In this document: piece after piece, positions 1-61,902 of the stretch | How positions within the stretch are numbered: position 1 is the stretch's first letter | How the letters are laid out: each line of letters starts with the position of its first letter | Assembly (NCBI GenBank): GCA_036732045.1 | Contig: DAINDD010000001.1 | Span: forward strand, 60,828 to 122,729 | DNA from: Chloroflexota bacterium | GTDB lineage: Bacteria; Chloroflexota; Dehalococcoidia; SM23-28-2; RBG-16-64-32 | Direction of reading: 5' to 3' | DNA: 61,902 nucleotides | Notes under the pieces: model-generated | Database searches by the model: none | Told to the model about the DNA's origin: nothing | The model's input: the letters and a program-made list of their open reading frames with translations, nothing else | Made by a program: the position numbers and the translations under genes

Positions 1-2
1 TG

Positions 3-749
3 TCGCTCGACGCCTACACGGTCGAGCTGGCGGTGCGTGAGCGGCTGAACCTCGCCGCAGTCAAGGTGCGCGACCTCACCACACCGCTGCTCGACCTCGA
101 GGCGGCGATGACCGAGGAGAGCACCCGCGGGGCGTTCATCCGCGCCGCAAAAGCTGCGGGGGTCAAGCGCTACGTTTATCTGAGCGGCGCCGGCGCCGCG
201 CCCGAAGGACCGCACTGGTTCCGCGCCAAGTGGCGCGCCGAGACCGCCGTCCGCGAGAGCGGCCTAACGTACACAATCCTGCGTCCGTCCTGGGTGTACG
301 GGCCCGAAGATCGCTCGCTCAACCGCTTCCTCGGCATATCGCGTTTTCTGCCGTTCGTGCCGCTGATCGGCAACGCCGGCAAGCAGCGAATGCAGCCCGT
401 CTTCATCGACGACGTCGGCCGCGCCGTGGCCGAATCGCTCGACAATCCGGCGGCTGCCGACCAGATCTTTGAGCTCGGCGGCCCGGACGTGATGTCAATG
501 ACGGAGGTAGTGCGGACGGCCTTGCAAGTCGCCGGTCGTAAACGTCTGCTGCTATCATCGCCAAAGCCTATCATGAAGCTCGTCGCCTCCGTGCTCCAGT
601 TCGCCCCCGGGAGACCGCTCACTACCGACGCAGTCGACTTCATCACCGGCGACGCGGTCGGCGACCCGGCCGCGATTCAGCGGGCGCTTAGCCTCCGCCT
701 TACGCCGCTGCGCGAGGGACTCGCCACGTACCTGGGGAAGCCCAAGTAG
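3..749 (+). CDS. NAD(P)-dependent epimerase/dehydratase, NDUFA9-like SDR family (5' truncated by window edge)
   Basis: Frame open from position 3; AAKAAGVKRYVYLSGAGA, ILRPSWVYGPED, QPVFIDDVGRAV, FELGGPD typical of atypical SDRs. Confidence 0.8.
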   Translation, partial: SLDAYTVELAVRERLNLAAVKVRDLTTPLLDLEAAMTEESTRGAFIRAAKAAGVKRYVYLSGAGAAPEGPHWFRAKWRAETAVRESGLTYTILRPSWVYGPEDRSLNRFLGISRFLPFVPLIGNAGKQRMQPVFIDDVGRAVAESLDNPAAADQIFELGGPDVMSMTEVVRTALQVAGRKRLLLSSPKPIMKLVASVLQFAPGRPLTTDAVDFITGDAVGDPAAIQRALSLRLTPLREGLATYLGKPK

Positions 750-1216
750 TGCATCTGCTGGAGCGGACGACGCTGATCAAGGCGCCGCGAGCCGACGTCT
801 TCCGCTTCTTCGAAGAGCCGCACAACCTCTCGCGTATCACGCCCGGCTGGATGAACCTCACGATCAGCGCGATCGATCCACTGCCGATCAAGGCGAACTT
901 CTGCACCGAGTACCGGATGCGCTGGCTCGGCTTCGGCAGCCTCAAGTGGGTGACGCTGATCAGCGACTACCAACCGCCGCGTTACTTCGCCGACGAGCAG
1001 GAGAGCGGGCCATACAAGTACTGGCGCCACGTCCACACGTTCGATGAGGTAGAAGGCGGCACGCTTATGCGAGACCGCGTGCAGTACGAGCTTCCGTTCG
1101 GTATTCTTGGTGCGATCACGCACAGGCTGATCGTCGCCCGCCAGATCCGCGGCATCTTCGACTACCGCAACCGCCAACTCCGAAAGATCTTCGCGACGGC
1201 CAAACCAGGCGCGTAG
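749..1216 (+). CDS. SRPBCC (START-like) family protein
   Basis: VFRFFEEPHNLSRITP, FADEQESGPYKYWRHVHTF, RDRVQYELPFG, IFDYR; GTG overlaps upstream TAG. Confidence 0.85.
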   Translation: MHLLERTTLIKAPRADVFRFFEEPHNLSRITPGWMNLTISAIDPLPIKANFCTEYRMRWLGFGSLKWVTLISDYQPPRYFADEQESGPYKYWRHVHTFDEVEGGTLMRDRVQYELPFGILGAITHRLIVARQIRGIFDYRNRQLRKIFATAKPGA

Positions 1217-1287
1217 GGCGCGGCTTGCTGTGCCCTACGGGGCGAGCTGGGCCGGGGAACGCGCGACAACACGATCGGAGGACGCCC

Positions 1288-2937
1288 ATGACCGCCATCG
1301 ACAGCGAATCGCTCATCGCCGCCCGAGCGCTGGCGGACATCGCCGCGCAGGTCTCGCAGAGCGCCGTCGAGTCCGCGGCCAAGCTCACTGATGGCGGCAA
1401 AGCGATTGACGAGCACCAGGTCCACGCCGAGCGCATCGCTCAGCTCGCCACCGAGGCCCGTGCCGCGGCCGAGCTGGTCGCTTACGCCGAGGGCCAGGCC
1501 GCAGCCGGGAAGAGCGACCCGATGGCCGAGGATCAGGCGTTCGTGTTCGCGGCCGAGGCGCTGCACAAAGCACACAGCATCATCGAAGTCGATCCCGAGA
1601 CGTTCGCGATCGACGCCTCGCTGCATGACCTCCTCGCCGGCGACACGCTCAAGCTGATCCGCGCCGGCATGGCGGAGTTGCGCCTGCGGGACATCGGCTG
1701 CCGGGTGATCGACGCGCGCGGCGGTTTCACCGCTGAGCTGGACGACGAGATCGCTAACATGACCCGCGGCCACGCCCGTGACTTCGCCCGGACGGAAGTC
1801 GCACCGATCGCCCAGGAGATGCACCGCCAGGACCTGCTCGTCCCCGAAAGCCTGATCCAGAAGATGGCAGGTATCGGCCTCTTCGGCTCGTCGATCCCGG
1901 AATCGTACGGCGGCACCGAGATGGGTCTGCTGACGATGGCCGTGCTGACCGAAGAGCTTTCGACCGTCTCGCTCGTCGCCGGCAGTCTGATCACCCGCTC
2001 AGAGATTCTGACGCGCGCGCTCCTCCAGGGCGGCACGGAGGATCAGCGCAAGACCTGGCTGCCTCGCATCGCCAGCGGCGAGTTGCTCGTCGGCATCGCG
2101 GTGACCGAGCCAGACGTTGGCTCTGATGTTGCGTCGCTGACCTGCAAGGCCGTCCCCGGTGAGCATGATGGGAAGAAGGGTTGGATCATCGAAGGTCCGA
2201 AGGCGTGGTCGACATTCGCGGGCCGCGCCAACATTCTCGCGCTGCTGGCCCGCACCGGCGATGCCTCTTCCGGGGCGCGCGGCCTCTCGCTCTTCATCGT
2301 GCCCAAAGAGCCGTACGACGGACACCACTTCGAGCACCACCAGCCGGAGGGCGGGACGATCACCGGTACGGCCAACCCGACGCCCGGCTATCGCGGCATG
2401 CACTCCTACACCCTGGCGATCGACCACTACTTCGTGCCGGAGGAGAACCTGGTCGGCGGCGCGGACGGCCTGGGCAAGGGGTTTTATCTGCAGATGGGCG
2501 GCTTCGCGGCCGGGCGCCTGCAGACCGGCGGCCGCGCCACCGGCGTTAGCCAGGCGTCCGTCGAGAAAGCCTGCAACTACGCTAGCGAACGCAAGCAGTT
2601 CGGGCGGCCGCTCGCCGACTATCAGCTAACGCAGTACAAGATCGGCCGGATGGCGACGCACACCGCCGCCGGACGCCATCTGACCTACGCCGCCGCCCGC
2701 TCGATGGAGAGGGATGACCGCGCTTCAATCGAGGCGGCGATGTGCAAACTCTTCGCCTCTGACGTAGCGGTCTGGGTGAGCCAGGAAGGGATGCTGATCC
2801 ACGGCGGCTGGGGCTACTCCGAAGAGGACCCGATCTCCCGCTTCACCGTCGATGCACTGGTGCTCCCCATATTTGAAGGCGTCAAACCGATCCTCGAGCT
2901 GAAGGTGATCGCGCGGCAGCTGCTGGCTGGGGGTTAA
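1288..2937 (+). CDS. Acyl-CoA dehydrogenase with long N-terminal extension, methylsuccinyl-CoA dehydrogenase-like
   Basis: GGAGG RBS before ATG 1288; TEPDVGSDVA, GYRGM, GRLQTGGRATG, IHGGWGYSEE, PIFEG (catalytic Glu). Confidence 0.85.
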   Translation: MTAIDSESLIAARALADIAAQVSQSAVESAAKLTDGGKAIDEHQVHAERIAQLATEARAAAELVAYAEGQAAAGKSDPMAEDQAFVFAAEALHKAHSIIEVDPETFAIDASLHDLLAGDTLKLIRAGMAELRLRDIGCRVIDARGGFTAELDDEIANMTRGHARDFARTEVAPIAQEMHRQDLLVPESLIQKMAGIGLFGSSIPESYGGTEMGLLTMAVLTEELSTVSLVAGSLITRSEILTRALLQGGTEDQRKTWLPRIASGELLVGIAVTEPDVGSDVASLTCKAVPGEHDGKKGWIIEGPKAWSTFAGRANILALLARTGDASSGARGLSLFIVPKEPYDGHHFEHHQPEGGTITGTANPTPGYRGMHSYTLAIDHYFVPEENLVGGADGLGKGFYLQMGGFAAGRLQTGGRATGVSQASVEKACNYASERKQFGRPLADYQLTQYKIGRMATHTAAGRHLTYAAARSMERDDRASIEAAMCKLFASDVAVWVSQEGMLIHGGWGYSEEDPISRFTVDALVLPIFEGVKPILELKVIARQLLAGG

Positions 2938-2942
2938 CACCC

Positions 2943-3356
2943 ATGCGCGACCGCGATCGCATTATCCTCATCCTCGGTGACCTCGCCGCGTTCGTTGCCT
3001 TCGGAGCGATCGGGATGGCCAGCCACGAGGACGGCGTCACCCTGAAGACGGTCGCCCGGGCCGTGCTGCTATTTCCCGCTGCGTGGTTCCTGATCGCGCC
3101 GTGGTTCGGGGCGTTCTCGCAGCGCGCCGTTGCCGGTCAGGGCTCGGGCCCTAACCCACGTGGGCTGATGCGTGTCGCTCTGGTGTGGTTGTCGGCCGGC
3201 GTTATCGCGCTAATCGCTCGCGCCGCCATCTTCGACCGCGCTCTGTTCAACGCCTTCTTCGTCGTGGCGCTGGTAGGCTACGGGCTGTTCCTCATCGCCT
3301 GGCGAGCGATCTACGGGCGTTGGCTCGCGCCGTCTCCTCGTGGCGCTACTGGTTGA
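2943..3356 (+). CDS. DUF3054-like integral membrane protein
   Basis: GDLAAFVAFGAIGMASH start, four hydrophobic segments, terminal WR motif. Confidence 0.7.
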   Translation: MRDRDRIILILGDLAAFVAFGAIGMASHEDGVTLKTVARAVLLFPAAWFLIAPWFGAFSQRAVAGQGSGPNPRGLMRVALVWLSAGVIALIARAAIFDRALFNAFFVVALVGYGLFLIAWRAIYGRWLAPSPRGATG

Positions 3357-3538
3357 AGTAGATCTCGAAGCCCGTGATCTGGCCGGTTCCGTGGGCGCTG
3401 GAGTTGTCCGATACGGCCAGGGTCCAGTCGCCCGCGAACGGTTCATTCTGGAAAGAACCCGCACCATCCGTGCTTGTCGACCGATACGCCTTGTGCGTGA
3501 GCTCAAAGCGCGCTATCAATAGCGGACGGAGGTCCTTT

Positions 3539-3664
3539 ATGCCAGACGAGACCAGCGACGGTGGCTTCGAGCCGATGCGAATCATCGTCAACCTCGGTGG
3601 CGTCGTACTGGTGGGCGGGCTCGTCGTGCTCATCGTGGCGACGATAATCGCCGGTCTCGACTAG
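3539..3664 (+). CDS. Small 41-aa single-pass membrane protein
   Basis: GGAGG at 3528-3532 then ATG; MPDETSDGGFEPMRIIVNLGGVVLVGGLVVLIVATIIAGLD. Confidence 0.55.
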   Translation: MPDETSDGGFEPMRIIVNLGGVVLVGGLVVLIVATIIAGLD

Positions 3665-3672
3665 CGCCGGAG

Positions 3673-4080
3673 CTAGCCGCCCATCGGGTCGAAGATCGCG
3701 ATCTTGCGCGGCCGGATCGTCAGCGAGATCGTCTCCGGTTGCCCCGACCGTTTGGCGTAACGCTTCCCCAACTCTTCGCCGAGGTATCGCACCGATAGGC
3801 TGAGGTTGTCCGCGTCCGAGAACGGCGGCCCGATCTCGGCCGTCCCCTGGATCATCACGGCGTAGTACGGCATCGCCGGCCGGTCGATCACGAGGCTAAT
3901 GTTCGGGTTGCGTTCGATGTTGCGATGCTTCTGCGAGCCGCGATCGGTGTTAATCCGGAAGATCCCATCGTCGTAGAGGTACCAGGCCGGCGCGCCGTGC
4001 GGCCGGCCGCGAGCATCCACGGTGCCGAGAACGGCTACGTTTGCTTGTCGGAGGAAGGTTTCGCGCTTGTCATCGGTCAT
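3673..4080 (-). CDS. PPOX-class (pyridoxamine 5'-phosphate oxidase-like, probably F420-dependent) oxidoreductase
   Basis: AVLGTVDARGRPHGAPAWY, SQKHRNIERNPNISLVID; ATG overlaps purE stop. Confidence 0.8.
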   Translation of the reverse strand: MTDDKRETFLRQANVAVLGTVDARGRPHGAPAWYLYDDGIFRINTDRGSQKHRNIERNPNISLVIDRPAMPYYAVMIQGTAEIGPPFSDADNLSLSVRYLGEELGKRYAKRSGQPETISLTIRPRKIAIFDPMGG

Positions 4081-4538
4081 GCGGAGGCCTGCTCCTTTCG
4101 AAACTTCTCGAGCGCTTTGCGCACGTCGTCGTGCTTGAGCGCGAGGATCGCCGCTGCGTAGAGCGCCGCGTTCTTGGCGCCGTTGACGGCCATGCAGCCT
4201 ACCGGGACGCCCGGCGGCATCTGCGCGATCGAGAGCAGGGCATCGAGGCCGCTTACGCTCGACCCGCCCGCCTGCGCGATCGGAACGCCTATCACCGGCA
4301 GGCGCGTCCAGGCGGCGATGACGCCTGGCAGGTGCGCAGCCATCCCCGCCGCTGCGATCACCACCTCGAACCCGGCCTCCTCGGCGCCAGCCGCGAATTG
4401 TTGGAGCTTCGCCGGCGTCCGGTGCGCCGAGATCGCCTGCGCCGTGTGCTCGATGCCGAGCTCGTCGAGCATCTGCATACACGGTTCCAACGCGGGCAGG
4501 TCCGACTTCGAGCCGGTAACGATGGCTACGCGCGGCAT
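4077..4538 (-). CDS. purE: N5-carboxyaminoimidazole ribonucleotide mutase
   Basis: GSKSD, SAHRTP, AAAGMAAHLPGVIAA, GLDALLSIAQMPPGVPV. Confidence 0.97.
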   Translation of the reverse strand: MPRVAIVTGSKSDLPALEPCMQMLDELGIEHTAQAISAHRTPAKLQQFAAGAEEAGFEVVIAAAGMAAHLPGVIAAWTRLPVIGVPIAQAGGSSVSGLDALLSIAQMPPGVPVGCMAVNGAKNAALYAAAILALKHDDVRKALEKFRKEQASA

Positions 4539-4552
4539 GCGGCGATTGTACC

Positions 4553-5833
4553 TCAGTCCACTCGCGCGTCTTGTGCCGGCGCCGCGATGTCGCGGCGGTA
4601 GAAGGCTTGCGTGAAGTGGATGCGTTGCACATTGCGATAGACTTTCGCGCGCGCCTCCGTCAGCGTCGGCCCGCTGGCTACGACCGTAAGCACCCGCCCC
4701 CCGCTCGTCACGACTGTGCGGTCGTCGCGTAGCGCCGTCCCGCCGTGGAAAACCAGCACGTCGTCGTCCAGCGAGCTCAAGCCGGCAATCTGGTAGCCGG
4801 TCGCGTAGTCGTCCGGGTAGCCGCCGGAGGCGATTACCACGCCAACGGTCGCCTCGCTTGACCATTCGACTTCGGCGTCGGCCAGACGATTGTTCGCCAC
4901 CGCCCAGCAGATCTCCAGCAGGTCGGACTTCAGACGCGGGATCAGCACCTGCGTCTCCGGGTCGCCGAAGCGGCAATTGAACTCCAGCACCTTCGCTCCG
5001 TCCGCCGTCACCATGATCCCGGGGTAGAGCACGCCGCGGTACGGTGCGCCCTCCTCCATCATCGCCGCGATGGCCGCCTCTGTGACGCGCTCGTTGATGA
5101 ACGGCTCCAGCGATTCGTCCATCCACATCGGCGGGCTATAGGCGCCCATGCCGCCGGTATTCGGCCCCTCGTTGCCGTTGTAGGCGCGCTTGTAGTCGCA
5201 GGAGAACGGCATCGGGGCCACCGTGACGCCGTCCGTGAACGCGTGCGCCGACACCTCGCGCCCCACCAGCCGCTCTTCGATGATCACCGTGTTGCCCGCG
5301 GCGCCGAAGACCGCCTCATCTCCCATCATCTGCTCGATCGCGGCCAGCGCTTCCTCCGGCGTGTCGCAGACGAAGACGCCCTTGCCTGCCGCCAAGCCGT
5401 CCGCCTTCACCACCGCGCCGCGCGTCAGCGTCTCGGCGTAATTTCTGGCGTCAACACGGGTGTCGAACGTACGCGAGGCGGCAGTCGGGATGCCATGACG
5501 TTGCATGAGGTCTTTCGAGAACGCTTTCGACGATTCGATGCGTGCGGCGGCCTGCGATGGCCCGAAGGCGGCGATCCCTTCGACGGCCAGCCGGTCGGCC
5601 AGCCCGCGGGAGAGCGGGTCTTCCGGCCCGATGATGACGAAATCGACTCGCAGCTTCTTCGCTGCCGCAACGACGCCGTCGATGTCCGCTGCTTTGACGT
5701 CCAGGTTGGTAGCGATCGCGGCGGTTCCGCCGTTGCCGGGAGTGACGAAAAGATCGGTGAGACGCTTAGATTGGCGTAATTTCCAGGAGAGGGCATGTTC
5801 GCGGGCGCCGGAGCCGATGACAAGGATGTTCAT
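4553..5833 (-). CDS. purD: Phosphoribosylamine-glycine ligase
   Basis: ILVIGSGAREHAL, KADGLAAGKGV, GPNTGGMGAYSP, EFNCRFGDPETQ, TSGGRVL. Confidence 0.98.
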   Translation of the reverse strand: MNILVIGSGAREHALSWKLRQSKRLTDLFVTPGNGGTAAIATNLDVKAADIDGVVAAAKKLRVDFVIIGPEDPLSRGLADRLAVEGIAAFGPSQAAARIESSKAFSKDLMQRHGIPTAASRTFDTRVDARNYAETLTRGAVVKADGLAAGKGVFVCDTPEEALAAIEQMMGDEAVFGAAGNTVIIEERLVGREVSAHAFTDGVTVAPMPFSCDYKRAYNGNEGPNTGGMGAYSPPMWMDESLEPFINERVTEAAIAAMMEEGAPYRGVLYPGIMVTADGAKVLEFNCRFGDPETQVLIPRLKSDLLEICWAVANNRLADAEVEWSSEATVGVVIASGGYPDDYATGYQIAGLSSLDDDVLVFHGGTALRDDRTVVTSGGRVLTVVASGPTLTEARAKVYRNVQRIHFTQAFYRRDIAAPAQDARVD

Positions 5834-6005
5834 GCGGGCAAGCACACTATATCGCAGCATGCCTCGTCGTTCACACGGGGCGGTTTAGGTGCGTTAAACC
5901 ATCGCTTAAAGATATCGACCCGTAAATTATGACGGATGGTGTATAGGTCTGGCGCGTCCCCTGCCGTTGAATAGGTGCTAGAGCCGCACCCCTCCCTGCG
6001 GTCAC

Positions 6006-6045
6006 AAGTTCGGCGGATGTGCCCCCGTCCGCCGAACTTCCTTTT
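6006..6045 (+). terminator. Perfect 12-bp hairpin with short T tract, possible bidirectional terminator
   Basis: AAGTTCGGCGGA (6006-6017) / TCCGCCGAACTT (6028-6039), followed by CCTTTTT. Confidence 0.5.
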
Positions 6046-6109
6046 TGGGGGGTACCGAGTGGTGGATGAGGAGGCCGGCCTGGGGGTGGGGTGCGGCCCT
6101 CTGGATGAC

Positions 6110-6397
6110 CTAGCGCTGGCGGATGATTGTCCGGCGCATGACCACCGTCTCGCTGTAAGCCCAGATCGCCGCTTCGGGCGAATCCGCGCGTTCGACAACG
6201 GCGCGGCTCTTCTTGCCGGAGAAGGGCATCGAGACGGCCTTTTTCGCCGCCGACCGCAGGAGCCACTCGCCGATGACGCCGGCCGCCACGAGTGCTGCTC
6301 CGCGGATGACGACGGGCGCGGCTTGCTGCCAGAGCGGCGCTGGCGGCGGCGTGGGCTCGCGCTTGACGGGCAGGCGGTAGTTTATGCTGTTGCTCAT
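6110..6397 (-). CDS. Hypothetical 95-aa protein with one hydrophobic segment
   Basis: GGAGG RBS and TATAAT upstream; segment VVIRGAALVAAGVIGEWLL. Confidence 0.6.
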   Translation of the reverse strand: MSNSINYRLPVKREPTPPPAPLWQQAAPVVIRGAALVAAGVIGEWLLRSAAKKAVSMPFSGKKSRAVVERADSPEAAIWAYSETVVMRRTIIRQR

Positions 6398-6428
6398 GCG
6401 GCCTCCTGGCGATTCGTATCGACCGGCA

Positions 6429-7262
6429 TTATATCGCAGGCGCGTTTCCGCTCACCAACGCCTCAATCTGCTTCGTCAGGTCGTAGCCCGCGATCGGCTG
6501 GCCGCCGGCGTCCACCACGCGCTCGCCCTCGATGCGGACGCGGCCGTCGACGAAGGCGCGCAGCGTCTCGACCACGAGTGGTACCTCACGCGCGACGCCT
6601 GCCTGGCGGATCGCCTTGAACAGCGGCAGCTCCTCGCCGAGATCGGCGCGCGCTTCGTCCAGCGAACGGCATTCGACGTCGTGCCAAAGCGAGCCGAACT
6701 CGGGGCCACGGATGGGGTACGTGCAGTATGTGACGACAGGGCCGCCGTCCAGCTGCGGCGTCGCTAGGTGGACCATCACGCCGGCGCGCTCCGCATTCTG
6801 CTCGATCAACTGCCAGATCACGTCCTGCCACATACCGGCCGTGCCGCCGGGCGCTGCTGGGTGCAGGTTCAGCAGGTCCCAGCGCGCGGCCGCTTCCTCG
6901 CCGAAGATAAGCATGAAGCCAGCCAGCACGCCGAGGTCGAATTCGTACGGCTCGAGCAGCCGCATCACCTCGCGGTCGTAGCCACGCCGCCACGCGGGGA
7001 GGGCCTCGCCCTTGCGTGCCACCTCGCCGCCGAGCTGCTTGCGGAAGTCGCGCGAACTGAGCGTGATCAGCGGTATCCCGGATGCGAGGACCTGCTCCTG
7101 GAAGGCGTCCGTGTTCTCATCCTCGCCCGGCGCGCGGTTGCAGAAGACGACGGCTATCTGCGCGTCCAGCCGGCCGGCATCGATGGCCTCACGCGCGGCG
7201 GCGAGCAGCTTGCCGGACATCTGGCCGCGTCCCGTGGCAAACCAGGCCAGGCGCAGAGTCAT
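6429..7262 (-). CDS. purN: Phosphoribosylglycinamide formyltransferase, long form
   Basis: IAVVFCNR, DLGVLAGFMLI, LNLHPAAPGG, GVMVHLATPQLDGGPV; purine gene context. Confidence 0.85.
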   Translation of the reverse strand: MTLRLAWFATGRGQMSGKLLAAAREAIDAGRLDAQIAVVFCNRAPGEDENTDAFQEQVLASGIPLITLSSRDFRKQLGGEVARKGEALPAWRRGYDREVMRLLEPYEFDLGVLAGFMLIFGEEAAARWDLLNLHPAAPGGTAGMWQDVIWQLIEQNAERAGVMVHLATPQLDGGPVVTYCTYPIRGPEFGSLWHDVECRSLDEARADLGEELPLFKAIRQAGVAREVPLVVETLRAFVDGRVRIEGERVVDAGGQPIAGYDLTKQIEALVSGNAPAI

Positions 7263-7951
7263 GCTGGCGGTCTCCAGCCGAGCGTGCGGCGCAGCATAGC
7301 GTAGCGGCTGACTAGGTGGATCAGCGGCGACGAAAGCCGTCCCCGCAGCTTGCCCGCCCGCAGCGACTCCAGGAACTGCGCAGGCGTCTCAAAGTCCGGC
7401 ATCTCGACATAACAGCGCCCAACCTCTCGGGGCGAGTGGGCGTCGCTGGCGGCGGACATCGGCAGGCCGTGCGCCTTCGCGTAATCCTGCGCCTGGTCGT
7501 TGTTCTCGCTGCGGATCATGCGTGCGTTCAGCCCCTCGATGAAGTCGAGCTTGCCCTCGACGAGGCCTAGCCCCGCTTTGCGCAACCCTGAGCGGTAGGG
7601 GTCGAACGGGTGTGGCGCGCCGGCGATCCCGCCCTGTACGTGGATGCGCTCGATCGTCTCAGCCGCGCCCAGGTCGCGCGGGATGTCCTGCGAAAGGAAC
7701 AGCCCGAGCACCTCGCCATCCGCCGTCCGCACCTCTTCGCTGACGATCACGCGTAGCTCCGGATAGCGCTTCGCCGCCAGCTCCTGCGCCACGAGCCCGC
7801 CGCGCACGGTGTTGTGGTCGGTCACGGCGATCACGTCTAGGTCTCGCTCTCGCGCGCGCCGCAGCATCGTTTCCGGTGACAGGATACTGTCCGGCGAGTA
7901 ATACGTGTGGTTGTGGCAATCGACGCGGATGAGGCCGGGGCCGTCGGTCAA
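7259..7951 (-). CDS. PHP-domain phosphoesterase
   Basis: DCHNHTYYSPDS, AVTDHN, AGAPHPFD, SAASDAH metal-binding motifs. Confidence 0.88.
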   Translation of the reverse strand: MTDGPGLIRVDCHNHTYYSPDSILSPETMLRRARERDLDVIAVTDHNTVRGGLVAQELAAKRYPELRVIVSEEVRTADGEVLGLFLSQDIPRDLGAAETIERIHVQGGIAGAPHPFDPYRSGLRKAGLGLVEGKLDFIEGLNARMIRSENNDQAQDYAKAHGLPMSAASDAHSPREVGRCYVEMPDFETPAQFLESLRAGKLRGRLSSPLIHLVSRYAMLRRTLGWRPPA

Positions 7952-8226
7952 TCCACCGGCTCCTCGTCGAACTCTGGCGCTGCGTCGTAGTCCACCGGCT
8001 CCTCGCGCAGCAGCGTCTCGTTGAACTGTGACTGCAGCCGGGTCACGCGCAGCTCGGCGTCCTGCAGGAGCGCCTGGCAGCGCTTGGCCAGCGCCGTCCC
8101 GGCCTCGTACTGGGAAAGCGACTCTTCCAGCGAGAGGTTCCCCTGCTCGAGCTTCGCCACCGTCTCCTCGAGCTGTTTGTACAGCGTCTCGAACCCCTCG
8201 GTCTCGGGCGCCTTCTTAGAAGCCAT
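7948..8226 (-). CDS. xseB: Exodeoxyribonuclease VII small subunit
   Basis: FETLYKQLEETVAKLEQGNLSLEESLSQYEAG; adjacent to xseA. Confidence 0.95.
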   Translation of the reverse strand: MASKKAPETEGFETLYKQLEETVAKLEQGNLSLEESLSQYEAGTALAKRCQALLQDAELRVTRLQSQFNETLLREEPVDYDAAPEFDEEPVD

Positions 8227-9421
8227 ACTGCCTCGACACCTCGGCCGGGAACTTGCCGTCCTTCACGTACACGTCCAGCCGCTCCTTGCCCTTCACCTGC
8301 GCCACACTCGTCACGGCCTGCTTCGAGTCGCGCACCTGCACGACGGCGTAGCCTCGCGCTAGCGTGCTCCGCGGGTCCAGCGAGCGCAACCGCCCGGCGC
8401 ATCCGTCGACGCGGCCAGACCGTTGCTCCAGCGACCGGCCCGCCGCGCTTGCCGCGTGCCGCAGCAGCGAGACGATGCGTTCGCGGTAGCGCCCGGGGTC
8501 GGGAATCGCCGAGCGCATGCGGTGCGCCGCTCGGTCCACGCGCGTCGCTCCCTGGTCGATCCGCCCGCGCACGTCTATCGCTGACGAGATCACCATGCCG
8601 TTGACCTGCCGCAGGATGTCGCGGCGGTCGGGCGCCACTGTTTCAGCAGCGGCCGAGGGCGTAGGCGCGCGGACGTCGGCGACAAAGTCCGCGATCGTGA
8701 AGTCGGTTTCGTGACCGACGGCGGAGACGACCGGCGCCGCGCTGGAGAAGATCGCTCGCGCGACGATCTCTTCGTTGAACGCCCACAACTCCTCTGTTGA
8801 CCCACCGCCGCGCGCGACGATGATCACGTCGATATCGCCGGCGCCGTTGAGTTGGCGGATGCCCTCGGCGACGCCGACGACGGCGTCCGGCCCCTGCACC
8901 GGCGTCGGTGCGAGGACGACCTCGGCCAGGGGCCAACGGCGTGTGAGCACGTTGCAGATGTCGTGGAAGACCGCGCCCGCCGGAGACGTGACGACGCCGA
9001 TGCGGCGCGGGAAGCGTGGCAGCGGGCGCTTACGGGCCTTGTCGAACAGCCCCTCGGCTTCCAGCTTCGTCTTCAGGCGCTCGAACTCCGCCTGCCGCGC
9101 GCCGACGCCGGCCGGCTGCACGAAGTCGACGATGATCTGGACTTCGCCGCGCTCGGCGTAGAACGAGATGTTGCCGTGCACCAGAACCTGAGCACCGTTC
9201 TCCAGCGGCATCCCCCGGTACTGGCGCTGGAACATCACGCAGCGTAGCCCGTAGGCGCCTTCCTTGAGCGTAAAGTAGACGTGCCCGCGCTGGGAGCGGC
9301 TGAGGTTGGAGATCTCGCCCTCGATCCAGACGTTGGAGAGGCGCAGGTCGCTCTCCAGCAGCTCCTTAACGTAGCGGCAGACCCAGGAGACGGGGTAGGC
9401 GTCGAGAAGTGATTGCGTCAC
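8216..9421 (-). CDS. xseA: Exodeoxyribonuclease VII large subunit
   Basis: VWIEGEISN, GHVYFTLK, IGVVTSPAGAVFHD, IIVARGGGS, SAVGHETD, APTPSAAAE; GTG start 9421. Confidence 0.96.
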   Translation of the reverse strand: MTQSLLDAYPVSWVCRYVKELLESDLRLSNVWIEGEISNLSRSQRGHVYFTLKEGAYGLRCVMFQRQYRGMPLENGAQVLVHGNISFYAERGEVQIIVDFVQPAGVGARQAEFERLKTKLEAEGLFDKARKRPLPRFPRRIGVVTSPAGAVFHDICNVLTRRWPLAEVVLAPTPVQGPDAVVGVAEGIRQLNGAGDIDVIIVARGGGSTEELWAFNEEIVARAIFSSAAPVVSAVGHETDFTIADFVADVRAPTPSAAAETVAPDRRDILRQVNGMVISSAIDVRGRIDQGATRVDRAAHRMRSAIPDPGRYRERIVSLLRHAASAAGRSLEQRSGRVDGCAGRLRSLDPRSTLARGYAVVQVRDSKQAVTSVAQVKGKERLDVYVKDGKFPAEVSRQYGF

Positions 9422-9477
9422 GCCGCTATTGTAGAGGGGTGAGGTGTGAGGTGTCAGGGGTGAGGTGGCAGCGGGTG

Positions 9478-10863
9478 TCAGCGCTCGAGGAACGCCGCGC
9501 TGGCCCAGCCCTGTGTCCCGCCAGGCGTCATCACGCTCACCCAGTCGCCGTTGGTCTGGCCGGTATCGCGCAGCAGCACACCGTCGGCAGCGCAGGTTAG
9601 CACCGTGCCGGAGGCAGACGGATCGGTGCGGATGTTGAGGCACGAGCCGGTGCCAGTCACGCGCGCAAACGGCCCGGTCTGCACGGCGTGGACAATCGTG
9701 CGTCCAAGGGAGCTGTAGCCCGGCATATCGGACTTGAACGGGCCGGGTATCAAGTTGAAAGTGCCGCTACGCAGATCGAGGATGGCTGGCAGCGGCGACT
9801 GAGACCCATAAGGGTGAGTGGAGTCTTCAGGAATGAGGCTTATGACTACGCGATCATCCTTCGCAGACCACCAACCAATGGCTACCAGGTATCCGTCGAT
9901 CTCCCATTGACGGATTACGTGCGCTGACCCGGCCGAGACATCCAGAGAAGCAAAAGCGTAGCGATCAACGTAGTCTGCGGGCCGAGGAATTGGCATCGGC
10001 AGCTCCCAGTGAACGAGCACTTGCCCGTCTTGAGGGTCCTTAAAGTCGCCAAGGACGGAGCCATAGTAGTAATGCGGGTCGCGGTCTGTCGGTGCGAAGA
10101 TCGGCGTTCCGTCAGCCAGCAGCAGGCGACCATCGTTCGTCGCCCAGAGGATTTCGTTCGATATCGGCACCGGGTATACGCCGTCAGCCGGTGGATTGAC
10201 GGCCGTATTGTCCGGAAGCAACACGTAGTCGTGCGTCCCATCGTCATGCTCGATTGTCGAAGCGATGACCCTTCCGTCTGCCATAACACCCGCGACCCCG
10301 AACGAGGTCCCGCCCCGGCCGACGTCCTGCCAAGTGATGCCGCCATCAACGGAGCGAAACGCCGCGCCTTCTGCGTTAGGATCGTTGCCCCCGAGGCTTG
10401 AGAACTGGCAGTCACCTTTAGTGCAGAAGCTGACGGCCATGACCGATGCGTCTTGTGTCATCACTTCGCCCGTAATCGGCGCCAGTAGCTCTTGCGGCCC
10501 GGACGGCGAATCGTATGTAATTCTGGGGAGGTTGTTCTCAAACCCTGTGAAGAGCTCTTCTGTCCGTACATCACCCGTCGAATCACACTAAACGCGCACG
10601 AGTGGACCCGACGGGCCATCGCAGGCCCAGCAGCCCGGTTCTATGATCATCGCCATATCGTTGGGGAGGTCGATATCAGGGCCCCAGCGGATCAGGTTCG
10701 GATCGGGCGTAGGACTCGGACTCACTGAGAGCGTAGGGGAAACGGTCGCGCCGGGCGTGGAGCTGGCAGTCGAGCTCGTCGTCGGCGTCGGCGAACTGGA
10801 GTCGTCGCCGCATGCTGAGACGAGTGCGACGATCGCGACCCCGGCGGAGAGCACCCAGCGCAT
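9478..10863 (-). pseudogene. Exported lipoprotein with C-terminal SH3-like domain, interrupted by one in-frame TAG at 10588-10590
   Basis: Signal peptide with lipobox VSAC and S/T/P linker; 41 sense codons link the TAG to ORF 9478..10464 in the same frame; C-terminus CLNIRTDP...GDWVSVMTPGGTQGWAS. Confidence 0.65.
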
Positions 10864-10913
10864 GGCACCTGCCATAACGCCGGGCGTCAAATCTCGGTAC
10901 GGTTGTGCCTGGA

Positions 10914-10936
10914 GTCAGGCTAAGAGCCTGACCCCC
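10914..10936. repeat. REP-like palindrome, copy 1
   Basis: GTCAGGCT-AAG-AGCCTGAC-CCCC. Confidence 0.6.
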
Positions 10937-10940
10937 GAAG

Positions 10941-11504
10941 TTATTTGCTCGCGCGCTCCAGGTAGGCACCCGTGCGGGTGTCGATCTTCAGCTTGTCGCC
11001 GGTGTTGATGAAGAGCGGCACGTTTACCGTGATGCCCGTCTCCAGCGTCGCCGGCTTCGTGCCGCCCTGCGCCGTGTCGCCGCGCATGCCCGGGTCCGTC
11101 TGCTTCACCTTCAACTCGACAGCCGCCGACAGTTCGACGCCCACCGCCTCGGTGCCGAACATCAGCAGGTTGACCTCGCTGTTTTCGGTGATGTAGTTCA
11201 GCGCGTCGCCCAGCACCGCCTTGCTCACCGGGAACTGGTCGAACGTCGCCGTGTTCATGAAGTAGTGCAGGTCGCCGTCCGCGTACAGGTACTGCGCCGC
11301 CTGCCGTTCCACGCGCGCCCGCTGGAACCGCGCGCCGGCCTGCACCGACTTGTCGATGATGTGCCCGGCCCGCAGGTCGCGCAGCTTCATCCGCACCTGC
11401 GCCGTGCCGCGGCCCATCTTGTTGTGCTCCAGCTCGATCACCTGGTAAAGGTTGCCGTCGATTTCGATTGTGGACCCCTTCTTGAGGTCGCCCGTCTCGA
11501 TCAT
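10941..11504 (-). CDS. efp: Translation elongation factor P
   Basis: HNKMGRGTAQVRMKL, TDPGMRGDTAQGGTKPATLETG, VPLFIN, IDTRTGAYLER. Confidence 0.97.
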   Translation of the reverse strand: MIETGDLKKGSTIEIDGNLYQVIELEHNKMGRGTAQVRMKLRDLRAGHIIDKSVQAGARFQRARVERQAAQYLYADGDLHYFMNTATFDQFPVSKAVLGDALNYITENSEVNLLMFGTEAVGVELSAAVELKVKQTDPGMRGDTAQGGTKPATLETGITVNVPLFINTGDKLKIDTRTGAYLERASK

Positions 11505-11691
11505 CTGATCCTCGCTTCTGGTGTGTCTTTGGGCCTCGACTAGGGTAGCCGGTCAGAGTGGCCGGTGTCATCCTCCGGTCGTGACGCAGGCGTAGCATGC
11601 TGTGCCCCTACAGCGGTTCGCTGTGCCAGGACGCAACGCCAAACGGCAATCTGCTTATCCGCTCGAATCTGCTGTGAGTCGCATGCCGCCG

Positions 11692-11716
11692 GTCAGGCTG
11701 AAGCCTGACCCCCCGA
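11692..11716. repeat. REP-like palindrome, copy 2
   Basis: GTCAGGCT-GA-AGCCTGAC-CCCCC-GAA, same orientation and tail as the 10914 copy. Confidence 0.6.
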
Positions 11717-11753
11717 ATAGGCCCAACACAAGCCGGTGCTGGGACGGTTCGGC

Positions 11754-11781
11754 GAGATCCTTCGCTGCGGCTCAGGATGAC
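11754..11781. repeat. Intergenic repeat of the GTCATCCTGAG...GAAGGATCT type (reverse orientation)
   Basis: GAGATCCTTCGCTGCGGCTCAGGATGAC resembles a dispersed intergenic repeat recalled from related genomes; single copy in this window. Confidence 0.45.
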
Positions 11782-11789
11782 GCTTCGCG

Positions 11790-12899
11790 TCATTTCGGGG
11801 CGCGCGACATCACGCGAAGCTTTCCGCCCTCGAAGACGCACTGGTCTTCGATGCGGACCCCGAACTCGCCCGGCAGGTAGATGCCCGGCTCGACTGTCAC
11901 GATCATGCCGTCGGCCATCACGCTTTTCGACGTGCGAGACAGGTACGGCGCCTCGTGCACCTGCAGGCCGACGCCGTGGCCGAGGCCGTGCCCGAAGTGC
12001 TCGCCGAAGCTCCCCTCCGCGATCACGTTGTGCGCCAGCATGTGGCCCTCTTCGCCGCCCATGCCAGCCCGCAAGAGCTCCTCCGCCGTCCGCTGCGCCG
12101 TCAACACGATGTCGTACACCGCACGGAACTTCCCGCTGGGCTTGCCGTCGCAGACGACCGTCCGCGTCAGGTCCGAGCAGTAGCCGTCCACTATCACGCC
12201 CATGTCGATGACGACCGGATCGCCCTTCTGGATCGCGTAGTCGGTTGGCTGGGCGTGCGGCATCGCGCCGTGTGGCCCGGCGGCGACGATGGTGGGAAAT
12301 GACATGAAATCGGCTCCGTGCTCGCGAGCGTACTTCTCGATCTCCCAGGCGACCTGTTTCTCCGTCCAGCCCGGCTCGAGCCGTTCCGAGACGTGGACGA
12401 GCGCCTCGTCGCCAATATCCACAGCCCGCTGCAGCGAATCGAGCTCGCCTGGCTCCTTGAAGGTGCGCAGCTCGGCGACCAGCGGCGGCGCGGCGAGCAG
12501 AGCCGGCCGGTCGCTTTCCGGCATGCCGTCGATGGCCTTTCGCATTGCGTTCAGCGAGGCGACCGAGACGTCGCCCGGCTCGAAGCCGATGCGCTCGCCC
12601 GAGAGGCCGCTTTCGCCAATCAGCCGCGCGAACCAGGTGTCCATGCCGCCGCTTGTCGCGAAGAGAGTGAACTGCGGGCACTCCTGCCTCACTTGCTCGA
12701 AGTAGCGGAAGTCGACGGCGATGAACTGCGAGTCGCGCGTGATTATGAGCCAGCCGACGGAGCCACTGAACCCTGAGAGGTAGCGCCGGTTCGTGCCCGC
12801 GACGTGGAACGTGTCCTCCACCGCGCAGCCAACGAGAAACGCCGCGAGCTCGTGCTCACCCATCTTCTCGCGGAGCTTAGCGATCCGCTCGGTCGTCAC
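11790..12899 (-). CDS. Xaa-Pro aminopeptidase, M24 family (PepP/PepQ-like)
   Basis: NRRYLSGFSGS, IDMGVIVDGYCSDLTRT, FGHGLGHGVGLQVHEAP, TVEPGIY, GVRIED. Confidence 0.93.
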   Translation of the reverse strand: MTTERIAKLREKMGEHELAAFLVGCAVEDTFHVAGTNRRYLSGFSGSVGWLIITRDSQFIAVDFRYFEQVRQECPQFTLFATSGGMDTWFARLIGESGLSGERIGFEPGDVSVASLNAMRKAIDGMPESDRPALLAAPPLVAELRTFKEPGELDSLQRAVDIGDEALVHVSERLEPGWTEKQVAWEIEKYAREHGADFMSFPTIVAAGPHGAMPHAQPTDYAIQKGDPVVIDMGVIVDGYCSDLTRTVVCDGKPSGKFRAVYDIVLTAQRTAEELLRAGMGGEEGHMLAHNVIAEGSFGEHFGHGLGHGVGLQVHEAPYLSRTSKSVMADGMIVTVEPGIYLPGEFGVRIEDQCVFEGGKLRVMSRAPK

Positions 12900-13336
12900 T
12901 TGCCGTCCTTGAGGATGCCGGCGAGCGCGTCGAGCGCGGCGATGTACCCTCGCCAGCCGAGGCCGGCAACCTGCGCGACGGCAATGTCGGCGAGCACGGA
13001 GTGGTGGCGGAACTCCTCGCGGGCGTGGATGTTGGAGATGTGCACTTCCACGAACGGCTTCTGGATCGCCTCGAACGCGTCTCGCAGCGCGAGACCGTAG
13101 TGCGTCAGCGCGCCGGCGTTAATCAGGATGCCGTCAGCCTGCGGGCCATGCTCCTGCAGAAAGTCGACGATCGCGCCCTCGGCGTTCGCCTGGAAGGGCA
13201 CGATTTCCACGCCGAGCTCATGCCCTCGCTTCGTCACCTTGTCAACGATGTCCTGCAGCGTCATCGAGCCGTATATCTCCGGCTGCCGCCGCCCGAGCAT
13301 GTTCAGGTTCGGGCCATTCACAAGGAGGATTCGCAT
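12896..13336 (-). CDS. aroQ: Type II 3-dehydroquinate dehydratase
   Basis: NGPNLNMLGRRQPEIYG, INAGALTHY, VEVHISNIHAREEFRHHS. Confidence 0.97.
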   Translation of the reverse strand: MRILLVNGPNLNMLGRRQPEIYGSMTLQDIVDKVTKRGHELGVEIVPFQANAEGAIVDFLQEHGPQADGILINAGALTHYGLALRDAFEAIQKPFVEVHISNIHAREEFRHHSVLADIAVAQVAGLGWRGYIAALDALAGILKDGK

Positions 13337-13357
13337 GAGGATAGGTTACACCAGACG

Positions 13358-14311
13358 CTAGGCTCCAGACCGCGCCCGTCGCCGCGCCGCGCTCTCCTCG
13401 AGGTTGCGGAGCGTCGCCTCGGCCATCTGCTTCCGCGCACGCTCCAGCTTCTCGCGCTGGCGCTCCTCCGTCACGTGCGTGTAGATCTGCGTCGTCTGGG
13501 CGCTGGCGTGGCCGAGGAGGTCCTGCACGACGCGGAGGTCTGCGCCGCCGTCCAGCAGGTGCGTGGCGAACGAGTGACGCAAGAGGTGCGGCCAGACTCG
13601 CTGGTCGAGCCCGGCCTTAAGCGCGTGCTGGTGGACGATCTTCTCGATCGAACGGCCGGAGAGACGCTTGCCGTCGCGGTTCACGAAAAGCGCCATCTCA
13701 GCGCCGGTGGCGAGCTTCGGGCGGCCTCGCGCCAAGTAGCGCCGAATCGCCTTTTCCGCCGGCCCGCCCAGGAGAACGATGCGCTCCTTGTTCCCCTTGC
13801 CGCGCACCAGCAGCGTCCGCTCTTCGAGGTCGAGGTGGCGGATGTCCGTGCCGACCACCTCGCTGAGACGGACGCCGGACGCGTACATCAGCTCGAGGAT
13901 CGCGCGGTTGCGCATCCCCCGCGGCGTCGCCTCGTCAGCCGACTCGATGATCGCCGACAGCTGCTCCAGTGACAGGATCGAAGGCAGCCTGCGCTCCCGC
14001 TTTGGCGCGACCAGTCCGGTCAGCGGGCTCGACTCGAGCTTCCCTTCGCGCACAAGGAAGCGGTAGAAGCTGCGGATCGTGCTCACCTTGCGAGTCAGGC
14101 TGGCGCCGACCATCCCCTGCTCCTTCAGCGCGGAGAGGTAGCGGCGCAGCATGAACCGGTCGGCGGTCGTTGGCCCCGCGTCGTTCTCCTCCTCGCGCAG
14201 ATACGTCGCAAAGTGCGTGAGGTCGCTGCGGTAGTTCCGCAACGTCAGCGGCGAAAGGTTCTTCTCCGCGAGCAGATATCTGAGGTACGCCTCGAGCAGT
14301 TCGTTCATCAT
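13358..14311 (-). CDS. xerC: Tyrosine recombinase XerC/XerD family
   Basis: RNRAILELMYASGVRLSE, GKGNKER, HLLRHSFATH, LLGHAS..TTQIYTH; next to topA-dprA (XerD not excluded). Confidence 0.85.
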   Translation of the reverse strand: MMNELLEAYLRYLLAEKNLSPLTLRNYRSDLTHFATYLREEENDAGPTTADRFMLRRYLSALKEQGMVGASLTRKVSTIRSFYRFLVREGKLESSPLTGLVAPKRERRLPSILSLEQLSAIIESADEATPRGMRNRAILELMYASGVRLSEVVGTDIRHLDLEERTLLVRGKGNKERIVLLGGPAEKAIRRYLARGRPKLATGAEMALFVNRDGKRLSGRSIEKIVHQHALKAGLDQRVWPHLLRHSFATHLLDGGADLRVVQDLLGHASAQTTQIYTHVTEERQREKLERARKQMAEATLRNLEESAARRRARSGA

Positions 14312-14354
14312 TAGGGATAACGGCGGAACGCGATTTCGGTTTGTCGACTAAACG

Positions 14355-14399
14355 TCTCCCCTCGCCCGCCGGAGCGGGAGAGGGTCGGGGGGTGAGGGC
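14355..14399. repeat. Intergenic palindromic repeat ending in GGTGAGGGC
   Basis: CTCCCCTCGCCCGCCGGAGCGGGAGAGGGTCGGGGGGTGAGGGC; degenerate relative at about 52661-52704. Confidence 0.45.
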
Positions 14400-14517
14400 C
14401 GTCTTCGGCGATGCCACCCGACATCGCAGGCAAACCGGGACGCTTGACAGCCGCTGTCCTGCGACATCAAGACATCGCGCAGAACTGAAATGTCCGGCCT
14501 GGCGCGGAACGCCCCCG

Positions 14518-14540
14518 AGACGTCCCGCTGGGACGTCTTT
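14518..14540. terminator. Perfect hairpin just downstream of topA
   Basis: AGACGTCCC-GCT-GGGACGTCT-TT. Confidence 0.5.
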
Positions 14541-14552
14541 ACGCGGGCCCGG

Positions 14553-16919
14553 TCAGCTCACGCCCGCCGGCTGGGGCGCGGTGGCAGGCGCTTCGCCTCG
14601 CCACTCGCAGTCGAGGCATTTCGCCTTGTTGTCCTTCTCCGCGACGACGAGGCCGCCGCAGTTGAGGCAGGGCGTCTCCAAAGGCCGGCTCCATGTTGTG
14701 AAGTCGCACTTCGGATAGTTGGCGCAGCCATAGAACGTGCGGCCGCGCTTCGTCCGGCGCTCCACCAGCTCGCCCTGGTCCTTCGGGCACTTCACGCCCA
14801 GCGACTTGACCAGCGGCTTGCGTCCCTTGCACTCCGGGTAACGGCTGCAGGCGAGGAACTTGCCGAAGCGCCCGCTGCGGATCAGCATCGGCGCCCCGCA
14901 CTCCGGGCAGGGCTCGTCCGTCTGTTGTGGCTGCTCCTGCGGCTCTTCGCCTTCCAGCGAGCTTGTCCCGCGGCACTCCGGGAAGCGCGTGCAGGCGAGG
15001 AAGCGGCCGCGGCGCCCCCAGCGGATAATCATCGGGGCGCCGCACTCGGGGCAAAGCTCTGTCGTCTCCTCCACCTGCTTCTTCGCCTCGAGGGTCGCCG
15101 TCGTCAGCGCTGCCTCTAGCGGGTCGTACATCTCGCGCACGACGGGCTGCCACTGGCGCTCGCCGGAAGCGACTTCGTCCAGCTCCTCCTCCATGCCTGC
15201 CGTGAAGCCGGCGTCGACGAAGTTCGGGAAGTGCTCGACGAGCAGGTCGTTCACGACGACGCCAAGGTCGGTCGGCTTCAGGTTTCGGCCTTCTTTGCCG
15301 ACGTAACCGCGGTCCTGGATCGTTGACATCGTCGGCGCGTAGGTGCTCGGGCGGCCGATCCCCTTCTCTTCCAGCGCCTTCACCAGGCTGGCATCGGTGT
15401 AGCGTGGCGGTGGCTCAGTGAAGTGCTGCTCGGGGAAGAGTTGTCGCATCAGCAGGCGGTCGCCCGCGGCCAGTTGCGGCAGTGGGTTGCTGCCCATATC
15501 CTCTTCGTCGCTGTCGTCCTCATCGCGCGCTTCGACGTAGACCTGCCGGAAGCCCGCGAACCGCAGCTGCGTGTTTGTCGAGCGCATCAGCAGTGGATCG
15601 GCGCCCGAGGCTGGCTTCGCCTCGGTCTCCACCGTTGTCACGTCGAAGACTGCGTCGGACATCTGGCTGGCCACGAAGCGCTGCCAGACGAGAGCGTACA
15701 GCCGGTACTGGTCGTTAGTGAGCGAGCCGCGGATGGCGTCCGGCTCGCGGGTGACGGAAGTTGGGCGGATCGCCTCGTGCGCCTCTTGCGCGCCCTTCAC
15801 CTTTCGCGTGTAGACTCGTGGGGATTTCGGCACGAAGTCTTCCCCGAAACGCTCGGCGATGTAAGCGCGCGCCTCCTGCTGGGCCGAGACGGCGATGTTC
15901 GTCGAGTCGGTACGCATGTACGTGATCAGACCGACCTCGCCGCGGCCGCCGAGCTTGATGCCCTCGTACAGCTGTTGCGCGACAGCCATCGTGCGCTTCG
16001 CCGTAAAGCCCAGGCGGCGCGAAGCCTCCTGCTGCAGAGTGCTGGTGATGAATGGTGCGGCCGGCCGGCGAACTTGCGGGCGTGTCTGCACGCTCAGGAC
16101 TTTGTAGGTCGAAGCGCGGAGGTCGTTGACCAGCCGCTCGGACTGGTCGCCGCTGGTGATCTCCAGCTTATCCTTCTTACCGGCATAGCCCGCCAGCTTG
16201 GCGCGAAACGTCGGGGTCGCGCGCTCCTTCTCCAGCTCAGCCTCGATCGTCCAGTACTCCTGCCGCACGAAGGCCTGGATCTCGCGCTCGCGTTCGACGA
16301 CCAGCCGTACCGCGACTGATTGAACGCGCCCGGCGGAGAGTCCGCGCCGCACCTTCTTCCAGAGGAACGGGCTCAGCCGATAGCCGACCAGCCGGTCGAC
16401 AACGCGGCGGGCCTGCTGCGCGTCTACGAGTTGCATGTTGATTTCGCGCGGGTGATCGAACGCCTCCTGCACGGCTTCGGGCGTGATCTCGTGAAAGACG
16501 ACGCGGTGGTGCGGCAGCGACCTGAGGTCGGCGGCCTCCATCAGGTGCCAGGCAATCGCCTCGCCCTCGCGGTCAGGGTCGGTGGCCAGGAAGACTTCGC
16601 CCGCCCGCTTCGCCGCGTCCCTGATCTCGGTCACCGTCCTCGACTTTTCGCGCGGGATGACGTACTGCGGCGCGAAGTTGGACTCAACGTCGATTCCCAG
16701 CTTGGCCTTCGGCAGGTCACGGATGTGGCCGATCGAGGCGCGCACGTCGTAGTTGGAGCCGAGGATGCGCGAGATCGTCCGCGCCTTGGCCGGGGACTCC
16801 ACGATGACGAGGCTTCGTCCCGCTTTGCCCGCGGGTGCGTTCTTTGGCGCTGCCCGCTTCTTACGTGCGGGCGCTTTTGTGCGGCGGGCCGTTGCCGGCT
16901 TGCCGTTTATCTCTACCAA
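14553..16919 (-). CDS. topA: DNA topoisomerase I with C-terminal Cys4 zinc ribbons
   Basis: LVIVESPAKA, LATDPDREGEAI, SAGRVQS, GLITYMRTDS, AQEAHEAIRPT, CPECG repeats. Confidence 0.98.
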   Translation of the reverse strand: MVEINGKPATARRTKAPARKKRAAPKNAPAGKAGRSLVIVESPAKARTISRILGSNYDVRASIGHIRDLPKAKLGIDVESNFAPQYVIPREKSRTVTEIRDAAKRAGEVFLATDPDREGEAIAWHLMEAADLRSLPHHRVVFHEITPEAVQEAFDHPREINMQLVDAQQARRVVDRLVGYRLSPFLWKKVRRGLSAGRVQSVAVRLVVEREREIQAFVRQEYWTIEAELEKERATPTFRAKLAGYAGKKDKLEITSGDQSERLVNDLRASTYKVLSVQTRPQVRRPAAPFITSTLQQEASRRLGFTAKRTMAVAQQLYEGIKLGGRGEVGLITYMRTDSTNIAVSAQQEARAYIAERFGEDFVPKSPRVYTRKVKGAQEAHEAIRPTSVTREPDAIRGSLTNDQYRLYALVWQRFVASQMSDAVFDVTTVETEAKPASGADPLLMRSTNTQLRFAGFRQVYVEARDEDDSDEEDMGSNPLPQLAAGDRLLMRQLFPEQHFTEPPPRYTDASLVKALEEKGIGRPSTYAPTMSTIQDRGYVGKEGRNLKPTDLGVVVNDLLVEHFPNFVDAGFTAGMEEELDEVASGERQWQPVVREMYDPLEAALTTATLEAKKQVEETTELCPECGAPMIIRWGRRGRFLACTRFPECRGTSSLEGEEPQEQPQQTDEPCPECGAPMLIRSGRFGKFLACSRYPECKGRKPLVKSLGVKCPKDQGELVERRTKRGRTFYGCANYPKCDFTTWSRPLETPCLNCGGLVVAEKDNKAKCLDCEWRGEAPATAPQPAGVS

Positions 16920-16938
16920 CTTGTATTCCTTCTGTCTG

Positions 16939-18087
16939 CTAGCTTGAGCCGTAGGAGGCGGGTGCCTCGCGGGCCCTGACGTAGGCCTTCGATCCGATCT
17001 CCCGGACGAGGCCCTTCAGTTCCATCATGGCGAGGAGGCTGCTTACCGTCGAGATGGGGAGTCCGCTTTCGCGGCAGACCTCATCGATGTGCACCGGCTC
17101 TCTCGATATATGACGTAGAAGCTCCGCCTCCGTGTCCGTGGCGGGGCTCAACTCGAGCATTTCAATCTGTTGGGGCGCGGTCTGGAGGTTCAACTCTTCC
17201 AGTATGTCGTCGACCTTGATGACGAGCTTTGCCTCGCCGCGCTGTATCTTCAGGTTAGTGCCACGGCTCTGCGTTGAAAAGACGCTGCCCGGGACCGCGA
17301 ACACTTCGCGGCCCTGGTCGTTCGCGAAGTTCGCCGTGATCAGCGCGCCGCTCTTCACGTCGCCTTCGACAACAAGAACGCCCAGACTCACACCACTAAG
17401 GATACGATTGCGGCGGGGGAAAAAGTCTCCGCGCGGCTGCGACCCGAGTGGCTGCTCGCTGATCAAGGCGCCGCGCTCGGCAATCTCAGAGGCCAGTTTC
17501 TTGTGCTCTGGCGGGTACACCATGTCGAGCCCGCAGGCCAACACGGCGAGCGTCCGGCCGCCGGCCTGCAGCGCCGCCCGGTGCGCGATCCCGTCGATTC
17601 CGCGCGCCAGTCCGCTGACCACCGTGACCAGGTTCCCCGCCAGCTGGTACGACATCTCCTCCGCCACCTGCCGTCCGTACGGCGTCGGCCGGCGCGTGCC
17701 GACGACCGCCACCGCTAGCTCGTCCTGCGTCACCAGTTCGCCCTTCAGGTAGAGAAGCGGCGGCGCGTCATCTATCTCTCGCAGGCGAGCCGGGTACGCG
17801 GCGTCATCCCAGGTAATCGCCCGCAGGCGCGCCGTCTCCAACCGCTGCCACTCCGTGTCCGGGTCGATGTTCGGCCGCTCGTCCGCGATCTGGCGGACCG
17901 TGCGTTGGTCCAGGCCGGCTTCCTTGAGCTCGCCGCGGGTGGCGCGCCACGCCTCGGCCAGCGAACCGAACCGCGCGAGCATCGCCTCGTATCGTTTGGT
18001 GCCGACGCCCGCGATGCGGCTGAAGGCGACCCAGAACTTCGCCTCGTCGGCGTTGGTGCTGCTGGTCTTCTTTTGTCTTCGGGCCAT
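16939..18087 (-). CDS. dprA: DNA-processing protein DprA
   Basis: AVVGTRRPTPYG, VVSGLARGIDGIAH, FFPRRNRILSG, SGALITA, AVPGSVFS; C-terminal winged helix. Confidence 0.96.
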   Translation of the reverse strand: MARRQKKTSSTNADEAKFWVAFSRIAGVGTKRYEAMLARFGSLAEAWRATRGELKEAGLDQRTVRQIADERPNIDPDTEWQRLETARLRAITWDDAAYPARLREIDDAPPLLYLKGELVTQDELAVAVVGTRRPTPYGRQVAEEMSYQLAGNLVTVVSGLARGIDGIAHRAALQAGGRTLAVLACGLDMVYPPEHKKLASEIAERGALISEQPLGSQPRGDFFPRRNRILSGVSLGVLVVEGDVKSGALITANFANDQGREVFAVPGSVFSTQSRGTNLKIQRGEAKLVIKVDDILEELNLQTAPQQIEMLELSPATDTEAELLRHISREPVHIDEVCRESGLPISTVSSLLAMMELKGLVREIGSKAYVRAREAPASYGSS

Positions 18088-18204
18088 GTCAGGCGAGGAT
18101 GATAGCACGCAAGTCAACAGCAGCAGCTCTGAGAGTGGCACGGCAGAGGGGCGGTTTGGCAACGGATTCTGGCCGGCCAGTAGAAGAGGCTGTTCAACTA
18201 GCAG

Positions 18205-19479
18205 CTAGCGGCCGTTCTCGCCGTCATCCTTCCTGGCCTCATGTTTGACGACGCGCACCTTCTTGATCCGCCGGCCCGCCACGCTCAACACCTTGAGGCT
18301 GACGCCGTCGAACTGCACCGTGTCGCCCACACTTGGCATGCGGCCTAACTCGTTCACGATGAAGCCGCCCACACTGTCGAAGTCCTGCTTCGGAAGCTCG
18401 GTGTCGAACATCTCGTTCAGGTCGTCGATGCCGACGCCGCCGTCAACGATCGCCTCGTTCTCGTTCAATTGCTGGACAGGCTGCTCCTCGAAGTCGAACT
18501 CGTCCTGGATCTCGCCGACGATCTCTTCGATCAGGTCTTCCAGCGTGATGAGGCCCGCCGTCCCGCCGTACTCGTCGACGACAATCGCCATCGAGACGCG
18601 GTTCTGTTTCATCTCGGCCAGCAGCTCATGGACGCGCTTGCTTTCGGGGACGACGTGTGCCGGCCGAAGGATATCCCGCACGAGTGGGCGCGTCTTGCCG
18701 TTGATCAGGTGGCGCATCATCTCTTTGGCGTGCGCGATGCCCAGAATGTGGTCGATGTCGCCTTCGTAGACGGGGGCGCGGCTGACGCCCTGCTCCACCA
18801 TCACGGCGGCGAGCTTATCGAACCCATCATCGGCGTTCACGGCGATGATGTCCGGCCGCGGCACCATTACCTCGCGGACGGAAGTGAACTCCAGGTCCAT
18901 CACGCCGCGGATCATTTCGCGCTCCGCGTCCGGCAGAGCCGCGCTGGCATCTTCCATCTCGGTGACCATGATCATCTCTTCGGCCGCCGCCTCGTTCGCC
19001 GGATGGTACCGGTGCATAGCGTGGAAGACAGCGCCCATCGGCGCATCGATCAACAGGACCGGTATGCGGAACAGGAACCGGATCGTCGCCACGAGCGGCC
19101 GCGTCGCGACCATCCAGGCGTGGGGGTCGCGGGCGACCAGCGTCCGCGTGAGCCCCTGCAGCAGCACGAAACCCGTGGCCGTTACGACGATGGTGATGGC
19201 CAATGCCGGCCAGGCGTCCGACGCCTCGCGCAGCACGAGGTACGTCGCGACGCCGGTCACGCCCACCGAGGCCAGGTTACGGGCCAGCGAGAGCGATGAC
19301 AGCGTCACCTGCCGCTCCTGGTAGAAGCGTCGCAGCGCCTCGACGCGGGTCTCGGCCGGCTCCCTCAGCGCGCGCTCCCGTACGCCGGCGATGACCCCGG
19401 CTTCCCCGGCGCCGATCAGCACGAGTGTGAGGATGCCGGCAGCAAGCATGACCGCTGCAACCAGGCCGTTGCTATCCAT
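18205..19479 (-). CDS. Hemolysin/CorC-HlyC family protein (membrane domain + CBS pair + CorC)
   Basis: [56 protein letters not shown]. Confidence 0.9.
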
Positions 19480-20200
19480 GACCGTCCCGCTTCTTGCTGC
19501 CGCCGTGCAGCGGGCGCGCCGGCACCCCCGCAACTTGCTGCCCGGCCGCAACATCGCCCGTAACCACGGAGCCCGCACCCGTCGTCGCGCCCTTGCCGAT
19601 GCGTACCGGCGCCACGAGCATCGTGTCGCTGCCGATAAATGCGCCGTCTTCGACGATCGTCTTGTGCTTGGCTGTGCCGTCGTAGTTGCACGTGATCGTA
19701 CCTGCGCCGATGTTGACCTCCGCGCCTATCTCCGCGTCGCCGATATAACTGAAGTGGCCAGCCTTCGTCCCACGGCCGATCCGCGAGGCTTTGACCTCGA
19801 CGAAGTTGCCCAGGTGGACGCCGGCCTCGACATGCGTGCCGGCGCGCAGATGGCTGTACGGCCCGACGTCGACGCCGTCCTCCAGCTTCGAGTCTTCGAC
19901 GACCGACGCGAAGACGATGCACCGGTCTGAGATCCGCGATCCGCTGATTACCGTGTTCGGCCCGATCCGGCAGTCGCGCCCGATCGTAGTCTCGCCGCGG
20001 ACCGTCGTGTTCGGCTCGATCACGGTGCCGGAGCCGATCTGCACGCCCGGCTCGAGGTATGTCGTGGCCGCATCGATGATCGTTACGCCCGATACTTCGT
20101 GTCGCGCGCACTCCGCCAGCCGGGTCTCCAACTGCGCCCGCAGCGAGGCGAGCGCGCCCGGTTTGTGCCCGGTCTCTTGCTCAGACAACGAGTCAGCCAT
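19472..20200 (-). CDS. Stand-alone GlmU C-terminal acetyltransferase (left-handed beta-helix)
   Basis: [57 protein letters not shown]; no uridyltransferase domain. Confidence 0.85.
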
Positions 20201-20352
20201 GCTAGATCGCCGTCCGTCGCGGGCGTGTCGGCACGAGGCGTGCGCATCCTCTGGAGGTGAAGCCGGTATGCGGAGGTTCCGGCGGATTAGGGGGTTCGCT
20301 GGCGTCCAATCGCAGCTCTTCTTACACTCGGCCTTCGCGGCCTGTACGGAGA

Positions 20353-20382
20353 ATGTTAGTGGCGACGGCGAAAACCTGTCAA
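20353..20382 (-). promoter_or_regulatory. Sigma70-like promoter upstream of the GlmU C-terminal gene
   Basis: Minus strand TTGACA-18 nt-TAACAT. Confidence 0.5.
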
Positions 20383-20475
20383 CTTACGCGAAAGAAGTCA
20401 GATGCAGAATGACGGAAGAACACGAACCACCTCTTTCTTTCCTTCCGCCTCCCGCTCACCCGTATAATCGCTTTG

Positions 20476-23400
20476 GTGAACCCACACGAACTGCGCGAAG
20501 CCTTCCTGCGCTTCTTCGAGGAGCGAGGCCATCGCCGCGTGCCCGGCGCGCCCATCGTCGCCACCGACGATGACCCGACGTTGTTCTTCACGAGCGCAGG
20601 CATGGTGCCGTTCAAACCGTATTTCATGGGCCAAGCCAATCCACCCTGGACGCGCGCGGTATCGGTACAGAAGTGTTTTCGAGTCAGCGATATCGAGTCC
20701 GTTGGGGACACCTCGCACCTCACGTTCTTCGAGATGCTGGGCAATTTCAGCTTCGGCGACTACTTCAAGGCCGAGGTCATTCCTTGGGCGCACGAGTTCC
20801 TGACGCAGGTGCTGAAGCTGCCGGCCGAGCGTCTCTGGCCGGCGATCTTCCAGGACGACCACGAGGCGTTCGATCTCTGGCGCAAGCAGGGTTTCGCGGC
20901 CGAGCGGATCATGCGCTACGGCGAAGAGGACAACTACTGGTTCTCCGGAGACGTTGGTCCCTGCGGCCCCGACTCCGAGATCCACTACGACTTCGGCGAG
21001 CAGTTTGGCTGCGGTCCGGACTGTCACCCCTCGCACGGACACGACCGCTTCGTCGAGATCTGGAACCTCGTCTTCATGACCTACTACTGCGACGGCGAAA
21101 AGCGCGAGCTGCTGCCGAAGAAGAACATCGACACCGGCTCCGGCTTCGAGCGCGTGATGTCGGTGCTTCTGCACAACGCTCCAGGCTGGGACAAGAACAA
21201 GATTCCGTCCGTTTACGAAACCGAGGTCTTCGCGCCGCTGATCCGCCGCATCGAGCAACTATCCCTCAAGCACTACGGCGCCGATGAAGCCAGCGACCGC
21301 GCAATCCGCATCGTCGCCGAGCACGCGCGCGCCGTCACGTTCCTCATCGGCGACGAGCGCACGCCCGTCATCCCTTCGAACGAAGAGCGGGGCTACGTCT
21401 GCCGCCGGATGCTGCGACGGGCGGTCTACTTTGGCCGCCGTCACCTCGGCATCGAAGAGCCATTCATGGCCGACCTGGCGAACACGGTTGTCAAAATGAT
21501 GAAGGACTCGTACCCAGAGCTCCTTCGCCAGCGTCAATTCGTCGCAAATATTGTGGCCCCTGAAGAGCAGCGCTTCGACCAGACGCTGCAGCGTGGTCTA
21601 GGCATCCTTGAATACGTAATCCGCTTGCGAAAGTTCGTCGCAGCGAAGTTTAGGCCAGTCGAGGATCACTGGGAGGATTGGTTCCGAATTTCTCAGCGTC
21701 CTGCTGAACTGATGGCCACTGTCGGACACGTTGAGCTGGACGAATTTCTTACAGAGATTCTGCCGCTGATCGTCACAATCTTCGAAGAGAATGAGCGGAC
21801 GGATGATTCTCTCGCGAAACGCGCGTTCACAACGAGTGGCGGTCTTTCGTCGGTGGCGATGCTCGAGATCAGCGGCGCGGCGTTCAAGCTACAAGACTGG
21901 CTCAAGGATTGGCGCAAGAAATTGAGCTCAGGCGAGGTGGCGTTCGATCCGACAGATTTGCGCAAGCGAGTCGCTGAATTCAAGCGTATCGTGAACACGA
22001 TCTCAGGTGGCGAAGCATTTGAACTTCATGATACCTACGGTTTCCCGATCGACCTAACGCGTGACATCGCCGAACAGAACGGCTTCACCGTTGATATCGC
22101 TGGCTTCGACGAAGAGATGAGGCAACAGCGGGAGCGTGGTAGGGCTCAGTTCAAAGGCGCGGAGAGGGTCGCTGCGGACACGCTCTACGCCTCCCTCGTC
22201 GCTAATCCGACGCAGTTCACCGGCTACCAAGAGTTGGAAACGAAATCAAAGATCGTGGCGCTCCTTCTTACGTCAGATGTTGTCGACACGTTGCGGCGGA
22301 CGCACGCCGACGAGTTACCGGATTCGGTTCCGCAAGTCGCTGAGGAGGCGGGTTCTAGGCAAGACGTCGAAGTCTTTCTCGCCGCCACGCCGCTCTATCC
22401 CGAAGGCGGCGGCCAGGTTGGGGATCGCGGCGAGATCGTCGGGCCGGACGGGCGGGTCGAAGTGCTGGACACGCAGCGTGTCGCCGGCAAGCTGATCATC
22501 CACCGCGGCCGCGTCGCGGAAGGCCGTATCGCCGTCGGCGACGAGGTGACCGCGCGCGTCGATCCGGCGCACCGGGGCAACACCAAGCGCAACCACACCG
22601 CCACGCACCTGTTGCACGCCGCGCTTCGAGACGTCATCGGCCCGCACGTGCGCCAGGCGGGTTCGCTCGTGGCGCCGGACCACCTTCGCTTCGACTTCAC
22701 CCACACCGAAGCGGTCACGCCGGAGCAGCTCGCCGGCGTCGAGTCGCTGGTAAACGAGAAGGTTCGGCAGGACGTGCCAGTGCACACCCGCGAGACGTCG
22801 TTCGACGAGGCGATTGGGGAGGGCGTGCTCGCCTTCTTCGGCGACAAGTACGGCGACCGCGTCCGCGTCGTTGAGGTAAACACGGTTGTCCCGCGGTTCA
22901 GCGCAGAGCTCTGCGGCGGCACCCACTGCGAGCGCACGGGTGAGATCGGCGCGATCATCATCACCGGCGAGTCGTCCATCGGCTCCGGCATGCGCCGCAT
23001 CGAAGCTCTGACCGGCGCTGGCGCGGAACTTCACATCCGGGAACAGGAGCAACTGATCGAAGGTGTTGCCAAGGGGCTAGGCGTGCCACGACGCTCGCTT
23101 AGGCAGAAGATAGATTCGTTGATTAAAGAACGCGAGGATCATCTTAGGCAGATTCAGAAACTTACAATAGCGATGGCACACAACCCATCGCTCGGACATA
23201 TCAGTTGGAATGCCTCTGATGTTGAGGGGATAGAGGTAAGGACGCTGTCGACTGAAGTTCCTAGTGTTGATGCCTTACGGTACTTCGCAGACAGCATTCG
23301 CAAACAGTTCCCCACGGCTGTCAGCGTGGTCGGTGCGGTCGTAGACGACAAGCCAATGTTCGTCGCCATCGTCCCGAAAGACGTCATCGAGCGCGGGGTC

Positions 23401-23556
23401 CACGCCGGCAACCTGCTGAAGCGCGTCGCGGCCGTCGCCGGAGGTAGCGCGGGCGGGCGGCCGGACATGGCACAAGGCGGCGGCAAGGACGTCGCGAAAC
23501 TAGATGAGGCGCTGGCCGTCGTCCCTGGTGCGGTGCGCGAAATGCTGGGAGGCTAG
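20476..23556 (+). CDS. alaS: Alanine-tRNA ligase with large internal insertion
   Basis: LFFTSAGMVPFK, HLTFFEMLGNFS, EIWNLVFM, FELHDTYGFP, NHTATHLLH, ELCGGTH, GGRPDMAQGGG; TATAAT 7 nt before GTG. Confidence 0.97.
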   Translation: MNPHELREAFLRFFEERGHRRVPGAPIVATDDDPTLFFTSAGMVPFKPYFMGQANPPWTRAVSVQKCFRVSDIESVGDTSHLTFFEMLGNFSFGDYFKAEVIPWAHEFLTQVLKLPAERLWPAIFQDDHEAFDLWRKQGFAAERIMRYGEEDNYWFSGDVGPCGPDSEIHYDFGEQFGCGPDCHPSHGHDRFVEIWNLVFMTYYCDGEKRELLPKKNIDTGSGFERVMSVLLHNAPGWDKNKIPSVYETEVFAPLIRRIEQLSLKHYGADEASDRAIRIVAEHARAVTFLIGDERTPVIPSNEERGYVCRRMLRRAVYFGRRHLGIEEPFMADLANTVVKMMKDSYPELLRQRQFVANIVAPEEQRFDQTLQRGLGILEYVIRLRKFVAAKFRPVEDHWEDWFRISQRPAELMATVGHVELDEFLTEILPLIVTIFEENERTDDSLAKRAFTTSGGLSSVAMLEISGAAFKLQDWLKDWRKKLSSGEVAFDPTDLRKRVAEFKRIVNTISGGEAFELHDTYGFPIDLTRDIAEQNGFTVDIAGFDEEMRQQRERGRAQFKGAERVAADTLYASLVANPTQFTGYQELETKSKIVALLLTSDVVDTLRRTHADELPDSVPQVAEEAGSRQDVEVFLAATPLYPEGGGQVGDRGEIVGPDGRVEVLDTQRVAGKLIIHRGRVAEGRIAVGDEVTARVDPAHRGNTKRNHTATHLLHAALRDVIGPHVRQAGSLVAPDHLRFDFTHTEAVTPEQLAGVESLVNEKVRQDVPVHTRETSFDEAIGEGVLAFFGDKYGDRVRVVEVNTVVPRFSAELCGGTHCERTGEIGAIIITGESSIGSGMRRIEALTGAGAELHIREQEQLIEGVAKGLGVPRRSLRQKIDSLIKEREDHLRQIQKLTIAMAHNPSLGHISWNASDVEGIEVRTLSTEVPSVDALRYFADSIRKQFPTAVSVVGAVVDDKPMFVAIVPKDVIERGVHAGNLLKRVAAVAGGSAGGRPDMAQGGGKDVAKLDEALAVVPGAVREMLGG

Positions 23557-23558
23557 AG

Positions 23559-23852
23559 ATGGCGGACCAAGACCAGATCATGACACAACATCCGCAGGGC
23601 AAGCGGGGCGTCAACATCAGCCGCGCCAAGTACGACAAGATCCGCGCTGGGATCCTCGATGCACTACGCAAGGAAGGCCCGTTGATCACGACCGAACTGA
23701 TCGGTCATGTGTCCCTCGCCCAGCCGCACTTCGAGGGGTCGATCCCCTGGTACACCGAGTCCGTCAAGCTTGACCTGGAGGCGCGCGGCGTCATCGAGCG
23801 GATACCGAAGACGAGGCCGGAGCAGTTGCGCCTAACGGGTCGCGACGGCTGA
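23559..23852 (+). CDS. Conserved hypothetical protein, probable winged helix (DUF6958-like)
   Basis: HPQGKRGVNISRAKYD...FEGSIPWYTESVKLDLEARGVIER; family recalled, not searched. Confidence 0.6.
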   Translation: MADQDQIMTQHPQGKRGVNISRAKYDKIRAGILDALRKEGPLITTELIGHVSLAQPHFEGSIPWYTESVKLDLEARGVIERIPKTRPEQLRLTGRDG

Positions 23853-24271
23853 TGCGCATCGTCGGCATCGACTTCGGGGAACGGCGCATCGGCGTCGCCG
23901 CCGCCGACGACCGCACTCGCCTGGCGATTCCGCTGACGACGGCCGAGGTGCGCGGCGACCCCGTCGATGAGCTCGTCCTCATCGCCACAGAACAGCGGGC
24001 GGAGGAGATCGTCTTCGGACTGCCGCTCTCGCTATCCGGCGCTGAGGGTCCGCAGTCCCAGCACATCCGCGAAGTCGTCGCCGCACTTTCGGAGCGAATC
24101 TCAATCCCGATCCGCCTCCATGACGAGCGACTGACGACCCGCCAGGCCGAGCGCGCGTCCCCGCGAAAGAAAGGCGTATCGAGGGCGAAGGCGGGTAGCC
24201 CCGGCCGAGATGCCGTCGCCGCGGCGATCCTCCTCCAGGCCTACCTCGACTCGCAGCGGCCGTATGATTGA
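23852..24271 (+). CDS. ruvX: YqgF/RuvX family nuclease
   Basis: IVGIDFGERRIGVA, VFGLPLSLSG, HDERLTT, DAVAAAILLQAYLD. Confidence 0.95.
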   Translation: MRIVGIDFGERRIGVAAADDRTRLAIPLTTAEVRGDPVDELVLIATEQRAEEIVFGLPLSLSGAEGPQSQHIREVVAALSERISIPIRLHDERLTTRQAERASPRKKGVSRAKAGSPGRDAVAAAILLQAYLDSQRPYD

Positions 24272-24277
24272 CGCGTA

Positions 24278-25132
24278 GTGCAGTATCTCGGCGTCATCAC
24301 CGATCCCCACAAGCAGTCCACTTCACCCGCCTTGCAGCAGGCCGCGATCGATGCCCTCGGCCTCGGCATGGTATACAAGCGCTGGCCGACGCCGCCCGAT
24401 GGCCTGGCGACGCGCGTTACCGGTCTGCGCGCACCGTCCGTCCTCGGCGCGAATGTCACGATTCCCTACAAAGAGGCCGTGATGCCGATGCTGGACGAGC
24501 TCGACCCGCTGGCGCAGTGCGTCGGCGCGGTCAACACGATCGTTAATCGCGAAGGCCGCCTGTCCGGCTACAACACGGACGTCGGAGGCTTTTTGCGCGC
24601 GCTGCGAGACGACGCTGGCTTCGATTCGCGCGGCTGCGATGCGGTTATCGCCGGCGCCGGGGGGGCGGCCCGTGCTGTCGTCGTCGCCCTGATCGAGTCG
24701 GGCGCGGCCTCGATCGCCGTCCTGAATCGCTCGGCGGAGCGTGCTCAGCGGCTGGTCGACGACCTCTCGCCGCACGCCGGTGGTACCTGGCTCGAAGCGC
24801 TACCGGCCGCGCCTGGAAGCTGGGCAAAGATGGCTCCGCGTGCACAGCTATTGGTAAACTGTACATCGGTTGGCATGGCCGACTCGTCGCAGGACGCATC
24901 ACCTGTGCCCTCCGGCCTGATCCGCCCGGAAATGCTCGTGTTCGACCTCATCTACCGTCCCCTCGAGACCCGGTTGCTGCGCGACGCGCGGGCTAGCGGT
25001 GCGTGCGTGCTGGGCGGTCTGCCGATGCTCGTCTACCAGGGCGCGGCGTCGTTCAAGATCTGGACCGGCCAAGAGGCGCCGATCGACATAATGCTGGACG
25101 CGGCCCGCAAGGTGCTGGCGGAGAACGCCTGA
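24278..25132 (+). CDS. aroE: Shikimate dehydrogenase
   Basis: GANVTIPYKE, GAVNT, GYNTDVGGF, GAGGAARA, LVNCTSVGM, GLPMLVYQGA. Confidence 0.95.
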   Translation: MQYLGVITDPHKQSTSPALQQAAIDALGLGMVYKRWPTPPDGLATRVTGLRAPSVLGANVTIPYKEAVMPMLDELDPLAQCVGAVNTIVNREGRLSGYNTDVGGFLRALRDDAGFDSRGCDAVIAGAGGAARAVVVALIESGAASIAVLNRSAERAQRLVDDLSPHAGGTWLEALPAAPGSWAKMAPRAQLLVNCTSVGMADSSQDASPVPSGLIRPEMLVFDLIYRPLETRLLRDARASGACVLGGLPMLVYQGAASFKIWTGQEAPIDIMLDAARKVLAENA

Positions 25133-25791
25133 TGCTGCAGTGGGCGCTCTTAGGCATCTTCATTGGCTTCCTCGGCCTTGCCTACATCATGATCCAGGGC
25201 ACTCGCGCCGCGCTCGCCTGGCGTACCGCCGCCGACAAGGGCGACCTCGACGTCATCCGTGACATCCTGGAGGACGCGCTCAAAGGCTGGTCAACCCAGA
25301 AGCGCCCGAAGCCCATTGCCCCGGAAGTCTGGCGCGGCATCCAGAGCCTGCAGCTGGCCGGCCTAGCTTCCGGCTACGTCCGCGTCTCCTGCGTCGCCGC
25401 CAGCGAGTACAAGATGCAGGACGGGCGCTGGATCGAGCTGCGCAACCCCCTGCAGGAGGGGATGGCGGTCACGGCAAAGGCCGCCGACATGCTGCTGTAC
25501 GAAGTCATCCACTACCGACCAGAGAAGCTCCAGATCGACGTCTACACCGACTACCGCGACGACTCCGGCTCGACCCGGCGCCAGTGCGTGCTCTCCACGC
25601 TGGCCAGCCGCGACCAGGCGCGCGAGATCAACTGGGAGGAGTGGACGCCGGAGCAGATCGTCGAAGCGCTGGGCGGACACTACAGCCTCGGAGACAGCGG
25701 CCGCCCCATGCCCATCGAGCCGATCGCGCCGCCGGAGCCGCCGGCCGAAGAGCAGACCGAACGCGCCGCCCCCGCGAAGGCTCGCCAGTGA
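25132..25791 (+). CDS. Hypothetical protein with N-terminal membrane anchor
   Basis: TGATG overlap with aroE and GTGA overlap with aroC; MLQWALLGIFIGFLGLAYIMI. Confidence 0.7.
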   Translation: MLQWALLGIFIGFLGLAYIMIQGTRAALAWRTAADKGDLDVIRDILEDALKGWSTQKRPKPIAPEVWRGIQSLQLAGLASGYVRVSCVAASEYKMQDGRWIELRNPLQEGMAVTAKAADMLLYEVIHYRPEKLQIDVYTDYRDDSGSTRRQCVLSTLASRDQAREINWEEWTPEQIVEALGGHYSLGDSGRPMPIEPIAPPEPPAEEQTERAAPAKARQ

Positions 25792-26960
25792 CGGAGCTGC
25801 GATTCCTCACCGCCGGCGAATCACACGGCCAGGCGCTCGTCGCGATCCTCGAGGGCATCCCCGCCGGCCTCGAGATCACCGAAGACTACATCGCCGCAGA
25901 CATGCACCGGCGCCAGGGCGGCTACGGGCGCTCGCGCCGCCAGCAGCTGGAGGTGGACCGCGCGCAGATCCTGGGCGGTGTCCGGCACGGGCGCACGTTC
26001 GGCAGCCCGATAGCCATGCTCATCGCCAACCGTGTCTGGGAGGACTGGCAAGAAGTGATGCAGGTCGGCCCTTACGATGGCGACCCGAAGAAAGTCACGC
26101 GCCTGCGCCCCGGCCATGCCGACCTCGCCGGCGCGATGAAGTACGGCTTCGACGACGTCCGCAACGTCCTCGAACGCGCCTCCGCCCGCGAGACCGCAGC
26201 GCGCGTCGCCGTCGGTGCGGTCTGCCGCCGCTTCCTGGAAGAGTTCGATGTCGCCATTCACTCGCACACGACCTCCATTGGCGACGTTTGGGCGAAAGTC
26301 GAAGGGGAACCGGACTGGGTCGCCGTCGACGAGAACGCCGTCCGCAGCGCCGACCCCGAAGCCGGCGAGCGCATGGTTCGCGCAATCGACGCCGCGAAAG
26401 AGGCCGGCGATACGCTGGGAGGTACCTTCGAGATGTGGGCCACCGGCGTCCCGATCGGCCTCGGCTCGCATGTGCAATGGGACCGCAAGCTGGACGGCCA
26501 ACTCGCCCAGGCCGTGATGAGCATCCACGCCACGAAGGGTGTCGAGATCGGGGCCGGTTTCAGCGTCGCCGAAGGCCCCGGTTCCGAAGCGCACGACGTT
26601 ATCCTGCCGCCGGAACGTTGGGGCGGCCGCCCCTGGCGCCGGGAGACAAACCGCGCCGGCGGCCTCGAAGGCGGGATGACCAACGGCGAGCCGGTCATCG
26701 TGCGCGGCGCCCTCAAGCCGATCTCCACGCTCTCCCGCCCGCTGCCGTCCGTCGACCTGCACACCGCCGAGCCGATCCAGGCCCACTACGAGCGCTCCGA
26801 CGTCTGTACCGTCCCCGCAGCCGGCGTAATCGGCGAAGCGATGGTGGCGATCGTCCTGGCGCGCGCCGTCCTCGAGAAGTTCGGCGGCGACTCCCTCGCC
26901 GAGACGAACCGCAACTTCGAGGCTTACCGGCAGACGATCGGCCCGCGGGGCCAGGCCTAA
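25788..26960 (+). CDS. aroC: Chorismate synthase
   Basis: LRFLTAGESHG, RRQGGYGRSRR, RPGHADL, ERASARETAARVA, NRAGGLEGGMTNG, ERSDVCTVPAA. Confidence 0.98.
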   Translation: MTELRFLTAGESHGQALVAILEGIPAGLEITEDYIAADMHRRQGGYGRSRRQQLEVDRAQILGGVRHGRTFGSPIAMLIANRVWEDWQEVMQVGPYDGDPKKVTRLRPGHADLAGAMKYGFDDVRNVLERASARETAARVAVGAVCRRFLEEFDVAIHSHTTSIGDVWAKVEGEPDWVAVDENAVRSADPEAGERMVRAIDAAKEAGDTLGGTFEMWATGVPIGLGSHVQWDRKLDGQLAQAVMSIHATKGVEIGAGFSVAEGPGSEAHDVILPPERWGGRPWRRETNRAGGLEGGMTNGEPVIVRGALKPISTLSRPLPSVDLHTAEPIQAHYERSDVCTVPAAGVIGEAMVAIVLARAVLEKFGGDSLAETNRNFEAYRQTIGPRGQA

Positions 26961-26969
26961 CCAACGGCA

Positions 26970-27425
26970 TTGGCGTACGAGCTCCGCGAGGGCGACTACG
27001 TCGTCAGCGACGACCCGGCCCGCCTCGACATCGCCTACGTCCACGGATTCCTTACGACGAGCTACTGGTCGCTCGGCATCCCCCGCGACGTTGTCGCGCG
27101 CGCCATCGCCGGCTCGCTCCCGTTCGGCCTATACGACGGCACTGGCGCGCAAGCCGGCTTCGCGCGCGTCATCACGGACCGTGCCACCTACGCCTACGTC
27201 GCCGATGTCTTCGTCGTCGAGGGCTCCCGGGGCAAGGGACTCGGCAAACTGCTGATGCGGGCGATCATGTTCCATCCCGATCTGCAGGGACTCCGGCGCT
27301 GGTCACTCGCCACCCGCGACGCACACGGCCTATACCAGCAGTTCGGGTTCCGCGCCCTCGCGCACCCGGAGCGTTTCATGGAGATCGCCGACCCGGACGT
27401 CTATCGACGCAAGCCACCGGCCTGA
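26970..27425 (+). CDS. GNAT family N-acetyltransferase
   Basis: FARVITDRATYAYVADVFV, RGKGLGK, LATRDAHGLYQQFGF. Confidence 0.9.
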   Translation: MAYELREGDYVVSDDPARLDIAYVHGFLTTSYWSLGIPRDVVARAIAGSLPFGLYDGTGAQAGFARVITDRATYAYVADVFVVEGSRGKGLGKLLMRAIMFHPDLQGLRRWSLATRDAHGLYQQFGFRALAHPERFMEIADPDVYRRKPPA

Positions 27426-27449
27426 CGAGGCGTTAAACTTCGTACACCG

Positions 27450-29171
27450 ATGTCAAGTCCTACTAGCCCTCCTTCCCGAATCGTGCTCACCGGCTTCTCC
27501 GGTACGGGCAAGAGTGCCGTCGGGCCGCTGCTCGCGAAGCACTTTGGCTGGAAGCTTCTCGACACCGACGAGGTCGTCGAAAAGCGCGCGGGCAAGCGCA
27601 TTCTGGCCATCTTCCGTGACGACGGCGAGGACGCCTTCCGCGATCTGGAGGCCGAGGCGATACGCGAAGCCTGCCGGGATGACAAGTTCATCCTTTCGAC
27701 CGGCGGCGGTGCTGTTCTGCGGGCCGAGAACCGCCGTGCGCTCGCCGAGGCCGGCTTCGTCGTCTGCCTCGAGGCGCGGCCGGAGACGATCTTCGAGCGG
27801 CTGATGGCCCGGGCCGACGCCGAGCCGCTGGACAGGCCGCTGCTTGCCACTGAGAACCCGCTCGCCCGCATCACGGAACTGAAGAACGCGCGCCAGCACC
27901 TCTACGCGCTCTGCGACTGGGCCGTCCACACCGACGGCCTGAGCCCCGAAGAGGTCGCCGCCGAGATCGTGCGCGCGTACGACGATCGAGCAACAGCCCT
28001 CCTCGCCGTGCCCGGACGCGTCGATGCGATCGCCGATTCCGACGCGGCCGTCCCGGCAGCCACGCTGCACGCCATCCCGGACGGCGCGTCCTGCATGGTG
28101 CGCACGTCCAGCCGCGAGTACCCCGTCTTCACCGGCTGGGGCAACCTCGGCGAGCTCGGGCGGCGGCTGCGCGATGCTGACCTCAAGCGTTTCACCTATG
28201 TGATCAGCGACGAGACCGTCTGGCACCACCTCGGCGACGAAGTCGAGACTTCGCTGCGATCTGCCGATATAAGTTTCGACGTCTTCACGGTTCCGCCCGG
28301 CGAGCCCAGCAAGTCGCTGGAGATCGCCTCCGAAATCTACGACTGGCTGATCGAACACCGCGCCGAAAGGGGCCACGCCGTTGTCGCGGTCGGTGGCGGC
28401 GTAGCGACCGATCTCGGAGGCTACGTCGCGGCCACGTTCGCCCGAGGCCTCCCGCTCGTCCTTGTCCCGACGAGCATGCTGGGCATGGTGGACGCGGCGA
28501 TCGGCGGCAAAGTCGCAGTCAACCACCCACGCGCCAAGAACATGATCGGCGTCTTCTACCAGCCGCGCTTCGTGCTCGACGATGTGGCCACGCTGCGGAC
28601 GCTGCCTGAGCGCGAGATCAAGTCAGGGCTGGCGGAGGCGATCAAACATGGCCTCATCGCTGATCCCGATTACCTCGACTTCCTGGAACAGAACGCCGCC
28701 GCCATTCTCAGGCTCGACCGCGAGGCCACCGCTGAAGCAGTTCGCCGGAGCGTCTGCATCAAGGCCGAGGTCGTCGGCGCCGACGAGTTCGAGACAACGG
28801 GCCGCCGCAGCACGCTGAACTACGGACACACTCTCGCTCACGCCATTGAATCGACGACCGGATACACGCGCTTCCGCCACGGCGAGGCCGACAGCATCGG
28901 CATGACAGCCGCCGCGGCGATCAGCGTGCGCATGGGACTCCTGGCGCCCGAAGTGAAGGACCGCCAGCGCCGCATCCTGGAGCGCTTCGGCCTTCCGACC
29001 CACGCCGACGGCCTCGACCGCCAGCGCTTGCTCGCCGCCGTCGCCCTCGACAAGAAGGTGCAGGGCAAGAAGGTGCGCTGGGTGCTTCTCGAGGACGTCG
29101 GCCGCACCGTTATCCGCGACGACGTCCCGCCGGAAATCGTCGAAGCCGCGCTGGACGAGGTGCTTCGCTAA
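27450..29171 (+). CDS. aroK-aroB: Shikimate kinase / 3-dehydroquinate synthase fusion
   Basis: N-term GFSGTGKS, FRDLE, STGGG, DRPLL; C-term GGGVATDLGG, DAAIGGKVAVN, KNMIGVFYQP, LNYGHTLAHA, HGEA. Confidence 0.95.
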   Translation: MSSPTSPPSRIVLTGFSGTGKSAVGPLLAKHFGWKLLDTDEVVEKRAGKRILAIFRDDGEDAFRDLEAEAIREACRDDKFILSTGGGAVLRAENRRALAEAGFVVCLEARPETIFERLMARADAEPLDRPLLATENPLARITELKNARQHLYALCDWAVHTDGLSPEEVAAEIVRAYDDRATALLAVPGRVDAIADSDAAVPAATLHAIPDGASCMVRTSSREYPVFTGWGNLGELGRRLRDADLKRFTYVISDETVWHHLGDEVETSLRSADISFDVFTVPPGEPSKSLEIASEIYDWLIEHRAERGHAVVAVGGGVATDLGGYVAATFARGLPLVLVPTSMLGMVDAAIGGKVAVNHPRAKNMIGVFYQPRFVLDDVATLRTLPEREIKSGLAEAIKHGLIADPDYLDFLEQNAAAILRLDREATAEAVRRSVCIKAEVVGADEFETTGRRSTLNYGHTLAHAIESTTGYTRFRHGEADSIGMTAAAAISVRMGLLAPEVKDRQRRILERFGLPTHADGLDRQRLLAAVALDKKVQGKKVRWVLLEDVGRTVIRDDVPPEIVEAALDEVLR

Positions 29172-29176
29172 CCGCG

Positions 29177-29464
29177 ATGCCTCCCGATCCTGCTGCCATT
29201 CGCGCCGTCGTCCGTGGCCGCGTGCAGGGCGTCGGCTTCCGTGACTACGTCGAGACTCGCGCCCGCTTTCTGCGCCTCGCCGGCTACGTCCGCAACTTGC
29301 CCGGCGGCCGCGCCGTCGAGGTGATCGCCGAAGGCCCGCGCGAGGCTCTGGAGCAGCTGATCGAGCATCTGCGCGAAGGCCCTGGCATGTCCCGCATCGA
29401 CGCCGTCGACATCGAATGGCGCGTCCTAACCGGCGAATATCGCGATTTCGGCACGGAGTTCTGA
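29177..29464 (+). CDS. acyP: Acylphosphatase
   Basis: VRGRVQGVGFR, GYVRNL, VEVIAEG. Confidence 0.95.
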   Translation: MPPDPAAIRAVVRGRVQGVGFRDYVETRARFLRLAGYVRNLPGGRAVEVIAEGPREALEQLIEHLREGPGMSRIDAVDIEWRVLTGEYRDFGTEF

Positions 29465-29535
29465 CGCTCGCCGCGGCCGAGCGACAAGCGACTGTCGCCT
29501 GATCCGCCCTCGACCGTGCGGCGTACTATGGATAA

Positions 29536-31554
29536 GTGAACCTCACACTTCGTTCGCCGTTCGGCCCCGCGCTCCGCTTGCTTCTCCCGCTAATTCTGGT
29601 CGCGGTGATTGCCGGCGCTTGCGGCGGCTCGGGCAACGACCAGCTGACGAGTCCTTCGGGCACCGGCGCAGCGGACCAGATCGCTCCAGACTTCCCTGCG
29701 GGCCAGACCTGGTTCAACGTGAGCAAGGCTTTGACGATAGCCGATCTGCGGGGCAAAGTCGTCTTGCTCGACTTTTGGACACTAGGCTGTATCAACTGTC
29801 AGCACGTCATTCCCGACCTGACCCACCTCGAGAGCGAATTCGGTGACTCCATCGCGATCATCGGCGTGCATTCCGGCAAATACGACCGCGAGCATGCCGA
29901 TGACAGCGTGAAGGAGGCCGTGCTCAGGCTTGGTATCGAGCATCCCGTCGTCAACGACCCTGATTTCGTGATCTGGTCTAAATATGGCGCGCAGGCCTGG
30001 CCAACTGACGTCGTCATCGACCCGAACGGCAAGATCGTCGGTGCTCACGAAGGTGAGGGCGTGTACGACGCGGTCGAGCCCACGATCAAGAAGCTCGTCG
30101 CCGACTTCGACGCGACGGGCAAGATCGATCGCACGCCGCTGCCAATCGATCTCCTGGCGGCGCCGATCGCCTCCGACTTCCTGAGCTTCCCCGGCGACGT
30201 CCTCACTGACGAGGCCGGTGGGCGCTTGTTCATCGCTGACTCGGACAACAACCGCATCCTGGTCTCCGGCCTGGACGGTGCGCTACAGAAAGCGATCGGC
30301 AGCGGCACGCAGGGACTGAAGGACGGCATGTCGAGTCAGGCGCAATTCAACCAGCCGCAGGGTCTCGCGCTTTCCGCTGACGGCAACACGCTCTACGTCG
30401 CAGATACGCGCAACCACACACTGCGCGCCGTAGACCTTGCGTCGGATACGGTGACGACGCTCGCCGGCAACGGCCAGCGCGCAACCACGTCGCCGACAGA
30501 TTCGGTCGCGGCGAATGCCATTAGCCTCGCTTCGCCGTGGGGACTTCAGCTCGTGGGGAACACCCTCTACATCGCGATGGCCGGCTCCCACCAGCTCTGG
30601 GCGATGGATCTCGCGGCGAAGACGATCAGCGTCATCGCCGGCTCGGGCCAGGAAGGTGTCGCCTCCGGACCGCCTCTCGGCGCCACGCTCGCACAGCCCA
30701 ACGGAATCACGACCGACGGCACGAATCTCTACTGGGTCGACCCTGAGTCAAGCTCCGTCCGCAAGCTTCCCCTCTCCGGCGGCGACGTTCAGACGCTCGT
30801 TGGCACCGGCCTCTTCGACTTCGGCGACGTGGATGGCCTGCCGAGCGTCGCCAAGCTGCAGCACGCGCAGGGAATCGTCTACGCGAACGGTACGCTTTAC
30901 GTCGCCGACACATACAACCACAAAATTCGGACCGTCAACCCGACGACCGGCGAAGTCAAGACATTCGCGGGCACCGGCACCTCCGGCAACACTGATGGCC
31001 CCGCGGCGACCGCCACGTTCAATGAGCCGGGCGGCTTATCAGTCCTGGGCAACAAACTCTACATTGCTGACACGAACAACAACGCGATCCGCGTCATCGA
31101 CCTCGGGAGCGGGAACGTCTCCACGCTACAACTGAGCAACCTCGCCGTCGCCGCATCGGGCCAGAAGGGCCGCGTTCTCAAGATGTCGCTGCCACCGCAG
31201 ACGATCAATCCATCGACGACAACGCTGCGGCTTCGCCTCACGGTCCCCTCCGGCTACCTGCTGAACAACCTCGCGCCGTCGCAGCTGACGCTGAGCACAT
31301 CCGACACCGGTGCCTTCAGCCCCGGCCAAACCGACGTTACGTTCTCCACCAACGAGGCGTCCGTCGAGGTGAGCGTGCCCGTGACCGTATCGGCTGGCCA
31401 GGCGATCCTAAGCGCCACGGGCGACGTCTATTACTGCCGCGAGAATCAGAACGCAATCTGCCTCGTCGACCAGCTTGACATAGCACTGCCCGTCACCGTC
31501 TCGGCCTCTGCCCCCACCGGCGAGGCAGTGATGGAGTACGAGCTTCCGCAGTAG
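29536..31554 (+). CDS. Thioredoxin-like + NHL-repeat lipoprotein (NHLRC2/SOQ1-like architecture)
   Basis: Lipobox IAGAC; LLDFWTLGCINC, IGVHSGKY, AWPT; several NHL repeats (FNQPQGL, YVADTYNHKIR). Confidence 0.85.
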   Translation: MNLTLRSPFGPALRLLLPLILVAVIAGACGGSGNDQLTSPSGTGAADQIAPDFPAGQTWFNVSKALTIADLRGKVVLLDFWTLGCINCQHVIPDLTHLESEFGDSIAIIGVHSGKYDREHADDSVKEAVLRLGIEHPVVNDPDFVIWSKYGAQAWPTDVVIDPNGKIVGAHEGEGVYDAVEPTIKKLVADFDATGKIDRTPLPIDLLAAPIASDFLSFPGDVLTDEAGGRLFIADSDNNRILVSGLDGALQKAIGSGTQGLKDGMSSQAQFNQPQGLALSADGNTLYVADTRNHTLRAVDLASDTVTTLAGNGQRATTSPTDSVAANAISLASPWGLQLVGNTLYIAMAGSHQLWAMDLAAKTISVIAGSGQEGVASGPPLGATLAQPNGITTDGTNLYWVDPESSSVRKLPLSGGDVQTLVGTGLFDFGDVDGLPSVAKLQHAQGIVYANGTLYVADTYNHKIRTVNPTTGEVKTFAGTGTSGNTDGPAATATFNEPGGLSVLGNKLYIADTNNNAIRVIDLGSGNVSTLQLSNLAVAASGQKGRVLKMSLPPQTINPSTTTLRLRLTVPSGYLLNNLAPSQLTLSTSDTGAFSPGQTDVTFSTNEASVEVSVPVTVSAGQAILSATGDVYYCRENQNAICLVDQLDIALPVTVSASAPTGEAVMEYELPQ

Positions 31555-31643
31555 CGACTGCCCTACCGATAACCGCATCTGTAGCGCCCTAAAGTGTAAC
31601 TAATCGCCCGCGTGCCCCGTCGTATTTCTGTAGGACAATATCC

Positions 31644-32519
31644 ATGTTCAGACTGGGCCGCACTCTTCTATCGGCGGCGGTGGGAATACTGCTGCCGCTA
31701 GCCATCGTTTCCAGCGTACGCGCGCAGACTCACACCGTCGCGCCGGGCGATTCGTTGTCGTACATCGCTGACCTCTACTCCGTGGCGATTAACGAGATCG
31801 TCCAACTGAACCACATCGCGAACCCGGACCTTATCTTGAGCGGGCAAAAGCTGGATATCCCGGGCGGCCAGGACCCCCGGCCATCCAGCTCTGGAGAAAC
31901 CTACACGGTCCAGCTGGGCGACACTCTCAGCCAGATCGCGGCTCGTTACGGCGTCTCGGTCGACAGTCTCGCGCAGGCCAACAGCATCGACAACCCCGAG
32001 TTCATCGTCGAAGGTCAGACGCTTGTCATCCCCGGCGCCGAGGCGAGCGCACCCACGCCGCAGCCGGCGACCGTCTACATACCGCCGCCGCCGCTACAGT
32101 TCCCGCCGATGCCGTACGATCCCGACATCGAAGCGATCATCGACGAAATGGCCGCGGCTTACGGCGTCGATCCGAATCTCGTGAAGGCAGTCGCGACGGT
32201 CGAGAGCGGTTGGACGGAGGGCGCCGACAGCGTCACAGGTGCACGTGGCGTCATGCAGATCATGCCCGGCACTGCGCAATACCTGCAGGACGAGGTCTTC
32301 GGCTACCCTCTTAACTACGACTCCAGCGCTTACGACAACATCAAGATGGGCACGAAGTACCTCCAGATCCTCCTGGACTCCACCGGCGGCGACGAACACC
32401 TGGCTGTCGCCTCCTACTACCAGGGCCTGGCGCCGACGCAGGCGGGCGTCTTCTACCCCGATACGTCTGACTACGTGAACATGATCTTTCGGGTGCGGGA
32501 CACGTACTGGCCTGAGTAG
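31644..32519 (+). CDS. Exported protein with two LysM domains and a lytic transglycosylase (SLT) domain
   Basis: Signal peptide; HTVAPGDSLSYIA, YTVQLGDTLSQIA; AVATVESG, GARGVMQIMPGT, ASYYQG. Confidence 0.9.
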   Translation: MFRLGRTLLSAAVGILLPLAIVSSVRAQTHTVAPGDSLSYIADLYSVAINEIVQLNHIANPDLILSGQKLDIPGGQDPRPSSSGETYTVQLGDTLSQIAARYGVSVDSLAQANSIDNPEFIVEGQTLVIPGAEASAPTPQPATVYIPPPPLQFPPMPYDPDIEAIIDEMAAAYGVDPNLVKAVATVESGWTEGADSVTGARGVMQIMPGTAQYLQDEVFGYPLNYDSSAYDNIKMGTKYLQILLDSTGGDEHLAVASYYQGLAPTQAGVFYPDTSDYVNMIFRVRDTYWPE

Positions 32520-32614
32520 GGGACAGCGGACAGGGGAAACAGTATACAGCTGGCCCGCGTAGGAGTCCGATACTGGTAAATCAATCGTCCGAAATACCAA
32601 CCTGGCGTCGCGTC

Positions 32615-32998
32615 ATGCGAGCCATCTTTCGCCCCGGTATGGACTGGAGTCCGTCCCTCGTGGAAGGGGAACGAATCATTCGCCACGGCCTAGCGGAAGA
32701 CCGCCGAGGGCTCGGCGGCGGGAACACGGGGCCTGTCTATCTCACAGATCGACGCCTCATCTGGCGTCAGGGTCCCATCACTTGGCCGCTTCGACGGTCG
32801 CAGCTAAATCTTCGCTTGGCAGACATCGATTCGGTGGGTAAGACGACAGTCTTCTCGTACATCGCCGGCGGCCATCGCTTGGAGCTTCGGATGAAGACGG
32901 GAAAGACACATCGGATCTGGGTTAATGGGCTCGACCAGTGGATTGAGGATGTCCGACACGCCGTGGACAATGCTCGGTTAGCCGAAGCCGCAGGCTGA
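32615..32998 (+). CDS. Hypothetical protein, possible PH/GRAM-like fold
   Basis: GPVYLTDRRLIW...LRLADIDSV pattern; lower GC. Confidence 0.5.
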   Translation: MRAIFRPGMDWSPSLVEGERIIRHGLAEDRRGLGGGNTGPVYLTDRRLIWRQGPITWPLRRSQLNLRLADIDSVGKTTVFSYIAGGHRLELRMKTGKTHRIWVNGLDQWIEDVRHAVDNARLAEAAG

Positions 32999-33001
32999 GC
33001 C

Positions 33002-33574
33002 TTACCCAGTCCCTGCAATCCCTAGCGTTTCCGCCACCGGCTTCAGCGCCTCGATCACGAACGCGATGTGCTCGTCCAGGTCCACGCCGAGCACTGCTGC
33101 GCCGTCGGTGATGTCCTCGCGGCGGACGGCGCGCGCGAAGCCTTTGTCCTTCATCTTCTTCTTGACCGAGGCCACGTCCACCTCGTGGATGCTCTTGCTC
33201 GGCCGCACCAATGCCACGGCGGTGATGAAGCCGGATAGCTCGTCGACGGCGAAGATCGCGCGGTCCATGTTGTTTTCGCGCACAACGCCCAGATCGTCCA
33301 AATAGAACGCGTGGCAGAGCACGGCGTGCACGATCTCCTCCGGCACGCCGCGCTCCCGCAGGATCGGGGCGCCCTTCTTCGGATGCTCCTCCGCATTCGG
33401 GTGCATCTCGTAGTCGAAGTCGTGCAGCAGCCCGACGCAGCCCCACATCTCCTCGTCCTCGCCGTACTTGCGGGCGTACGCGCGCATCGTCGCCTCTACC
33501 GCCAGGCCGTGCTTGCGCAACGCGTCCGCCTTCGTGTACTCACAGAGGATCTCCCAGGCTTCGTCTCGCTTCAT
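33002..33574 (-). CDS. HDIG-domain metal-dependent phosphohydrolase
   Basis: LRKHGLAVEA, GLLHDFDYE, AVDELSGFITAVALVRP, KKMKDKGFARAV. Confidence 0.9.
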   Translation of the reverse strand: MKRDEAWEILCEYTKADALRKHGLAVEATMRAYARKYGEDEEMWGCVGLLHDFDYEMHPNAEEHPKKGAPILRERGVPEEIVHAVLCHAFYLDDLGVVRENNMDRAIFAVDELSGFITAVALVRPSKSIHEVDVASVKKKMKDKGFARAVRREDITDGAAVLGVDLDEHIAFVIEALKPVAETLGIAGTG

Positions 33575-33829
33575 GGAACGCTCCTTCAAAAGATAGCCGC
33601 GGATTTTCGCGGATTGTACGCGGATTATGCAAGGGTAGCGGGTTGGGCTGTCAACGAATCGACACCGAATCAACGAATAGAACGCCGCATCCGCCTATCC
33701 GCTCATATCCTCCGTGAGTCCGATGCTGAGTGCTGAGAGCTAAACGCCAGCGTTGCCGCATAACTTGTCGCATTTCCGCGCGTCTAGACCTGAGGTACCA
33801 TAGGTGTACACAAAAAGAGGTGATCAGAT

Positions 33830-34720
33830 ATGCCGAGATCGATCTGGAACGGCGTCATTAGCTTCGGGATGGTCAGCATCCCGGTGAAGCTGTACACCGC
33901 CACGGAAGACAAGGACATCAGCTTCAACCTCCTGCACAAGGAGTGCGGGTCCCGTTTGAAGCAGATCAGATGGTGCCCGGTCCACGAGCGCGCAGTGGAG
34001 TGGAGCGAGATCGCCCGAGGCTATGAGTATGCCAAGGACGAGTACATCACGATGGACGACGCCGACTTTGAGAAGTTGCCGCTGCCCAGCAAGCACGCCG
34101 TCGAGCTTTCGGCGTTCGTGGATGCGGCGCAGATCGACCCGATCTACTACCAGCGCACGTACTATTTGGAGCCGGAGGAGAAGGGCGTCAAGCCGTACGC
34201 GCTGCTCATGCGCGCCTTGAAGGACAAGCAGCTCACCGGCATCGCCAAGATCGCGATCCGCAATAAGGAGCAGCTCTGCGCCCTGCGGCCGATGGACGGC
34301 TCGCTCGTCCTGGAAACCCTCTTCTACCCGGACGAGATCCGCGAAGTGCCGAGCGAAGTGCCAGACACCAAGGTTTCTGAGAAAGAGCTCGACATGGCGA
34401 CGGCGCTGATCGATCTCCTCCGCGACGACTTCGAGCCGGAGAAGTACAAGGACGAGTATCGCGAGGCGCTAATGCAGGTGATCGACGCCAAGCTCGAAGG
34501 TGAAGAGCTATCGGCGCCGAAGGCCACGCGCCCGGCCAAGATCACCGACCTCATGACCGCGCTCAAAGCCAGCGTCGAAGCTGCGAAGAAGGGCCAGAAG
34601 AGCCGAGCCCCTGCTGAGGAGCAGGATGAGGTCACACCTCGCCGCCGCAAGAAGGCCGCCGCTGACGAGGACCACGACGAAGTTACTCCCCGTCGCCGCA
34701 AAAAGGCCGCCGCCGGCTAA
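33830..34720 (+). CDS. ku: NHEJ protein Ku
   Basis: RSIWNGVISFGMVSIPVKLYTA, IDPIYYQRTYYL, ETLFYPDEIR, DLMTALKAS; GAGGTG RBS. Confidence 0.96.
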   Translation: MPRSIWNGVISFGMVSIPVKLYTATEDKDISFNLLHKECGSRLKQIRWCPVHERAVEWSEIARGYEYAKDEYITMDDADFEKLPLPSKHAVELSAFVDAAQIDPIYYQRTYYLEPEEKGVKPYALLMRALKDKQLTGIAKIAIRNKEQLCALRPMDGSLVLETLFYPDEIREVPSEVPDTKVSEKELDMATALIDLLRDDFEPEKYKDEYREALMQVIDAKLEGEELSAPKATRPAKITDLMTALKASVEAAKKGQKSRAPAEEQDEVTPRRRKKAAADEDHDEVTPRRRKKAAAG

Positions 34721-34779
34721 CCCCCGGTTGGTGCGACCACAGTTCGCGGTGCTCACTTAACGCGCGATAATGGGTGCGC

Positions 34780-37623
34780 ATGCTCAAGGAATACGGCCGG
34801 AAGCGCGACTTCCAGAAGACGTCCGAGCCGCCGCCGCATCCGCCCGCGAAACACGACGGCCGGCTCATGTTCGTTGTCCAGAAGCACGACGCCAGCCGCC
34901 TGCACTACGACTTCCGGCTGGAGTTCGAGGGCGTCCTCAAGTCATGGCCCATCCCGAAGGGCCCTTCGCTCGACCCCAAGGACAAGCGGCTTGCCGTCAT
35001 GGTGGAGGACCATCCCCTCGACTACGCCTCGTTCGAAGGTGTCATCCCGAAGGGTGAGTACGGCGGCGGACAGGTAATCGTCTGGGACGCCGGGACGTAC
35101 TCTCCGGACGAAGAAGGCGTGCTCTCTTGGGACGACCGCGACGAGGCCGACCGCCGGATGCAAGAGGGCCTCGCGCGGGGGAAGCTCTCCGTCTACTTGC
35201 AGGGCCATAAGCTCAAGGGGTCGTTCACGCTCGTCAAGATCGCCCGCGCCGAGAAGGAGTGGCTCTTCATCAAGCACAAGGACCGCTTCGTCGACACCGA
35301 GCGAGACGTGACGCTGGAACACCGCTCGATCATCTCCGGCCTGAGCATCGCCGACATCAAGGCCGGCCTCCTGCCGGACCGCGTGCACCAGCGACTCATC
35401 GTTCACCCGAAGGACGCGCGCGGCGCCAAGCGCACTGCCTTCCCAAAGTCGCTGGAGCCGATGCAGGGCACCCTCAGCGAGGCGCCATTCTCCTCGCCGG
35501 ACTGGTACTTCGAGCCGAAGATGGACGGCGTCCGCGCGATCGTCTTCATCAACGGCGATAGCGTTCGCGTGATCTCCCGCAGCGGCCTCGACGCGACGCG
35601 GCAGTACCCGACGATCGTCGCCGAAATGGCGGAGCAGACGGAGCGCCACCTCGTCCTGGACGGCGAGATCGTGGCGCTGAACGAGAAGGGCGTGCCGTCC
35701 TTCCAGACGATCCAGCAGCGCCTCAACCTGCAGCGCGACTCCGACATCCGCAAGATGGACGAGCAGATCCCCGTTTACTTCTACGGCTTTGATATTCTCT
35801 ACGCCGGCGGCTATGACCTGCGCGGCGCCCCGCTCAGCGACCGCAAGGCGCTTCTCAAGCAGCTGCTCGTGCCGACTGACCACATCCACCTGCTGGAGCA
35901 CTTCGAAGAGGACGGCGTGGCGGCGTACCAGGGCGCGATCGCCGCCGGGTTGGAGGGCGTCATGGCCAAGAGGCGCGACAGCGTCTACGAGTCCGGGCGT
36001 CGCTCGAAGGCCTGGCTGAAGGTGAAGGGCACGCTGGAGGACGAGTTTGTCGTGGGCGGCTACACCGGCGGCACCGGCGGCCGCGCGAAGACGTTCGGCT
36101 CGCTCCTCGTGGGGCAATACGATGACCAAGGTCGCCTCGTCTACGCCGGAAACGTGGGCACCGGCTTCGACGAAAAGACGCTAACCTCGCTCCTCAAGCG
36201 CCTCGACTCCCTGAAGACGGACAGATCCCCGTTCGACATCATGACGCCGGGAACGTCACGCTTCGGCCGCCCCAAGGACGTGCTGATCACATGGGTGAAG
36301 CCGGAGCTAGTCGCGCGGGTGAAATTCGCCGAGTGGACGAACGATGGCCACCTACGCGCGCCGAGCTTCCTCGGCCTGCGCGACGACAAACCCCCGCATG
36401 ATGTCCACCGAGAAGTAGTTGTGACGCCGCCGGACGACCCGGACGACGATCCGTCGGCGCGCCGGGTATCCGCTCACGCTGAGGCTCTCGAAGCGCGAGC
36501 GGATGAGCGTGGGCGACGACCATCGAAGCGCCGCAAGGCCTCTGCCTCAACGGACGATCCGCTCGTTGCCGACGTCCTCGAGCAGCTCGAGCAGGAGGCT
36601 GAGAAGTTCGTGCTCAAGGTCGGCGACGATAAGGTGCCGCTGAGCAATCTCGACAAGCCACTCTGGCCGGAGTGGGAAAAGCGCCGCCCGCTCACCAAGC
36701 GCGACTTGCTCGTCTACTTCGCGCGCGTCTCCCCGTACCTCCTGCCGCACCTGCACGGCCGGCCGATCACGCTCACCCGCTACCCCAACGGCATCGAGGC
36801 CAAGCACTTCTATCAAAAGCACTGGGAGAGCAAGCTGCCGCCGTTCGTCGACCCGGTGACGGTCTGGTCGGAGCAGTTCCACACCGACCAGGAGTACTTG
36901 CTCTGCAACAACGTGCCGACGCTGCTCTGGCTGGGCCAGCTCGCCGACATCGAGCTGCACACGTGGTACTCGCGCGTCGACAAAGGACCGGACGGCGCGC
37001 GCCTGCCGGACTACACGGGCGGTGGCGAGGAGAAGTTCGACCGATCCCGCCTCAACTTCCCCGACTTCATCGTCTTCGACCTCGACCCGTACATCTACTC
37101 AGGGGAGGAGAAGCACGGCGCCGAGCCGGAGCTCAACCGCAAGGCGTTCCTCAAGACCTGTGACGTGGCGTTCTGGCTGAAAGACCTGCTCGACTCGCTA
37201 TCGCTGTCGTCGTTCGTGAAGACGACCGGCAAGACAGGCTTGCACATCTACGTCCCCATCGTCCGCCACTTCGACTACGACGCCGTGCGCTCCGCGGCCG
37301 AGACCGTTGGCCGCTTCCTCGTGCGCGCCCACCCGAAAGACGTCACGATGGAGTGGAGCGTCCCCAAGCGCGCCGACAAAATCTTTTTCGACCACAACCA
37401 GAACGTGAAAGGCAAGACGCTGGCCTCCCTCTACTCGCCGCGGCCGGTCGGCTGGGCTGGCGTCTCGATGCCCCTGCGCTGGGATGAGCTGCGCGACATC
37501 TACCCCACGCACTTCACAATACTTAACGCTTGCGACCGCCTCGCGGAAACAGGCGACCTCTGGTCTAACATCCTCGCCGAAAAGCACGACCTGGCAGGGA
37601 TGCTGGAGGCGACGGGAGCCTAG
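34780..37623 (+). CDS. ligD: NHEJ ligase D (phosphoesterase - ligase - polymerase order)
   Basis: PE: QKHDASRLHYDFRLE; LIG: EPKMDG, LDGEIV, EGVMAK, WLKVK; POL: FDLDP, KTTGKTGLHIYVP. Confidence 0.96.
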   Translation: MLKEYGRKRDFQKTSEPPPHPPAKHDGRLMFVVQKHDASRLHYDFRLEFEGVLKSWPIPKGPSLDPKDKRLAVMVEDHPLDYASFEGVIPKGEYGGGQVIVWDAGTYSPDEEGVLSWDDRDEADRRMQEGLARGKLSVYLQGHKLKGSFTLVKIARAEKEWLFIKHKDRFVDTERDVTLEHRSIISGLSIADIKAGLLPDRVHQRLIVHPKDARGAKRTAFPKSLEPMQGTLSEAPFSSPDWYFEPKMDGVRAIVFINGDSVRVISRSGLDATRQYPTIVAEMAEQTERHLVLDGEIVALNEKGVPSFQTIQQRLNLQRDSDIRKMDEQIPVYFYGFDILYAGGYDLRGAPLSDRKALLKQLLVPTDHIHLLEHFEEDGVAAYQGAIAAGLEGVMAKRRDSVYESGRRSKAWLKVKGTLEDEFVVGGYTGGTGGRAKTFGSLLVGQYDDQGRLVYAGNVGTGFDEKTLTSLLKRLDSLKTDRSPFDIMTPGTSRFGRPKDVLITWVKPELVARVKFAEWTNDGHLRAPSFLGLRDDKPPHDVHREVVVTPPDDPDDDPSARRVSAHAEALEARADERGRRPSKRRKASASTDDPLVADVLEQLEQEAEKFVLKVGDDKVPLSNLDKPLWPEWEKRRPLTKRDLLVYFARVSPYLLPHLHGRPITLTRYPNGIEAKHFYQKHWESKLPPFVDPVTVWSEQFHTDQEYLLCNNVPTLLWLGQLADIELHTWYSRVDKGPDGARLPDYTGGGEEKFDRSRLNFPDFIVFDLDPYIYSGEEKHGAEPELNRKAFLKTCDVAFWLKDLLDSLSLSSFVKTTGKTGLHIYVPIVRHFDYDAVRSAAETVGRFLVRAHPKDVTMEWSVPKRADKIFFDHNQNVKGKTLASLYSPRPVGWAGVSMPLRWDELRDIYPTHFTILNACDRLAETGDLWSNILAEKHDLAGMLEATGA

Positions 37624-37817
37624 AACGGACCCAACTTCTCGTCGTCCGCCGAACCCTCCTCGGAGCTGGACGCCGGCAGGTCGATTAGCAGCGCCATGCC
37701 GATGAAGAACAGGGCGCCCAGCGCGACGAAATAGTCGTGTGTGGCCACCGCGCCCGCCAGCCAGAACGCACTGATCGCCATGTTGATCAGGAACCACGAG
37801 AAAGAGTTGTCGAACAC
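37620..37817 (-). CDS. Small 65-aa membrane protein with two hydrophobic segments
   Basis: GGAG RBS; GTG overlaps upstream TAG (TAGTG); FSWFLINMAISAFWLAGAVA and YFVALGALFFIGMALLI. Confidence 0.6.
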   Translation of the reverse strand: MFDNSFSWFLINMAISAFWLAGAVATHDYFVALGALFFIGMALLIDLPASSSEEGSADDEKLGPF

Positions 37818-38872
37818 TACTCCGTCTCCGAGACCCGGCAGCTCTCGGGCGGCACGTCCGGGCGCAGCGCCTTGAACACCGGGAATCGCAGGCGTCCGTC
37901 CCGGGCTGGCTCGGCGTAGTTTATCGCCGCTACGACCTCCGGCCGGCACCAGAAGACCAGCCGCTCCAGCGTCGGCTCTTCCGAGAACTGGCAGGCCGCC
38001 GTCGTCGCCTCGTCCAGGCGGCGGACAAGCTCGCCGATCTCATCCTGGAAGCCGCCGCTCACCTCGCCTGCAAAATCGAGTTGTCCGTCCTCGCGCAAGA
38101 GGCCCAGCAGCAGCGACGAGATCGCCTCACGCGGCCTCGAACCGCCGCGCGGGTTCCAGCGGCCTCCGTAAGTGAACCCGCCCACGATGAAGTCGCGCTT
38201 CTTTTGCACCCGCACCGTCAGCCAGGCCCGGCTGCGCTGGCCCGTCAGGTAGCGGCTGTCCGCCTCCTTGGCGACGATGCCCTCCAGTCCGTGCTCCCGC
38301 GCTGCTTCGAAGAAAGCGACGCCGTCCTTCGTCACATAGTCCGGAACGGCGATCGTTGCATCGGGCCGCACGAGGCTGCGCAGCATTTCCTTTCGCCGCT
38401 GCAGCGCCCAGCCGGTCACAGCCTGCCGCTCCTGGTACACGAGGTCGAACGCCTGCAGCGTCACCGGGTATTGCTCGGCGAGCGATCGGGCGGTCTCCGC
38501 GTCGTCCACCGCCAGGCGGTGGCGCAGCCGTGAGAAGTCGGGCCGCCCGTCGGCGTTCAGGCAAACGATCTCGCCGTCGATGACCATCCCCGACTCCCGC
38601 AGGCGCCCGGCGAGCGAGGACAGCTCCGGGTAGCGCTGCGTCACATCGCGACCCCAGCGGTCTTGCAGACGGACGTTGCCCTGCTCGGCGAAGGCCAGCG
38701 AGCGGACGCCGTCCCACAATACCTCGAAAACGTGAGCAGGCGAATCGAACGGTTCAGCGGCGGCCGCCGGCAGCATCGGCTCGATCACCTGTGGCAAGGT
38801 CGCGCGGGCGGGCATGGCGGGCGGCGCCGCAGCTTGCCGGCGCCCGTGGCGAAGTGTCATCGCCCGCCCCAC
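37817..38872 (-). CDS. ATP-dependent DNA ligase homologue lacking catalytic lysines (start uncertain: 38872, 38860 or 38815)
   Basis: IEPML, FEVLWDGVR, IDGEIV, AFDLVY, EGIVAK, WLTVR, OB-fold LRFPVFKALRPD. Confidence 0.85.
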   Translation of the reverse strand: MGRAMTLRHGRRQAAAPPAMPARATLPQVIEPMLPAAAAEPFDSPAHVFEVLWDGVRSLAFAEQGNVRLQDRWGRDVTQRYPELSSLAGRLRESGMVIDGEIVCLNADGRPDFSRLRHRLAVDDAETARSLAEQYPVTLQAFDLVYQERQAVTGWALQRRKEMLRSLVRPDATIAVPDYVTKDGVAFFEAAREHGLEGIVAKEADSRYLTGQRSRAWLTVRVQKKRDFIVGGFTYGGRWNPRGGSRPREAISSLLLGLLREDGQLDFAGEVSGGFQDEIGELVRRLDEATTAACQFSEEPTLERLVFWCRPEVVAAINYAEPARDGRLRFPVFKALRPDVPPESCRVSETE

Positions 38873-39173
38873 GTATTCATCTTATTCAGAAGATAGCGCA
38901 GGCTCGGGGCGTCGTCCACATTGCGATGACACGGGGGAACCGGGAAATGGCGACTGGGATCATACCCTCGAGGTCGGCCCTTACTCCTGTTCGCGGTTCC
39001 TCCCCGGCTAACTGAAAAGTCACGCCTCTGTAACCGTTTCTTAACCGAAAGCCGCCATGCCTGTCCTACTATTCAATAGCCGCGCCTTGGTTCTCATCGC
39101 CGCACCCCCAAACGACGGAGAGAGCAGCGCGCTTTTTTTCTTTCTCCAGGATTTGGGGCTACACTAGAAGCAG

Positions 39174-39485
39174 ATGGCAAACAAGGTTCATGAAAACGGC
39201 TGGTACATCTGGTCCAGCCATGGCACAGTCCTCTTCTACGTCGCGCTGAACCCGGGATGCACGATCGCCGAAATCGCTGAGGGCCTTTGTCTCACACAGC
39301 GGACCATCTGGGGCGTCGTCGGAGACCTGCGTCGCGCCGGCATGCTCAACATCACCCGCGAAGGACGCCGACATCGCTACAGCGTTAAGCTCGACGCCAC
39401 CTTCCGCCACCCGACGATCGAGAGCGTCCCCCTGCGCACGCTCTTTGGGCGGCTGCCCCAAGTCCGCCAGGCGACGACCGCCTAA
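39174..39485 (+). CDS. Small winged helix-turn-helix protein
   Basis: HGTVLFYVALNPGCTIAEIAEGLCLTQRTIWGVVGDLRRAGML...REGRRHRYSV. Confidence 0.8.
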   Translation: MANKVHENGWYIWSSHGTVLFYVALNPGCTIAEIAEGLCLTQRTIWGVVGDLRRAGMLNITREGRRHRYSVKLDATFRHPTIESVPLRTLFGRLPQVRQATTA

Positions 39486-40834
39486 GCGCGCGCAGCCGAA
39501 AGCGCCTCGACGATCGCTTCGTCCTGCGCCGGATCGACTGTCCGCGGGTCGAGAAGCAGCTTTCCGCCCTCGATGCGAGCAACGACCGCCGGGTCACCGA
39601 GCCGCAGCGCCCGCGCGATCTGGTTGAGTCTCGCGCCGTCGTCTTCGACCGCCAGGAGCTTCGTCGGCAGGCTCTCCTCCGGCAGGCTGCCGCCGCCGAT
39701 CATCGACCGCCCGTCGACGACTTTCGATCCGGAGACGACTCCCGCCCACGCCCGGGCCCGCGCCTCGATCTCCGCCAGCGGCATCGCGATCATCCGCCAG
39801 ACCGGGATGTGTGTTAGCGCCTCGCCCCGCAGGTAGTGCAGGAGCGTCGCTTGGAGCGCCGCGACCGAGGTCTTGTCCATTCGCACCGCGCGAGCCAGCG
39901 GATGACGCCGAAGGGTATCCACCAGCTCCGCCCGCCCGGCGATGATCCCCGCCTGCGGCCCGCCGAGCAACTTATCGCCCGAGAAGAGACAGAGGTCGGC
40001 GCCTGCTGCCATGCTTTCGCCCACCGATGGTTCGGCCGCCAGTCCGAACTGCCGCACGTCCAGCAGGCAGCCGGAACCGATGTCATCCAGCAGCAGCAGG
40101 CCGCGCTCGTGCGCCACCCGCGCCAGGTCGCGCAGTTCCGGCTGCTCGGTGAAACCGGTGATGCGGAAATTACTCGCGTGCACCCGCATGACTGCCGCTG
40201 TGTCGGGCCTGATCGCCGCCTCGTAATCGCGCAAATATGTGCGGTTCGTGGTGCCGACTTCGATCGGGGTCGCACCTGACTGGCGCATCACGTCCGGGAT
40301 CCGGAAGCCGCCGCCGATCTCGACAGCCTGCCCGCGCGAGACGATCACACCGCGGCCGGAAGCCAGTGCGGTCAGCGCCAGCAGCAGCGCCGAGGCATTG
40401 TTGTTCACCGCAATCGCCGCCTCCGCGCCGGTCAGTTGGCGCAGCGCCGCTTCCAGGTGCGTGAACCTTGAACCCCGCTCGCCAGCTTCGAGGTCAAACT
40501 CCAGATTCGAGTAGCCGCGTGAAACCGCTGCCATCGCCTCGATCGCCGCGCTCGAAAGTGGCGCGCGGCCGAGGTTCGTGTGGATGATCACACCTGTCGC
40601 GTTGATCACCGGCCGCAGCGACGGCTCGAACACCAACCGCGCTAGCCCCAGCACGTCCTCAGCCAGCCGCTCCTCCGACGGCGCCTCCGATCCTCGCGCG
40701 ATCGCGCCGCGTGCCGTCTCCAGCGCCTGCCGGGCGAGCTCCGTCAACGTCCCACCGTCTTCTTCGAGCGCACGCAGCCGCTCGTGCCGCACGAGCTTGT
40801 CCACCGATGGCAGGCTTCGATATGCATCAGCCAC
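39482..40834 (-). CDS. selA: L-seryl-tRNA(Sec) selenium transferase
   Basis: VINATGVIIHTNLGRAPL, NNNASAL, SRGQAVEIGGGFRIPD, VGTTNRT, FSGDKLLGGPQAG. Confidence 0.97.
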   Translation of the reverse strand: MADAYRSLPSVDKLVRHERLRALEEDGGTLTELARQALETARGAIARGSEAPSEERLAEDVLGLARLVFEPSLRPVINATGVIIHTNLGRAPLSSAAIEAMAAVSRGYSNLEFDLEAGERGSRFTHLEAALRQLTGAEAAIAVNNNASALLLALTALASGRGVIVSRGQAVEIGGGFRIPDVMRQSGATPIEVGTTNRTYLRDYEAAIRPDTAAVMRVHASNFRITGFTEQPELRDLARVAHERGLLLLDDIGSGCLLDVRQFGLAAEPSVGESMAAGADLCLFSGDKLLGGPQAGIIAGRAELVDTLRRHPLARAVRMDKTSVAALQATLLHYLRGEALTHIPVWRMIAMPLAEIEARARAWAGVVSGSKVVDGRSMIGGGSLPEESLPTKLLAVEDDGARLNQIARALRLGDPAVVARIEGGKLLLDPRTVDPAQDEAIVEALSAARA

Positions 40835-40987
40835 GCCCTAAAGTGTACGAGAGCAACCCGGAACTTGGAACAAGAAAGCCGGCTGTCGTGGGTCCTCGTT
40901 CCGAGTTCCTCGTTCCTTTGCGTCCCGTTAACATCCCGTTCAACCGTACCCCCTACGATATGATGGCGACGGGAGGGAAAACCACCG

Positions 40988-41740
40988 ATGGCTGACGAGA
41001 AGATACCGGCGGAAGCCCAACAACAATTCGGCGACAAGGGCCGTGCCGCGCGTGTGCCCGGCGTCTTCGACCAGGCGTTTCTGACCGACGTGGAAGGCGT
41101 TACCGAGGTCATCTTTATCCGTCACGCGCAGCCCGACATCAACTTTGAGGGCGTTGTCGGCGACACGATCGACCCGACTCTGACCGAGCACGGCCGTATG
41201 CAGGCGAACCTCATCGCCGAAGCGCTCTCGACGAAGAGGATCGACGCGATCTTCTCAAGCCCGCTCAAGCGTGCGATGGAGACTGCCCGGCCGATCGCCG
41301 CGCAGCACAAACACCTTGAGCTGAAGGTGGTCCCCGACCTCCGCGAAGTCGAGATCTTCCGCGATATCCCGCCCGACAAAACCGTGCAAGACTTCATCGG
41401 CCGGGAGCTGCTGATTGGCGTCCGCAACCGCATGCTCGATGAGCGCTCCTGGGACGTCTACCCCTACTCGGAGCCGAGCCGCGACTTCCGCAAGCGCTGC
41501 ATCAACGCCATCGAAGCGTGTATCGCCCACAACGCCGGCCACCGCATCGTCATCGTCTGTCACGGCGGTGTCATCAACGCCTACATGGGCCACATCATCC
41601 GCTCCGAGTACGACATGTTCTTCCGTCCCGCGCACGCCTCCATCAGCGTCGCCGTCGTGGGCGAGGGCCGCCGCGTTCTGCGCCTGCTTAATGACATTCA
41701 CCACCTGACAAACGTTGAAGGCGACTTCGCGACATATTAG
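40988..41740 (+). CDS. Histidine phosphatase (phosphoglycerate mutase) family protein
   Basis: FIRHAQ, SSPLKRAMETA, DLREV, IVCHGGVIN. Confidence 0.9.
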   Translation: MADEKIPAEAQQQFGDKGRAARVPGVFDQAFLTDVEGVTEVIFIRHAQPDINFEGVVGDTIDPTLTEHGRMQANLIAEALSTKRIDAIFSSPLKRAMETARPIAAQHKHLELKVVPDLREVEIFRDIPPDKTVQDFIGRELLIGVRNRMLDERSWDVYPYSEPSRDFRKRCINAIEACIAHNAGHRIVIVCHGGVINAYMGHIIRSEYDMFFRPAHASISVAVVGEGRRVLRLLNDIHHLTNVEGDFATY

Positions 41741-41833
41741 CCGTCCCTGACCCCCCCTGGACTCTTCACCCTCGACCCTTCCCGCCCGACCCGCTAACAT
41801 AACTACATCACCCCCAAAAGCGAGGCCGCACCC

Positions 41834-42946
41834 ATGACCCAGCAGAAAACCAAAGCACTCAACCTCCGCATCCCCGGCCCCACCCCCGTGCCGCCCGACA
41901 TCCTCGCCGCCGTCGGTCGGCCGATGGTTAACCACCGCGGCAAGGAGTTCGGAGGTATTGTCGAGCGCATCTCCGAACGCCTGAAGGACTTCTTCCTGAC
42001 CAGCCAGGACGTCATGGTGCTCTCCTGCTCCGGCACGGGCGGCCTCGAAGCCGCCGTCGTCAACACGCTTTCGCCCGGCGACAAAGTACTCGCCGTCAGC
42101 ATCGGCGCCTTCGGGGAGCGCTTTGCCACGATCGCCGAGACTTACGCCGCGGACGTCACGATGCTGCCCTACGAATGGGGCCAGCCCGCACGCGCCGACG
42201 ACGTCCGCCACGCGCTCAAGGAAGATTCACAGATCACGGCCGTCCTCGTCACGCACAACGAGACTTCCACCGGCGTCACCAACGCCCTCGCCCAGATCGC
42301 CGAAGTCGTGCGCGAGTTCGACAAGCTGCTGTTGGTCGATGCTGTGAGTAGCCTCGGCGCGATCCCGCTGGAGATGGACGCCTGGGGCCTGGACTGTGTA
42401 GTCACCGGCTCGCAGAAGGGCTGGATGGTACCGCCCGGCCTTGCCTTCGCGGCGCTGAGTGAGCGCGGGTGGCAGGCCTACGAGACGTCGAAGATGCCGC
42501 GTTTCTACTTCGACCTCGGCAAGCATCGCGATGCACAGGCCAGGGGGCAGACGCCCTTCACGCCGGCCATGTCGATCTTCTTCGGTCTCGACGTCGCGCT
42601 AGAGCGCATGTCGGAAGAGGGGCTGGAATCGATCTTCGCGCGGCACAAGCGAATCGGCGCGCTTACTCGCGATGGCGTCAAGCGCCTCGGCCTCGAGCTT
42701 CTGTGCACGGACGAGCGCTTCGCCTCCGACACCGTGACTGCCGTCAAGTGCCCCGAGGGGATCGAAGTCAGCGCCGTCCGCAGCGCGATGGAGGACGATC
42801 ACAACATCATCCTCGCCGGCGGACAGGGGAAGCTCACCGGCAAGATCTTCCGCATCGGTCATCTGGGCCTGTGCGAGGAAGACGACATCACGCAGACGCT
42901 CGAAGCCCTCGGCGAAACGCTCGCCAAGCTTGGCTTCAAGCGTTAG
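41834..42946 (+). CDS. Class V PLP aminotransferase (alanine/serine-glyoxylate family)
   Basis: IPGPTPVP, THNETSTGV, VDAVSSLG, GSQKGWMVPPG, FRIGHLG. Confidence 0.92.
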   Translation: MTQQKTKALNLRIPGPTPVPPDILAAVGRPMVNHRGKEFGGIVERISERLKDFFLTSQDVMVLSCSGTGGLEAAVVNTLSPGDKVLAVSIGAFGERFATIAETYAADVTMLPYEWGQPARADDVRHALKEDSQITAVLVTHNETSTGVTNALAQIAEVVREFDKLLLVDAVSSLGAIPLEMDAWGLDCVVTGSQKGWMVPPGLAFAALSERGWQAYETSKMPRFYFDLGKHRDAQARGQTPFTPAMSIFFGLDVALERMSEEGLESIFARHKRIGALTRDGVKRLGLELLCTDERFASDTVTAVKCPEGIEVSAVRSAMEDDHNIILAGGQGKLTGKIFRIGHLGLCEEDDITQTLEALGETLAKLGFKR

Positions 42947-43026
42947 CCAACCGGTCGAAGACGTGACCTGTAGGGTCATCGCCCCTCTAGCTTGCCGACC
43001 CGGCCGTCGTCGTTGCGTTGTAGGAT

Positions 43027-43740
43027 ATGGCCGGAAGAGGAGTCGATTTGGTAGTCGGTGCACTTCCGGGCAGCTTGCGTGCCCAGGCAGCGATCATTGC
43101 CTTGCTGGTGATCGTCCTCCTGACAATGGGGCTAGCAGCAGCCGATGAGACGGCGTCTGGTGGTGGGGACACCGGCTAGCACTACTACGCCACCTTCTTT
43201 GACCGCGAGAAGGCAAAGTACTCAGACAACGAATGCGTGGCTGCCGGGCGAATGTGGATCACTGCAACAGAGGTCAGAATAATCTATTCCGGCGTTGGCG
43301 CGCCGGAATGCTGGGAGGACACGCAAGGAGCGATGACTCAGATCCTGTACGATGATGGCCGCGAGCCGACTTTCAGCGAGTCGGGAGCCTCCAGCAGTAA
43401 CCGAAGCGATGTGTCGCCGGGGTACACTAAGGACTTTTCGGCTATGACCAGAGGCGGGGGCGCCTGGTGTGATCCGCAGTACTACACGTGCGAAGTCGTG
43501 GGGACCGAGGAAGTCGCCGGGCGTTCGACAGTCCATATTCACGTCAAACATATGGTGTCTCAAGGTGCCTCGGAGGAGGCGGACTCGCTCGACTTCTGGA
43601 TCGATTCGGAAACGGGAAGACCGCTTCGGGCGACCACGGGGAACGGATCGACAATCGACAGCGATTTTCAGGTGATCGACTTCGACGGCTCATCGCAACT
43701 GCCGGCGGGCGTATTTAGCGACCAGCCATTCGCCCATTAG
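43027..43740 (+). pseudogene. Exported LolA/LppX-like protein interrupted by one in-frame TAG at 43177-43179
   Basis: AGGA RBS, hydrophobic stretch AAIIALLVIVLLTMGLAAA; 19 sense codons join the TAG to ORF 43237..43740 in frame; LDFWIDSETGRPLR and LPAGVF motifs. Confidence 0.55.
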
Positions 43741-43966
43741 GCGCGCGCACTCTGAAGTGAGTACAGCCCGCAACCGGCCAAATCTGACCGCGCGCCCGCT
43801 GCGTATTATCTGGTGCAACGATTGGGCGTCGTTGCTCTTACCGGCGCGCGGGCGGGGATCCCTGAAATGGGCGATGTGGCTGGCAACCCCTCCTGCGGCC
43901 GGTGCTCTTTGTCCGCCCCACGCGCCCGGGACCCTTAAGCCTCCAAGGGGATGGGTAACGCCCCCG

Positions 43967-44617
43967 TTAGCTGGGCCGCAGGAACTTCGGAAGCAAGTCC
44001 TCGGGGCCGCTCGGCACCGTGTAGTGATCGTTGATCTCCGGCTCCTCGTAGCCCGCGATGTAGCGCCAGGTGCGGATGCCGACGACCGGCACGCCCATCT
44101 GGCGGCAGAGGCTCAACGCCTCGTCGCCTTTGCCCACCGGCACGTAGAGATAGAGCGGCGCTAGGTCCGCATACGGCAGCCACTCCCAGCGCGCCACCGC
44201 CTCGCGTACAGTCTCGTTCGTCTCGACTTCAGCCACGATGCGGCAGTTGTTCTCCGGGTGCTGCACTACCACGATGTCCGGATATGCGACGAGGCCGCCC
44301 GGCATCTCCACACCCATCGCGCGGATAGGGTGGTTCACGTATGTCTTGTAGTCGCGGTACTTCTCCGTCGGGAAGCCGAAGCGCAGGCGCGCGATGTCCT
44401 TCATTGCGCGGTCATGGATCAGCTCCCGCGATGCCGTCCGCGATGCGTAGGTGGGTGGCACGTAAGCGGCCGGTTGGCCAGCCGCCGGTGCCGGCCCCAC
44501 CATCTGCGAGAGGAGCGGGCTCTGCGGCATGCTGCCCTTCAGGTGGCTCAATGCCTCCTGCACCGGGTCGTTGGCGCTCGTCGTTGGTGGCGCCGGCGTC
44601 TTCGTGTCTTCGGCCAT
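43967..44617 (-). CDS. Hypothetical protein with PD-(D/E)XK-like motif
   Basis: Pro-rich N-terminus; YPDIVVV...IVAEVET; ATG at 44617. Confidence 0.7.
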   Translation of the reverse strand: MAEDTKTPAPPTTSANDPVQEALSHLKGSMPQSPLLSQMVGPAPAAGQPAAYVPPTYASRTASRELIHDRAMKDIARLRFGFPTEKYRDYKTYVNHPIRAMGVEMPGGLVAYPDIVVVQHPENNCRIVAEVETNETVREAVARWEWLPYADLAPLYLYVPVGKGDEALSLCRQMGVPVVGIRTWRYIAGYEEPEINDHYTVPSGPEDLLPKFLRPS

Positions 44618-44813
44618 ACTCGCTTGCTCCGGGTGATGTGGCTGTTTTCCGAAGTATGGCGGACGCGCCTTCGATAGAGCAAGAAGCGAAGATGTCGCGC
44701 TTGACCCCCGATGTTTGTTTTGTGATATTTGACACAAAGGAATCCCGTTGTTCCCCAGCATCGCACAACGCACCCTCCGATCTATCACGCGAGACGTCTA
44801 CCGGTAGCGCGTC

Positions 44814-45761
44814 ATGGCGACCACGCTGGCCGGCAGGGCCCCCGACGAAGGTGGTATCTTCGCTCGCCTGCGAGCCTCCTTCGATCTCCGCTACTACGCC
44901 GCCGCCACCGCCATCGCCACCTACGGGCTGATCGTCCTCGGGGGCACGGTGCGAGCCACCGGCTCCGGTGAGGCCTGCCCCGACTGGCCGCTCTGCAAGG
45001 GAAACGTGGTGCCGCCGCTGGAGGCGAAGGTCTGGGTCGAGTTCTCGCACCGGCTGATGGCGTCTGTCGTTGGCTTTCTGATAGCCGGCCTCGTCTACGC
45101 GATCTGGCGGCGCCGCAAACAAGACCCGCTGCTCTGGCGTGTCGGCATCCTCGCCGGCGTTTTGCTCGCCCTGCAAATCATCGTCGGCGGCATCACCGTC
45201 GATACGCAGACAGCCGCGGGTGTCGTAGCCATCCACCTCTCGATCGCCCTCACACTGCTCACCACGCTTATCTTCATCACCGCGCGGCTTTTCCGCACCG
45301 AGGACCGTCCGCTCGTCAGGCTTGAGGTGCTTCCGTGCATTGTGCTCGCCGGCGTCTTCGCGTTGGTCGTCACGGGCGTCTTCGTCTCGCAGAAAAACGC
45401 CGGGCTGGCGTATCCCGACTGGCCGCTGTTCAACGGCGGTGTCACGCCGTCGTCGTCGGAGGCGGGGCAGCTCCACTACGCCCATCGCATCGTCGCGGGC
45501 AGCGTCGGGCTGCTCTTCCTGGCGCTGTTCGTGCAGGCCGTCCGCCGTCATGCCTCGCCCAAGGTAGTCTGGCTGCTGACCGGCGCCGGCGTGCTGTTCG
45601 TCGCGCAGGCGCTGCTCGGCGCGGCCAACGTCTGGCTGGAGCTGGCCACCTCCGTCCGCATCGCGCACCTGGCCCTAGCCTCTGCCGTGTGGGCCGTGCT
45701 AGTGTTCACGATGGCGTGGGCCTACCAGAACGGCCTTCGTCTGACGAAGGGAACCTCCTGA
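44814..45761 (+). CDS. ctaA: Heme A synthase (COX15/CtaA)
   Basis: GSGEACPDWPLC, EFSHR, AIHL, LHYAHR, RIAHL; eight hydrophobic segments. Confidence 0.9.
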   Translation: MATTLAGRAPDEGGIFARLRASFDLRYYAAATAIATYGLIVLGGTVRATGSGEACPDWPLCKGNVVPPLEAKVWVEFSHRLMASVVGFLIAGLVYAIWRRRKQDPLLWRVGILAGVLLALQIIVGGITVDTQTAAGVVAIHLSIALTLLTTLIFITARLFRTEDRPLVRLEVLPCIVLAGVFALVVTGVFVSQKNAGLAYPDWPLFNGGVTPSSSEAGQLHYAHRIVAGSVGLLFLALFVQAVRRHASPKVVWLLTGAGVLFVAQALLGAANVWLELATSVRIAHLALASAVWAVLVFTMAWAYQNGLRLTKGTS

Positions 45762-45763
45762 CC

Positions 45764-46670
45764 TTGGCGACGATCACCACTACCACCGCCACTGCCGCGC
45801 GCGACATCCGTGGAGTGATCTGGTCGTACATCCGGCTCACGAAGCCGCGGATCGTCATGCTGCTGGTCATCACGACGATCCCGGCGATGATGCTGGCCGA
45901 AGGCGGCATGCCTTCTGCCTGGCTGATGCTGGCGACGGTTTTCGGCGGCTCCGTCGTGGCGGGCGGCGCCAACGCCCTCAACATGTACTTCGACCGTGAC
46001 ATCGACCAGATCATGGTGCGCACGCGTGTGCGGCCGGTGCCGTCTGGACAGGTGGACCCGGAAAAGGCCGCGATCTTCGGGATAGTGCTCGGCGGCGCGG
46101 GCTTTGCCTTTATGCAGGTCTTCGTGAACCCGCTCGCGGCGTTCCTCACGATTGGAGCGCTGGCCTTTTACGTCGTCGTATACACGCTCATCCTCAAGCG
46201 CTCGACGCCGCTCAACATCGTGATCGGCGGCGCGGCGGGCGATGCCGCCGGTCATCGGCTGGGCTGCCGTCACTGGCTCCGTCAGCGTCGAAGCCCTGCT
46301 GATGTTCGCCATCGTCACGCTCTGGACGCCGCCGCACTTCTGGGCGCTTTCCCTCAACTACAGCAGCGACTACAAGCGCGCCGGCGTGCCAATGCTCCCC
46401 GTCGTCAGCGGCATCGATGAGACCAAGCGCCAGATCCTCCTCTACTCTTTCGCCCTGGTCGCGGCGACGATTGCGCTGGCCTTCCTGAGCGACGCCGGCC
46501 TGTTCTACTTGGCGTCCGCCGCCGCGCTGGGAGCCGGGTTCTTGTACTACGCCGCGAAGCTCTGGCGCTCCGGCGCGCTCCGCGATGCGACGGGCCTCTT
46601 CCGCTACTCGATCCTCTATTTGGCGCTGCTCTTCGGCGCTATCGCACTTGATGTGCTGATCCGGACGTGA
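45764..46670 (+). pseudogene. ctaB: Protoheme IX farnesyltransferase (heme O synthase) with frameshift at about 46241
   Basis: LTKPRI, DRDIDQIMVRTRVRP, YTLILKRSTPLNIVIGGAAG then MPPVIGW, WTPPHFWAL, DYKRAGVPMLPV in another frame. Confidence 0.85.
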
Positions 46671-46725
46671 GGCCAGCGTTGACTTACGCGTATTCGGTAT
46701 CTGATCATACGGGCGAAGTCCGACC

Positions 46726-47622
46726 GTGAGCGAAGTCATCAGGAGACTACAAGCCAACGCGCCGCGATTCGTGCCGGCGCTGTTCCTGCTGCTACTGATC
46801 GTCCTCCTGCTTACCGGCTGCCAGGCGCACACTCCGCAAAACACGTTTGACGCCGGCGGCGAAGTCGCCCGCAAGCAGCGCAACCTGTTTTACCTATCGA
46901 TGTGGCCCGCGATCGGCGTCATGATCCTCGTCCTCGGCGGCATCATCGTCATGTGTCTGCGCTTTCGCGAGCGCGACCCGAACTCCCGCCCGCCAAAGCA
47001 GATCGAGGGCAACACCCGCCTCGAGCTCACCTGGACGATTCTGCCGGCCATCCTGCTCCTGGGCCTCGGCGTGCCGACGGTCGGACTCATCTATGACCTT
47101 GGGCGTTCACCCGACGCCAACGCCTACTACATCAACGTCACGGCGCAGCGGTACAGCTTCTCTTTCGAATACCCTGACGCCAAGGACAATCAGGGCAACG
47201 CTCTCTTCGTACCGGCCGACCCGCACATCCCCGTCGGAAAGCAGGTCGCGTTCCGCCTGCATTCGATCGATGTCATCCACAGCTTCTGGATCCCGCGGCT
47301 CGGCGGCAAGCTAGACGTCGTACCGAACGAGAATAACGTCCTCTGGCTGGTCGCGGACAAACCTGATACGTTCGCTGGAGAGTGTGCCGAGTTCTGCGGG
47401 CTTAACCATGCCAACATGCGAATGACGATCCACGCCGACTCACAGACTGATTTTGACGCCTGGATAGCCGCCCAGCTGGCGCAGGCAAACGCTACGCCCA
47501 TACCCACGCCGACGCCAGCTGCGAGCGCGGCGGCTTCCGGCAGCCCGGCAGTGAGCGTTGCCGCGACCACGCCGACGCCAACACCCGTGCTGAGCCTGAC
47601 GCCGGTAGCCACAGGGAGCTAG
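46726..47622 (+). CDS. ctaC: Cytochrome c oxidase subunit II (lipoprotein, CuA, no cytochrome c domain)
   Basis: Lipobox LLTGC; LELTWT; DVIHSFW; CAEFCGLNHANM; T/P-rich tail. Confidence 0.95.
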   Translation: MSEVIRRLQANAPRFVPALFLLLLIVLLLTGCQAHTPQNTFDAGGEVARKQRNLFYLSMWPAIGVMILVLGGIIVMCLRFRERDPNSRPPKQIEGNTRLELTWTILPAILLLGLGVPTVGLIYDLGRSPDANAYYINVTAQRYSFSFEYPDAKDNQGNALFVPADPHIPVGKQVAFRLHSIDVIHSFWIPRLGGKLDVVPNENNVLWLVADKPDTFAGECAEFCGLNHANMRMTIHADSQTDFDAWIAAQLAQANATPIPTPTPAASAAASGSPAVSVAATTPTPTPVLSLTPVATGS

Positions 47623-47625
47623 ACG

Positions 47626-49551
47626 ATGGCCACGATCGCCGCCCCGCGGACCAGCCCTCTCGCCCAGGCGCTGCGGGATGCACGCGCGTCAGCGGAGCAC
47701 AACAAGATCCTGAACTGGATCGCCACCGTCGACCACAAGAAAATCGGCGTTCTCTACGGAATCTCGGCCTTCATTTTCTTCTGCATCGGCGGTGTCGAGG
47801 CGCTCCTCCTCCGCGCCCAGCTCGCCACGCCGAACGCCAGCGTGCTCAACGCCGACGAGTACAACCGTCTCTTCACGATGCACGGCACGACGATGGTCTT
47901 CCTCGTCGTGATGCCGCTCAGCGCCGCCTTCTTCAACCTGATGGTGCCGCTGATGATCGGCGCCCGCGACGTCGCCTTCCCGCGCCTTAACGCTTTCAGC
48001 TACTGGACGTTCCTCGCCGGCGCTATCTTCCTCAACGCCAGCTTCTTCACCCGCAACGTCTTCAGCGGCCAGCTTGGCGCGCCGGACGGTGGCTGGTTCG
48101 GTTACGCGCCGCTAAACCTGCGCGCATTCACGCCGGGCCACGGGATGGACTTTTGGGCGCTCGGTCTCAATATCCTGGGTGTCGCCTCGCTGGCCGGCGG
48201 CTTCAACTTCATCGTCACCATTCTGAACATGCGCGCCCCCGGCATGTCGCTCTTCCGCATGCCGGTCTTCATCTGGATGACGCTGGTCACCTCGTTCTTG
48301 ATCATCTTCGCCATGCCGGTGATCGCGGTGGCCCTGTTCGAGCTTTCGTTCGACCGTTTCTTCGGCGCCAACTTCTTCAACCCGGCCGCCGGCGGCAACC
48401 CTCTCCTCTGGCAGCACATGTTCTGGCTCTTCGGCCACCCGGAGGTCTACATCCTCATCCTGCCGGCCTTCGGCATCATCTCCGAGGTATTGCCGGTCTT
48501 CGCGCGCAAGCCGCTCTTCGGCTACCCGTTCGTGGTCTTTTCCGGAATCGCCATCGGCTTCATGAGCTGGGGCGTCTGGGTGCACCACATGTACACCACG
48601 GGCCTGGGCACGGTAGCCAACTCCGCCTTCGGAATCTCGACGATTCTGATCGCCATCCCTACCGGCGTCAAGGTATTCAACTGGATGGGCACCATGTGGG
48701 GCGGCTCGATCCGTTTCAAAGCGCCCATGATGTTCGCTATCGGGACCGTCGCCATGTTCACAATTGGCGGTCTCTCTGGCGTCACGCACTCCATGGTGCC
48801 GGCGGACTACCAGCAGCAGGACACGTACTACGTCGTCGCACACTTCCATTACGTGCTGTTTGGCGGCGCGATCTTCGGGCTCTTCGCCGGGGTCTACTAC
48901 TGGTTCCCCAAGTTCACCGGCCGTTTCCTCAACGAAACGCTCGGCCATATCCACTTCTGGATCATGCTCATCGGCTTCAACCTGACCTTCTTTCCTATGC
49001 ACATGTCCGGGCTGCTCGGCATGCCGAGGCGCATCTATACGTACCCGTCCGGCTATGGCTGGGACTTCTGGAACCTGATCTCCAGCATCGGCGCCTTCAC
49101 GATCGCTCTTTCCGTGCTGATCTTCATCATCAACTTCCTGATCAGCGTCCGCCGCGGCAAAGAAGCGCCTGACGACCCCTGGGACGCGCGCACTCTGGAG
49201 TGGACGATCCCCTCGCCGCCGCCGCACTACAACTTCGCCGAGATACCGGTCGTCCACGCCCGCGACGAGTTCTGGCACCGCAAGTATCAGGAGGACGAGC
49301 AAGGCAACGTCACTCCGGTGCTGGCCGGCGCCGCGCACGCGCCTGAGGCGGCTCACACGGGCTACGGCGGCCACGACGAGCACGATATTCACATGCCTTC
49401 GCCGTCGTTCTTCCCGCTGATGGCATCGCTTGGCTTCCCGTTCATCGCCGTCGGCGTCATCTACGACTACGCGCTGGTGCCGGTTGGCGCGGCGCTGTTG
49501 CTCATCGGCCTCTTTGGCTGGGCGCTGGAGCCAGCGACGGAAGAGGCATAG
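47626..49551 (+). CDS. ctaD: Cytochrome c oxidase subunit I, A-family
   Basis: FTMHGTTM, AFPRLN, WLFGHPEVYILILP, WVHHM, VAHFHYV, GMPRR; two extra C-terminal TM helices. Confidence 0.98.
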   Translation: MATIAAPRTSPLAQALRDARASAEHNKILNWIATVDHKKIGVLYGISAFIFFCIGGVEALLLRAQLATPNASVLNADEYNRLFTMHGTTMVFLVVMPLSAAFFNLMVPLMIGARDVAFPRLNAFSYWTFLAGAIFLNASFFTRNVFSGQLGAPDGGWFGYAPLNLRAFTPGHGMDFWALGLNILGVASLAGGFNFIVTILNMRAPGMSLFRMPVFIWMTLVTSFLIIFAMPVIAVALFELSFDRFFGANFFNPAAGGNPLLWQHMFWLFGHPEVYILILPAFGIISEVLPVFARKPLFGYPFVVFSGIAIGFMSWGVWVHHMYTTGLGTVANSAFGISTILIAIPTGVKVFNWMGTMWGGSIRFKAPMMFAIGTVAMFTIGGLSGVTHSMVPADYQQQDTYYVVAHFHYVLFGGAIFGLFAGVYYWFPKFTGRFLNETLGHIHFWIMLIGFNLTFFPMHMSGLLGMPRRIYTYPSGYGWDFWNLISSIGAFTIALSVLIFIINFLISVRRGKEAPDDPWDARTLEWTIPSPPPHYNFAEIPVVHARDEFWHRKYQEDEQGNVTPVLAGAAHAPEAAHTGYGGHDEHDIHMPSPSFFPLMASLGFPFIAVGVIYDYALVPVGAALLLIGLFGWALEPATEEA

Positions 49552-49559
49552 GAGGACCC

Positions 49560-50150
49560 GTGGCGGCAGGCACAACCCATCTAGAAACGTCCACTGGCCT
49601 GGACAACCGGAAGCTGCTGATGTGGCTCTTCCTCGGCTCGGAGTGCCTCTTCTTCGGCTCGCTCATCGCCGCCTACCTTCTGTACCGCGGCCACAGCCTC
49701 AACGGCCCCTATCCGCAAGATCTAGTCGATATCCCCTTCACGTCGGTCAGCACCTTCGTCCTCCTGATGAGCAGCGTGAGCATGGTGCTGGCCCTGGCTT
49801 CCATCCAGCGGGGCAACGTGCGCAACATGCAGATCTGGCTCTTCACCACGGCTATTCTCGGAGCGCTCTTTATCTCCGGCCAGGTGTACGAGTTCACGGA
49901 GTTCAGCCAGCGAGGCCTGAGCCTCCACACCAACCTCTTCGGTACGACGTTCTACGTGCTCACGGGATTCCACGGCGCCCACGTCACAATCGGTGTACTG
50001 ATCCTGCTCTCGCTTCTCACCTATTCCCTGCGCGGCGGCATCCAGCAGAAGAACTCTCTGAACATCGAGCTTGCCGGGCTTTACTGGCACTTCGTCGACA
50101 TCGTTTGGATCGTCATTTTCACGCTGATCTATCTGATTCAGCCTAAGTGA
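49560..50150 (+). CDS. ctaE: Cytochrome c oxidase subunit III
   Basis: WLFLGSECLFF, FYVLTGFHGAHV, LYWHFVDIVW. Confidence 0.95.
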   Translation: MAAGTTHLETSTGLDNRKLLMWLFLGSECLFFGSLIAAYLLYRGHSLNGPYPQDLVDIPFTSVSTFVLLMSSVSMVLALASIQRGNVRNMQIWLFTTAILGALFISGQVYEFTEFSQRGLSLHTNLFGTTFYVLTGFHGAHVTIGVLILLSLLTYSLRGGIQQKNSLNIELAGLYWHFVDIVWIVIFTLIYLIQPK

Positions 50151-50160
50151 GGGGTTGCAC

Positions 50161-50520
50161 ATGACACTGGCTGATTACAGAAGGCAGCGCGGCGAGCCGA
50201 TCATCCCGGAGGCGGAGGCACAGGCCGCCGAGGCGCACGTCGATCACCACCCCGGCGTCCTGGAGTACACGCAGATCGGCCTCGTGCTGTTTTTCATCAC
50301 CTGCTTCGAGGTCGGCATGTACTACGTCGGCCTCAGCCACAACGCACTCGTGGCGGTCTTGCTGGTGATGTCGCTGGTCAAGTTTACGCTTGTCGTGCTC
50401 TGGTTCATGCACCTGCGCTTCGATAGCCGGCTCTTCTCCACGCTCTTCCTGTTGGGCCTGCTGACGGCCGCCGCCGTCTTCACCGTCGTCATCTCCGCGC
50501 TGCGCGGAAATCTCGTCTGA
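50161..50520 (+). CDS. ctaF: Cytochrome c oxidase subunit IV
   Basis: LFFITCFEV, KFTLVVLWFMHL; operon position. Confidence 0.85.
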   Translation: MTLADYRRQRGEPIIPEAEAQAAEAHVDHHPGVLEYTQIGLVLFFITCFEVGMYYVGLSHNALVAVLLVMSLVKFTLVVLWFMHLRFDSRLFSTLFLLGLLTAAAVFTVVISALRGNLV

Positions 50521-50565
50521 GGAGTTCCTGCCCGCGCAAGCGCCGGCCAGGAGCAGGAGACAGCC

Positions 50566-51441
50566 GTGATTCCGATACCGCTACACGTCGCGCCGACGGG
50601 CCCCTGGTACGCCTGGCACCTTCATCTGGACGTCATCACGCTTTGCCTCGGCGTCCTGGTCGCCTACTGGTATGCCGTCACAGTCTGGCGCCCGCACATT
50701 CCGGACGCCGGGCGCGTCATGCGGCGCCAGGTCGCCAGCTATTGCTCAGGCGTAGCCGTTGTCTTCCTCGCCGCCGGCACGCCCATCCATGACATCGGCG
50801 AGAACTATTTGCTTAGCGTCCACATGACCCAACACCTGCTGTTCAGCCTCGTAGCTCCTCCGCTGCTGCTGGCCGGCGTACCGACCTGGCTATGGGAAGC
50901 CCTCTTCATCCGCAAGGGAGTCCTGCCGGTCATGCGCCGCGTCCTTCACCCGCTGGTGACGTTCGGCTTCTTCAACGCGGTGCTCGTCGTGACGCACCTG
51001 CCGGCGTCGATGGACTTCACGCTCAACCACCATTGGTTCCACTTTTTCGTGCACGTCTTCCTCGTCAGCGCATCGCTGATGATGTGGTGGCCGGTGATCA
51101 CCAACGTGCCGGGCCTTCCGCACCTGACGTACCCGTTCCGGATGATGTATCTCTTCTTGCAGTCGCTCGTTCCGTCGGTGGTAGCGGCGTTCCTGACGTT
51201 TGCTACTGGCCCTATCTACAGCTTCTACGCCACCGCGCCGCGCATCATGGGTATCTCGGTTGTGACTGACCAGCAGCTCGGCGCGCTCGTCATGAAGGTG
51301 TTCGGCAGCCTGATCCTCTGGGGATTCATCGGTGTCTCCTTCTTCAAGTGGTACGCCAAGGAGGAGAGGGAGGCGAAGGGCCCAGCCTGGTCCGAGATCG
51401 AAGAAGAGCTTCGTGAGATCGGCGTCACGCCGCGCAAGTAG
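50566..51441 (+). CDS. ctaG: Cytochrome c oxidase assembly factor, caa3-type CtaG
   Basis: SVHMTQHLL, APPLLL, LMMWWPV, DQQLGALVMK. Confidence 0.88.
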   Translation: MIPIPLHVAPTGPWYAWHLHLDVITLCLGVLVAYWYAVTVWRPHIPDAGRVMRRQVASYCSGVAVVFLAAGTPIHDIGENYLLSVHMTQHLLFSLVAPPLLLAGVPTWLWEALFIRKGVLPVMRRVLHPLVTFGFFNAVLVVTHLPASMDFTLNHHWFHFFVHVFLVSASLMMWWPVITNVPGLPHLTYPFRMMYLFLQSLVPSVVAAFLTFATGPIYSFYATAPRIMGISVVTDQQLGALVMKVFGSLILWGFIGVSFFKWYAKEEREAKGPAWSEIEEELREIGVTPRK

Positions 51442-51471
51442 GCCGGGCGCCTGCCCGTATTACGAGCCCCA

Positions 51472-51504
51472 AACAAAACGGGCGCCGGCAGTGATCGGCG
51501 CCCG
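51472..51504 (-). terminator. Rho-independent terminator of the cupredoxin-fusion gene
   Basis: Minus strand CGGGCGCCG-8 nt-CGGCGCCCG followed by TTTTGTTT. Confidence 0.7.
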
Positions 51505-51523
51505 CTGATTCGCGCTTCGGCTC

Positions 51524-52561
51524 CTACGAGACGACGAATGTCCCAAACATCTGCGTCGGGTGGAAGTCGCAGCGGAAGTGATACGTTCCCGGCGTCGCGA
51601 TCGTGAACGTCACCGTCCCGGTTCCGCCCGCTACCAGCTTGTTCGGCGTCGAGCAGGCCGTAGACTTGCCGTCTCCGGGGGAGCAGAAATAGGCGTCGGT
51701 CGGGCTCTGCTCGCTCGTCCCGCCGACGTCGATGTTGTGCACGGCGGCACCGGTGTTCTTGAGCTGGAACGTGACGGCCTGGCCCGCCTTCACTGGGATG
51801 TTCGTCGGGTTATCCTGCCCGTTGTACTTGATCACGATGTCTGCCAGATCGATCTCCTGGCTGCCGCCCGGCGAACCGCTTGCCCCGGGAGCCGCCGACG
51901 CCGCGGGCTGCGTTACCGCCGCTTCCGTCCCGTTGTCCTTCCAGGCGACGGCCCAGATCGTGCCGGCGACAAGCGCGATCGCTGCGATGCCAAGAATTCC
52001 GCCGATCTGCGCTCCTGATGCCCGCGGGTTGTTCGCCAGGTAGAACGAGACGAGCAGAACAAAGATCGCGATGCCTGCCGCCAGCGCAGTCGCATTGTCG
52101 CCGCGAATCTGCAGATAGATGCGTGAAAGGCCATAAATCATGAGCAGCGCGAAGGCCAGCACCCCCAGCGGGATCGCAATCGGCAGCACGACACGCTCAC
52201 GGGCCTGCTCGGCCTGCTCCGCCGGCTTCCACGACGACTCCGTACGCAGCGCTTCCATGTCCAGCACCTGCAGGCTGTCGGAGACCAGGATGCCGCGGTG
52301 CTTGCGCACGATGCTGGCCGCGTTCGGCTCGTTCGTCTCGTAACGCACGAGGCTGCCGTCGTCCGTCCACCGTGTCTCAACGACGACGAGGATGTTGCCT
52401 TCGTTATTAATCGAGCGCGTGAGCCGCAGGTCCCGGAAACCGACCTGGTTGCGCAGGAACTCCAGGTGCTGATCGAGCTCCGAGAGGAGGCCGTCCGCCG
52501 CGGACGCCTCCTCAAGCCGAGAGGCCGGAATCTGGAAGAGGATTGTCTGAATGTATTCCAT
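51524..52561 (-). CDS. ABM-like domain + transmembrane segments + type-1 copper cupredoxin fusion
   Basis: N-term GFRDLRLTRS...VVVETRW; three hydrophobic segments; C-term VHNIDV and YHFRCDFHPTQM. Confidence 0.8.
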   Translation of the reverse strand: MEYIQTILFQIPASRLEEASAADGLLSELDQHLEFLRNQVGFRDLRLTRSINNEGNILVVVETRWTDDGSLVRYETNEPNAASIVRKHRGILVSDSLQVLDMEALRTESSWKPAEQAEQARERVVLPIAIPLGVLAFALLMIYGLSRIYLQIRGDNATALAAGIAIFVLLVSFYLANNPRASGAQIGGILGIAAIALVAGTIWAVAWKDNGTEAAVTQPAASAAPGASGSPGGSQEIDLADIVIKYNGQDNPTNIPVKAGQAVTFQLKNTGAAVHNIDVGGTSEQSPTDAYFCSPGDGKSTACSTPNKLVAGGTGTVTFTIATPGTYHFRCDFHPTQMFGTFVVS

Positions 52562-52751
52562 GCGCGCTCCTGCGTAACTCCGGGCCCCGGCCGATTGGCG
52601 TAGGCCCGTTTGTAGGGAATATCACAAGGGGGTATGAGGGTCAAGCGCGATCTCATCATTTCCCCGCTCGTTCGCCTCCGGCGGAAGAGAGCGTGGGTGA
52701 GGGCAACGAGCGCTCGCCCGGTCTTAGTGTCGGTGCTACACTAAGTGCGCG

Positions 52752-54500
52752 ATGCAGACTCTCCGCGTCGGCTTGGCGCAGATCAACACCACCGTCGGCG
52801 ACCTCCAGGGCAACGCCCGCAAAGTCCGCGAGTGGATCGCCCGGGCCAGCGACGCCGGCGTCGATCTCGTCTCCTTCCCGGAGCTGACGATCACCGGCTA
52901 TCCGCCGGAAGACCTGCTCCTCCGCCCGCGCTTCATCGCCGACAATCTCGAAGCGCTGGGCTCCGTCCTCGAAGCCTGCCGAGGCATCACCGCCGTCGTC
53001 GGCTACGTCGCGCTGGAGGGAAGCGACATCTTCAACGCCGCCGCCGTCATCCACGATGGCCGCATCGTGGACACCTACCGCAAGCAGCACCTGCCGAACT
53101 ACGGCGTCTTCGACGAGCTGCGCTACTTCCGCTCCGACGAGGCGTGCCCGGTCTACACGATCGGCGGCCTGGGCGTAGGCGTGAACATCTGCGAGGATAT
53201 CTGGTATCCCGGCGATCCCACGCGCTCCCAGGCGCTCGGTGGCGCGCAGCTCATCGTCAACATCAACGGCTCTCCCTATCACGCGGGCAAGCGTCGCTTC
53301 CGCGAGGAGATGCTGGCCGGCCGCGCGCGCGATTACGGCGTCGCGATCGTCTACACGAACCAGGTCGGCGGCCAGGACGAGCTCGTCTTTGACGGAGGAT
53401 CGATGGTCCTCGGTCCCACTGGTGAGCTGCTCGCACGGGCCAAGATGTTCGAGGAAGATCTGCTCATCTACGACATCCGCGAGGCGGATCTGCGCACCCA
53501 GCCGCTGACTGACGTAGCCAACGCCCATGAAGTCCGCCATATCGCAATCGCCGACGTCTCCACCGCTCATCATGAGGTTCCCGAAGGAAGAGCGGCGCAA
53601 CAGCGTCCCGCCGTGAAGCCACGCATCGAAACTGAATTACCCCACGCGGCCGAAGTCTACACCGCGCTCGTCACGGGAACCCGCGACTACCTCGGCAAGA
53701 CCGGCTTCCAGAAGGCGCTTGTCGCCCTCTCCGGAGGCATCGATTCCAGTCTCGTCGCCACTGTCGCTGTCGACGCGCTCGGCGCCGAAAACGTTCTCGG
53801 CGTCGGCATGCCCTCGCGCTATTCGTCGGAGGGTAGCATCGCCGACGCGAGCGAGCTCGCCGCCAACCTCGGCATCCGCTTCATCGTCATCCCCATCGAG
53901 CCGGCGCATGCAGCGTACCTCCAGATGCTGGAGCGCCCGTTTGAAGAGCTCGGCGGTGGTCTTGCCGGTACAGCGGAGGAGAACATCCAGTCGCGAATTC
54001 GCGGCAACACGATCATGGCGCTTTCGAACAAGCTGGGCTGGATCGTGCTCACTACGGGCAACAAGAGCGAGTTCGCCACCGGCTACGCCACGCTCTACGG
54101 CGACATGTCTGGCGGCTTCGCGGTGATTAAGGACGTACCGAAGACTCTTGTCTACGACCTCTGCCGCTACCGCAACACGCTCGGCGCCGCGCCGGTCATC
54201 CCCGAGAGCGTCCTGACCAAGCCACCGAGCGCCGAGCTCAAGCCCGGTCAGCTCGACCAGGACACGCTCCCGCCGTACGACATCCTTGACGCCGTCGTCG
54301 AGCAGTACGTGGAGAACGATCGCAGCATCCAGGAGATCGTCGACCAGGGCTTCGACCGCGAAACCGTCGCCCGCGTCGTCCAGATGATCAACCGCAACGA
54401 GTACAAGCGCCGTCAGTCGCCTCCCGGCGTCAAGATCACCCCCAAGGCGTTCGGCCGCGACCGCCGGCTGCCGATTGCGCATAAGTACGGCGGGCTGTGA
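52752..54500 (+). CDS. nadE: Glutamine-dependent NAD+ synthetase
   Basis: FPEL, LPNYGVFDE, NICEDIW, ALSGGIDS, ENIQSRIRG, TGNKSE, GYATLYGD, PPSAEL. Confidence 0.97.
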   Translation: MQTLRVGLAQINTTVGDLQGNARKVREWIARASDAGVDLVSFPELTITGYPPEDLLLRPRFIADNLEALGSVLEACRGITAVVGYVALEGSDIFNAAAVIHDGRIVDTYRKQHLPNYGVFDELRYFRSDEACPVYTIGGLGVGVNICEDIWYPGDPTRSQALGGAQLIVNINGSPYHAGKRRFREEMLAGRARDYGVAIVYTNQVGGQDELVFDGGSMVLGPTGELLARAKMFEEDLLIYDIREADLRTQPLTDVANAHEVRHIAIADVSTAHHEVPEGRAAQQRPAVKPRIETELPHAAEVYTALVTGTRDYLGKTGFQKALVALSGGIDSSLVATVAVDALGAENVLGVGMPSRYSSEGSIADASELAANLGIRFIVIPIEPAHAAYLQMLERPFEELGGGLAGTAEENIQSRIRGNTIMALSNKLGWIVLTTGNKSEFATGYATLYGDMSGGFAVIKDVPKTLVYDLCRYRNTLGAAPVIPESVLTKPPSAELKPGQLDQDTLPPYDILDAVVEQYVENDRSIQEIVDQGFDRETVARVVQMINRNEYKRRQSPPGVKITPKAFGRDRRLPIAHKYGGL

Positions 54501-54772
54501 CCATTGGCTCGCGATTATTGGATAGTCGACAGTGAACAGCGTCCGCCTCGTGTCTTCCTGAGCGCCGACCACGCCCTCTCCGAGCGAGATCTTCTCCAGC
54601 GAAGGGATCTGGGGGGTCCAGGGCGGTGGGTTACGACGCCAACGGCCCTCCTTCAACGAATAAGGTAACGAGCAACAGAATCACTTCCTGCGCCAAGCCT
54701 TCCTGCTTCCTACTTCCTTCTTCCCCTCCATTCACCCTTGACCCGTGACCCCCGACCCGCGACCCTAATCAC

Positions 54773-55396
54773 ATGACCATTCGCGCCGTTTTCTTCGACT
54801 TCGGCGGCGTCCTCCTCCAGCACGCCGATGGCATCGACCACAAGGCGATCGAAGCGCGCCTCGGCCTCGAGGAGCGCACGCTATTTCGCTGCCTCTACCG
54901 CGATAGCCGCTACATGGACTACCAGGTCGGCGCCTGCACCAACGAGGAGTGGCTCGAGTCGATCCGGGCGGCCGCGCAGGCGATCGTCGGCCTCGAGCGG
55001 GGGGAGGAACTGATGAACGCCTGGCAAGAGGCCGAGCGGCTGCTCAACCCGCTCATGATCTCGCTCGTCGAACGGCTACGCGCGGGCGGCTACCGGACGG
55101 GCATCATCTCGAACACTGTCCCCGGTATGGAGGAGCGCATCAACCGCGAGTTCCCGCACCTCATCCCGCTGTTCGACGTCCGCATCGGCTCCGGCGACAT
55201 CGGCCTCGCTAAGCCCGACCCGGCCATCTTCGAGCACGCTCTGCGCGAGATGGATGTTCCCGCCGAGGCCAGCGTCTTCGCCGACGACGTCCGCTCCTAC
55301 GCCGATGCCGCCCGCGCCGTCGGCATGCACGGCTTCTACTTCACCGGCTACGGCCAGTTCGCCTCCGACCTGCGGTCGATCGGCGTCGACGTATAG
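54773..55396 (+). CDS. HAD-like hydrolase
   Basis: FFDFGGVL, IISNT, AKPDPAIF, VFADD. Confidence 0.9.
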   Translation: MTIRAVFFDFGGVLLQHADGIDHKAIEARLGLEERTLFRCLYRDSRYMDYQVGACTNEEWLESIRAAAQAIVGLERGEELMNAWQEAERLLNPLMISLVERLRAGGYRTGIISNTVPGMEERINREFPHLIPLFDVRIGSGDIGLAKPDPAIFEHALREMDVPAEASVFADDVRSYADAARAVGMHGFYFTGYGQFASDLRSIGVDV

Positions 55397-55525
55397 CTGA
55401 CCGGTGAAAGCTGACTGCAGAGCGCTTCCCGCGTGGGGCAGGACTCCCTTGCTATCTCACCTCACGTCTGGCACAATCGAATATGAGAAGAACTCGCTTC
55501 GTTAACCGAGAACAGAGGTGCTGAA

Positions 55526-55885
55526 ATGATGAACGTCTCCGAAAAGGCCGCCGAAAAGGCCCGCGACATGTTCAAGGAGAAGGGTCTGCCCGCCGATACT
55601 GGTCTCCGCGTCTTCGTCGTCGGTGGGGGCTGCTCCGGCTACCAGTACGGCATGGCCCTGGCCCGGGACGTCGACGCCGAAGACCTGATCATCGAAGACC
55701 GCGGCGTCAAGATCGTCATCGACCCGGACAGCGCGCCGCTCCTCGAAGGCGCCGAGATCGACTACGTCGACGACCTGATGAAGGCCGGCTTCACCATCTT
55801 CAACCCGAACGCCGTCAAGTCCTGCGCCTGCGGCACCTCCTTCCAGACCGCCGAGGGTGGCGGCCAGGCCAAGGCCTGCTGCTAG
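55526..55885 (+). CDS. HesB/IscA-type Fe-S cluster assembly carrier
   Basis: LRVFVVGGGCSGYQY, GAEIDY, NPNAVKSCACGTSF. Confidence 0.95.
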   Translation: MMNVSEKAAEKARDMFKEKGLPADTGLRVFVVGGGCSGYQYGMALARDVDAEDLIIEDRGVKIVIDPDSAPLLEGAEIDYVDDLMKAGFTIFNPNAVKSCACGTSFQTAEGGGQAKACC

Positions 55886-55907
55886 ACGCCCCCTAACCCG
55901 AACCAGA

Positions 55908-55942
55908 AGGCCCGGTGCGAGAGCGCCGGGCCTCATTGTTTT
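55908..55942 (+). terminator. Terminator-like hairpin after the HesB gene
   Basis: AGGCCCGG...CCGGGCCT followed by CATTGTTTT. Confidence 0.6.
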
Positions 55943-56002
55943 GCGCGGCCTTTGGTGGGTGGCCGTACAGCGATGTTGTGCGTCCCGCCCGCCCGAGGTT
56001 TG

Positions 56003-56055
56003 TGTGGGGGACACCCCCAACGCCCCGGCAGAGAGGCTCCGCCCTCTGCACTTCC
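56003..56055 (-). repeat. Single dispersed copy related to the terminal tandem-array unit
   Basis: Reverse complement GGGAAGTGCAGAGGGCGGAGCCTCTCTGCCGGGGCGTTGGGGGTGTCCCC resembles the 61547+ unit core. Confidence 0.6.
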
Positions 56056-56153
56056 CGTCGCCAGCGTGGCGGCGAGGCGTCACCTCCGAGCGCCGCCGCA
56101 CCTTCGATCTTCCGACTTCCTACTTCCCGCCCGTCCTATCATGTCCCCCGGAG

Positions 56154-56635
56154 GTGGCCCATCACCTACTGGATCGTCGTCGGCTCTGAGGAAAACATGC
56201 GCATCGCCGAGGCCCGCGGCTTCGACATGTTCGGCTTCAAGAGCACCCGTCACAACGAGGCGGCGCAGATGAAGCCCGGCGACAAGCTCATCTTCTACCT
56301 GACGAAGATCTGAAGTTCGGTGGATTGGCGGAGATCACTTCCGGCTACTTCAAAGACCATGCCAGGGTGTTCAAGAGCGAGAAGAAGCCCGGCGAAGACT
56401 ACCCCTTCCGCGTCAGAGTGAAGCCGTTGATCGTCCTCGAGCCAGACCAGTACCTCGACGTGCGGGAGATCGCGCCCGGCATGGAGTACACCAAGAAGTG
56501 GCCCGCCCAGCACTGGCGCCTCGCCTCCCAGGCAACCTCCACCAAATCCCGGCCGGCGACTACAAGAAGCTCGAATCGATGATGAAGGCGGCGGCAAAGG
56601 TCAAGGCGAAGGCCTTAGCGAAACACCAGTTGTAA
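56154..56635 (+). pseudogene. EVE-domain protein with two or three frameshifts
   Basis: TYWIVVGSEEN...MKPGDKLIFYLTKI / KFGGLAEITSGYF...YPFRVRVKP / GNLHQIP in three different frames. Confidence 0.7.
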
Positions 56636-56726
56636 GCGCGCAGCATGCTGCGCCCGTGCGCCGCCGATTCACCAACGTCGCCGCGCCTTGCTCCCGTTTC
56701 CCCCATTCCGATACTCTGAACAGGAT

Positions 56727-57695
56727 ATGGATGACACACCCACAGACGGCCTCAACTTGGCCGCACGATCTACCTCGGCGTCTCCTCCGGCCAGCGTGTC
56801 CCGAGGCACGCCCTCCACCTTTCGCCAGAAGGTCGAGGCTGGCAAGTTCGTGATGACCGTCGAGGTCGACCCGCCGCACGGCCTCCGCCCCGCCAAGGCC
56901 GTCGAGGGCGCGCGCCTGCTGCGCGACGCCGGCGTCGACGCGATCAACGTCGGCGACAGCCCTACGGCCAAAGTGCGTATGTCGCCGCTGGCGATGTCGG
57001 TGCTGCTCAAGCAAGAGCTAGGCGTTGACATCGTCATGCACTACACCACTCGGGACCGTAACGCTATGGCCATCCACTCGGACATGATCGGCGCCCACGT
57101 GCTCAACATCCGCAGCATCCTCTGCCTGCGCGGCGACCCACCCTCGCTCGGTGGCTATACGGACATCGTCGGTGTCTGGGACGTCAGCGCCGTCGGGCTC
57201 ATCCGGTTCCTCAAGCTGGCCAACGACGGCGTCGACTTCAGCGGCAAGTCGATTTCCGGCAAGGCCGGCTTCTTCATCGGCGCCTCCGCCAACCTTAACG
57301 CCGACCCCCTGGAGACAGAGCTGCGTCTCATGCGCCGCAAGGTCGAGGCGGGCTGCCACTTCTTCATGACGCAAAACGTCTTCGACGAGAAGACCCTCAA
57401 GCACTTCCTGGACGGAGCGGCCAAGTTCAAGAAGCCGATCATGATCGGCGTTCTGCCATTGCACAACTCCCGCCATGCCGAGTTCCTCCACAACGAAGTC
57501 CCCGGCATGACCCTCCCGGACTCCGTCCGCGACCGCATGCGCCGCGCCGGCGACGAAGCTGGTCCGAAAGAAGGCGCAGCAATGGCCCGTGACCTCATCG
57601 CTCTTTGCCGCGAGAAGGCCGCCGGCGTCTACCTCGTCCCCTCCTTCGGCCGCTACGACATCGTCGCCGAGCTCATCGCCGGCACCAAGCGCTGA
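56727..57695 (+). CDS. Methylenetetrahydrofolate reductase-like protein (YitJ C-terminal type)
   Basis: VEVDPP, DAINVGDSP, HYTTRDRN, LCLRGDPP, RRKVEAG, FFMTQ, HNEVPG. Confidence 0.88.
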   Translation: MDDTPTDGLNLAARSTSASPPASVSRGTPSTFRQKVEAGKFVMTVEVDPPHGLRPAKAVEGARLLRDAGVDAINVGDSPTAKVRMSPLAMSVLLKQELGVDIVMHYTTRDRNAMAIHSDMIGAHVLNIRSILCLRGDPPSLGGYTDIVGVWDVSAVGLIRFLKLANDGVDFSGKSISGKAGFFIGASANLNADPLETELRLMRRKVEAGCHFFMTQNVFDEKTLKHFLDGAAKFKKPIMIGVLPLHNSRHAEFLHNEVPGMTLPDSVRDRMRRAGDEAGPKEGAAMARDLIALCREKAAGVYLVPSFGRYDIVAELIAGTKR

Positions 57696-57699
57696 GAAC

Positions 57700-57905
57700 A
57701 GCCCGCAGATTTTCACAGATGAGACACCGATAGGATCTTCTCTAGGCTGACGTCACCAGAGGATGAGCAACCCTTTGTGGGCCAATCTGCGACGACAATT
57801 CGAGCCAGTTGAGGAGCATCTGTGGTCAATCTGTGCGCATCTGTGGCCACAATAATCTGCGTCCAATCTGCCCGAATCTGCGACAATCTGCGTCGTCTTG
57901 CGGTT
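57700..57905. repeat. Cluster of short ATCTG(C/T)G repeats with inverted CAGAT copies
   Basis: GCAGATTTTCACAGATG at left; ATCTGTG, ATCTGCG, ATCTGCC repeated at 57818-57891. Confidence 0.6.
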
Positions 57906-57915
57906 AAATGAACGT

Positions 57916-59712
57916 ATGACATCACTCCACTTCTCCCCACGGCCGAACCGCGCGCACGAGATCGCCTGGCGCGAGTGGGGCGAAGACGCTTTCCGGGAGG
58001 CCCGCGAGGCGAACAAGCCCGTCCTGCTCTCGCTCTCCGCCGTCTGGTGCCACTGGTGCCACGTGATGGACGAGACGTCGTACTCCGATCCGGGTGTCAT
58101 CGCCTTCATCAACGAGCACTACGTCCCCGTCCGTGTCGACAACGATCAGCGACCGGACGTCAACGCTCGCTACAATATGGGCGGCTGGCCGACGACGGCC
58201 TTCCTCACGCCGGACGGCGAGATCCTCGCTGGCGCCACCTACATCCCGCCGGAGCAGATGCTGGAAGCGCTGCCGAAGGTCTACACGCACTTCGTCTCCA
58301 ACCGCGATGAGGTCTCGGAGAAAGCGGTAGAGCTGCGGGAACGCCGCGAGGCCGCGTACACCGGCAGCGGCGGGGAGCTGACCCCCGCCATCTTCGACGG
58401 TGTCGTGCGGAGCGTCGTCAACGCCTACGACCCGCTCTACGGCGGCTTCGGCGAGGCGCCCAAGTTTCCGCACACGGACTCGATCGACCTGCTGCTGTAC
58501 GCCAGCCGCCGCCTGGGGGATCCGGACCTTCTGCACATGGCCCGCAAGACGCTGGAGATGATGTATGCCGGCGACGTCTATGACCACGAATGGAACGGCT
58601 TCTTCCGCTACGCCACCCGCCGCGACTGGTCGGACCCGCACTACGAGAAGATGCTCGAGGACAACGCGGGTCTCCTCCGCAACGCGTGCCATCTGTACCG
58701 CATCACCGGCCGCGAAGAGCACGCCGAGATCGCACGCGGCATCATCGCATACGTCGAGTGGAAGCTGCGCGACCCGGAGCGAGGCTACTTCTACGGCTCT
58801 CAGGACGCCGACGAGGAGTTCTACAAGCTCGACGCCGAGCGACGCAAAGAACACGACGAGCCGTACATCGACCGAACTTGCTACACCTCCTGGAACGCCC
58901 AGATGATCTCGGCCTACCTCGAGGCGTCATGGACGCTCGACCGCCGCGATCTGCTCGGCGCTGGCCTCCAGGCGCTGCTTTTCCTCTGGGACGAATGCCG
59001 AGACTCGTCGAGCGGATCGATGTACCGTTACCACGACGGCTCGCCGCACATCGTTGGCCTGCTCGGCGACCAGGCGTACACCGCCCGTGCGCTGCTCGAC
59101 GCGGCTGAGGTGACGGGCGACTCGCAGTACGTTGACCGCGCGAGCGAGTTGGCGGAGCTGCTGAGCGGCCGCTTTCACGACGACGCCAACGGCGGCTTCT
59201 GGGACGTCTGGGACGAAGCGCCGGACGTCGGTCGCCTCCGCGAAAGGCAGAAGTCGATCCAGGACAACGCCATCTGCGCCGAGGTCTTCTTGCGCCTCCA
59301 TCACCTGACGCGGGAGCCTCGCTACCTCGATATCGCCCGCGCGGCCGTCGAATCGTTTGCGGGCACGGCTGACCGCATGGGGTATTTCGCCGCGAGTTAC
59401 GCCAGGGTGGCCGATCTGCTGCTCAACCCGCCCGCCGAAGTGAACATCGTCGGCTCGCCGGAAACAGCTGGTTCGCTGCACCGTGCCGCGCTCCTGCTGG
59501 ACGCGCCGCAGCGCATCGTCCAGCTGCTCGATCCGGTGCGTGATGCTGCACGGCTCGCCGCACTCTCCCTGCCGATTGAGCCCGCTCCCGCCGCCTACCT
59601 TTGTGTCGGCACATCTTGCTCTGCGCCTGTGACGTCCGTCCCCGGCCTGCTGGAAGCCACGCGCCAGATGCAGCAGATGTCCGGCCCGCGGCAGGTCTCC
59701 CCCGGTGACTGA
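57916..59712 (+). CDS. Thioredoxin-domain protein, YyaL/SSP411 (DUF255) family
   Basis: WREWGEDAF, LSAVWCHWCHVM, GGWPTT, GGFGEAPKFP, PHYEKMLEDN, SWNAQMI. Confidence 0.92.
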   Translation: MTSLHFSPRPNRAHEIAWREWGEDAFREAREANKPVLLSLSAVWCHWCHVMDETSYSDPGVIAFINEHYVPVRVDNDQRPDVNARYNMGGWPTTAFLTPDGEILAGATYIPPEQMLEALPKVYTHFVSNRDEVSEKAVELRERREAAYTGSGGELTPAIFDGVVRSVVNAYDPLYGGFGEAPKFPHTDSIDLLLYASRRLGDPDLLHMARKTLEMMYAGDVYDHEWNGFFRYATRRDWSDPHYEKMLEDNAGLLRNACHLYRITGREEHAEIARGIIAYVEWKLRDPERGYFYGSQDADEEFYKLDAERRKEHDEPYIDRTCYTSWNAQMISAYLEASWTLDRRDLLGAGLQALLFLWDECRDSSSGSMYRYHDGSPHIVGLLGDQAYTARALLDAAEVTGDSQYVDRASELAELLSGRFHDDANGGFWDVWDEAPDVGRLRERQKSIQDNAICAEVFLRLHHLTREPRYLDIARAAVESFAGTADRMGYFAASYARVADLLLNPPAEVNIVGSPETAGSLHRAALLLDAPQRIVQLLDPVRDAARLAALSLPIEPAPAAYLCVGTSCSAPVTSVPGLLEATRQMQQMSGPRQVSPGD

Positions 59713-60388
59713 CCCCGAACGTTACCTCCGCAAAGCCCGCGAAAGCCTCGCCTCCGCGAAGGCGGACGTCGCCGCCGGCCGCTACAACTCCGCCGCCAAT
59801 CGCGCCTACTACGCCGCCTTCCAGGCCGCCGTTGCGGCGCTGATCCACAACAGCATTCAGCCCGCCAAGGCATGGCAGCATAAGTTCGTTACCAGTCAGT
59901 TGTCAGGTAAACTGATAAAACGAAGAAAGCTGCTACCGAGCGTGCTGACGGCGATGCTCGATGACCTCTTCCGCTTTCGAGCACTAGGAGATTATGAGCC
60001 GGAGGACGTCTCGAAGACCGATGCCAGCCGGGGCGCAAAGAATGCAGCAAGATTCATCCAGGAGGTAGATCGCGCCGTGAAGCTCAGCACGATTAGGGAA
60101 GCGTCCGCGGAATACGCTGCTAGCGTCGCTGCCGCGCCGTCGCTGGAGTTGGCAGAGCGACGGATTGACGAACTGGAAGCGCTTATTCGGACGAAGTACC
60201 CGGAAGCGCAATTCGGGGTAATCCAGCTCGGATCGAGCGACTACCGCCTCAACGTGTACATCAAGCAGCGCAGCAGCTACAGTGCCTTCTCCAGGCTACT
60301 TGGAAGCCGAACAACCGACATCCTCGTCGATGACGATATCTGGATCGTCGTCATCCCTCATCCCCTGAGCGAACTACGCAACAACTGA
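59705..60388 (+). CDS. HEPN-domain protein with extra C-terminal domain
   Basis: YLRKARESL, YNSAANRAYYAAFQAAVAAL, H59, FRFRALGDY; about 100-aa C-terminal extension; lower GC. Confidence 0.8.
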   Translation: MTDPERYLRKARESLASAKADVAAGRYNSAANRAYYAAFQAAVAALIHNSIQPAKAWQHKFVTSQLSGKLIKRRKLLPSVLTAMLDDLFRFRALGDYEPEDVSKTDASRGAKNAARFIQEVDRAVKLSTIREASAEYAASVAAAPSLELAERRIDELEALIRTKYPEAQFGVIQLGSSDYRLNVYIKQRSSYSAFSRLLGSRTTDILVDDDIWIVVIPHPLSELRNN

Positions 60389-60391
60389 CAC

Positions 60392-60916
60392 ATGCCAATC
60401 ACTGACGTTGAGCGGGTGATGCACGAGATGCCGTACGGACTGTACATCGTGGGCTCCAAAGAGTCCGACGGGCGCGTCAACGGCATGATGGCCGACTGGG
60501 TGATGCAGGTATCGTTCCAGCCGCGCCTCGTGGCCGTTGCCTTCGAGGGCACGTCGCACACGCTCGCCAACGTCCGGGAGCGGCGCTACTTCTCGGTAAA
60601 TCTACTCGCTCAGGACGACGAGAGCATGGAGCTGGCGCGGCGGTTCGCGCAGCCGTTCAGCGGCGAGAAGGTCGAGGGCCGCAAAGGCGAAGAGCGCGCG
60701 AAGGTGCACTACAAGCTCGAAGACGTCCCGCACCAGACCTCCGCCAACGGCTGCCCCATCCTCGACACCGCCATGGCCTGGTTCGAGTGCGAGCTCGTCG
60801 AAGAGCAGCCGATCGGCGACCACGTGCTCGTCGTCGGCGCAGTGCTGGACGGCGGCGTCCTCAAAGAGGTGGAGCCGATGACCTCGCACTACACCGGCTG
60901 GACGTACAGCGGCTGA
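60392..60916 (+). CDS. Flavin reductase-like family protein
   Basis: MPYGLYIVGS, WVMQVSFQP, FSVNLL, MAWFECE, IGDHVLVVG. Confidence 0.9.
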   Translation: MPITDVERVMHEMPYGLYIVGSKESDGRVNGMMADWVMQVSFQPRLVAVAFEGTSHTLANVRERRYFSVNLLAQDDESMELARRFAQPFSGEKVEGRKGEERAKVHYKLEDVPHQTSANGCPILDTAMAWFECELVEEQPIGDHVLVVGAVLDGGVLKEVEPMTSHYTGWTYSG

Positions 60917-60921
60917 CGCGC

Positions 60922-61443
60922 CTACCAGTCGACCCACGTATCGCGCGAGACCGGCTCTTCGACGCCCAGGTCGTACTTGATCCGCCGCACCTGCCAGAGA
61001 TGCTCCAGGTCGTGCTGGGCTAGCCCCCGAGCGATCTCTTCGAGCGTGATCGACTCCTTGTACGGGTGCTTCCCCGGCCGTTTCCAGTCGCTCTCGTCCA
61101 GGCCCCAGAGCAGGTAAGTCGTCTCCCGGCGCAAGTTGCGGAACTCCGTGAGCAGCCTCCGCAGGCTGTACGACCGATAGTCGCGCTCCAGGGGCAGCAC
61201 GTCGACGTCCCACACCGGCACCGGCTTCTGCTTCGACTCGACGAGAGACGTCATCTGCAGCGCAGCCAGCTCCTCCGCATCGCGCAGATGCGCGGCGATC
61301 TCCTTCAGCGAGAGCTCGTCCTCCGCCGGCCGCTTGCACAGCACCTTCTCGTCCAGCCCTGAAAGCTCCGAAACGATCGAGTTGCCGGCCTCGCGCAGCG
61401 CCTTCAGCACCCAGCTCTGAGAGTCGCTTTCTTCCAGCAGCAC
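60922..61443 (-). CDS. DinB family protein
   Basis: LSLKEIAAHLRDAE, HDLEHLWQV; TATAAT 6 nt before GTG. Confidence 0.88.
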   Translation of the reverse strand: MLLEESDSQSWVLKALREAGNSIVSELSGLDEKVLCKRPAEDELSLKEIAAHLRDAEELAALQMTSLVESKQKPVPVWDVDVLPLERDYRSYSLRRLLTEFRNLRRETTYLLWGLDESDWKRPGKHPYKESITLEEIARGLAQHDLEHLWQVRRIKYDLGVEEPVSRDTWVDW

Positions 61444-61546
61444 GGGACGATTATAGCCGTCAGCACTCAGCTATCAGCTACCAGCCGCGAAGGGGATCTT
61501 TCGTGAAGCAACTGGGAGGTCTTCGGCTCATCGTGAAGCGCGGCAT

Positions 61547-61902
61547 CCCACTTAAGCAGGATGCTGAAGAAGGGGAGTGAAGGGGGGCGAAGCCCTCCTA
61601 CCGGGGGTCTGGTGGTGTCCCCCAGACCACTTTTCCCACTAAGCAGGATGCTGGAAGAAGGGAGGAGTGAAGGGGGGCGAAGCCCTCCTACCGGGTCTGG
61701 TGGTGTCCCCAGCCACTTTTCCGACTAAGCAGGATGCTGAAGAAGGGGAGTGAAGGGGAGCGAAGCCCTCCTACCGGGGGTCTGGTGGTGTCCCCCAGAC
61801 CCCTTTTCCCACTAAGCAGGATGCTGGAAGAAGGGGAGTGAAGGGGAACGAAGCCCTCCTACCGGGGGTCTGGGGGTGTCCCCCAGCCCACTTTTCCCAC
61901 TA
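61547..61902. repeat. Tandem array of 86-88 bp palindromic units (4 complete + 1 partial, runs off window)
   Basis: Units start at 61547, 61635, 61721, 61808, 61896; consensus CCCACTAAGCAGGATGCTGAAGAAGGGGAGTGAAGGGGGGCGAAGCCCTCCTACCGGGGGTCTGGTGGTGTCCCCCAGACCACTTTT. Confidence 0.95.

Follow-up and report, generated by a model that had tools for sequence, protein, structure and literature searches.

The window analyzed here, a 61,902-nucleotide stretch of DNA from a Chloroflexota bacterium, carries an alaS gene at positions 20473-23556 of the forward strand. Its open reading frame translates to a 1027-residue alanyl-tRNA synthetase (AlaRS). The genome under study is labeled G000, related genomes carry labels of the form G###, and genera and families are labeled g# and f#, respectively. 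Pfam searches identified the tRNA-synt_2c domain (PF01411, E 7e-169), which matches in two stretches split by an insert, together with the editing domain tRNA_SAD (PF07973, E 7e-15) and the C-Ala domain DHHA1 (PF02272, E 2.5e-13), and the protein matches AlaRS fragments in the PDB with an E-value of 6e-122. It has the features of a bacterial-type class II AlaRS: the catalytic and tRNA-recognition region, the editing domain, C-Ala, and the Asn and Asp residues that read the G3:U70 base pair. A genome search returned a single alaS match, making this the sole copy found in a draft assembly of 230 contigs that is ~91% complete with 3.3% contamination by marker-gene estimate. The neighborhood of alaS is ordinary housekeeping: genes upstream, on the opposite strand, encode a CorC/CBS protein and a hexapeptide transferase, and ruvX and aroE lie downstream. 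The genome encodes three tRNA-Ala genes, all of which are canonical and have the G3:U70 pair.

Alignment to E. coli AlaRS (3hxz) places the G3:U70-recognizing Asn at N303 within PSNEERGY (codon at 21379-21381, forward strand), and alignment to E. coli AlaRS likewise places the Asp at D520 within HDTYGFP (codon at 22030-22032, forward strand). We take these residues to be equivalent to N303 and D400, respectively, in E. coli numbering. The conserved Asn and Asp of AlaRS read G3:U70 (PMC8887476), and the insert lies between the two. It is bracketed on the forward strand by two conserved segments. On the left is EEQRFDQTLQRGL (residues 364-376, 21562-21600), a candidate homology arm that is found in all relatives and lies directly upstream of the insertion site. 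On the right is ISGGEAFELHDTYGFP (residues 510-525, 22000-22047), which includes D520 and aligns to the segment of E. coli AlaRS that ends in LYDTYGFP.

Extent, composition and predicted fold of the insert

The original prediction, made from the sequence without database searches, described ~132 residues between TLQRGL and the following motif, encoded by DNA that is AT-richer but in frame. The count proved to be exact: 132 residues (377-508, nucleotides 21601-21996) separate TLQRGL from TISGGEAF, compared with 13-18 in insert-free relatives. Likewise, the distance from NEERGY to DTYGFP is 217 residues in G000, 97-101 in insert-free forms and 128-258 in others. When the protein is compared with PDB chains using phmmer, the alignment breaks at residues 384 and 508, and the solved AlaRS structures from Aquifex and E. 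coli have 7 residues at the site where G000 has 123 (residues 385-507, nucleotides 21625-21993, forward strand). The AT-richness was confirmed as well, the GC content of the insert being 0.545 compared with 0.648 for the window, and the reading frame is open across the whole insert. At third codon positions, the GC content (GC3) of the insert is 0.64, as opposed to 0.83 ± 0.075 for 123-codon windows from 43 likely genes, which places the insert in the lowest 3%.

The original prediction had implied that this low GC is diagnostic, and here it was only partly right. Low GC3 (0.53-0.72) is common to the inserts of all carriers checked (G000, G012, G010, G028 and G052), the flanks of which range from 0.85 to 1.0. 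Moreover, alaS of G000 has other fast-evolving low-GC3 segments, at residues 601-640 and 841-960, and the fast segments outside the insert share 30-60% amino acid identity with the closest relative, G005. One hypervariable segment, recognized by its GC3 and its identity to relatives, covers approximately residues 851-950 in the linker before C-Ala (23023-23322, forward strand). Its GC3 is 0.45-0.62, compared with 0.82-0.95 in G005 and G008, and its nucleotide identity is 0.32-0.55. Since other variable linkers of alaS also have low GC3, low GC is no proof of foreign origin. The low GC3 of the insert would thus track weak constraint or turnover, or recent import, rather than a specific foreign element.

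The peptide had also been described as helical and Trp-rich and as lying in the helical tRNA-recognition domain, and these descriptions held. Trp accounts for 3.3% of the insert and 0.9% of the remaining AlaRS, the insert of G000 contains the paired Trp motifs DHWEDWF and QDWLKDW, and it is devoid of Cys. The insertion site is the distal loop of a helical hairpin in the tRNA-recognition domain, and, by alignment to E. coli 3hxz, the end of the insert is 13 residues away from D520. The AlphaFold2 (AF2) model of residues 5-600, built with an alignment of 47 relatives, has a mean pLDDT of 82.9 and a pTM of 0.80, and it matches AlaRS catalytic fragments in Foldseek with an E-value of 2e-33 and target-normalized TM scores of 0.80-0.83. 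Within this model, the pLDDT of blocks of the insert is mostly 67-93, with a single 10-residue dip to 50, and a model of residues 374-520 alone has a pLDDT of 75.9 and a pTM of 0.71. The conserved helix that begins at approximately residue 354 is modeled as running unbroken to approximately residue 406, so that a helix that normally ends near residue 384 is lengthened by ~22 residues; a further four helices separate it from the conserved ISGGEAFELHDTYGFP helix. The insert, with its 4-5 modeled helices, is thus predicted to be all-helical and to complete, together with the lengthened conserved helix, an up-down four-helix bundle of generic type that juts out from the enzyme.

The fold search that had been proposed as a check returned generic four-helix matches only. 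The best Foldseek match of the insert in the PDB has an E-value of 0.3, and TM scores in the ESM Atlas reach at most 0.53, both searches returning generic four-helix bundles; VIA-align returned mostly designed bundles with Z scores of at most 10.6, which is too low to carry meaning for helical proteins. A Pfam search of the insert produced no match even at an E-value of 10, and ten other inserts were likewise without a match. An antisense open reading frame at 21693-21998 has no family match. Separately, a 21-nucleotide direct repeat (encoding RQRQFVA and RLRKFVA) was seen as an isolated resemblance.

Distribution and history of the insert

We measured the NEERGY-to-DTYGFP distance in 41 relatives and then in 65 genomes of the order, in 50 of which both flanks were readable. 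Other than G000 itself, none of the 5 assessable genomes of the same genus has the insert. Across the order, 19 of 50 AlaRS proteins have 46-159 extra residues at exactly this loop, and among 108 genomes from the remainder of the class, gaps of ~30-110 residues at the site are present in at least 12. For 87 genomes in other classes of the phylum, no gap of 40 residues or more is present among the matches listed. Variation is also found within genera: the AlaRS proteins of genus g3 have 0, 0, 52, 109 and 159 extra residues, and carriers account for 1 of 7 genomes in g8, 1 of 4 in g15 and 1 of 2 in g17. Judging from these alignments, the loop is a class-specific insertion hot spot that is hypervariable in presence, length and sequence. 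The alignment check set beforehand thus found a segment that is neither standard nor conserved in the lineage, in agreement with the variable module that had been proposed. Approximately 50 residues upstream of the main loop, we observed a second, smaller insertion hot spot.

An all-against-all BLASTP comparison sorts the 19 inserts into three families (G000, G028, G010 and G052; G017 and G041; G029, G031 and G061) and ten singletons. The inserts of G000 and G028, the latter from another family of the same order, align with an E-value of 2e-10. The alignment spans 92 residues without a gap, has 26% identity and 52% positives, and pairs DWLKDW of G000 with DWLRDW of G028. Comparisons of this kind argue firmly that the G000 insert is homologous to inserts from other families of the order. 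Broader searches returned little else. When 5.8 billion proteins were searched by words with the insert, its own protein was the only match, and a profile search of 1.84 billion cluster representatives returned only two spurious repeat proteins. The latter result says little, because insert-bearing AlaRS proteins probably sit hidden in 50%-identity clusters that are represented by insert-free proteins. Neither the word-based nor the profile search found a donor or a close relative of the G000 insert. Residues 340-560, used as the query in a locus search, gave one irrelevant flank match, and an ESM Atlas feature search gave AlaRS fragments only, with scores of at most 0.83.

The history of the flanks was reconstructed with a maximum-likelihood tree of 882 columns from which the insert columns had been removed. 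G000 groups with the other members of its genus, and they fall in a clade of 13 taxa (SH-aLRT 100%), in which the only carriers are G000 and G041, and the inserts of these two belong to different families. On this tree, the presence of an insert must have changed at least 10 times, with 8 of the changes forced by strongly supported branches. Approximately unbiased (AU) tests rejected a single clade of all carriers (log-likelihood difference 1854, p 2e-51), of the G000 insert family (p 4e-56) and of G017 with G041 (p 8e-45); the groups were chosen after inspection of the tree, and the margins are very large.

Pairs of genomes reveal how the loop has changed. The alaS genes of G041 and G042 are 93-97% identical in nucleotide sequence outside of codons ~275-450 and 42-60% identical inside, with sharp edges. 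The 93-residue insert of G041 sits in this divergent tract and matches the insert of the distant G017 with an E-value of 3.5e-23. For at least this one case, the sequences give clear evidence of recombinational cassette replacement. The comparison of G052 with G024 reveals a clean indel, with flanks that are 87-97% identical and conserved up to the junction. Divergence of the inserts also disagrees with that of the flanks: identity is 38% for the inserts and 70% for the flanks of G010 and G028, and 25% and 79%, respectively, for G010 and G052.

In G000 itself, the left junction is identical to insert-free G005 at 31 of 34 nucleotides, and the immediate flanks resemble those of its own genus most, up to both junctions. 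Given that the DNA is genus-like to both junctions, any crossover must have taken place within the conserved motifs that flank the loop. Parsimony favors a single gain over at least three exact losses, suggesting that the insert was gained in the G000 lineage, and parsimony and composition together point to a recombination tract there. With respect to selection, the insert of the close pair G029 and G061, which belong to a short insert family, has a dN/dS of 0.26 compared with 0.19 in the flanks. This is relaxed but real purifying selection. For the larger insert families, dN exceeds that of the flanks 3- to 8-fold. Between the G000 insert and those of G028 and G012, synonymous sites have reached saturation.

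Explanations for the insert

The insert is probably a dispensable, fast-evolving surface module that has been spread by allelic recombination, and as such it would represent one allele of a polymorphic cassette. As modeled, residues 385-507 would be an autonomously folding helical module within the AlaRS tRNA-recognition domain. Across the class, probably Dehalococcoidia, the loop would be either empty or filled with 30-160 extra residues, and the sequences that fill it are many and look unrelated. The conserved bracketing motifs, EEQRF..TL.RG and SG.EAF.LHDTYGFP, may act as homology arms, and since conserved motifs can serve in this way, cassettes could be gained, replaced and lost by homologous recombination between alaS alleles. 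Such an exchange is seen for G041 and G042 and is likely for G000, the donor of which was most likely an unsampled one with an insert of the G028, G010 and G052 family. The module is presumably dispensable for aminoacylation, evolves several-fold faster than the remaining enzyme and appears to be kept foldable and in frame. The insert is presumably retained in the mature protein, where any function of the module would be accessory and outside the core mechanism.

Several other explanations bear on the same observations. The original prediction had raised an effect on tRNA or partner binding. In that case, the insert might be a selected functional arm that contacts tRNA-Ala, for example at the elbow or D-arm, or docks a partner protein, and thereby tunes recognition, editing hand-over or moonlighting in the lineages of its carriers. 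We regard this as possible but somewhat unlikely. Its position within the tRNA-recognition domain, at 13 residues from the G3:U70-reading Asp, is what such an arm would have, and so are the confident independent fold predicted by AF2, the preservation of the reading frame in every carrier, the purifying selection in one insert family (dN/dS 0.26) and paired Trp motifs that are partly common to G028 (DHWEDWF and QDWLKDW in G000, KDWLRDW in G028). Indeed, the confident fold, the frame kept in all carriers and a dN/dS below 1 indicate that the module is not junk and that an accessory function is possible. However, near-identical AlaRS proteins exist with and without inserts, and because very close relatives of both kinds coexist, the module is presumably not required for core AlaRS function. 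Moreover, the inserts that occupy this loop cannot be aligned to one another and vary in length between 30 and 160 residues, the tRNA-Ala genes of G000 are canonical, and no domain or fold match points to RNA or protein binding. It is distinctly unlikely that the insert was already present at the root of the order or class, changed rapidly thereafter and was lost through many precise deletions, with G000 having kept its copy in the absence of horizontal gain. That many carriers share edges (LLP.R at the start and LSG.EAF at the end), that clade f6 consists mostly of carriers and that the nearest flanks of G000 are genus-like would all agree with such a history, but it would call for three or more exact, mutually independent losses within the clade of g1 and g8 alone and for at least ten changes overall, and it is at odds with the discordant divergences of insert and flanks, the bounded imported cassette in G041 and the lack of detectable similarity among most inserts. 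An improbable further idea is that the loop is a diversifying surface cassette, exchanged and reshaped from lineage to lineage because a lineage-specific docker, namely a phage factor, a toxin, an inhibitor or a variable partner, binds this face of AlaRS. If so, balancing or arms-race selection would act on a housekeeping synthetase as a polymorphic locus, and the conserved motifs would be its built-in recombination arms.

The idea that the segment is a degenerate selfish element, namely an intein, an intron, an in-frame MITE or RPE-like repeat, or the variable region of a diversity-generating retroelement (DGR), is close to refuted. Its patchy distribution and low GC would fit such an element, as would the Asn-Thr at which it terminates (VN|T) and an imperfect 26-nucleotide inverted repeat near its ends (21622-21647 and 21943-21968, 77% complementary). 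However, Pfam searches found no Hint, intein or endonuclease match, and because the insert has no Cys and no His-Asn end, and is all-helical in the model, it is not an intein; the original prediction had likewise noted a lack of intein hallmarks. A group I or group II intron or a structured RNA is likewise rejected, given that Rfam has no match at an E-value of 1 or below in 21300-22300 and that no carrier has an interrupted frame. In G000, a single copy of the insert exists at both the DNA and the protein level, and terminal inverted repeats are not consistently present in the other carriers checked, which argues against a MITE or RPE-like repeat. No second copy or template repeat was found in G000 (in a genome ~91% complete by marker-gene estimate); with a single copy at both levels, both repeat elements and DGR targets that have a template repeat are excluded. 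An internal duplication of neighboring AlaRS helices was also considered, and no similarity was found. Finally, an assembly or binning chimera is hardly credible. The draft is in 230 contigs, ~91% complete and with 3.3% contamination, which counts in favor of a chimera, but the identical AlaRS protein is present in four records (NCBI/ENA and JGI) on contigs of 122.7, 88.8, 20.6 and 2.3 kb, and dozens of independent genomes have inserts at the same site. Because the same protein occurs in records from different sources, the insert is not an assembly artifact.

A dispensable cassette exchanged between alleles would have several consequences. The class tolerates and exchanges domain-sized inserts within a few residues of the element that reads G3:U70, and the hot spot therein constitutes a natural experiment on the permissiveness of the tRNA-recognition domain. 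The loop could also serve as a ready-made permissive site for engineered AlaRS fusions. Furthermore, alaS illustrates clearly how a phylogenetic marker gene can be an intragenic mosaic, which matters for trees of uncultured lineages. If functional, the cassette would count as a novel accessory module for an aminoacyl-tRNA synthetase (aaRS).

Comparison with known systems

A search of the literature turned up neither a described insertion of AlaRS at this position nor any account of AlaRS cassettes that are polymorphic. The structures of A. aeolicus AlaRS (1RIQ and 3HTZ) and E. coli AlaRS (3HXU and 3HXZ) represent the same enzyme with the same domain order; the 596 N-terminal residues superpose, and the catalytic and G3:U70 residues are conserved. 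The difference lies at the loop, where solved AlaRS structures have a 7-residue turn and G000 has 123 residues, and no solved AlaRS has a domain at this position. Most aaRSs have expanded by insertion modules and appended domains, but AlaRS has not; it has retained one prototype four-domain structure across life, with rare exceptions such as a domain inserted upstream of the editing domain in Leishmania major and the split enzyme of Nanoarchaeum (PMC8887476). Like the G000 enzyme, L. major AlaRS has a lineage-specific domain in an otherwise invariant four-domain protein (PMC8887476). By its description, the L. major insertion belongs to a eukaryote and precedes the editing domain, whereas that of G000 is inside the tRNA-recognition hairpin. 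The L. major insertion is also not reported as polymorphic or exchanged (PMC8887476).

Outside of the synthetases, the insertion in E. coli GyrB (PMC2995079) resembles that of G000 in being clade-restricted, longer than 100 residues, endowed with its own fold and located in an essential housekeeping enzyme. Unlike the GyrB insertion, that of G000 AlaRS is sporadic and apparently dispensable. Inteins share with the G000 insert an in-frame position in an essential gene and a patchy distribution. Unlike inteins, the G000 insert lacks a Hint fold, splice-junction residues and a homing endonuclease, it occupies a variable loop as opposed to an active-site motif, and it would stay in the mature protein.

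The insertion modules of other aaRSs are likewise non-catalytic and located in a surface loop. As a rule, those modules are fixed across large clades and conserved there. In contrast, the AlaRS cassette varies in presence, length and sequence within genera and appears to have been recombined between alleles. Thus, the insert belongs with the lineage-specific insertion modules of aaRSs, and what makes it unusual is its position beside the identity-reading residues and its cassette-like turnover.

Mosaicism of alaS beyond the insert

The mosaicism of the alanyl-tRNA synthetase (AlaRS) gene alaS extends past the insert at residues 385-507. Two further patches that evolve fast, at 23023-23322 (residues ~851-950) and 22273-22392 (residues ~601-640), combine low GC3 with low identity to G005, the nearest relative. 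GC3 in both patches is 0.45-0.68, as compared with 0.75-0.95 in close relatives, and relative to G005 the amino acid identity falls to 30-60% and the nucleotide identity to 0.32-0.55. Elsewhere in the window, GC3 reaches its minimum (0.43-0.50 over 123 codons) at 25262-25620, a small ORF that lies between aroE and aroC.

Variation among relatives and a third tRNA-Ala gene

In relatives, alaS has a second insertion hot spot, which precedes the main one by approximately 50 residues and is observed at loci L020, L059, L056, L058, L063 and L043. It lies after FGRR.LG, at the equivalent of residues ~320-345, where genomes G016, G029, G061, G031 and G035 carry 30-40 additional residues and G046 carries different extra segments; the AlaRS studied here has no extra residues at this upstream position. 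The match to alaS of the same-genus genome G001 (L062, C2:55500-58800) is broken into four frame-shifted pieces, and in the tree this gene sits on a very long branch. These frameshifts are probably long-read indel errors and not the mark of a pseudogene.

One very small contig of the genome under study (G000) carries a third tRNA-Ala(UGC) gene (C218:472-546), whose sequence type differs from that of the others. This gene may originate in the ~3% contamination rather than in the organism itself.

A Cys/His-rich stretch in the catalytic domain

The catalytic domain encoded by alaS (from 20473) contains a Cys/His-rich stretch, GEQFGCGPDCHPSHGHDRF, at residues ~171-190. It might form a metal-binding knuckle. 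The stretch amounts to ~9 additional residues when compared with Aquifex AlaRS and is conserved throughout the order; C180 and P182 do not vary in the alignment.

Follow-up and report, generated by a model that had tools for sequence, protein, structure and literature searches.

A lysine-less paralogue of the LigD ligase domain beside ku and ligD in Dehalococcoidia-type Chloroflexota

In several bacteria, extra copies of stand-alone ligases have been described as participants in break repair (PMC5124664). The nearest relatives in that group, LigC and the ligase-only 'LigD' of Streptomyces, are presented as single NTase+OB modules whose genes lie next to ku, ligD or pol, and as active ligases for back-up sealing. 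In the accessible text of the literature on stand-alone bacterial NHEJ ligases, our search found no lysine-less form. In eukaryotes, engineered catalytically dead ligase IV is reported to still promote repair (PMC9638927, PMC11754673, PMC3549972, PMC10858965), and the inactive enzyme to support both repair and synapsis (PMC9638927, PMC3549972); the presence of the ligase rather than its chemistry is described as aiding end synapsis and repair. These proteins are laboratory point mutants of one essential NHEJ ligase, accompanied by XRCC4/XLF. In the 61,902-nt stretch of DNA analyzed here (the window), by contrast, a natural and separate dead paralogue, pLig, adjoins an intact LigD. The host is a soil-type Chloroflexota bacterium. 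We lean towards the view that the locus is a lineage-specific extension of the Ku-LigD locus in one family of Dehalococcoidia-type Chloroflexota, in which pLig is a non-catalytic, regulated NHEJ accessory.

Gene layout and the ligase paralogue

The five genes are as follows.

33830-34720, + strand: ku, 296 aa, its Lys/Arg-rich C-terminal tail duplicated
34774-37623, + strand: ligD, 949 aa, in the order PE - ligase - primase/polymerase
37620-37817, - strand: TM65, 65 aa, two hydrophobic helices and an acidic tail DLPASSSEEGSADDEKLGPF
37817-38872, - strand: pLig, ligase-domain paralogue of LigD type, NTase + OB fold, 347/351 aa
39174-39485, + strand: wHTH gene, 103 aa, small winged-helix protein

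The ku product matched PF02735 (E 1.9e-52) and TIGR02772 (309.6 bits, cut-off 150). The LigD domains PF13298 (LigD_N, PE), PF01068 and PF04679 (DNA_ligase_A_M/C) and PF21686 (LigD_Prim-Pol) all exceeded the Pfam cut-offs, TIGR02776 scored 494.7 bits against a cut-off of 373.2, and motif I is intact (FEPKMDGVR). A sequence-only reading of the window had proposed that ku-ligD converges on a minus-strand pair with overlapping stops, that the pair is coupled through TAGTG, and that a winged-HTH gene diverges from it; every element was found where that reading had placed it. The ligD stop TAG (37621-37623, + strand) and the TM65 stop TAG (37622-37620, - strand) share the palindrome CTAG, which gives a 4-nt gene overlap. 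Within the pair, the pLig stop TAG (37819-37817) is overlapped by the GTG start of TM65 (37817-37815) in 'GAGTAGTGTTC' (TAGTG), and Kyte-Doolittle 17-aa means of 2.47 and 1.86 bear out the two hydrophobic segments. The wHTH gene is separated from the pair by a 313-bp intergenic region, and its end overlaps that of selA by 4 nt. Homologues of 347 aa suggest the ATG at 38860 as the true start of pLig.

pLig, encoded on its own, is paralogous to the ligase domain of LigD and keeps the full NTase+OB fold. It matched PF01068 (E 2e-26) and PF04679 (E 4.7e-18), and is 36% identical to the ligase domain of LigD (E 2e-56). It scored nearer to the LigD ligase domain (TIGR02779, 223.3 bits, under the cut-off of 227.75) than to LigC (NF006078, 140.9 bits vs. 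a cut-off of 296). The AF2 model (pLDDT 91.8) gave 6nhx/6nhz as best Foldseek matches (E 1e-27), and pLig shares the fold of Mtb LigD LIG. Unlike LigC and the Streptomyces proteins, pLig has neither the lysine used for adenylylation nor those of motif V. Its motif I reads FEVLWDGVR, with L52 aligned to the LigD lysine, and its motif V reads WLTVRV vs. WLKVKG in LigD, so that T219 and R221 stand in place of both lysines. D54, G55 and R57 of motif I, D99-G-E101 of motif III, and E197 and K202 of motif IV are retained.

The label 'pseudo-ligase' given by the sequence-only reading holds over a large family: among the 120 best pLig homologues, the motif I lysine is missing in 97 (L 69, I 18, C 3, M 3, A 3, Y 1), kept in 19 and gapped in 4. 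The six catalytic positions read K-D-E-E-K-K in 18 of the 19 that keep it. FastTree analysis of 129 rows placed 98 lysine-less rows in one clade (support 99), with three more small lysine-less lineages among the lysine-bearing ones; the lysine changed four times in total, and at least two of these changes are forced by well-supported branches. Lysine-bearing stand-alone relatives already have another residue in place of the lysine of motif VI (RPDV), and this change is therefore uninformative on the timing of activity loss. Across 52 sequences down to 47% identity, 38 columns are invariant, R57, D99, K202 and W217 among them (mean column identity 51%), and every reading frame examined was open. 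Judged from these data, lysine-less pLig is a large, conserved family and not a product of decay.

The retained motif residues and the four invariant positions would suit a protein that does not adenylylate itself yet binds 5'-adenylylated nicks, carries out step 3 and rescues abortive LigD reactions. Lysine-to-alanine mutants of Chlorella virus ligase reportedly seal pre-adenylylated nicks, which also speaks for such a role. We consider it improbable nonetheless. Both motif V lysines are replaced in the window protein, and large subclades have lost the motif III Glu (A 30, V 13 of 120 homologues) or the motif IV Glu (L 21, G 5, A 5) or have the motif I Asp changed to E (23 of 120); retained step-3 chemistry is thus not the common function of the family. 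As a non-catalytic accessory, pLig may instead act as a subunit that binds DNA nicks or DNA ends, or as a Ku/LigD partner that stabilizes or channels the joining complex. By analogy, pLig would do structurally what catalytically dead ligase IV does in eukaryotic NHEJ. The conserved lysine-less copy next to ku and ligD, accompanied by a small membrane protein, a regulator and a hairpin, suggests that a ligase-like helper without enzymatic activity can serve in bacterial end joining.

Conserved neighbourhood and the small membrane protein

We compared 24 loci, 20 lysine-less and 4 lysine-bearing (L011, L017, L020 and L022); retrieval was biased, as one of the three search patterns demanded L or I where the lysine would stand. 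The lysine-bearing sisters correspond to LigC-type stand-alone ligases, and in L017, L020 and L022 the paralogue directly adjoins ku. A full ligD lies tail-to-tail with the pair in 17 of the 20 lysine-less loci (directly adjacent in 16; three genes intervene in L010), ku lies within the locus in 13, and a divergent HTH gene is present in 17 (0/4 among the lysine-bearing loci). TM65 orthologues were found in 12 of the 19 assessable lysine-less loci, and both TM65 and the HTH gene are absent from the lysine-bearing relatives. The conserved co-occurrence that the sequence-only reading had put forward as a check was therefore observed, and since the arrangement recurs in other genomes it is not due to chance. 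The five-gene unit of that reading is not fixed, however: TM65 is confined to one subclade, and three lysine-less loci are without the HTH gene.

The outer neighbours differ among loci (SelA, PGM, MgsA/RarA, citrate synthase, beta-lactamase, SBP_5, DUF72), and the pLig family stays beside ligD or ku despite these changes. Two exceptions indicate that pLig is able to persist without adjacent NHEJ genes: L004 has pLig, TM65 and the HTH gene with neither ligD nor ku within 5.5 kb downstream, and in L006 pLig adjoins mere remnants of ku and ligD.

In the window and in 10 of the 12 loci, TM65 begins within the pLig stop codon or immediately next to it. Two hydrophobic segments and an acidic tail are each present in 11 of 13 family members, and the tail motif is conserved among the orthologues. 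We found 81 homologues, all without a name; where locus tags are given, their numbers directly adjoin those of pLig homologues. TM65 gave no match in Pfam and NCBIfam. The two most similar pairs gave dN/dS ratios of 0.18 and 0.22, and the ratio rose to ∼1 in distant pairs (1.04 for the window and L007, 1.02 for the window and L009), where dS is likely saturated. Its topology is not predictable, since it is nearly without K/R residues. In this subclade, pLig and TM65 would be co-produced through the overlapping stop and start codons, and the acidic tail is a likely contact surface that would put pLig at the membrane. Because TM65 is absent from seven assessable lysine-less loci, membrane anchoring is not essential for pLig function; translational coupling is the whole of the pLig-TM65 tie visible in the sequences.

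That coupling could also serve a gate, in which pLig holds NHEJ off by occupying Ku-bound ends or nicks in competition with LigD, and TM65 sequesters or releases pLig at the membrane and so licenses joining conditionally. This model spells out the suggestion of the sequence-only reading that the unit might tether or gate end repair at the membrane. A dead enzyme with an intact substrate-binding fold has the classic make-up of a competitive inhibitor, and pLig has its own, putatively regulated promoter region apart from ku-ligD. We regard the gate as unlikely: TM65 is missing from the seven loci above, and sequence data do not tell inhibition from assistance.

A further explanation gives the locus no dedicated function, with pLig a decaying ligase-domain duplicate, the small ORF spurious and the gene order inherited. 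All genomes compared are MAGs from one bacterial lineage, so that synteny among kin is due to descent, and the housekeeping neighbours HD, LysM and PGM are syntenic as well in the closest relatives; the catalytic motifs have degraded stepwise across subclades. This explanation is disfavoured, and we think it very improbable. The open frames, the invariant columns, the confident pLig fold, the main lysine-less clade with its independent losses and the adjacency kept in rearranged contexts all count against it, as do the conserved start overlap and tail motif of TM65, its dN/dS of ∼0.2 in close pairs and its many homologues.

The divergent intergenic region and its regulator

Region 38875-39170, which the sequence-only reading had proposed as the HTH-binding stretch, holds strongly conserved direct repeats and an RNA-type hairpin.

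38890-38918, - strand: promoter-like pair for pLig, TGGACG, 17 nt, TATCTT, inferred from conservation
39009-39045, - strand: four direct repeats GT(T/G)A with an exact 11-nt period, GTTAAgaaacgGTTACagaggcGTGACttttcaGTTA, a candidate operator array
39067-39072, + strand: -10-like TACTAT (TAnnnT), just upstream of the hairpin
39078-39139, + strand: hairpin and U-run, ∼35 nt before the HTH start codon

In an 18-sequence intergenic alignment, the pLig promoter-like pair shows the conserved columns T.G..G and TA...TC; a consensus promoter scanner reported 0 promoter-like sites, the pair being below its threshold. The GTnA array gave one match in the window vs. 0 in 100 shuffles, and it occupies the same place in 15 of the 24 loci (reversed control, 0 matches in 292 kb). 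The TAnnnT column is conserved in 19 of 20 pLig-linked rows (shifted by one column in L019; TAAAGT in L051), and TACTAT is the putative start region of an HTH-sense transcript.

The hairpin contains an invariant C-rich 17-mer (39093-39109) and is followed by the U-run (39133-39139). The window copy has an MFE of -19.3 kcal/mol with a z of only -1.56; the same long hairpin was folded by 18/18 orthologues. Its basal helix is 97.8% paired and carries 15 double-sided changes vs. 5.7 in shuffles (0/500 shuffles as high), and the G-U/U-G wobble cells are compatible with the HTH-sense (+) strand only. An Rfam search of the region gave no match at E ≤ 1, 6C included. The actinobacterial 6C sRNA, small and structured, is described from high-GC bacteria as working via C-rich hairpin loops and as linked to the SOS response in Corynebacterium (PMC6486639, PMC5014011). 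The present element likewise exposes a C-rich loop in a DNA-repair locus, but it consists of one hairpin, which also forms a terminator-like structure in mRNA leaders.

The divergent region would set expression through the pLig promoter, the 11-bp-phased GTnA candidate operator and the HTH-sense transcript; the latter would begin with the terminator-like hairpin and its C-rich loop, which may be an attenuator of the HTH gene or a small RNA. The new features here are the phased repeats and the 17-mer hairpin of the 313-bp region, with the hairpin recurring in a kinase leader. The 17-mer has four exact copies in the genome vs. 0 for the control, and the hairpin is also present in a histidine-kinase leader and at two further genomic sites; the element is therefore not NHEJ-specific.

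The hairpin, the repeats and the HTH gene might belong to a separate regulon, e.g., of the two-component system with this hairpin in its kinase leader, and adjoin pLig by chance without controlling it. Hairpins of this kind number 1-5 per genome in 14 of the 15 other family genomes, the HTH protein has three paralogues elsewhere in its own genome, and a second conserved hairpin class precedes a histidine-kinase ORF in 7 loci (the copy in the window's genome stands between an OmpR-type regulator gene and the kinase gene). Such chance adjacency is doubtful in view of the distribution at pLig itself. The hairpin is present upstream of pLig in 19/20 lysine-less vs. 0/4 lysine-bearing loci, the 19 being all those whose pLig is in, or closely resembles, the main lysine-less clade, and it persists in L018 and L021, where the HTH gene is gone. 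The HTH-pLig adjacency is kept while the outer neighbour of the HTH gene changes, and the GTTA array was looked for in the regulator-kinase loci and none was found.

The AF2 model of the wHTH protein (pLDDT 85.0) has the winged-helix core H-H-H-strand-strand, and the protein has 60 homologues at ≥52% identity. Foldseek returned ArsR, MarR and CadC chains (E ∼1e-3, TM ∼0.5). The three-helix and beta-wing core is that of ArsR/MarR-type regulators, with ArsR, CadC, SlyA, MepR and HlyU as the closest solved folds. The family differs from these regulators in being small and lineage-restricted, and its matches to Pfam MarR_2, HTH_24 and HTH_11 and to NCBIfam are all under the cut-offs. ArsR/MarR families usually bind palindromes, whereas the conserved DNA near the wHTH gene is a direct-repeat array.

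The locus and its lysine-less ligase paralogue

The sequence-only reading had described a ku-ligD pair that converges, with a 4-nt stop overlap, on a minus-strand pair formed by a pseudo-ligase and a 65-aa ORF coupled to it through TAGTG, with an HTH gene divergent from that pair. The convergent arrangement is borne out by the ORF table, the sequence and the domain scans, and all of the remaining elements are found at the locus.

Features of the locus
33830-34720, plus strand: ku (PF02735, 178.4 bits; TIGR02772, 309.6 bits vs. cut-off 150)
34774-37623, plus strand: complete ligD, domain order PE, ligase, primase-polymerase
37620-37817, minus strand: TM65, a 65-aa two-helix membrane protein
37817-38872, minus strand: pLig, a stand-alone LigD-type ligase paralogue lacking the motif I lysine
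39078-39139, plus strand: conserved hairpin
39174-39485, plus strand: HTH, a 103-aa winged-helix gene, divergent from pLig across ~313 bp
39482-40834, convergent with HTH: selA (PF03841, E 1.2e-131)

The palindrome CTAG, common to the stops of ligD and the 65-codon ORF, gives rise to the 4-nt overlap, and the GTG with which this ORF starts overlaps the stop TAG of the 351-codon gene upstream of it. pLig probably starts at the ATG at 38860 because its homologues are 347 aa long. The ku product is a bacterial Ku by its beta-barrel core and its TIGR02772 equivalog score. LigD is a multidomain NHEJ ligase with PF13298, PF01068/PF04679 and PF21686 all above cut-off, TIGR02776 at 494.7 bits (cut-off 373.2) and an intact motif I (FEPKMDGVR). 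We also noted that the ends of HTH and selA overlap by 4 nt (39482-39485), as those of ligD and TM65 do, and that the Lys/Arg-rich tail at the Ku C-terminus (34600-34720) is duplicated in tandem (…DEVTPRRRKKAAA twice).

pLig has the NTase and OB folds, with PF01068 at 93.4 bits and PF04679 at 65.8 bits, each exceeding its cut-off, and shares 36% identity with the ligase domain of ligD (E 2e-56). Its AF2 model reached a pLDDT of 91.8, and the best Foldseek match was the Mtb LigD ligase domain (6nhx, E 1.7e-27). The best-scoring family was TIGR02779 (NHEJ_ligase_lig), at 223.3 bits just under the cut-off of 227.75, whereas LigC (NF006078) was far away at 140.9 bits against 296. Motif I of pLig reads FEVLWDGVR, which places Leu52 in the adenylylation-lysine column, so the catalytic lysine is absent. 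Motif V is WLTVRV, compared with WLKVKG in LigD, and lacks both lysines of the xLxKxK pattern. Loss of the motif VI lysine was considered as a mark of inactivation and rejected because lysine-bearing relatives also read RPDV.

A homologue search among 8000 candidates returned 326 proteins at E<=1e-10, and motifs were counted in the best 120 of these 326. The motif I lysine column in this set holds L (69), I (18), C (3), M (3), A (3), Y (1), K (19) or a gap (4); lysine is therefore absent in 97/120. All six scored catalytic positions (K-D-E-E-K-K) were kept in 18 of the 19 lysine-bearing homologues. The lysine-less ones have suffered further losses clade by clade: the motif III Glu changed to A/V, the motif IV Glu to L/G, and the motif V Lys to T, S or A. 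A retained role of pLig in step 3 would fit motif III (DGEIV) and motif IV (EGIVAK), which the window protein keeps and subclades have lost; considering also the altered motif V, we regard such a role as quite improbable. Functionless decay can be set aside almost entirely: an alignment of 52 sequences of lysine-less members contains 38 invariant columns, including R57, D99, K202 and W217.

We built a FastTree phylogeny of 129 rows, from which rows shorter than 300 aa or gapped at motif I had been dropped and to which eleven locus proteins had been added, with the window LigD domain as the outgroup. A single clade (support 99) holds 98 lysine-less rows, and three small lysine-less lineages sit among the lysine-bearing ones. 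The lysine label requires 4 changes on this tree, and starred branches force no fewer than 2 of these; as the tree was built quickly and some of its branches are long, the count of independent losses is provisional. pLig is a conserved pseudo-enzyme. A search of open-access literature, with passages of PMC8656161, PMC7470946 and PMC5124664, did not turn up a description of a lysine-less NHEJ ligase paralogue. The genome itself carries a third ATP-dependent ligase locus (contig C11:47542-48080), where PF01068 is split over two adjacent frames (119 and 329 aa), which suggests a frameshift or sequencing error.

Linkage of pLig to ligD and ku

Twenty-four related loci were retrieved from Chloroflexota/Dehalococcoidia MAGs with three peptide patterns, one of which demanded L/I at the lysine site, so that the sample leans to pseudo-ligases. 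Motif I divides them into 20 lysine-less and 4 lysine-bearing loci (L011, L017, L020, and L022). The sequence-only reading had made its module depend on conserved co-occurrence of the genes in other genomes, and this is what we observed: a full ligD lies tail-to-tail in 17/20 lysine-less loci (three genes intervene in L010), and ku is present in 13/20. The proposed five-gene unit largely held for ligD and for HTH, which is divergent from pLig in 17/20 lysine-less and 0/4 lysine-bearing loci. It was less constant for TM65: downstream of pLig, a coupled small ORF is present in 12 of the 19 assessable lysine-less loci.

Locus L004 has neither ligD nor ku within 5.5 kb downstream, and L016 runs to the contig edge. 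L006 (3204-3596) has pLig and HTH beside a ligD remnant (residues 840-948) and a ku remnant (1-26), and the small membrane ORF was not found in this locus; the remnants look like a deletion, or possibly a mis-assembly. At two of the lysine-bearing loci (L017, L020) the paralogue immediately follows ku, and at L022 it precedes ku. The outer neighbors vary and include SelA, PGM, MgsA/RarA (7 loci), citrate synthase, a beta-lactamase-fold protein, SBP_5, DUF72, and a methyltransferase. Because they differ so widely, frozen synteny does not suffice to explain the adjacency to ligD or ku; among the closest relatives, though, the HD, LysM and PGM genes are syntenic as well. All carriers are MAGs of one lineage of uncultured Chloroflexota.

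Three further observations concern the surroundings. The gene for the MgsA/RarA-type AAA+ recombination factor adjoins HTH or is one gene off in L004-L008, L014, and L016. The place beyond HTH is taken by selA in the window and L003, and by a phosphoglycerate-mutase-family gene in L001 and L002. In L002, L013 and L020, from long-contig MAGs, ligD is found as two adjoining pieces in different frames, owing either to frameshifts or to long-read errors.

Textbook bacterial NHEJ consists of two proteins, Ku and LigD. To our knowledge, the extra components described so far are active back-up ligases and polymerases only. pLig is without the adenylylation nucleophile; the protein is conserved and well folded, and in the genomes its gene is tied to ligD and ku. 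A conserved paralogue that apparently abandoned catalysis on more than one occasion but kept its place in the locus points to a structural job. We lean, with slightly better than even confidence, toward pLig being a non-catalytic NHEJ accessory, which may act by binding ends or nicks, by synapsis, or as a partner of LigD/Ku. Work on catalytically dead eukaryotic ligase IV (PMC9638927, PMC3549972) makes such a role plausible in principle, and pLig would then mirror in bacteria the non-catalytic function recently shown for ligase IV. A folded ligase that has lost its nucleophile could also serve as a decoy or gate; we find this alternative unlikely.

The TM65 microprotein and the winged-helix protein

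TM65 has two helices, is conserved and is coupled to pLig in translation. In the window and in 10 of the 12 loci that have it, the start codon overlaps the pLig stop or adjoins it (ATGA, GTGA, TAGTG, TAATG, or a start 8 nt upstream); in L003 and L004 it lies 1 nt and 6 nt after the stop codon, respectively. By alignment and hydropathy, two hydrophobic helices are present in 11/13 members, and an acidic tail of the (D/E)LPGTSSEEG type is conserved in 11/13; the exceptions are L012, whose tail is basic, and L019, a 41-aa one-helix form. The dN/dS ratio was 0.18 for the window vs. L002 and 0.22 for L005 vs. L014, and reached ∼1 in the pairs furthest apart, for which saturation of dS is probable. 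A profile search collected 81 proteins, all unnamed and all from Dehalococcoidia, and three homologues have locus tags consecutive to those of pLig homologues. Pfam and NCBIfam gave no match, and the best ESM Atlas matches (0.85–0.86) were to unnamed clusters only and under the informative level. TM65 is a real gene family that was gained in only part of the pLig clade, and its 81 members make up an unnamed microprotein family. It may put pLig at the membrane. Charge complementarity between the two proteins was considered and rejected: pLig is not basic (pI 6.2; family median 5.97), and charge therefore gives no support to binding of the acidic tail.

The HTH protein scored below the Pfam cut-offs for MarR_2 (21.6 vs. 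27), HTH_24 (18 vs. 21.9), and HTH_11 (16.6 vs. 25), and below that of NCBIfam NF033788 (18.3 bits vs. 55), which places it outside the MarR and ArsR families as defined by these models. It does have the winged-helix fold, with three helices and a two-strand wing in an AF2 model of pLDDT 85.0. Foldseek matched it to ArsR, CadC, SlyA, and MepR (E 0.9-2e-3, TM ∼0.5 over ∼60 residues). The family is small, with 60 proteins at ≥52% identity. The genome contains three HTH paralogues at C34:1970-2239, C11:24127-24378, and C115:3217-3480 (62, 42, and 31% identity), the one at C11 having an N-terminal extension of ∼80 aa.

The intergenic region and its hairpin

The intergenic region is the most conserved sequence of the locus, as seen in an alignment of the window with 17 loci. 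This divergent region holds conserved repeats and a conserved structured element. A promoter-like pair for pLig (TGGACG, 17 nt, TATCTT) is conserved in the alignment, and so is a TAnnnT box that is directly followed, in the HTH direction, by the hairpin; a consensus scan did not find a sigma-70-type site. Four direct repeats GT(T/G)A with an exact 11-nt period lie at 39009-39045. The array was matched once in the window and in none of 100 shuffles; it occupies the same place in 15/24 loci, and the reversed control gave 0 in 292 kb.

The long hairpin has the base GCGCGC and is followed by a T-run, ∼35 nt before the HTH start. An invariant 17-mer (39093-39109) occupies its 5′ arm and loop. The same architecture was obtained in 18/18 orthologue folds, though the 3′ arm varies by group. 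RNAalifold on the MAFFT alignment recovered the 6-bp basal helix only, and the inner stems, which vary in length and register, are accordingly taken from per-sequence folds only. In a model-based alignment of 31 sequences the basal helix is 97.8% paired and shows 15 double-sided changes vs. 5.7 in shuffles (0/500 as high). Folding energy was indecisive on the strand (HTH-sense more stable in 8/18), and the question was decided by the wobble pairs of the basal helix: nine G-U/U-G cells, which would be A-C mismatches on the other strand, support an HTH-sense RNA. The hairpin is likely an RNA read in the HTH sense, a reading short of proof because the alignment is model-fitted, the sequences are kin and the window z is only -1.56. 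It may be an intrinsic terminator. Its GCGCGC-based stem is followed by 7 U, with a T-rich tract in most orthologues; the consensus scanner made no terminator call here because of its loop limit of 8 nt. An Rfam covariance-model scan of 32000-41500 at E<=1, 6C sRNA included, gave 0 matches. The actinobacterial 6C sRNA with its C-rich loops is the nearest functional analogue that can be named; the hairpin is not a member of it. Pairing of the hairpin with the pLig translation start, seen by eye as an 8+4-bp match in the window, was dropped because the matching bases are not conserved in other loci.

With the covariance model, the hairpin was found upstream of pLig in 19/20 lysine-less loci and not in L011, L015, L017, L020 or L022. 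The one exception among the lysine-less loci, L015, falls on the tree within a separate lineage of lysine loss. L018 and L021 retain the hairpin and the repeats though citrate synthase replaces the HTH gene. Among the other genomes of the same family, 14/15 had 1–5 copies by this model; one genome of a second family was also positive, and the 9 genomes from four more families of the order had 0. In 7 loci, a second conserved class of the hairpin precedes the ORF of a histidine kinase. The intergenic hairpin, whose taxonomic range is defined and which occurs in two conserved gene contexts, is a candidate for a new RNA motif. The 17-mer has 4 exact copies in the 3.17-Mb assembly, compared with 0 for the reversed control.

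Copies of the 17-mer in the assembly
Window 39093-39109: hairpin between pLig and HTH
C21:3464-3543 (L026/L037)
C30:28284-28334 (L027/L039)
C155:269-346 (L028/L038)

The C21 copy aligns to the full covariance model (E 7.6e-12) and lies between genes for an OmpR-type response regulator and a HisKA/HATPase kinase (Pfam) on the same strand; it represents the second class, whose setting is shared by the 7 loci of relatives. Binding of the GTTA repeats by an OmpR-type regulator was rejected, the three-repeat array occurring in 0/9 regulator-kinase loci, with one isolated two-repeat match. Likewise, none of the three HTH paralogues (0/3) bears the 17-mer upstream.

The copies beside kinase genes would fit a regulatory region that belongs to another regulon, and the near-constant presence of the hairpin at lysine-less loci would fit a tie to pLig. 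We give the other regulon a low probability, and it does not exclude the remaining readings. pLig expression may be under the control of HTH, the hairpin, or both. A wider and distinctly doubtful proposal is an undescribed four-part NHEJ accessory system of dead ligase, microprotein, winged-helix protein and C-rich-loop hairpin. The dead ligase would sense DNA ends or nicks, or would serve Ku-LigD as a subunit for synapsis; the acidic tail of TM65 would tether it to the membrane; and the lineage-specific winged-helix protein would turn the system on, with the new hairpin joining in the switch. If this were true, the occurrence of this hairpin in the leader of a two-component sensor kinase would tie end joining to an environmental signal, e.g., desiccation or starvation. 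Since all carriers are uncultured, tests are confined to in vitro work or a surrogate host.

The third copy (L027, on C30) lies in an 830-bp gap between genes for an M16 peptidase and an enoyl-CoA hydratase. On the minus strand of L027 (1474-1624), the complement of the 17-mer precedes a strong, terminator-like hairpin. This opposite strand has a sub-threshold match to RF01867, the Caulobacter sRNA CC2171 (30.8 bits vs. 75, E 0.0013), and may encode a trans-acting RNA complementary to the C-rich loops.

Follow-up and report, generated by a model that had tools for sequence, protein, structure and literature searches.

A lysine-less standalone homologue of the LigD ligase domain as a probable accessory factor of NHEJ in Chloroflexota

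Introduction

In both teaching and engineering, bacterial NHEJ is treated as a minimal system of two components, Ku and LigD. For the ligase domain of Mycobacterium tuberculosis (Mtb) LigD, it has been shown that (i) the engineered K481M substitution blocks step 1, leaving ATP bound with no adenylylation (PMC7470946; PMC8656161), (ii) K637A abolishes nick sealing (PMC8656161) and (iii) E479 and K618 contact the adenine, and R486 the ribose (PMC8656161). In Bacillus subtilis, Ku contacts the LigD ligase domain (PMC13201618). Mycobacteria also have LigC, a second, standalone ATP-dependent NHEJ ligase that serves as a back-up alongside LigD (PMC7719229). In eukaryotes, catalytically inactive Lig4 promotes repair and synapsis structurally (PMC9638927; PMC11754673; bioRxiv 10.1101/2022.10.26.513880).

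Here, we follow up the prediction, made from the sequence of a 61,902-nucleotide stretch of Chloroflexota DNA (the window, i.e. the whole stretch that was analysed), of a catalytically dead ligase homologue next to ku and ligD. This protein, which we call pLig, corresponds to the ligase domain of LigD as a folded, separately encoded copy that selection has maintained, and it belongs genetically to the Ku-LigD end-joining module. The original prediction had also stated that, to its author's knowledge, no such NHEJ component has been described and, in agreement, literature searches for a Lys-less bacterial ligase found no published description of one.

A ligase fold that has lost its nucleophile

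The features of the locus are listed in Table 1. The real start of pLig is probably ATG 38860, which gives 347 aa, since the called homologues are all 347 aa long and a conserved Shine-Dalgarno-like box (GAGGGG/GTGGGG) is found 6-7 nt 5' of this codon. In Pfam, its nucleotidyltransferase domain matches DNA_ligase_A_M (PF01068, 2e-26) and its C-terminal OB domain DNA_ligase_A_C (PF04679, 4.7e-18). The AF2 model (pLDDT 93) has a LigD-like fold with both domains, in which residues 224-336, corresponding to the OB domain, form beta-strands. The closest solved relative by sequence is the Mtb LigD ligase domain (1vs0/6nhz, E 1e-42), and Foldseek with the model returned 6nhx/6nhz as the top match (E 5e-27), with further matches to LigD, archaeal ligases and Lig1. 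In NCBIfam, pLig scores 223.3 bits with the LigD-type TIGR02779, just under the cut-off of 227.75 (the window's LigD scores 300.9), and 140.9 bits with the LigC-type NF006078/PRK08224, far short of the cut-off of 296. A PADLOC search for anti-phage defence gave no match for pLig or for the 65-aa ORF described below, and the idea of pLig as a known defence component was dropped.

Table 1. Positions of the features of the pLig locus in the window
Feature	Position	Strand	Remarks
Ku, 296 aa	33830..34720	(+)	Pfam PF02735, 1.9e-52; TIGR02772, 309.6 bits
LigD, PE-Lig-Pol, 949 aa	34774..37623	(+)	Intact FEPKMDG and WLKVK; convergent with pLig
65-aa ORF	37620..37817	(-)	Two predicted transmembrane helices, acidic Ser-rich tail (DLPASSSEEGSADDEKLGPF); no annotation
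pLig, standalone homologue of LigD-type ligase domains, lacking the catalytic Lys	37817..38872	(-)	351 codons from GTG 38872, unbroken
pLig motif V, W-L-T-V-R	38210..38224	(-)	Codons 217-221; both lysines replaced
pLig codon 52, TTG = Leu	38717..38719	(-)	Position of the adenylated motif I Lys (Mtb LigD K481)
Candidate sigma-70-like promoter of pLig	38890..38919	(-)	GTGGAC - 18 nt - TATCTT; ~30-60 nt upstream of the ATG
Two non-coding blocks upstream of pLig	39028..39117	(-)	Conserved above the surrounding intergenic sequence
Block B	39028-39047	(-)	CGGTTAAGAAACGGTTACAG; in all clade loci examined
Block A	39089-39117	(-)	CGTCGTTTGGGGGTGCGGCGATGAGAACC; identical in four loci, 21-nt core kept in L016 and L026
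Small winged-helix (MarR-like) protein, 103 aa	39174..39485	(+)	Divergent from pLig; weak Pfam MarR_2 match below cut-off

When pLig is aligned with Mtb LigD, FEVLWDG (L52) falls opposite FEGKWDG (K481) in motif I, and WLTVR opposite WVKDK in motif V, with T219 at K635 and R221 at K637. Motifs III (VIDGEIV), IIIa (FDLVY) and IV (EGIVAK) are intact. The original prediction had read EVLWDG in motif I and WLTVR for WLKVK in motif V, next to a LigD with both motifs preserved, and had described motifs III, IIIa and IV and the OB domain as intact in an unbroken frame; the ORF, the alignment and the Pfam matches bear out this description throughout. Moreover, the Arg two positions past the motif IV Lys, which is conserved in Lys-containing forms, is Ala204 in pLig. 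With the nucleophile lost, along with the two lysines of motif V, pLig is predicted to be unable to form the lysyl-AMP intermediate. Motif VI reads RPDV, with no Lys, which was considered as a sign of a dead enzyme and then dropped, because Lys-containing standalone relatives read RPDV too and this feature is thus not diagnostic. In the Lys-less group, conservation is 92% or higher at four residues, E50 and K202 (Mtb E479 and K618), R57 (R486) and R213 (R629); the Lys-less proteins appear to have kept the adenine and ribose contacts, and to have lost the nucleophile and the transition-state residues.

Homologues, loss of the lysine and selection

In an alignment of near-full-length sequences (117 homologues plus the query, the LigD domain of the window and Mtb LigD), the motif I Lys is absent from 98/119 sequences, which have L, I, C, M, A or Y instead. 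These 98 Lys-less sequences, i.e. 97 homologues and the window's own (~50-92% identity), have intact reading frames, and all of them come from metagenome-assembled genomes. A single-protein scan of a genome collection with pLig returned three close loci. Lys-containing relatives, hereafter K-forms, occupy the same genomic slot (L021, L022). Two Lys-less sequences with Met (P0080/P0118) are 76-78% identical to K-forms, and closer to them than to any other Lys-less sequence outside the pair, which indicates that the Lys was lost more than once, at least twice.

The dN/dS of pLig is 0.12 at dS 0.32, and 0.14-0.20 for more distant pairs, which is the same as or lower than the values for Ku (0.17-0.20) and LigD (0.22-0.28) in the same genome pairs. 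As far as sequence can tell, pLig is therefore a pseudoenzyme by the usual definition, having lost its catalytic residues and kept its fold under clade-wide purifying selection, and it is very likely that this protein does not self-adenylylate and is functional nonetheless.

Linkage to ku and ligD

The Lys-less gene adjoins ku in all 17 loci that were read, and ligD as well in 16 of these, in three gene orders and two phyla. Most often, pLig is convergent with ligD-ku (the window, L001-L003, L015-L020 and L026-L027), and in the window it faces ligD with no co-transcription. In a Dormibacteria contig (L025), there is a ku -> pLig -> ligD operon with 8-10 nt gaps, pLig precedes ligD by an 8-nt gap in L024, and ku alone accompanies the Lys-less gene in L023 (ku -> pLig, 4-nt overlap). 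One contig (L028) stops shortly after the small ORF and does not reach ligD. In the loci read, the LigD beside a Lys-less gene always keeps its own Lys. The proposal of an evolved pseudo-ligase tied to NHEJ is thus supported by the conservation of the Lys loss down to ~50% identity, by purifying selection and by the linkage to ku and ligD, and close orthologues that all retain KxDG, which would have pointed to recent decay, were not seen. The particular roles that the prediction had put forward, as a scaffold bound to DNA ends or nicks, a regulator or an inhibitor of NHEJ, are possible ones.

A membrane micro-protein and upstream elements

The stop codon of pLig in the window overlaps the GTG start of the 65-aa ORF (taGTG). 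Such overlaps (TGATG/TAGTG/TAATG) are common to the window, L001, L002, L003, L015 and L017, and in L016 the small ORF directly abuts pLig (TAG then ATG); in the window's clade, pLig is, to judge by this arrangement, translationally coupled to the predicted membrane protein. This small protein belongs to a family of 80 unnamed proteins, 22 of which are encoded on the same contigs as pLig matches, and a reverse look-up from a 35%-identical member led again to a position downstream of a pLig gene. The ORF has a dN/dS of 0.24, and a Pfam search with it gave no match.

Upstream of pLig, we infer a candidate sigma-70-like promoter, whose GTGGAC - 18 nt - TATCTT pattern is conserved in the window, L001, L002 and L015, and was not picked up by a strict consensus promoter scan. 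As for the two conserved blocks, CGTGAC and GTTAG come after block B, creating GGTTA-like direct repeats at a spacing of ~11 bp. A structured RNA was considered for these blocks and set aside. Since an Rfam search gave no match and no compensatory pairs were seen on the pLig strand (the opposite strand has a variable hairpin with weak ones), a putative protein-binding site is more likely than an RNA. The divergent winged-helix gene, found at the same position in L015, L017/L018 and L028 (dN/dS 0.15), might encode a regulator.

Possible roles of pLig

Read entirely from sequence and gene context, pLig is likely to be an NHEJ accessory factor and, since it has been kept by selection across many Chloroflexota, it is a probable non-enzymatic third component of the repair machine. 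It is close to an even call whether it is, more specifically, a non-catalytic structural factor associated with Ku and LigD, i.e. a third NHEJ subunit, and that its role is positive and structural, as opposed to inhibitory or other, is a tentative proposal falling somewhat short of even. Mechanistically, pLig would dock on Ku via the surface used by LigD's own ligase domain, its retained nucleotidyltransferase-OB clamp and adenine pocket would hold a break, a nick or an adenylated nick on one strand, and the catalytically competent LigD would then process and seal. The 65-aa two-helix protein, made together with pLig in the window's clade, may hold it in place or in check at the membrane. A more ambitious picture is doubtful, that is, that NHEJ in Chloroflexota and Dormibacterota departs from the canonical pair of Ku and LigD by a dedicated non-catalytic third subunit, which would have evolved repeatedly from a second ligase, kept its adenine-nucleotide pocket as a sensor of ligand or AppDNA, become tethered or gated at the membrane by the co-translated 65-aa micro-protein in one large clade, and come to form the bacterial counterpart of Lig4/XRCC4-type scaffolds.

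Several observations sit uneasily with a scaffold. Classic ligases, as Sriskanda and Shuman reportedly found with the Chlorella virus enzyme, recognise 5'-phosphate nicks well only when adenylated, and a Lys-less protein such as pLig may therefore bind ordinary nicks poorly. The putative promoter of pLig, on a gene facing ligD, permits separate regulation, as would suit an antagonist no less than a partner, and a simple scaffold leaves the membrane partner unexplained. In addition, with a mean net charge of -4.3 vs -1.0, the Lys-less proteins are a little more acidic than the K-forms; as a sign of lost DNA binding this shift is uninformative, being of only ~3 charges that are explained by the lost lysines.

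It is unlikely that pLig is instead an antagonist or gatekeeper, which would compete with LigD for Ku or DNA ends, or cap ends, in order to limit mutagenic joining, and which the membrane protein (whose acidic tail could mimic DNA) would sequester or release. Such a function would suit the separate transcription of pLig in the window's clade, with its own conserved upstream elements and the divergent winged-helix gene, and the coupling to a membrane micro-protein, which suggests controlled localisation. Moreover, a standalone dead ligase domain would be expected on the very Ku surface used by the LigD ligase domain (PMC13201618). However, in L025 and L023 the gene lies inside a ku(-ligD) operon with minimal gaps or overlaps, and the fixed co-expression that this implies is more typical of the subunit of a complex than of an inhibitor under regulation.

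Rather improbable is a partial chemistry, in which pLig would use its AMP pocket to detect the 5'-adenylated ends or nicks that abortive ligation by LigD leaves behind, and then perform only step-3 sealing, remove the AMP or shield them. Sriskanda and Shuman are said to have found that a Lys-to-Ala Chlorella virus ligase still seals pre-adenylated nicks, which speaks in its favour. The conserved adenine and ribose contacts, whose roles are known from Mtb LigD (PMC8656161), would serve such a function, as would the residues that the window's own subclade still has (D54, R57, E101, E197 and K202, together with an Arg at the second position of motif V, where the change K->R is conservative). Nevertheless, an orthologous subclade in the same gene context (P0022-P0044) has in addition lost the Glu of motifs III (DGAIV) and IV (LGIVAK) as well as the Asp of motif I (WEG), and motif V is highly variable in the Lys-less group, with L, M, P, V, E, H or F at the second position in orthologues, so that a clade-wide function cannot need metal-dependent catalysis. 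Stepwise decay of motif V following the loss of the Lys, with L|KLK and L|KVK intermediates, goes against it as well.

The chances are slim that pLig was taken over for a task outside end joining, e.g. as a nucleotide-binding or membrane-associated protein, and stays near ku and ligD by inherited synteny alone. Part of the linkage does reflect shared ancestry, as the HD gene, LysM-SLT and SelA are also syntenic in the wider neighbourhood within the Chloroflexota clade, and no link between the membrane partner and DNA repair is known. Yet, the linkage outlasts a change of flanks (SelA vs MgsA) and is kept, rearranged, in distant lineages (35-45% identity), where operons with ku and ligD are among the arrangements.

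It is very improbable that pLig is still a ligase, with a different nucleophile or a lysine from elsewhere in the protein. Its fold is preserved, as are many residues of the pocket, but motif V lysines and metal-binding Glu residues are variably lost, and a comparison of column conservation between the Lys-less and K groups revealed no new conserved Lys, as a result of which a relocated catalytic lysine (WNK-type) was dropped. Conservation specific to one group is confined to D178 and V180, and the sole conserved lysines of the Lys-less group, K161 and K202, are equally conserved in K-forms. To our knowledge, there is no precedent for another nucleophile in this superfamily. Finally, a sequencing error (which the original prediction had already discounted) or a recently inactivated pseudogene can be ruled out for practical purposes, by the two substitutions needed (AAG->TTG), the same Lys-less state in 97 independent homologues, the dN/dS of 0.12-0.20 and the lack of frame disruptions.

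If the structural reading is true, bacterial NHEJ would have in pLig its first dedicated accessory factor that is not an enzyme, and pLig would be a natural experiment on what a ligase scaffold contributes apart from chemistry, for which eukaryotic studies have used engineered dead Lig4. There are more immediate implications for annotation, since public databases name the Lys-less proteins 'DNA ligase' or 'bifunctional NHEJ protein LigD', which overstates the ligase complement of these genomes, and the linked membrane micro-protein family is entirely without annotation. The scaffold idea is open to a direct in vitro test with three or four recombinant proteins.

Comparison with known systems

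The Mtb LigD ligase domain (1VS0; K481M-ATP in 6NHX/6NHZ) shares with pLig the same nucleotidyltransferase and OB fold and motifs III, IIIa and IV, and its K481M form is a laboratory mimic of the natural Leu, Met and Ile forms. Unlike it, pLig is a separate protein, rather than a domain of PE-Lig-Pol, is only ~32% identical, and naturally lacks K481, K635, K637 and the Arg two positions past the motif IV Lys. Closer still are the K-forms of Dehalococcoidia and other Chloroflexota (P0096, P0106 and relatives), which are of the same family and size (52-56% identity), occupy the same slot convergent with ligD-ku and have the same motif VI. These proteins keep EVKWDG, DGEIV and WLKLKV, and look catalytically competent. 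Their genes differ in context, with no small membrane ORF downstream, DUF72 between the K-form gene and ligD, and a response regulator upstream (plus a histidine kinase in L021).

Like pLig, LigC is a standalone second ligase-type protein beside LigD in an NHEJ-proficient bacterium, but it is catalytically active, and pLig is nearer to LigD's own ligase domain than to LigC. LigC is encoded away from ku-ligD, with PrimPolC. Our best reading, by analogy, is that the scaffold role of pLig would resemble that of catalytically dead Lig4 in eukaryotes. The dead form of Lig4 is an engineered mutant of the sole NHEJ ligase, whereas pLig is a naturally dead paralogue beside an active LigD and has no BRCT/XRCC4 module, which makes the likeness a functional one, and an analogy only.

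Fold, sequence and active-site motifs

The standalone ligase homologue of the window (pLig) is by fold and sequence a LigD-type ligase domain. It matches the Pfam models for the adenylation (2e-26) and OB (4.7e-18) domains of ATP-dependent DNA ligases, and the solved structure closest to it is that of the ligase domain in M. tuberculosis LigD (Mtb LigD; E ~1e-42). The AlphaFold model of pLig (87 sequences, mean pLDDT 93) resembles LigD as well as archaeal ligases in their closed forms. The translated ORF contains FEVLWDG, VIDGEIV, FDLVY, EGIVAK and WLTVR, which bears out the original prediction that motifs III, IIIa and IV and the OB domain are intact in a protein with Leu at motif I and no lysine in motif V: Leu52 aligns with Lys481, the adenylated residue of Mtb LigD, and Thr219 and Arg221 align with Lys635 and Lys637. 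The neighbouring LigD does have the intact motifs ascribed to it. Also absent from pLig is the Arg two residues past the motif IV Lys; the missing motif VI Lys was rejected as a sign of inactivation, being a family-wide trait. Judged from these residues, the canonical lysyl-AMP route is closed to pLig. Since the defining catalytic features and the curated NCBIfam cut-offs are failed, slightly for the NHEJ ligase-domain model (223.3 bits, cut-off 227.75) and by far for the LigC-type model, 'DNA ligase' is not a suitable annotation for pLig. The true start is probably ATG 38860, giving 347 aa, because all called homologues have this size and a GAGGGG-like box 6-7 nt upstream of this ATG is conserved.

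Features of the window and of homologous loci in other genomes (L numbers; P numbers are individual homologous proteins)
Feature	Locus	Position	Strand	Remark
HD-domain phosphohydrolase gene	window	33002-33673	-	opposite strand to ku, ~1 kb or less away
Ku	window	33830-34720	+	immediately upstream of ligD
LigD	window	34774-37623	+	PE-Lig-Pol; FEPKMDG and WLKVK both kept
65-aa ORF	window	37620-37817		immediately downstream of pLig; GTG start overlaps pLig TAG stop
pLig ORF	window	37817..38872	-	reading frame unbroken; convergent with ligD
pLig codon 52	window	38717-38719	-	TTG (Leu); motif I nucleophile position
Two non-coding blocks	window	39028-39117	-	between pLig and the MarR-like gene
Winged-helix protein, 103 aa	window	39174-39485	+	sub-threshold MarR_2 matches only
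PF04120 gene	L015	14242-14739		between ligD and ku
PF04120 gene	L017	14123-14653		between ligD and ku
Interrupted ligD	L019	10379-12054		three short called genes (OB fragment, unnamed, PE fragment)
Tail-bearing gene	L024	7001-8107
Tail-bearing gene	L025	7001-8065
Tail-bearing proteins				P0135, P0151, P0170, P0171, P0182, P0279, P0283

Conservation of the loss

A search of a 5.8-billion-protein collection returned 326 homologues at E <= 1e-10, the best 120 of which were examined, and 119 near-full-length sequences were aligned (117 homologues, the query, the window LigD domain and Mtb LigD). The motif I Lys is replaced by a hydrophobic residue (L, I, C, M, A or Y) in 98 of the 119 (97 homologues and the query), and this state extends to ~50% identity, so that close orthologues do not all retain KxDG; EVKWDG and WLKLKV are both kept in 19 homologues. 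In the whole of subclade P0022-P0044, the Glu of motif III, the Glu of motif IV and the Asp of motif I are gone as well, and the second motif V position is L, M, P, V, E, H or F. Among the best 150 representatives of 50%-identity clusters (1.84 billion proteins), 19 are full-length and Lys-less, all standalone and of ~300-400 aa, with L, A, D, R, I, M, W or N in place of Lys. The sources are named as Chloroflexota, Dehalococcoidia and Candidatus Dormibacteria, and every family member comes from a metagenome-assembled genome of an uncultured organism. Comparison of Lys-less forms with the standalone relatives that keep the motif I Lys (K-forms) rules out a relocated catalytic lysine, because D178 and V180 are the only columns specifically conserved in the former; those conserved only in K-forms include K52, E101, R204, K219, K221 and others, among them an OB-domain stretch.

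Selection was gauged by Nei-Gojobori dN/dS. Against a 92%-identical locus, pLig gives 0.12 (dS 0.32; 70 synonymous and 29 non-synonymous differences) and the adjacent SelA 0.155; across three pairs at ~75-80% identity, values are 0.14-0.20 for pLig, 0.22-0.28 for LigD and 0.17-0.20 for Ku. pLig is folded and is as strongly constrained as the neighbouring proteins, and these ratios mark it as maintained by selection. The conserved loss and the low dN/dS rule out sequencing error or decay, upholding the original prediction of an evolved pseudo-ligase rather than a sequencing error.

Linkage to ku and ligD

Gene contexts were read for a subset of the family, 17 Lys-less and two K-form loci. The predicted linkage holds: all 17 Lys-less genes adjoin ku, and all but the one in L023 also adjoin ligD, whose lysines are retained in every linked case. 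In the window's Chloroflexota clade (L001-L003, L015-L020, L026-L027), pLig faces a full-length ligD in convergent orientation and ku comes next beyond ligD; this persists where the other flank differs (e.g. SelA vs MgsA). On a Dormibacteria contig (member 35-40% identical), ku, pLig and ligD follow one another on the same strand, 8-10 nt apart; in another lineage (L024), pLig precedes ligD by 8 nt and ku lies 5 kb off; in a third (L023), ku overlaps pLig by 4 nt, with no ligD alongside. Gene order thus makes pLig genetically part of the Ku-LigD module.

The neighbourhood has other recurrent features. The ligD beside the intact Lys-less gene of L019 is broken up, and the longest ligD ORF of L002 has just 590 aa, which could be assembly indel errors or real ligD decay. 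In L015, L016, L017/L018, L019 and L026/L027, as in the window, an HD gene lies on the strand opposite to ku and ~1 kb or less from it, directly adjacent and divergent except for one intervening gene in L015 and L026/L027. A LysM-SLT gene comes next in most of these loci, and the HD gene may likewise be conserved beside the NHEJ module in the window's clade. Several relatives have a PF04120 (low-affinity iron permease family) gene between ligD and ku, absent from the window, where the spacing is 53 nt.

A membrane micro-protein and a putative control region

The 65-aa protein consists of two hydrophobic helices and a tail that is acidic and rich in Ser. Both this protein and the overlapping stop/start recur in L001, L002, L003, L015, L017, L026 and L028, and in L016 its ATG directly follows the pLig TAG; it was not found in K-form loci or in L020. 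A profile search retrieved 80 such micro-proteins, all unnamed and devoid of Pfam domains, 22 of them on contigs of length exactly equal to pLig-bearing contigs, and reverse look-up from a 35%-identical one led again to a position directly after a pLig gene. Its dN/dS is 0.24. The overlapping or abutting stop-start and the recurrent pairing point to a two-gene operon in the window's clade, consisting of a dead ligase and a membrane micro-protein.

Upstream, two non-coding blocks are more conserved than the surrounding intergenic sequence. The first, of 29 nt (CGTCGTTTGGGGGTGCGGCGATGAGAACC), has GCGCGC...GCGCGC and an A/T run on its flanks; four loci share it without change, and a 21-nt core persists at 56% protein identity. 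The second consists of four GGTTA-like direct repeats with ~11 bp spacing. Because the blocks have no Rfam match and no convincing covariation, they are probably an operator or activator site. The winged-helix gene, divergent from pLig, keeps its position in L015, L017/L018 and L028 (dN/dS 0.15), and its product may regulate the pLig operon.

Origin and repeated loss of the lysine

K-forms occupy the same slot as pLig, convergent with ligD-ku (L021, L022), and form one cluster nested among Lys-less lineages in a neighbour-joining tree. P0080/P0118 carry Met at motif I, one base change from AAG, still have WLKLKV, and are 76-78% identical to K-forms and <=69% identical to Lys-less forms outside their own pair (in the neighbour lists examined); intermediates with L and KLK or L and KVK also exist. 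On these grounds, the ancestor was a second, active ligase adjoining ku-ligD, whose nucleophile was lost at least twice (a lower bound, as the tree is distance-based and its root uncertain), other catalytic residues then decaying while the protein was kept. Such repeated loss with retention argues against a need for chemistry in the function for which this paralogue is selected.

In both K-form loci (P0106, P0096), a DUF72 gene sits between the Lys-containing ligase and ligD, and the divergent gene upstream encodes an OmpR-type response regulator, accompanied in L021 by a histidine kinase, which suggests an ancestral arrangement under two-component control. A further group (P0128, P0131, P0284, P0306, P0309, P0313 and others) keeps the motif I Lys in KWGG (Asp lost) and has WQEVRA at motif V (both Lys lost), which may be a second inactivation route or an unusual active site. 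Divergent Lys-less members with HPEV as motif VI and DAVVAK as motif IV share a conserved C-terminal tail ending L-(E/D)-L-P-Q-L-P-F, which looks like a short linear docking motif.

Proposed role

pLig would act without catalysis, and we tentatively favour a structural subunit of Ku-LigD end joining, at somewhat less than even likelihood, because (i) it is in an operon with ku in two distant lineages and with ligD in one, (ii) Ku contacts the ligase domain of LigD (PMC13201618), (iii) the whole DNA-clamping fold is preserved and (iv) dead Lig4 gives structural support to eukaryotic NHEJ (PMC9638927, PMC11754673). The main rival, an antagonist competing for Ku or ends, its availability controlled by the membrane protein, fits the putative separate promoter and the convergent orientation in the window's clade and is on balance unlikely.

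As for ligands, Glu479 and Lys618 of Mtb LigD contact adenine, Arg486 ribose, Arg501, Arg629, Lys635 and Lys637 phosphate, and Glu613 the catalytic metal, and K637A or E613A abolishes sealing (PMC8656161). In the Lys-less group, the adenine/ribose contacts E50, K202 and R57 plus R213 are conserved at 92-100%; conservation does not extend to the nucleophile, to either motif V lysine or, in a variable manner, to the two Glu. Since an engineered K481M enzyme binds ATP-Mg with no reaction possible (PMC7470946), the natural Leu, Met and Ile forms may by analogy still bind an adenine nucleotide or 5'-adenylated DNA end. In the window's subclade, where D54, R57, E101, E197, K202 and R221 are kept, the protein may act on adenylated DNA, whether as a step-3 sealer, as a de-adenylase or as a shield. 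The loss of the metal-binding Glu residues from orthologues makes this improbable as a common function, and we consider it very doubtful.

Relation to known systems

The case for pLig is comparative throughout. In the full-text literature searched, including LigD/ligase reviews and a 5,973-genome bacterial NHEJ survey that counts LIG domains regardless of catalytic residues, neither a Lys-less bacterial ligase nor a comparable third conserved component of NHEJ is described, and we found no earlier description of the architecture that pLig forms with the Ku-LigD module. pLig is best described as a pseudoenzyme that descends from a repair ligase of known type. Its sole likeness to mycobacterial LigC is the standalone state: LigC, unlike pLig, is catalytically active, and its gene is encoded away from ku-ligD.

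Follow-up and report, generated by a model that had tools for sequence, protein, structure and literature searches.

The window analyzed here, the whole stretch of 61,902 nucleotides from a Chloroflexota bacterium (contig DAINDD010000001.1), carries a gene for a 345-residue protein whose domains are located in Table 1 together with the neighboring signals and operon. The gene starts with ATG, its open reading frame has a GC3 of 0.84, similar to that of adjacent genes, and the N-terminus MEYIQT is common to all homologues in the alignment; it is a genuine gene, conserved in relatives. We refer to the encoded order of domains as type A. A preliminary description of this DNA had proposed a fusion of an ABM-like domain, transmembrane (TM) helices, and a cupredoxin, and Pfam cupredoxin matches, AlphaFold2 helices, and the ABM-like fold found by Foldseek all agree with that architecture. 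The gene had also been described as facing an oxidase operon. It is indeed a neighbor of that operon, the precise sense being that it and ctaG are convergent, tail to tail, across an 82-bp spacer. This spacer contains a terminator-like hairpin, which lies directly past the type A stop codon between the two convergent gene ends.

Table 1. Features of the type A gene and its partner operon, in window coordinates
Feature	Coordinates	Strand	Basis
Operon ctaA, ctaB (frameshifted here), coxII, coxI, coxIII, coxIV, ctaG	44814..51441	+	Pfam, CuA motif, synteny
CoxI C-terminal two-helix extension, residues about 557-641	49294..49551	+	BLASTP, hhalign, PF12270
Terminator-like hairpin, 11-bp stem with 9 G-C pairs, T-rich tail	51477..51506	-	Sequence
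Type A gene, whole: ABM-fold domain, three TM helices, linker, cupredoxin	51524..52561	-	ORF, coding-like GC3, homologues
Cupredoxin (type-1 copper) domain, auracyanin-like, residues 236-345	51527..51856	-	PF13473 and PF00127 above cut-offs; Foldseek
Copper-binding loop CDFHPTQM, Cys331-x2-His334-x3-Met338	51548..51571	-	C, H, M invariant
Cys293...Cys303 pair, inserted cupredoxin loop	51653..51685	-	Invariant in main clade
His275, N-terminal copper ligand, in HN motif (H275-N276)	51737..51739	-	Invariant; matches plastocyanin His ligand
Flexible linker, acidic, Ala/Gly/Pro/Ser-rich, residues 212-235, predicted outer side	51857..51928	-	pLDDT, conservation
Three transmembrane helices, residues 112-211	51929..52228	-	AlphaFold2 helices, conservation, charge distribution
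ABM/ferredoxin-like alpha+beta domain, residues 1-108, predicted cytoplasmic	52238..52561	-	AlphaFold2, Foldseek, conservation
Ribosome-binding site AGGAG, 5 nt 5' of ATG	52567..52571	-	Sequence

The product of the operon is an A-type heme-copper oxidase; its subunit II carries the CuA motif CAEFCGLNHANM and has no cytochrome c domain. Among the coding-like open reading frames of at least 90 residues in the window, no heme-c CxxCH site was found, the sole CxxCH being the thioredoxin-type CHWCH of a DsbH-like gene; the earlier characterization of the oxidase as cytochrome-c-less therefore holds for CoxII and, beyond it, within the scope of the window. Neither c-type cytochromes nor complex III or alternative complex III (ACIII) were found in the window or in the ~10-kb flanks of relatives, except in a cbb3-like cluster. 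CoxI is 641 residues long in the window, and its tail is homologous to the N-terminal hairpin of Tepidiforma-type ABM-cupredoxin proteins (BLASTP E = 8e-6; hhalign probability 99%, E = 2e-18). The same tail matches PF12270, the actinobacterial subunit IV, at E = 1.6e-4. The CoxI of Tepidiforma thermophila, at 536 residues, is without this C-terminal two-helix tail.

The N-terminal 108 residues are the best-conserved part of the protein, with 77% mean pairwise identity versus 49% for the cupredoxin. Modelled alone with AlphaFold2, they form a beta-alpha-beta-beta-alpha-beta domain (pLDDT 90, pTM 0.79). All of its 50 best PDB matches in Foldseek belong to the ABM/dimeric alpha-beta-barrel (ABM-like) fold group, including IsdI, Rv0793, SnoaB, IsdG, MhuD, and LsrG, with a probability of 1.0 and, for the better ones, TM of 0.6 to 0.65. 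Against Pfam ABM (PF03992), the type A domain scores 14.8–17.6 bits, under the cut-off of 23.1. Two relatives, P0139 (25.3 bits) and P0162 (25.2 bits), exceed that cut-off, and 15 of 28 family members match Pfam ABM at E ≤ 0.01. The assignment to ABM is thus made from the fold match and from these two relatives, and the ABM-like nature proposed for the domain is borne out on the level of fold, the window protein's own Pfam score being sub-threshold. A broad family profile compared with the PDB gave IsdI, 1tz0, and 2ril as its best sequence matches. A narrow N-domain profile had ranked NDM-1 beta-lactamase (E about 0.02) above ABM proteins; this match was rejected as chance-level, and the broader profile put ABM first.

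Heme binding or degradation by the ABM domain had been raised in the preliminary description, and the residues give it no support. In an HMM alignment, the position of the catalytic Trp of IsdG and IsdI (Trp66 of IsdI) is occupied by Tyr74 in the type A protein, and the top-scoring PDB chain for the broad family profile is 4fnh, the W66Y mutant of IsdI. Only W65, Y74, and G55 are universal among the ABM residues of family representatives. No His of the ABM domain is conserved family-wide; just some 63% of representatives retain H32 and H88. The IsdG-type Asn/Trp/His catalytic triad, with its heme-ligand His, is absent from the type A N-domain. With the triad absent, heme degradation of the IsdG/HmoA type, which JGI automatic annotation suggested, was ruled out; judged by these residues, the domain is not an IsdG-type heme degrader.

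AlphaFold2 places the helices that follow at residues 112–151, 155–177, and 183–211, with transmembrane cores at about 124–146, 157–177, and 185–206. The three helices contain no conserved His, and there is thus no sign of a membrane heme. In the linker, residues 211–232 have a pLDDT below 50, identity among homologues is 34%, and the length varies. The segment past TM3 is strongly acidic (5.5 D+E versus 0.5 K+R), and the charge distribution is consistent with an N-terminus inside and a C-terminus outside. Across the family, either one or three helices, an odd number, separate the ABM domain from the cupredoxin. The C-terminus of CoxI lies in the cytoplasm, so a domain following a CoxI-type hairpin would also be cytoplasmic. 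The topology that we infer has the ABM domain in the cytoplasm, three helices through the membrane, and the cupredoxin on the outer face.

Two Pfam families match the C-terminal domain between residues 241 and 344: Cupredoxin_1 (PF13473; E = 2e-10, 41 bits, cut-off 27) and Copper-bind (PF00127; E = 3e-6, 28.1 bits, cut-off 21.2). The closest solved folds found by Foldseek are auracyanin A, auracyanin B, and the Roseiflexus auracyanin (2aan, 6kol, and 1qhq; E 2e-7 to 1e-6, probability 1.0, 25–28% identity), in line with the blue-copper kinship that had been suggested. A sequence profile compared with the PDB gave E = 1.1e-3 for auracyanin A and 4.7e-3 for auracyanin B, both weaker than plastocyanin, and revealed no close relationship to the auracyanins of Chloroflexia; the likeness is mainly one of fold. 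His275, Cys331, His334, and Met338 are unchanged in 24 of 24 diverse homologues and align with the ligands of plastocyanin, whose C-x2-H-x4-M loop aligns with a one-residue gap. The complete type-1 set described earlier is therefore present, and is invariant, with the correction that the spacing is C-x2-H-x3-M, not C-x2-H-x4-M. The C-terminal domain is predicted to bind type-1 copper. The extra Cys pair proved to be Cys293 and Cys303, which are kept in all 24 of these homologues, are missing from some family members (L019, P0138, and P0148), and probably form a disulfide. A conserved pair here also fits an oxidizing compartment. A CopI-like copper-resistance protein was ruled out (NCBIfam 23 bits versus a cut-off of 280), and weak Pfam matches to PPC, DUF4198, EamA, and others were sub-cut-off, due to the beta-sandwich or to hydrophobic helices.

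More than 400 full-length homologues were found. Those with names are nearly all from Chloroflexota, most of them from Dehalococcoidia. The automatic annotation of database copies reads either “plastocyanin/heme-degrading monooxygenase HmoA” or simply “cupredoxin domain-containing protein.” An N-domain profile seeded by the window protein recovered only 66 representatives among 1.84 billion proteins; these conserve the motif G-F ... G ... E-T-x-W-x5-L-x2-Y ... Q-V-x-D-M, which the window protein fits. We compared 32 GTDB species loci, 26 of which had sufficient flanking DNA. The gene adjoins the ctaA-ctaB-coxII-I-III-IV-ctaG operon in 23 of these 26 informative loci. The loci come mostly from one class and share synteny past the cta genes to nadE, iscA, and MTHFR; simple inheritance of gene order may account for some of the adjacency. 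In one locus (L030, 44% identity), the gene comes first, co-directional and upstream of coxII. Several loci have an insertion between nadE and the gene and retain the adjacency to ctaG, and in three (L019, L022, and L026) the gene lies beside nadE with no cta operon nearby.

Distant relatives with other arrangements also sit among oxidase genes. In Tepidiformaceae, a two-TM hairpin precedes the ABM domain, which is followed by one TM helix and one or two cupredoxins. The operon of Tepidiforma thermophila, a cultured and oxidase-positive organism, reads ctaA-ctaB-coxII-coxI-coxIII-[hairpin-ABM-TM-cupredoxin] and contains no COX4_pro gene. The fusion gene, whose product has 363 residues, sits after coxIII, the usual place of subunit IV; two further loci (L037 and L040) have the same appearance. 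Hairpin-ABM relatives that have no cupredoxin are encoded third, after ctaA-ctaB, with the structural cox genes elsewhere. One of them, P0162, lies above the Pfam cut-offs of both ABM and Cyt_c_ox_IV (PF12270; 29.0 bits, cut-off 26.9). Finally, stand-alone ABM members occur within a ccoN-ccoO (cbb3-like) cluster with cytochromes c and no cupredoxin; since this cluster bears cytochromes c, the cupredoxin accompanies oxidases equipped with CuA but lacking cytochrome c. The subunit-IV-type hairpin (H-x-P-x-P-S-x-W-P ... G-W-x-x-E) occurs in relatives of types B and D and in the tail of the window's CoxI; it was not found in the type A protein, for which Pfam gave no match to it. Type A had been considered as a circular permutation of type B in which TM1-TM2 would be the hairpin, an idea dropped at an hhalign probability of 4% for TM1-TM2 against the hairpin profile.

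Throughout the evolution of this family, the constant element associated with oxidases is the ABM domain. The family represents a subfamily of the ABM fold found alongside heme-copper oxidase genes in four different genetic arrangements (types A–D). The linkage to oxidases in other genomes that the preliminary description had anticipated is thus seen both in the operon adjacency and in the Tepidiforma fusion to a subunit-IV-type hairpin. Our preferred reading, to which we assign a probability of roughly 55%, is that the type A protein is a lineage-specific accessory protein, most likely a subunit, of the A-type (aa3-like) oxidase of aerobic Dehalococcoidia that tethers an auracyanin-like donor near CuA. 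In such an arrangement, the ABM-fold domain would lie in the cytoplasm, three helices would span the membrane, and the flexible acidic linker would tether the type-1 copper domain at the outer face. The copper domain would receive electrons from a quinol-oxidizing complex or another donor and would hand them to the CuA of subunit II, itself without a cytochrome c domain, so that the type A cupredoxin would do what a cytochrome c domain fused to subunit II does in caa3 oxidases. Elsewhere, this role falls to cupredoxins anchored in the membrane, among them AcoP, sulfocyanin, and auracyanin B. Electron transfer to CuA and a physical association of the window's own form with the oxidase are proposed on this reading; stable binding is extrapolated from relatives and synteny, because type A is without the subunit-IV-type hairpin.

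Several observations would suit a free-standing blue-copper carrier, membrane-anchored like auracyanin B, that is no stable oxidase subunit and diffuses laterally between a quinol-oxidizing complex (ACIII or bc-type) and the oxidase, with the ABM domain merely dimerizing or stabilizing it. The type A gene forms its own transcription unit, convergent to the operon and with its own terminator, the cta adjacency is lost in three loci, type A has no oxidase-derived hairpin, and auracyanins are its closest solved folds; the first three of these points also count against a subunit. We nevertheless consider such a carrier unlikely. In Tepidiformaceae, the module shares one polypeptide chain with a hairpin that in the window's lineage belongs to CoxI, which speaks for a fixed place on the oxidase; even where there is no cupredoxin, the ABM domain remains with oxidase genes; and its conservation is far above the need of a plain dimerization handle. 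An assembly factor, in which the cupredoxin would deliver or hold copper for CuA/CuB and/or the ABM domain would bind heme O or heme A between CtaB/CtaA and CoxI, appears slightly less probable still. It would explain why the gene lies directly next to ctaG, which encodes an assembly factor for CuB, and why hairpin-ABM relatives come third in ctaA-ctaB operons of the heme A pathway; some ABM proteins do bind heme, and IsdG, IsdI, and MhuD are among the top Foldseek and HMM matches. Against it stand the Tepidiforma protein, which takes the place of a permanent structural element of the oxidase, the absence, throughout the ABM family, of a conserved His or of any other obvious heme ligand, and the full invariant His-Cys-His-Met set with its HN motif, which is characteristic of electron carriers as opposed to chaperones of the Sco or PCuAC type.

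The preliminary description had left the choice between donor and sensor open. With the conserved operon adjacency and the Tepidiforma fusion, the donor half is the better supported, and a transmembrane redox or copper sensor, in which the outer cupredoxin would sense and the cytoplasmic ABM domain relay the signal, is highly improbable. One domain on either side of the membrane and a highly conserved intracellular domain would fit a sensor. However, output domains are absent, whether kinase, cyclase, DNA-binding, or of another kind, no regulator gene is conserved in the neighborhood of the examined loci, and tandem-cupredoxin members and fusions to the oxidase hairpin suit electron transfer better.

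Returning to an oxidase-bound donor, the likeliest candidate roles for the cytoplasmic domain are dimerization or docking at the oxidase's N-side and the binding of heme or heme a. A donor module as such gives no reason for a highly conserved cytoplasmic domain, a point against our preferred reading. We regard as doubtful, though worth stating, the bolder idea that the ABM domain is a working, cofactor-binding part of the oxidase (for heme, heme a, or quinone) instead of an inert handle, for instance a module for heme-a hand-over or quality control on the N-side, or a cap with a regulatory function where protons are taken up. If true, it would be a new kind of heme-copper oxidase subunit, membrane-spanning and with a redox-active domain on either side.

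Soils, sediments, and hot springs widely harbor aerobic Dehalococcoidia, whose respiratory chains are to our knowledge known from gene lists only. The family hints at how a CuA oxidase without a cytochrome c domain may get its electrons, namely through a blue-copper module belonging to the enzyme, and the fused form in cultured Tepidiforma thermophila makes this hypothesis directly testable. Literature searches on the architecture and its host organisms returned nothing describing an ABM-TM-cupredoxin protein or an ABM domain on an oxidase subunit, and within the searched literature and the solved structures no ABM-fold domain was found described as part of an oxidase. This is consistent with the earlier remark that the architecture is undescribed, and databases hold hundreds of automatically annotated copies of it.

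Set beside known systems, the N-terminal domain shares its ferredoxin-like beta-alpha-beta-beta-alpha-beta fold with the ABM superfamily (PF03992; IsdG/IsdI/MhuD/HmoA), whose known members, however, are small and soluble and are not parts of membrane proteins joined to oxidase elements. CtaF (PF12270) resembles the family through its C-terminal half, which matches the two-helix hairpin found in relatives of types B and D and in the CoxI tail of the window. Unlike the family, CtaF has four helices and no soluble domains, and the type A protein is without the hairpin.

Auracyanins A and B of Chloroflexus and Roseiflexus are type-1 copper proteins of Chloroflexota that use the His/Cys/His/Met ligand set also seen in the C-terminal domain. 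They have been proposed to carry electrons from alternative complex III; auracyanin B is tethered to the membrane and produced in respiratory growth, and the auracyanin genes of C. aurantiacus lie outside the oxidase operon (PMC3150298). They differ from type A in having a short N-terminal anchor only, with no ABM domain and no three-helix segment, and their sequence similarity to it is marginal (E about 1e-3). AcoP, from a proteobacterial acidophile, is likened to type A here by description, not by sequence: it too is a cupredoxin anchored by a transmembrane segment, and it is encoded with aa3 oxidase genes in the rus operon. It differs in its single N-terminal TM helix, its lack of a cytoplasmic domain, and its green copper site, in which the ligand loop is unusually long. 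In caa3 oxidases, with a cytochrome c fused to subunit II, and in the Sulfolobus SoxM complex, with sulfocyanin (SoxE), the protein that feeds CuA is attached to the oxidase instead of moving freely in solution, an arrangement of the kind proposed here for type A. Type A differs from the caa3 fusion in that its carrier would be copper and not heme c, that it is a separate polypeptide (or, in Tepidiforma, stands in the position of subunit IV), and that it adds a cytoplasmic domain.

The gene at 51524-52561 (-) encodes 345 residues, carries AGGAG 5 nt 5' of its ATG, and has a GC3 of 0.84, with a codon-position GC pattern matching that of adjacent genes. Pfam places a cupredoxin in residues 241-344 over curated cut-offs (PF13473, 2e-10; PF00127, 3e-6), and an ABM match in residues 21-75 falls below threshold (14.8 bits vs a cut-off of 23.1). 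An AlphaFold2 model built from an alignment of 24 homologues yielded the domains tabulated below; modelled separately, the N-domain reached pLDDT 90 and pTM 0.79. In Foldseek searches against the PDB, its best 50 matches all belonged to the ABM/dimeric alpha-beta-barrel (ABM-like) fold group, including IsdI, Rv0793, SnoaB, IsdG, MhuD, and LsrG (probability 1.0, TM up to 0.65), and the nearest solved folds to the C-terminal domain were auracyanin A, Roseiflexus auracyanin, and auracyanin B (E 2e-7 to 1e-6). These data agree with the ABM-TM-cupredoxin architecture of the preliminary description, with ABM membership of the N-domain resting on fold and relatives rather than on a Pfam match of the window protein over cut-off. 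Across the 24 homologues (56-92% identity to the window protein), His275 (then Asn), Cys331, His334, and Met338 are invariant, as are Cys293 and Cys303, in agreement with the full type-1 copper set and the extra Cys pair of the preliminary description; the four predicted ligands line up with those of plastocyanin. The copper loop CDFHPTQM reads C-x2-H-x3-M, not C-x2-H-x4-M as first given.

Searching 5.8 billion proteins gave 411 matches. Nearly all of the best 120 of these 411 were full-length, at 54-94% identity, and the few among them with a named organism were all Chloroflexota/Dehalococcoidia MAGs; automatic annotation reached at most "plastocyanin/heme-degrading monooxygenase HmoA" or "cupredoxin domain-containing protein." Scanning GTDB at one genome per species yielded 32 loci, every one of them from a MAG, and all 30 with a taxon in the record title were Chloroflexota. 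Operon adjacency was judged by mapping the window's neighbor proteins in the 26 of 32 loci with sufficient flanking DNA. In 22 of these, as in the window, the gene converges on ctaG, the last gene of ctaA-ctaB-coxII-coxI-coxIII-coxIV-ctaG, and in L030 (44% identity) it stands first, on the same strand, directly upstream of coxII. Linkage to the cta operon was therefore recovered in 23 of 26 informative species loci; in the other three (L019, L022, and L026), the gene is still beside nadE, with no cta genes nearby. Several loci have additional DNA between nadE and the gene and retain the junction with ctaG. Because conserved gene order extends past the oxidase genes, adjacency by itself is only moderate evidence for an oxidase link.

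A profile of the N-domain matched only 66 proteins at E<=0.001 among 1.84 billion representatives, making this a narrow subfamily rather than "any ABM." Its members sort into four architectures, types A to D, of which the ABM domain is the constant element. The cupredoxin-bearing forms accompany genes for CuA-type oxidases in which subunit II has no cytochrome c domain, and the "cytochrome-c-less" label given to the window oxidase stands for subunit II and within the window only. Two tandem cupredoxins, each with a full ligand set, occur in many members of the family: in P0152, P0154, and P0156 (type A) and in P0161, P0166, P0170, P0172, and P0180 (type B). The ligand loop is mostly C-x2-H-x3-M and is C-x2-H-x2-M in L034, and C-x3-C replaces the C-x9-C pair in a subset of type B proteins.

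Features of the window protein, the ABM architectures, and associated oxidase genes
Feature	Position or composition	Basis or context
Beta-alpha-beta-beta-alpha-beta domain	residues 2-104	AlphaFold2 model
Three long helices	residues 112-151, 155-177, 183-211	AlphaFold2 model
Disordered stretch	residues 211-232	AlphaFold2 model
Beta-sandwich	residues 236-344	AlphaFold2 model
Type A	ABM, three TM helices, one or two cupredoxins	window; adjoins cta operon
Type B	two-TM hairpin, ABM, one TM, one or two cupredoxins	3' of coxIII, Tepidiformaceae
Type C	ABM alone, ~106 residues	within cbb3-like oxidase cluster
Type D	hairpin + ABM only, 181-217 residues	behind ctaA-ctaB
CoxI C-terminal two-helix extension, ~85 residues	49294-49551, 3' end of coxI	weak PF12270 match, E=1.6e-4
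cbb3-like cluster of stand-alone ABM members	L049 4594-11260; also L050, L047/L048	

A second database search assigned type B to Tepidiformaceae, among them the cultured Tepidiforma thermophila, whose operon runs ctaA-ctaB-coxII-coxI-coxIII-[type B] with no COX4_pro gene in it; two further type B loci are arranged similarly. CoxI of T. thermophila has 536 residues and ends at about residue 556 of the 641-residue window CoxI. The two-helix tail that the window CoxI has in addition shares homology with the hairpin at the N-terminus of types B and D (BLASTP E=8e-6; profile-profile probability 99%, E=2e-18). With this tail as the tblastn query, T. thermophila is matched at the start of the type B gene, not in coxI. 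By homology, then, what is part of CoxI in one lineage corresponds to the N-terminus of an ABM-cupredoxin protein in another, and this equivalence is strong evidence that the ABM-cupredoxin module sits on the oxidase. As the window operon also encodes a COX4_pro subunit IV (50155-50520), its oxidase has two different "subunit IV"-type elements, the second being the PF12270-like CoxI tail.

CoxI has its C-terminus on the cytoplasmic side, which predicts a cytoplasmic location for the ABM domain that comes after the hairpin in types B and D. With a single helix (type B) or three (type A) following this domain, the cupredoxin would be on the outer side. Type A proteins are strongly acidic just past TM3 (5.5 D+E vs 0.5 K+R) and carry about four K+R in the segment preceding TM1; the conserved Cys pair fits an oxidizing compartment. 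No His is conserved in the type A helices across the 24 homologues, and there is thus no sign of transmembrane electron transfer through heme.

Within the protein, sequence conservation is highest in the ABM domain (77% identity on average between pairs vs 49% for the cupredoxin), where 44 of 108 columns are invariant; only Q5, G41-F42, G55, E62-T63-x-W65, L71, Y74, and M102 persist across all four architectures. The heme degradation raised for this fold in the preliminary description finds no counterpart here, as the IsdG-family Asn/Trp/His triad is absent: Tyr74 occupies the Trp position, and His32 and His88 are retained in only about 63% of family representatives. The best PDB sequence match of the broad profile is the IsdI W66Y mutant because Tyr74 aligns with its mutated position. 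The ABM domain may bind heme or heme a, dimerize, or dock to the N-side of CoxI/III.

Type D proteins lie directly behind ctaA-ctaB, always as the third gene, in three Dehalococcoidia MAG loci (L041, L045, and L046), and one of this type, P0162, exceeds the Pfam cut-offs for both Cyt_c_ox_IV (PF12270) and ABM. This small hairpin-ABM family (~190 residues) forms only nine clusters among 5.8 billion proteins. The stand-alone (type C) P0146 is encoded within a ccoN-ccoO (FixO) cluster with cytochromes c and no cupredoxin, and a 45%-identical stand-alone member has two small, conserved neighbor genes in common with it. In the cbb3-like cluster, a 497-aa COX1 and FixO/cytochrome c come first, then three small membrane proteins, the ABM protein, and a TM + beta-domain protein of 155 aa that lacks copper ligands. 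A cytochrome c and an unusual COX1-like protein of 640 aa complete the cluster, with nadE next to it; none of its small proteins has a Pfam match.

Other features of the window were also observed. Its ctaB (about 45780-46670, +; a UbiA-family heme O synthase) is divided between two reading frames, 2 bp being missing from a G/C-rich run at about 46237 (GGCGCGGC--GGGCG; region 46230-46245) relative to L005, the closest relative (85% DNA identity); either the assembly or the sequencing is at fault here, or the frameshift is real, in which case heme O/A synthesis would be inactivated. In coxII (47130-47160, residues about 136-145), the conserved subunit II motif Q-W-x-W-x-Y-E-Y reads Q-R-Y-S-F-S-F-E-Y. 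Its first Trp, the electron-entry Trp for cytochrome c (bovine W104/Paracoccus W121), is replaced by Arg in the window and in the loci of ten relatives and by Phe in three loci; seven keep Trp. Loss of the second Trp is confined to the window and its nearest relatives. A donor different from cytochrome c might explain the altered motif. Divergent from ctaA, 43967-44788 (-) encodes a conserved ~210-residue protein without a Pfam match (start codon uncertain in the window), which also adjoins ctaA in L001 and L003 and whose core, YPDIVVVQHPENNCxIVAEVETNE, looks like a PD-(D/E)xK nuclease-type motif. A 227-residue gene at 59705-60388 (+) overlaps the end of a DsbH/thioredoxin-like gene (57898-59712); the equivalent position holds a HEPN-domain gene of 226-228 residues in L002 and L003 and only an 85-residue gene without a Pfam match in L001. 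Its product is putatively HEPN-like, by position and length only, and closely related genomes seem to differ in this gene.

We favor, at a probability of about 0.55, a reading in which the window protein would serve the A-type oxidase as an accessory subunit and tether an auracyanin-like type-1 copper domain beside CuA, as the electron entry module of the enzyme. The main weaknesses of this reading are that the type A window protein has no subunit-IV-type hairpin and that its gene forms a transcription unit of its own, complete with a terminator-like hairpin. That the protein is instead a laterally mobile carrier, and no stable oxidase subunit, seems unlikely. We are more doubtful still that it is a copper or heme a assembly factor, a role to which the ctaG neighborhood of type A and the ctaA-ctaB neighborhood of type D would point, since the cupredoxin has a canonical electron-transfer ligand set and the ABM domain no conserved heme ligand. 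The sensor role that the preliminary description had allowed is very improbable, as the protein has no output module.

Consistent with the earlier impression that the architecture belongs to no described protein, literature searches on this architecture and its host organisms yielded neither an ABM-TM-cupredoxin protein nor an oxidase subunit bearing an ABM domain; the Tepidiforma species paper gives the isolates as oxidase-positive and says nothing further on the oxidase (PMC10284905). As the fused form (type B) exists in a cultured organism, the finding can be tested directly. The genuinely new component is the ABM subfamily, predicted to be cytoplasmic and associated with oxidases. Blue-copper proteins tethered in the membrane as partners of a terminal oxidase are already known in kind. 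The proposed tethered copper donor would be analogous to AcoP, a TM-anchored cupredoxin tightly bound to the A. ferrooxidans oxidase (PMC4059628), to the membrane-tethered auracyanin B (PMC3150298), and to the cytochrome c domain of caa3 oxidases.
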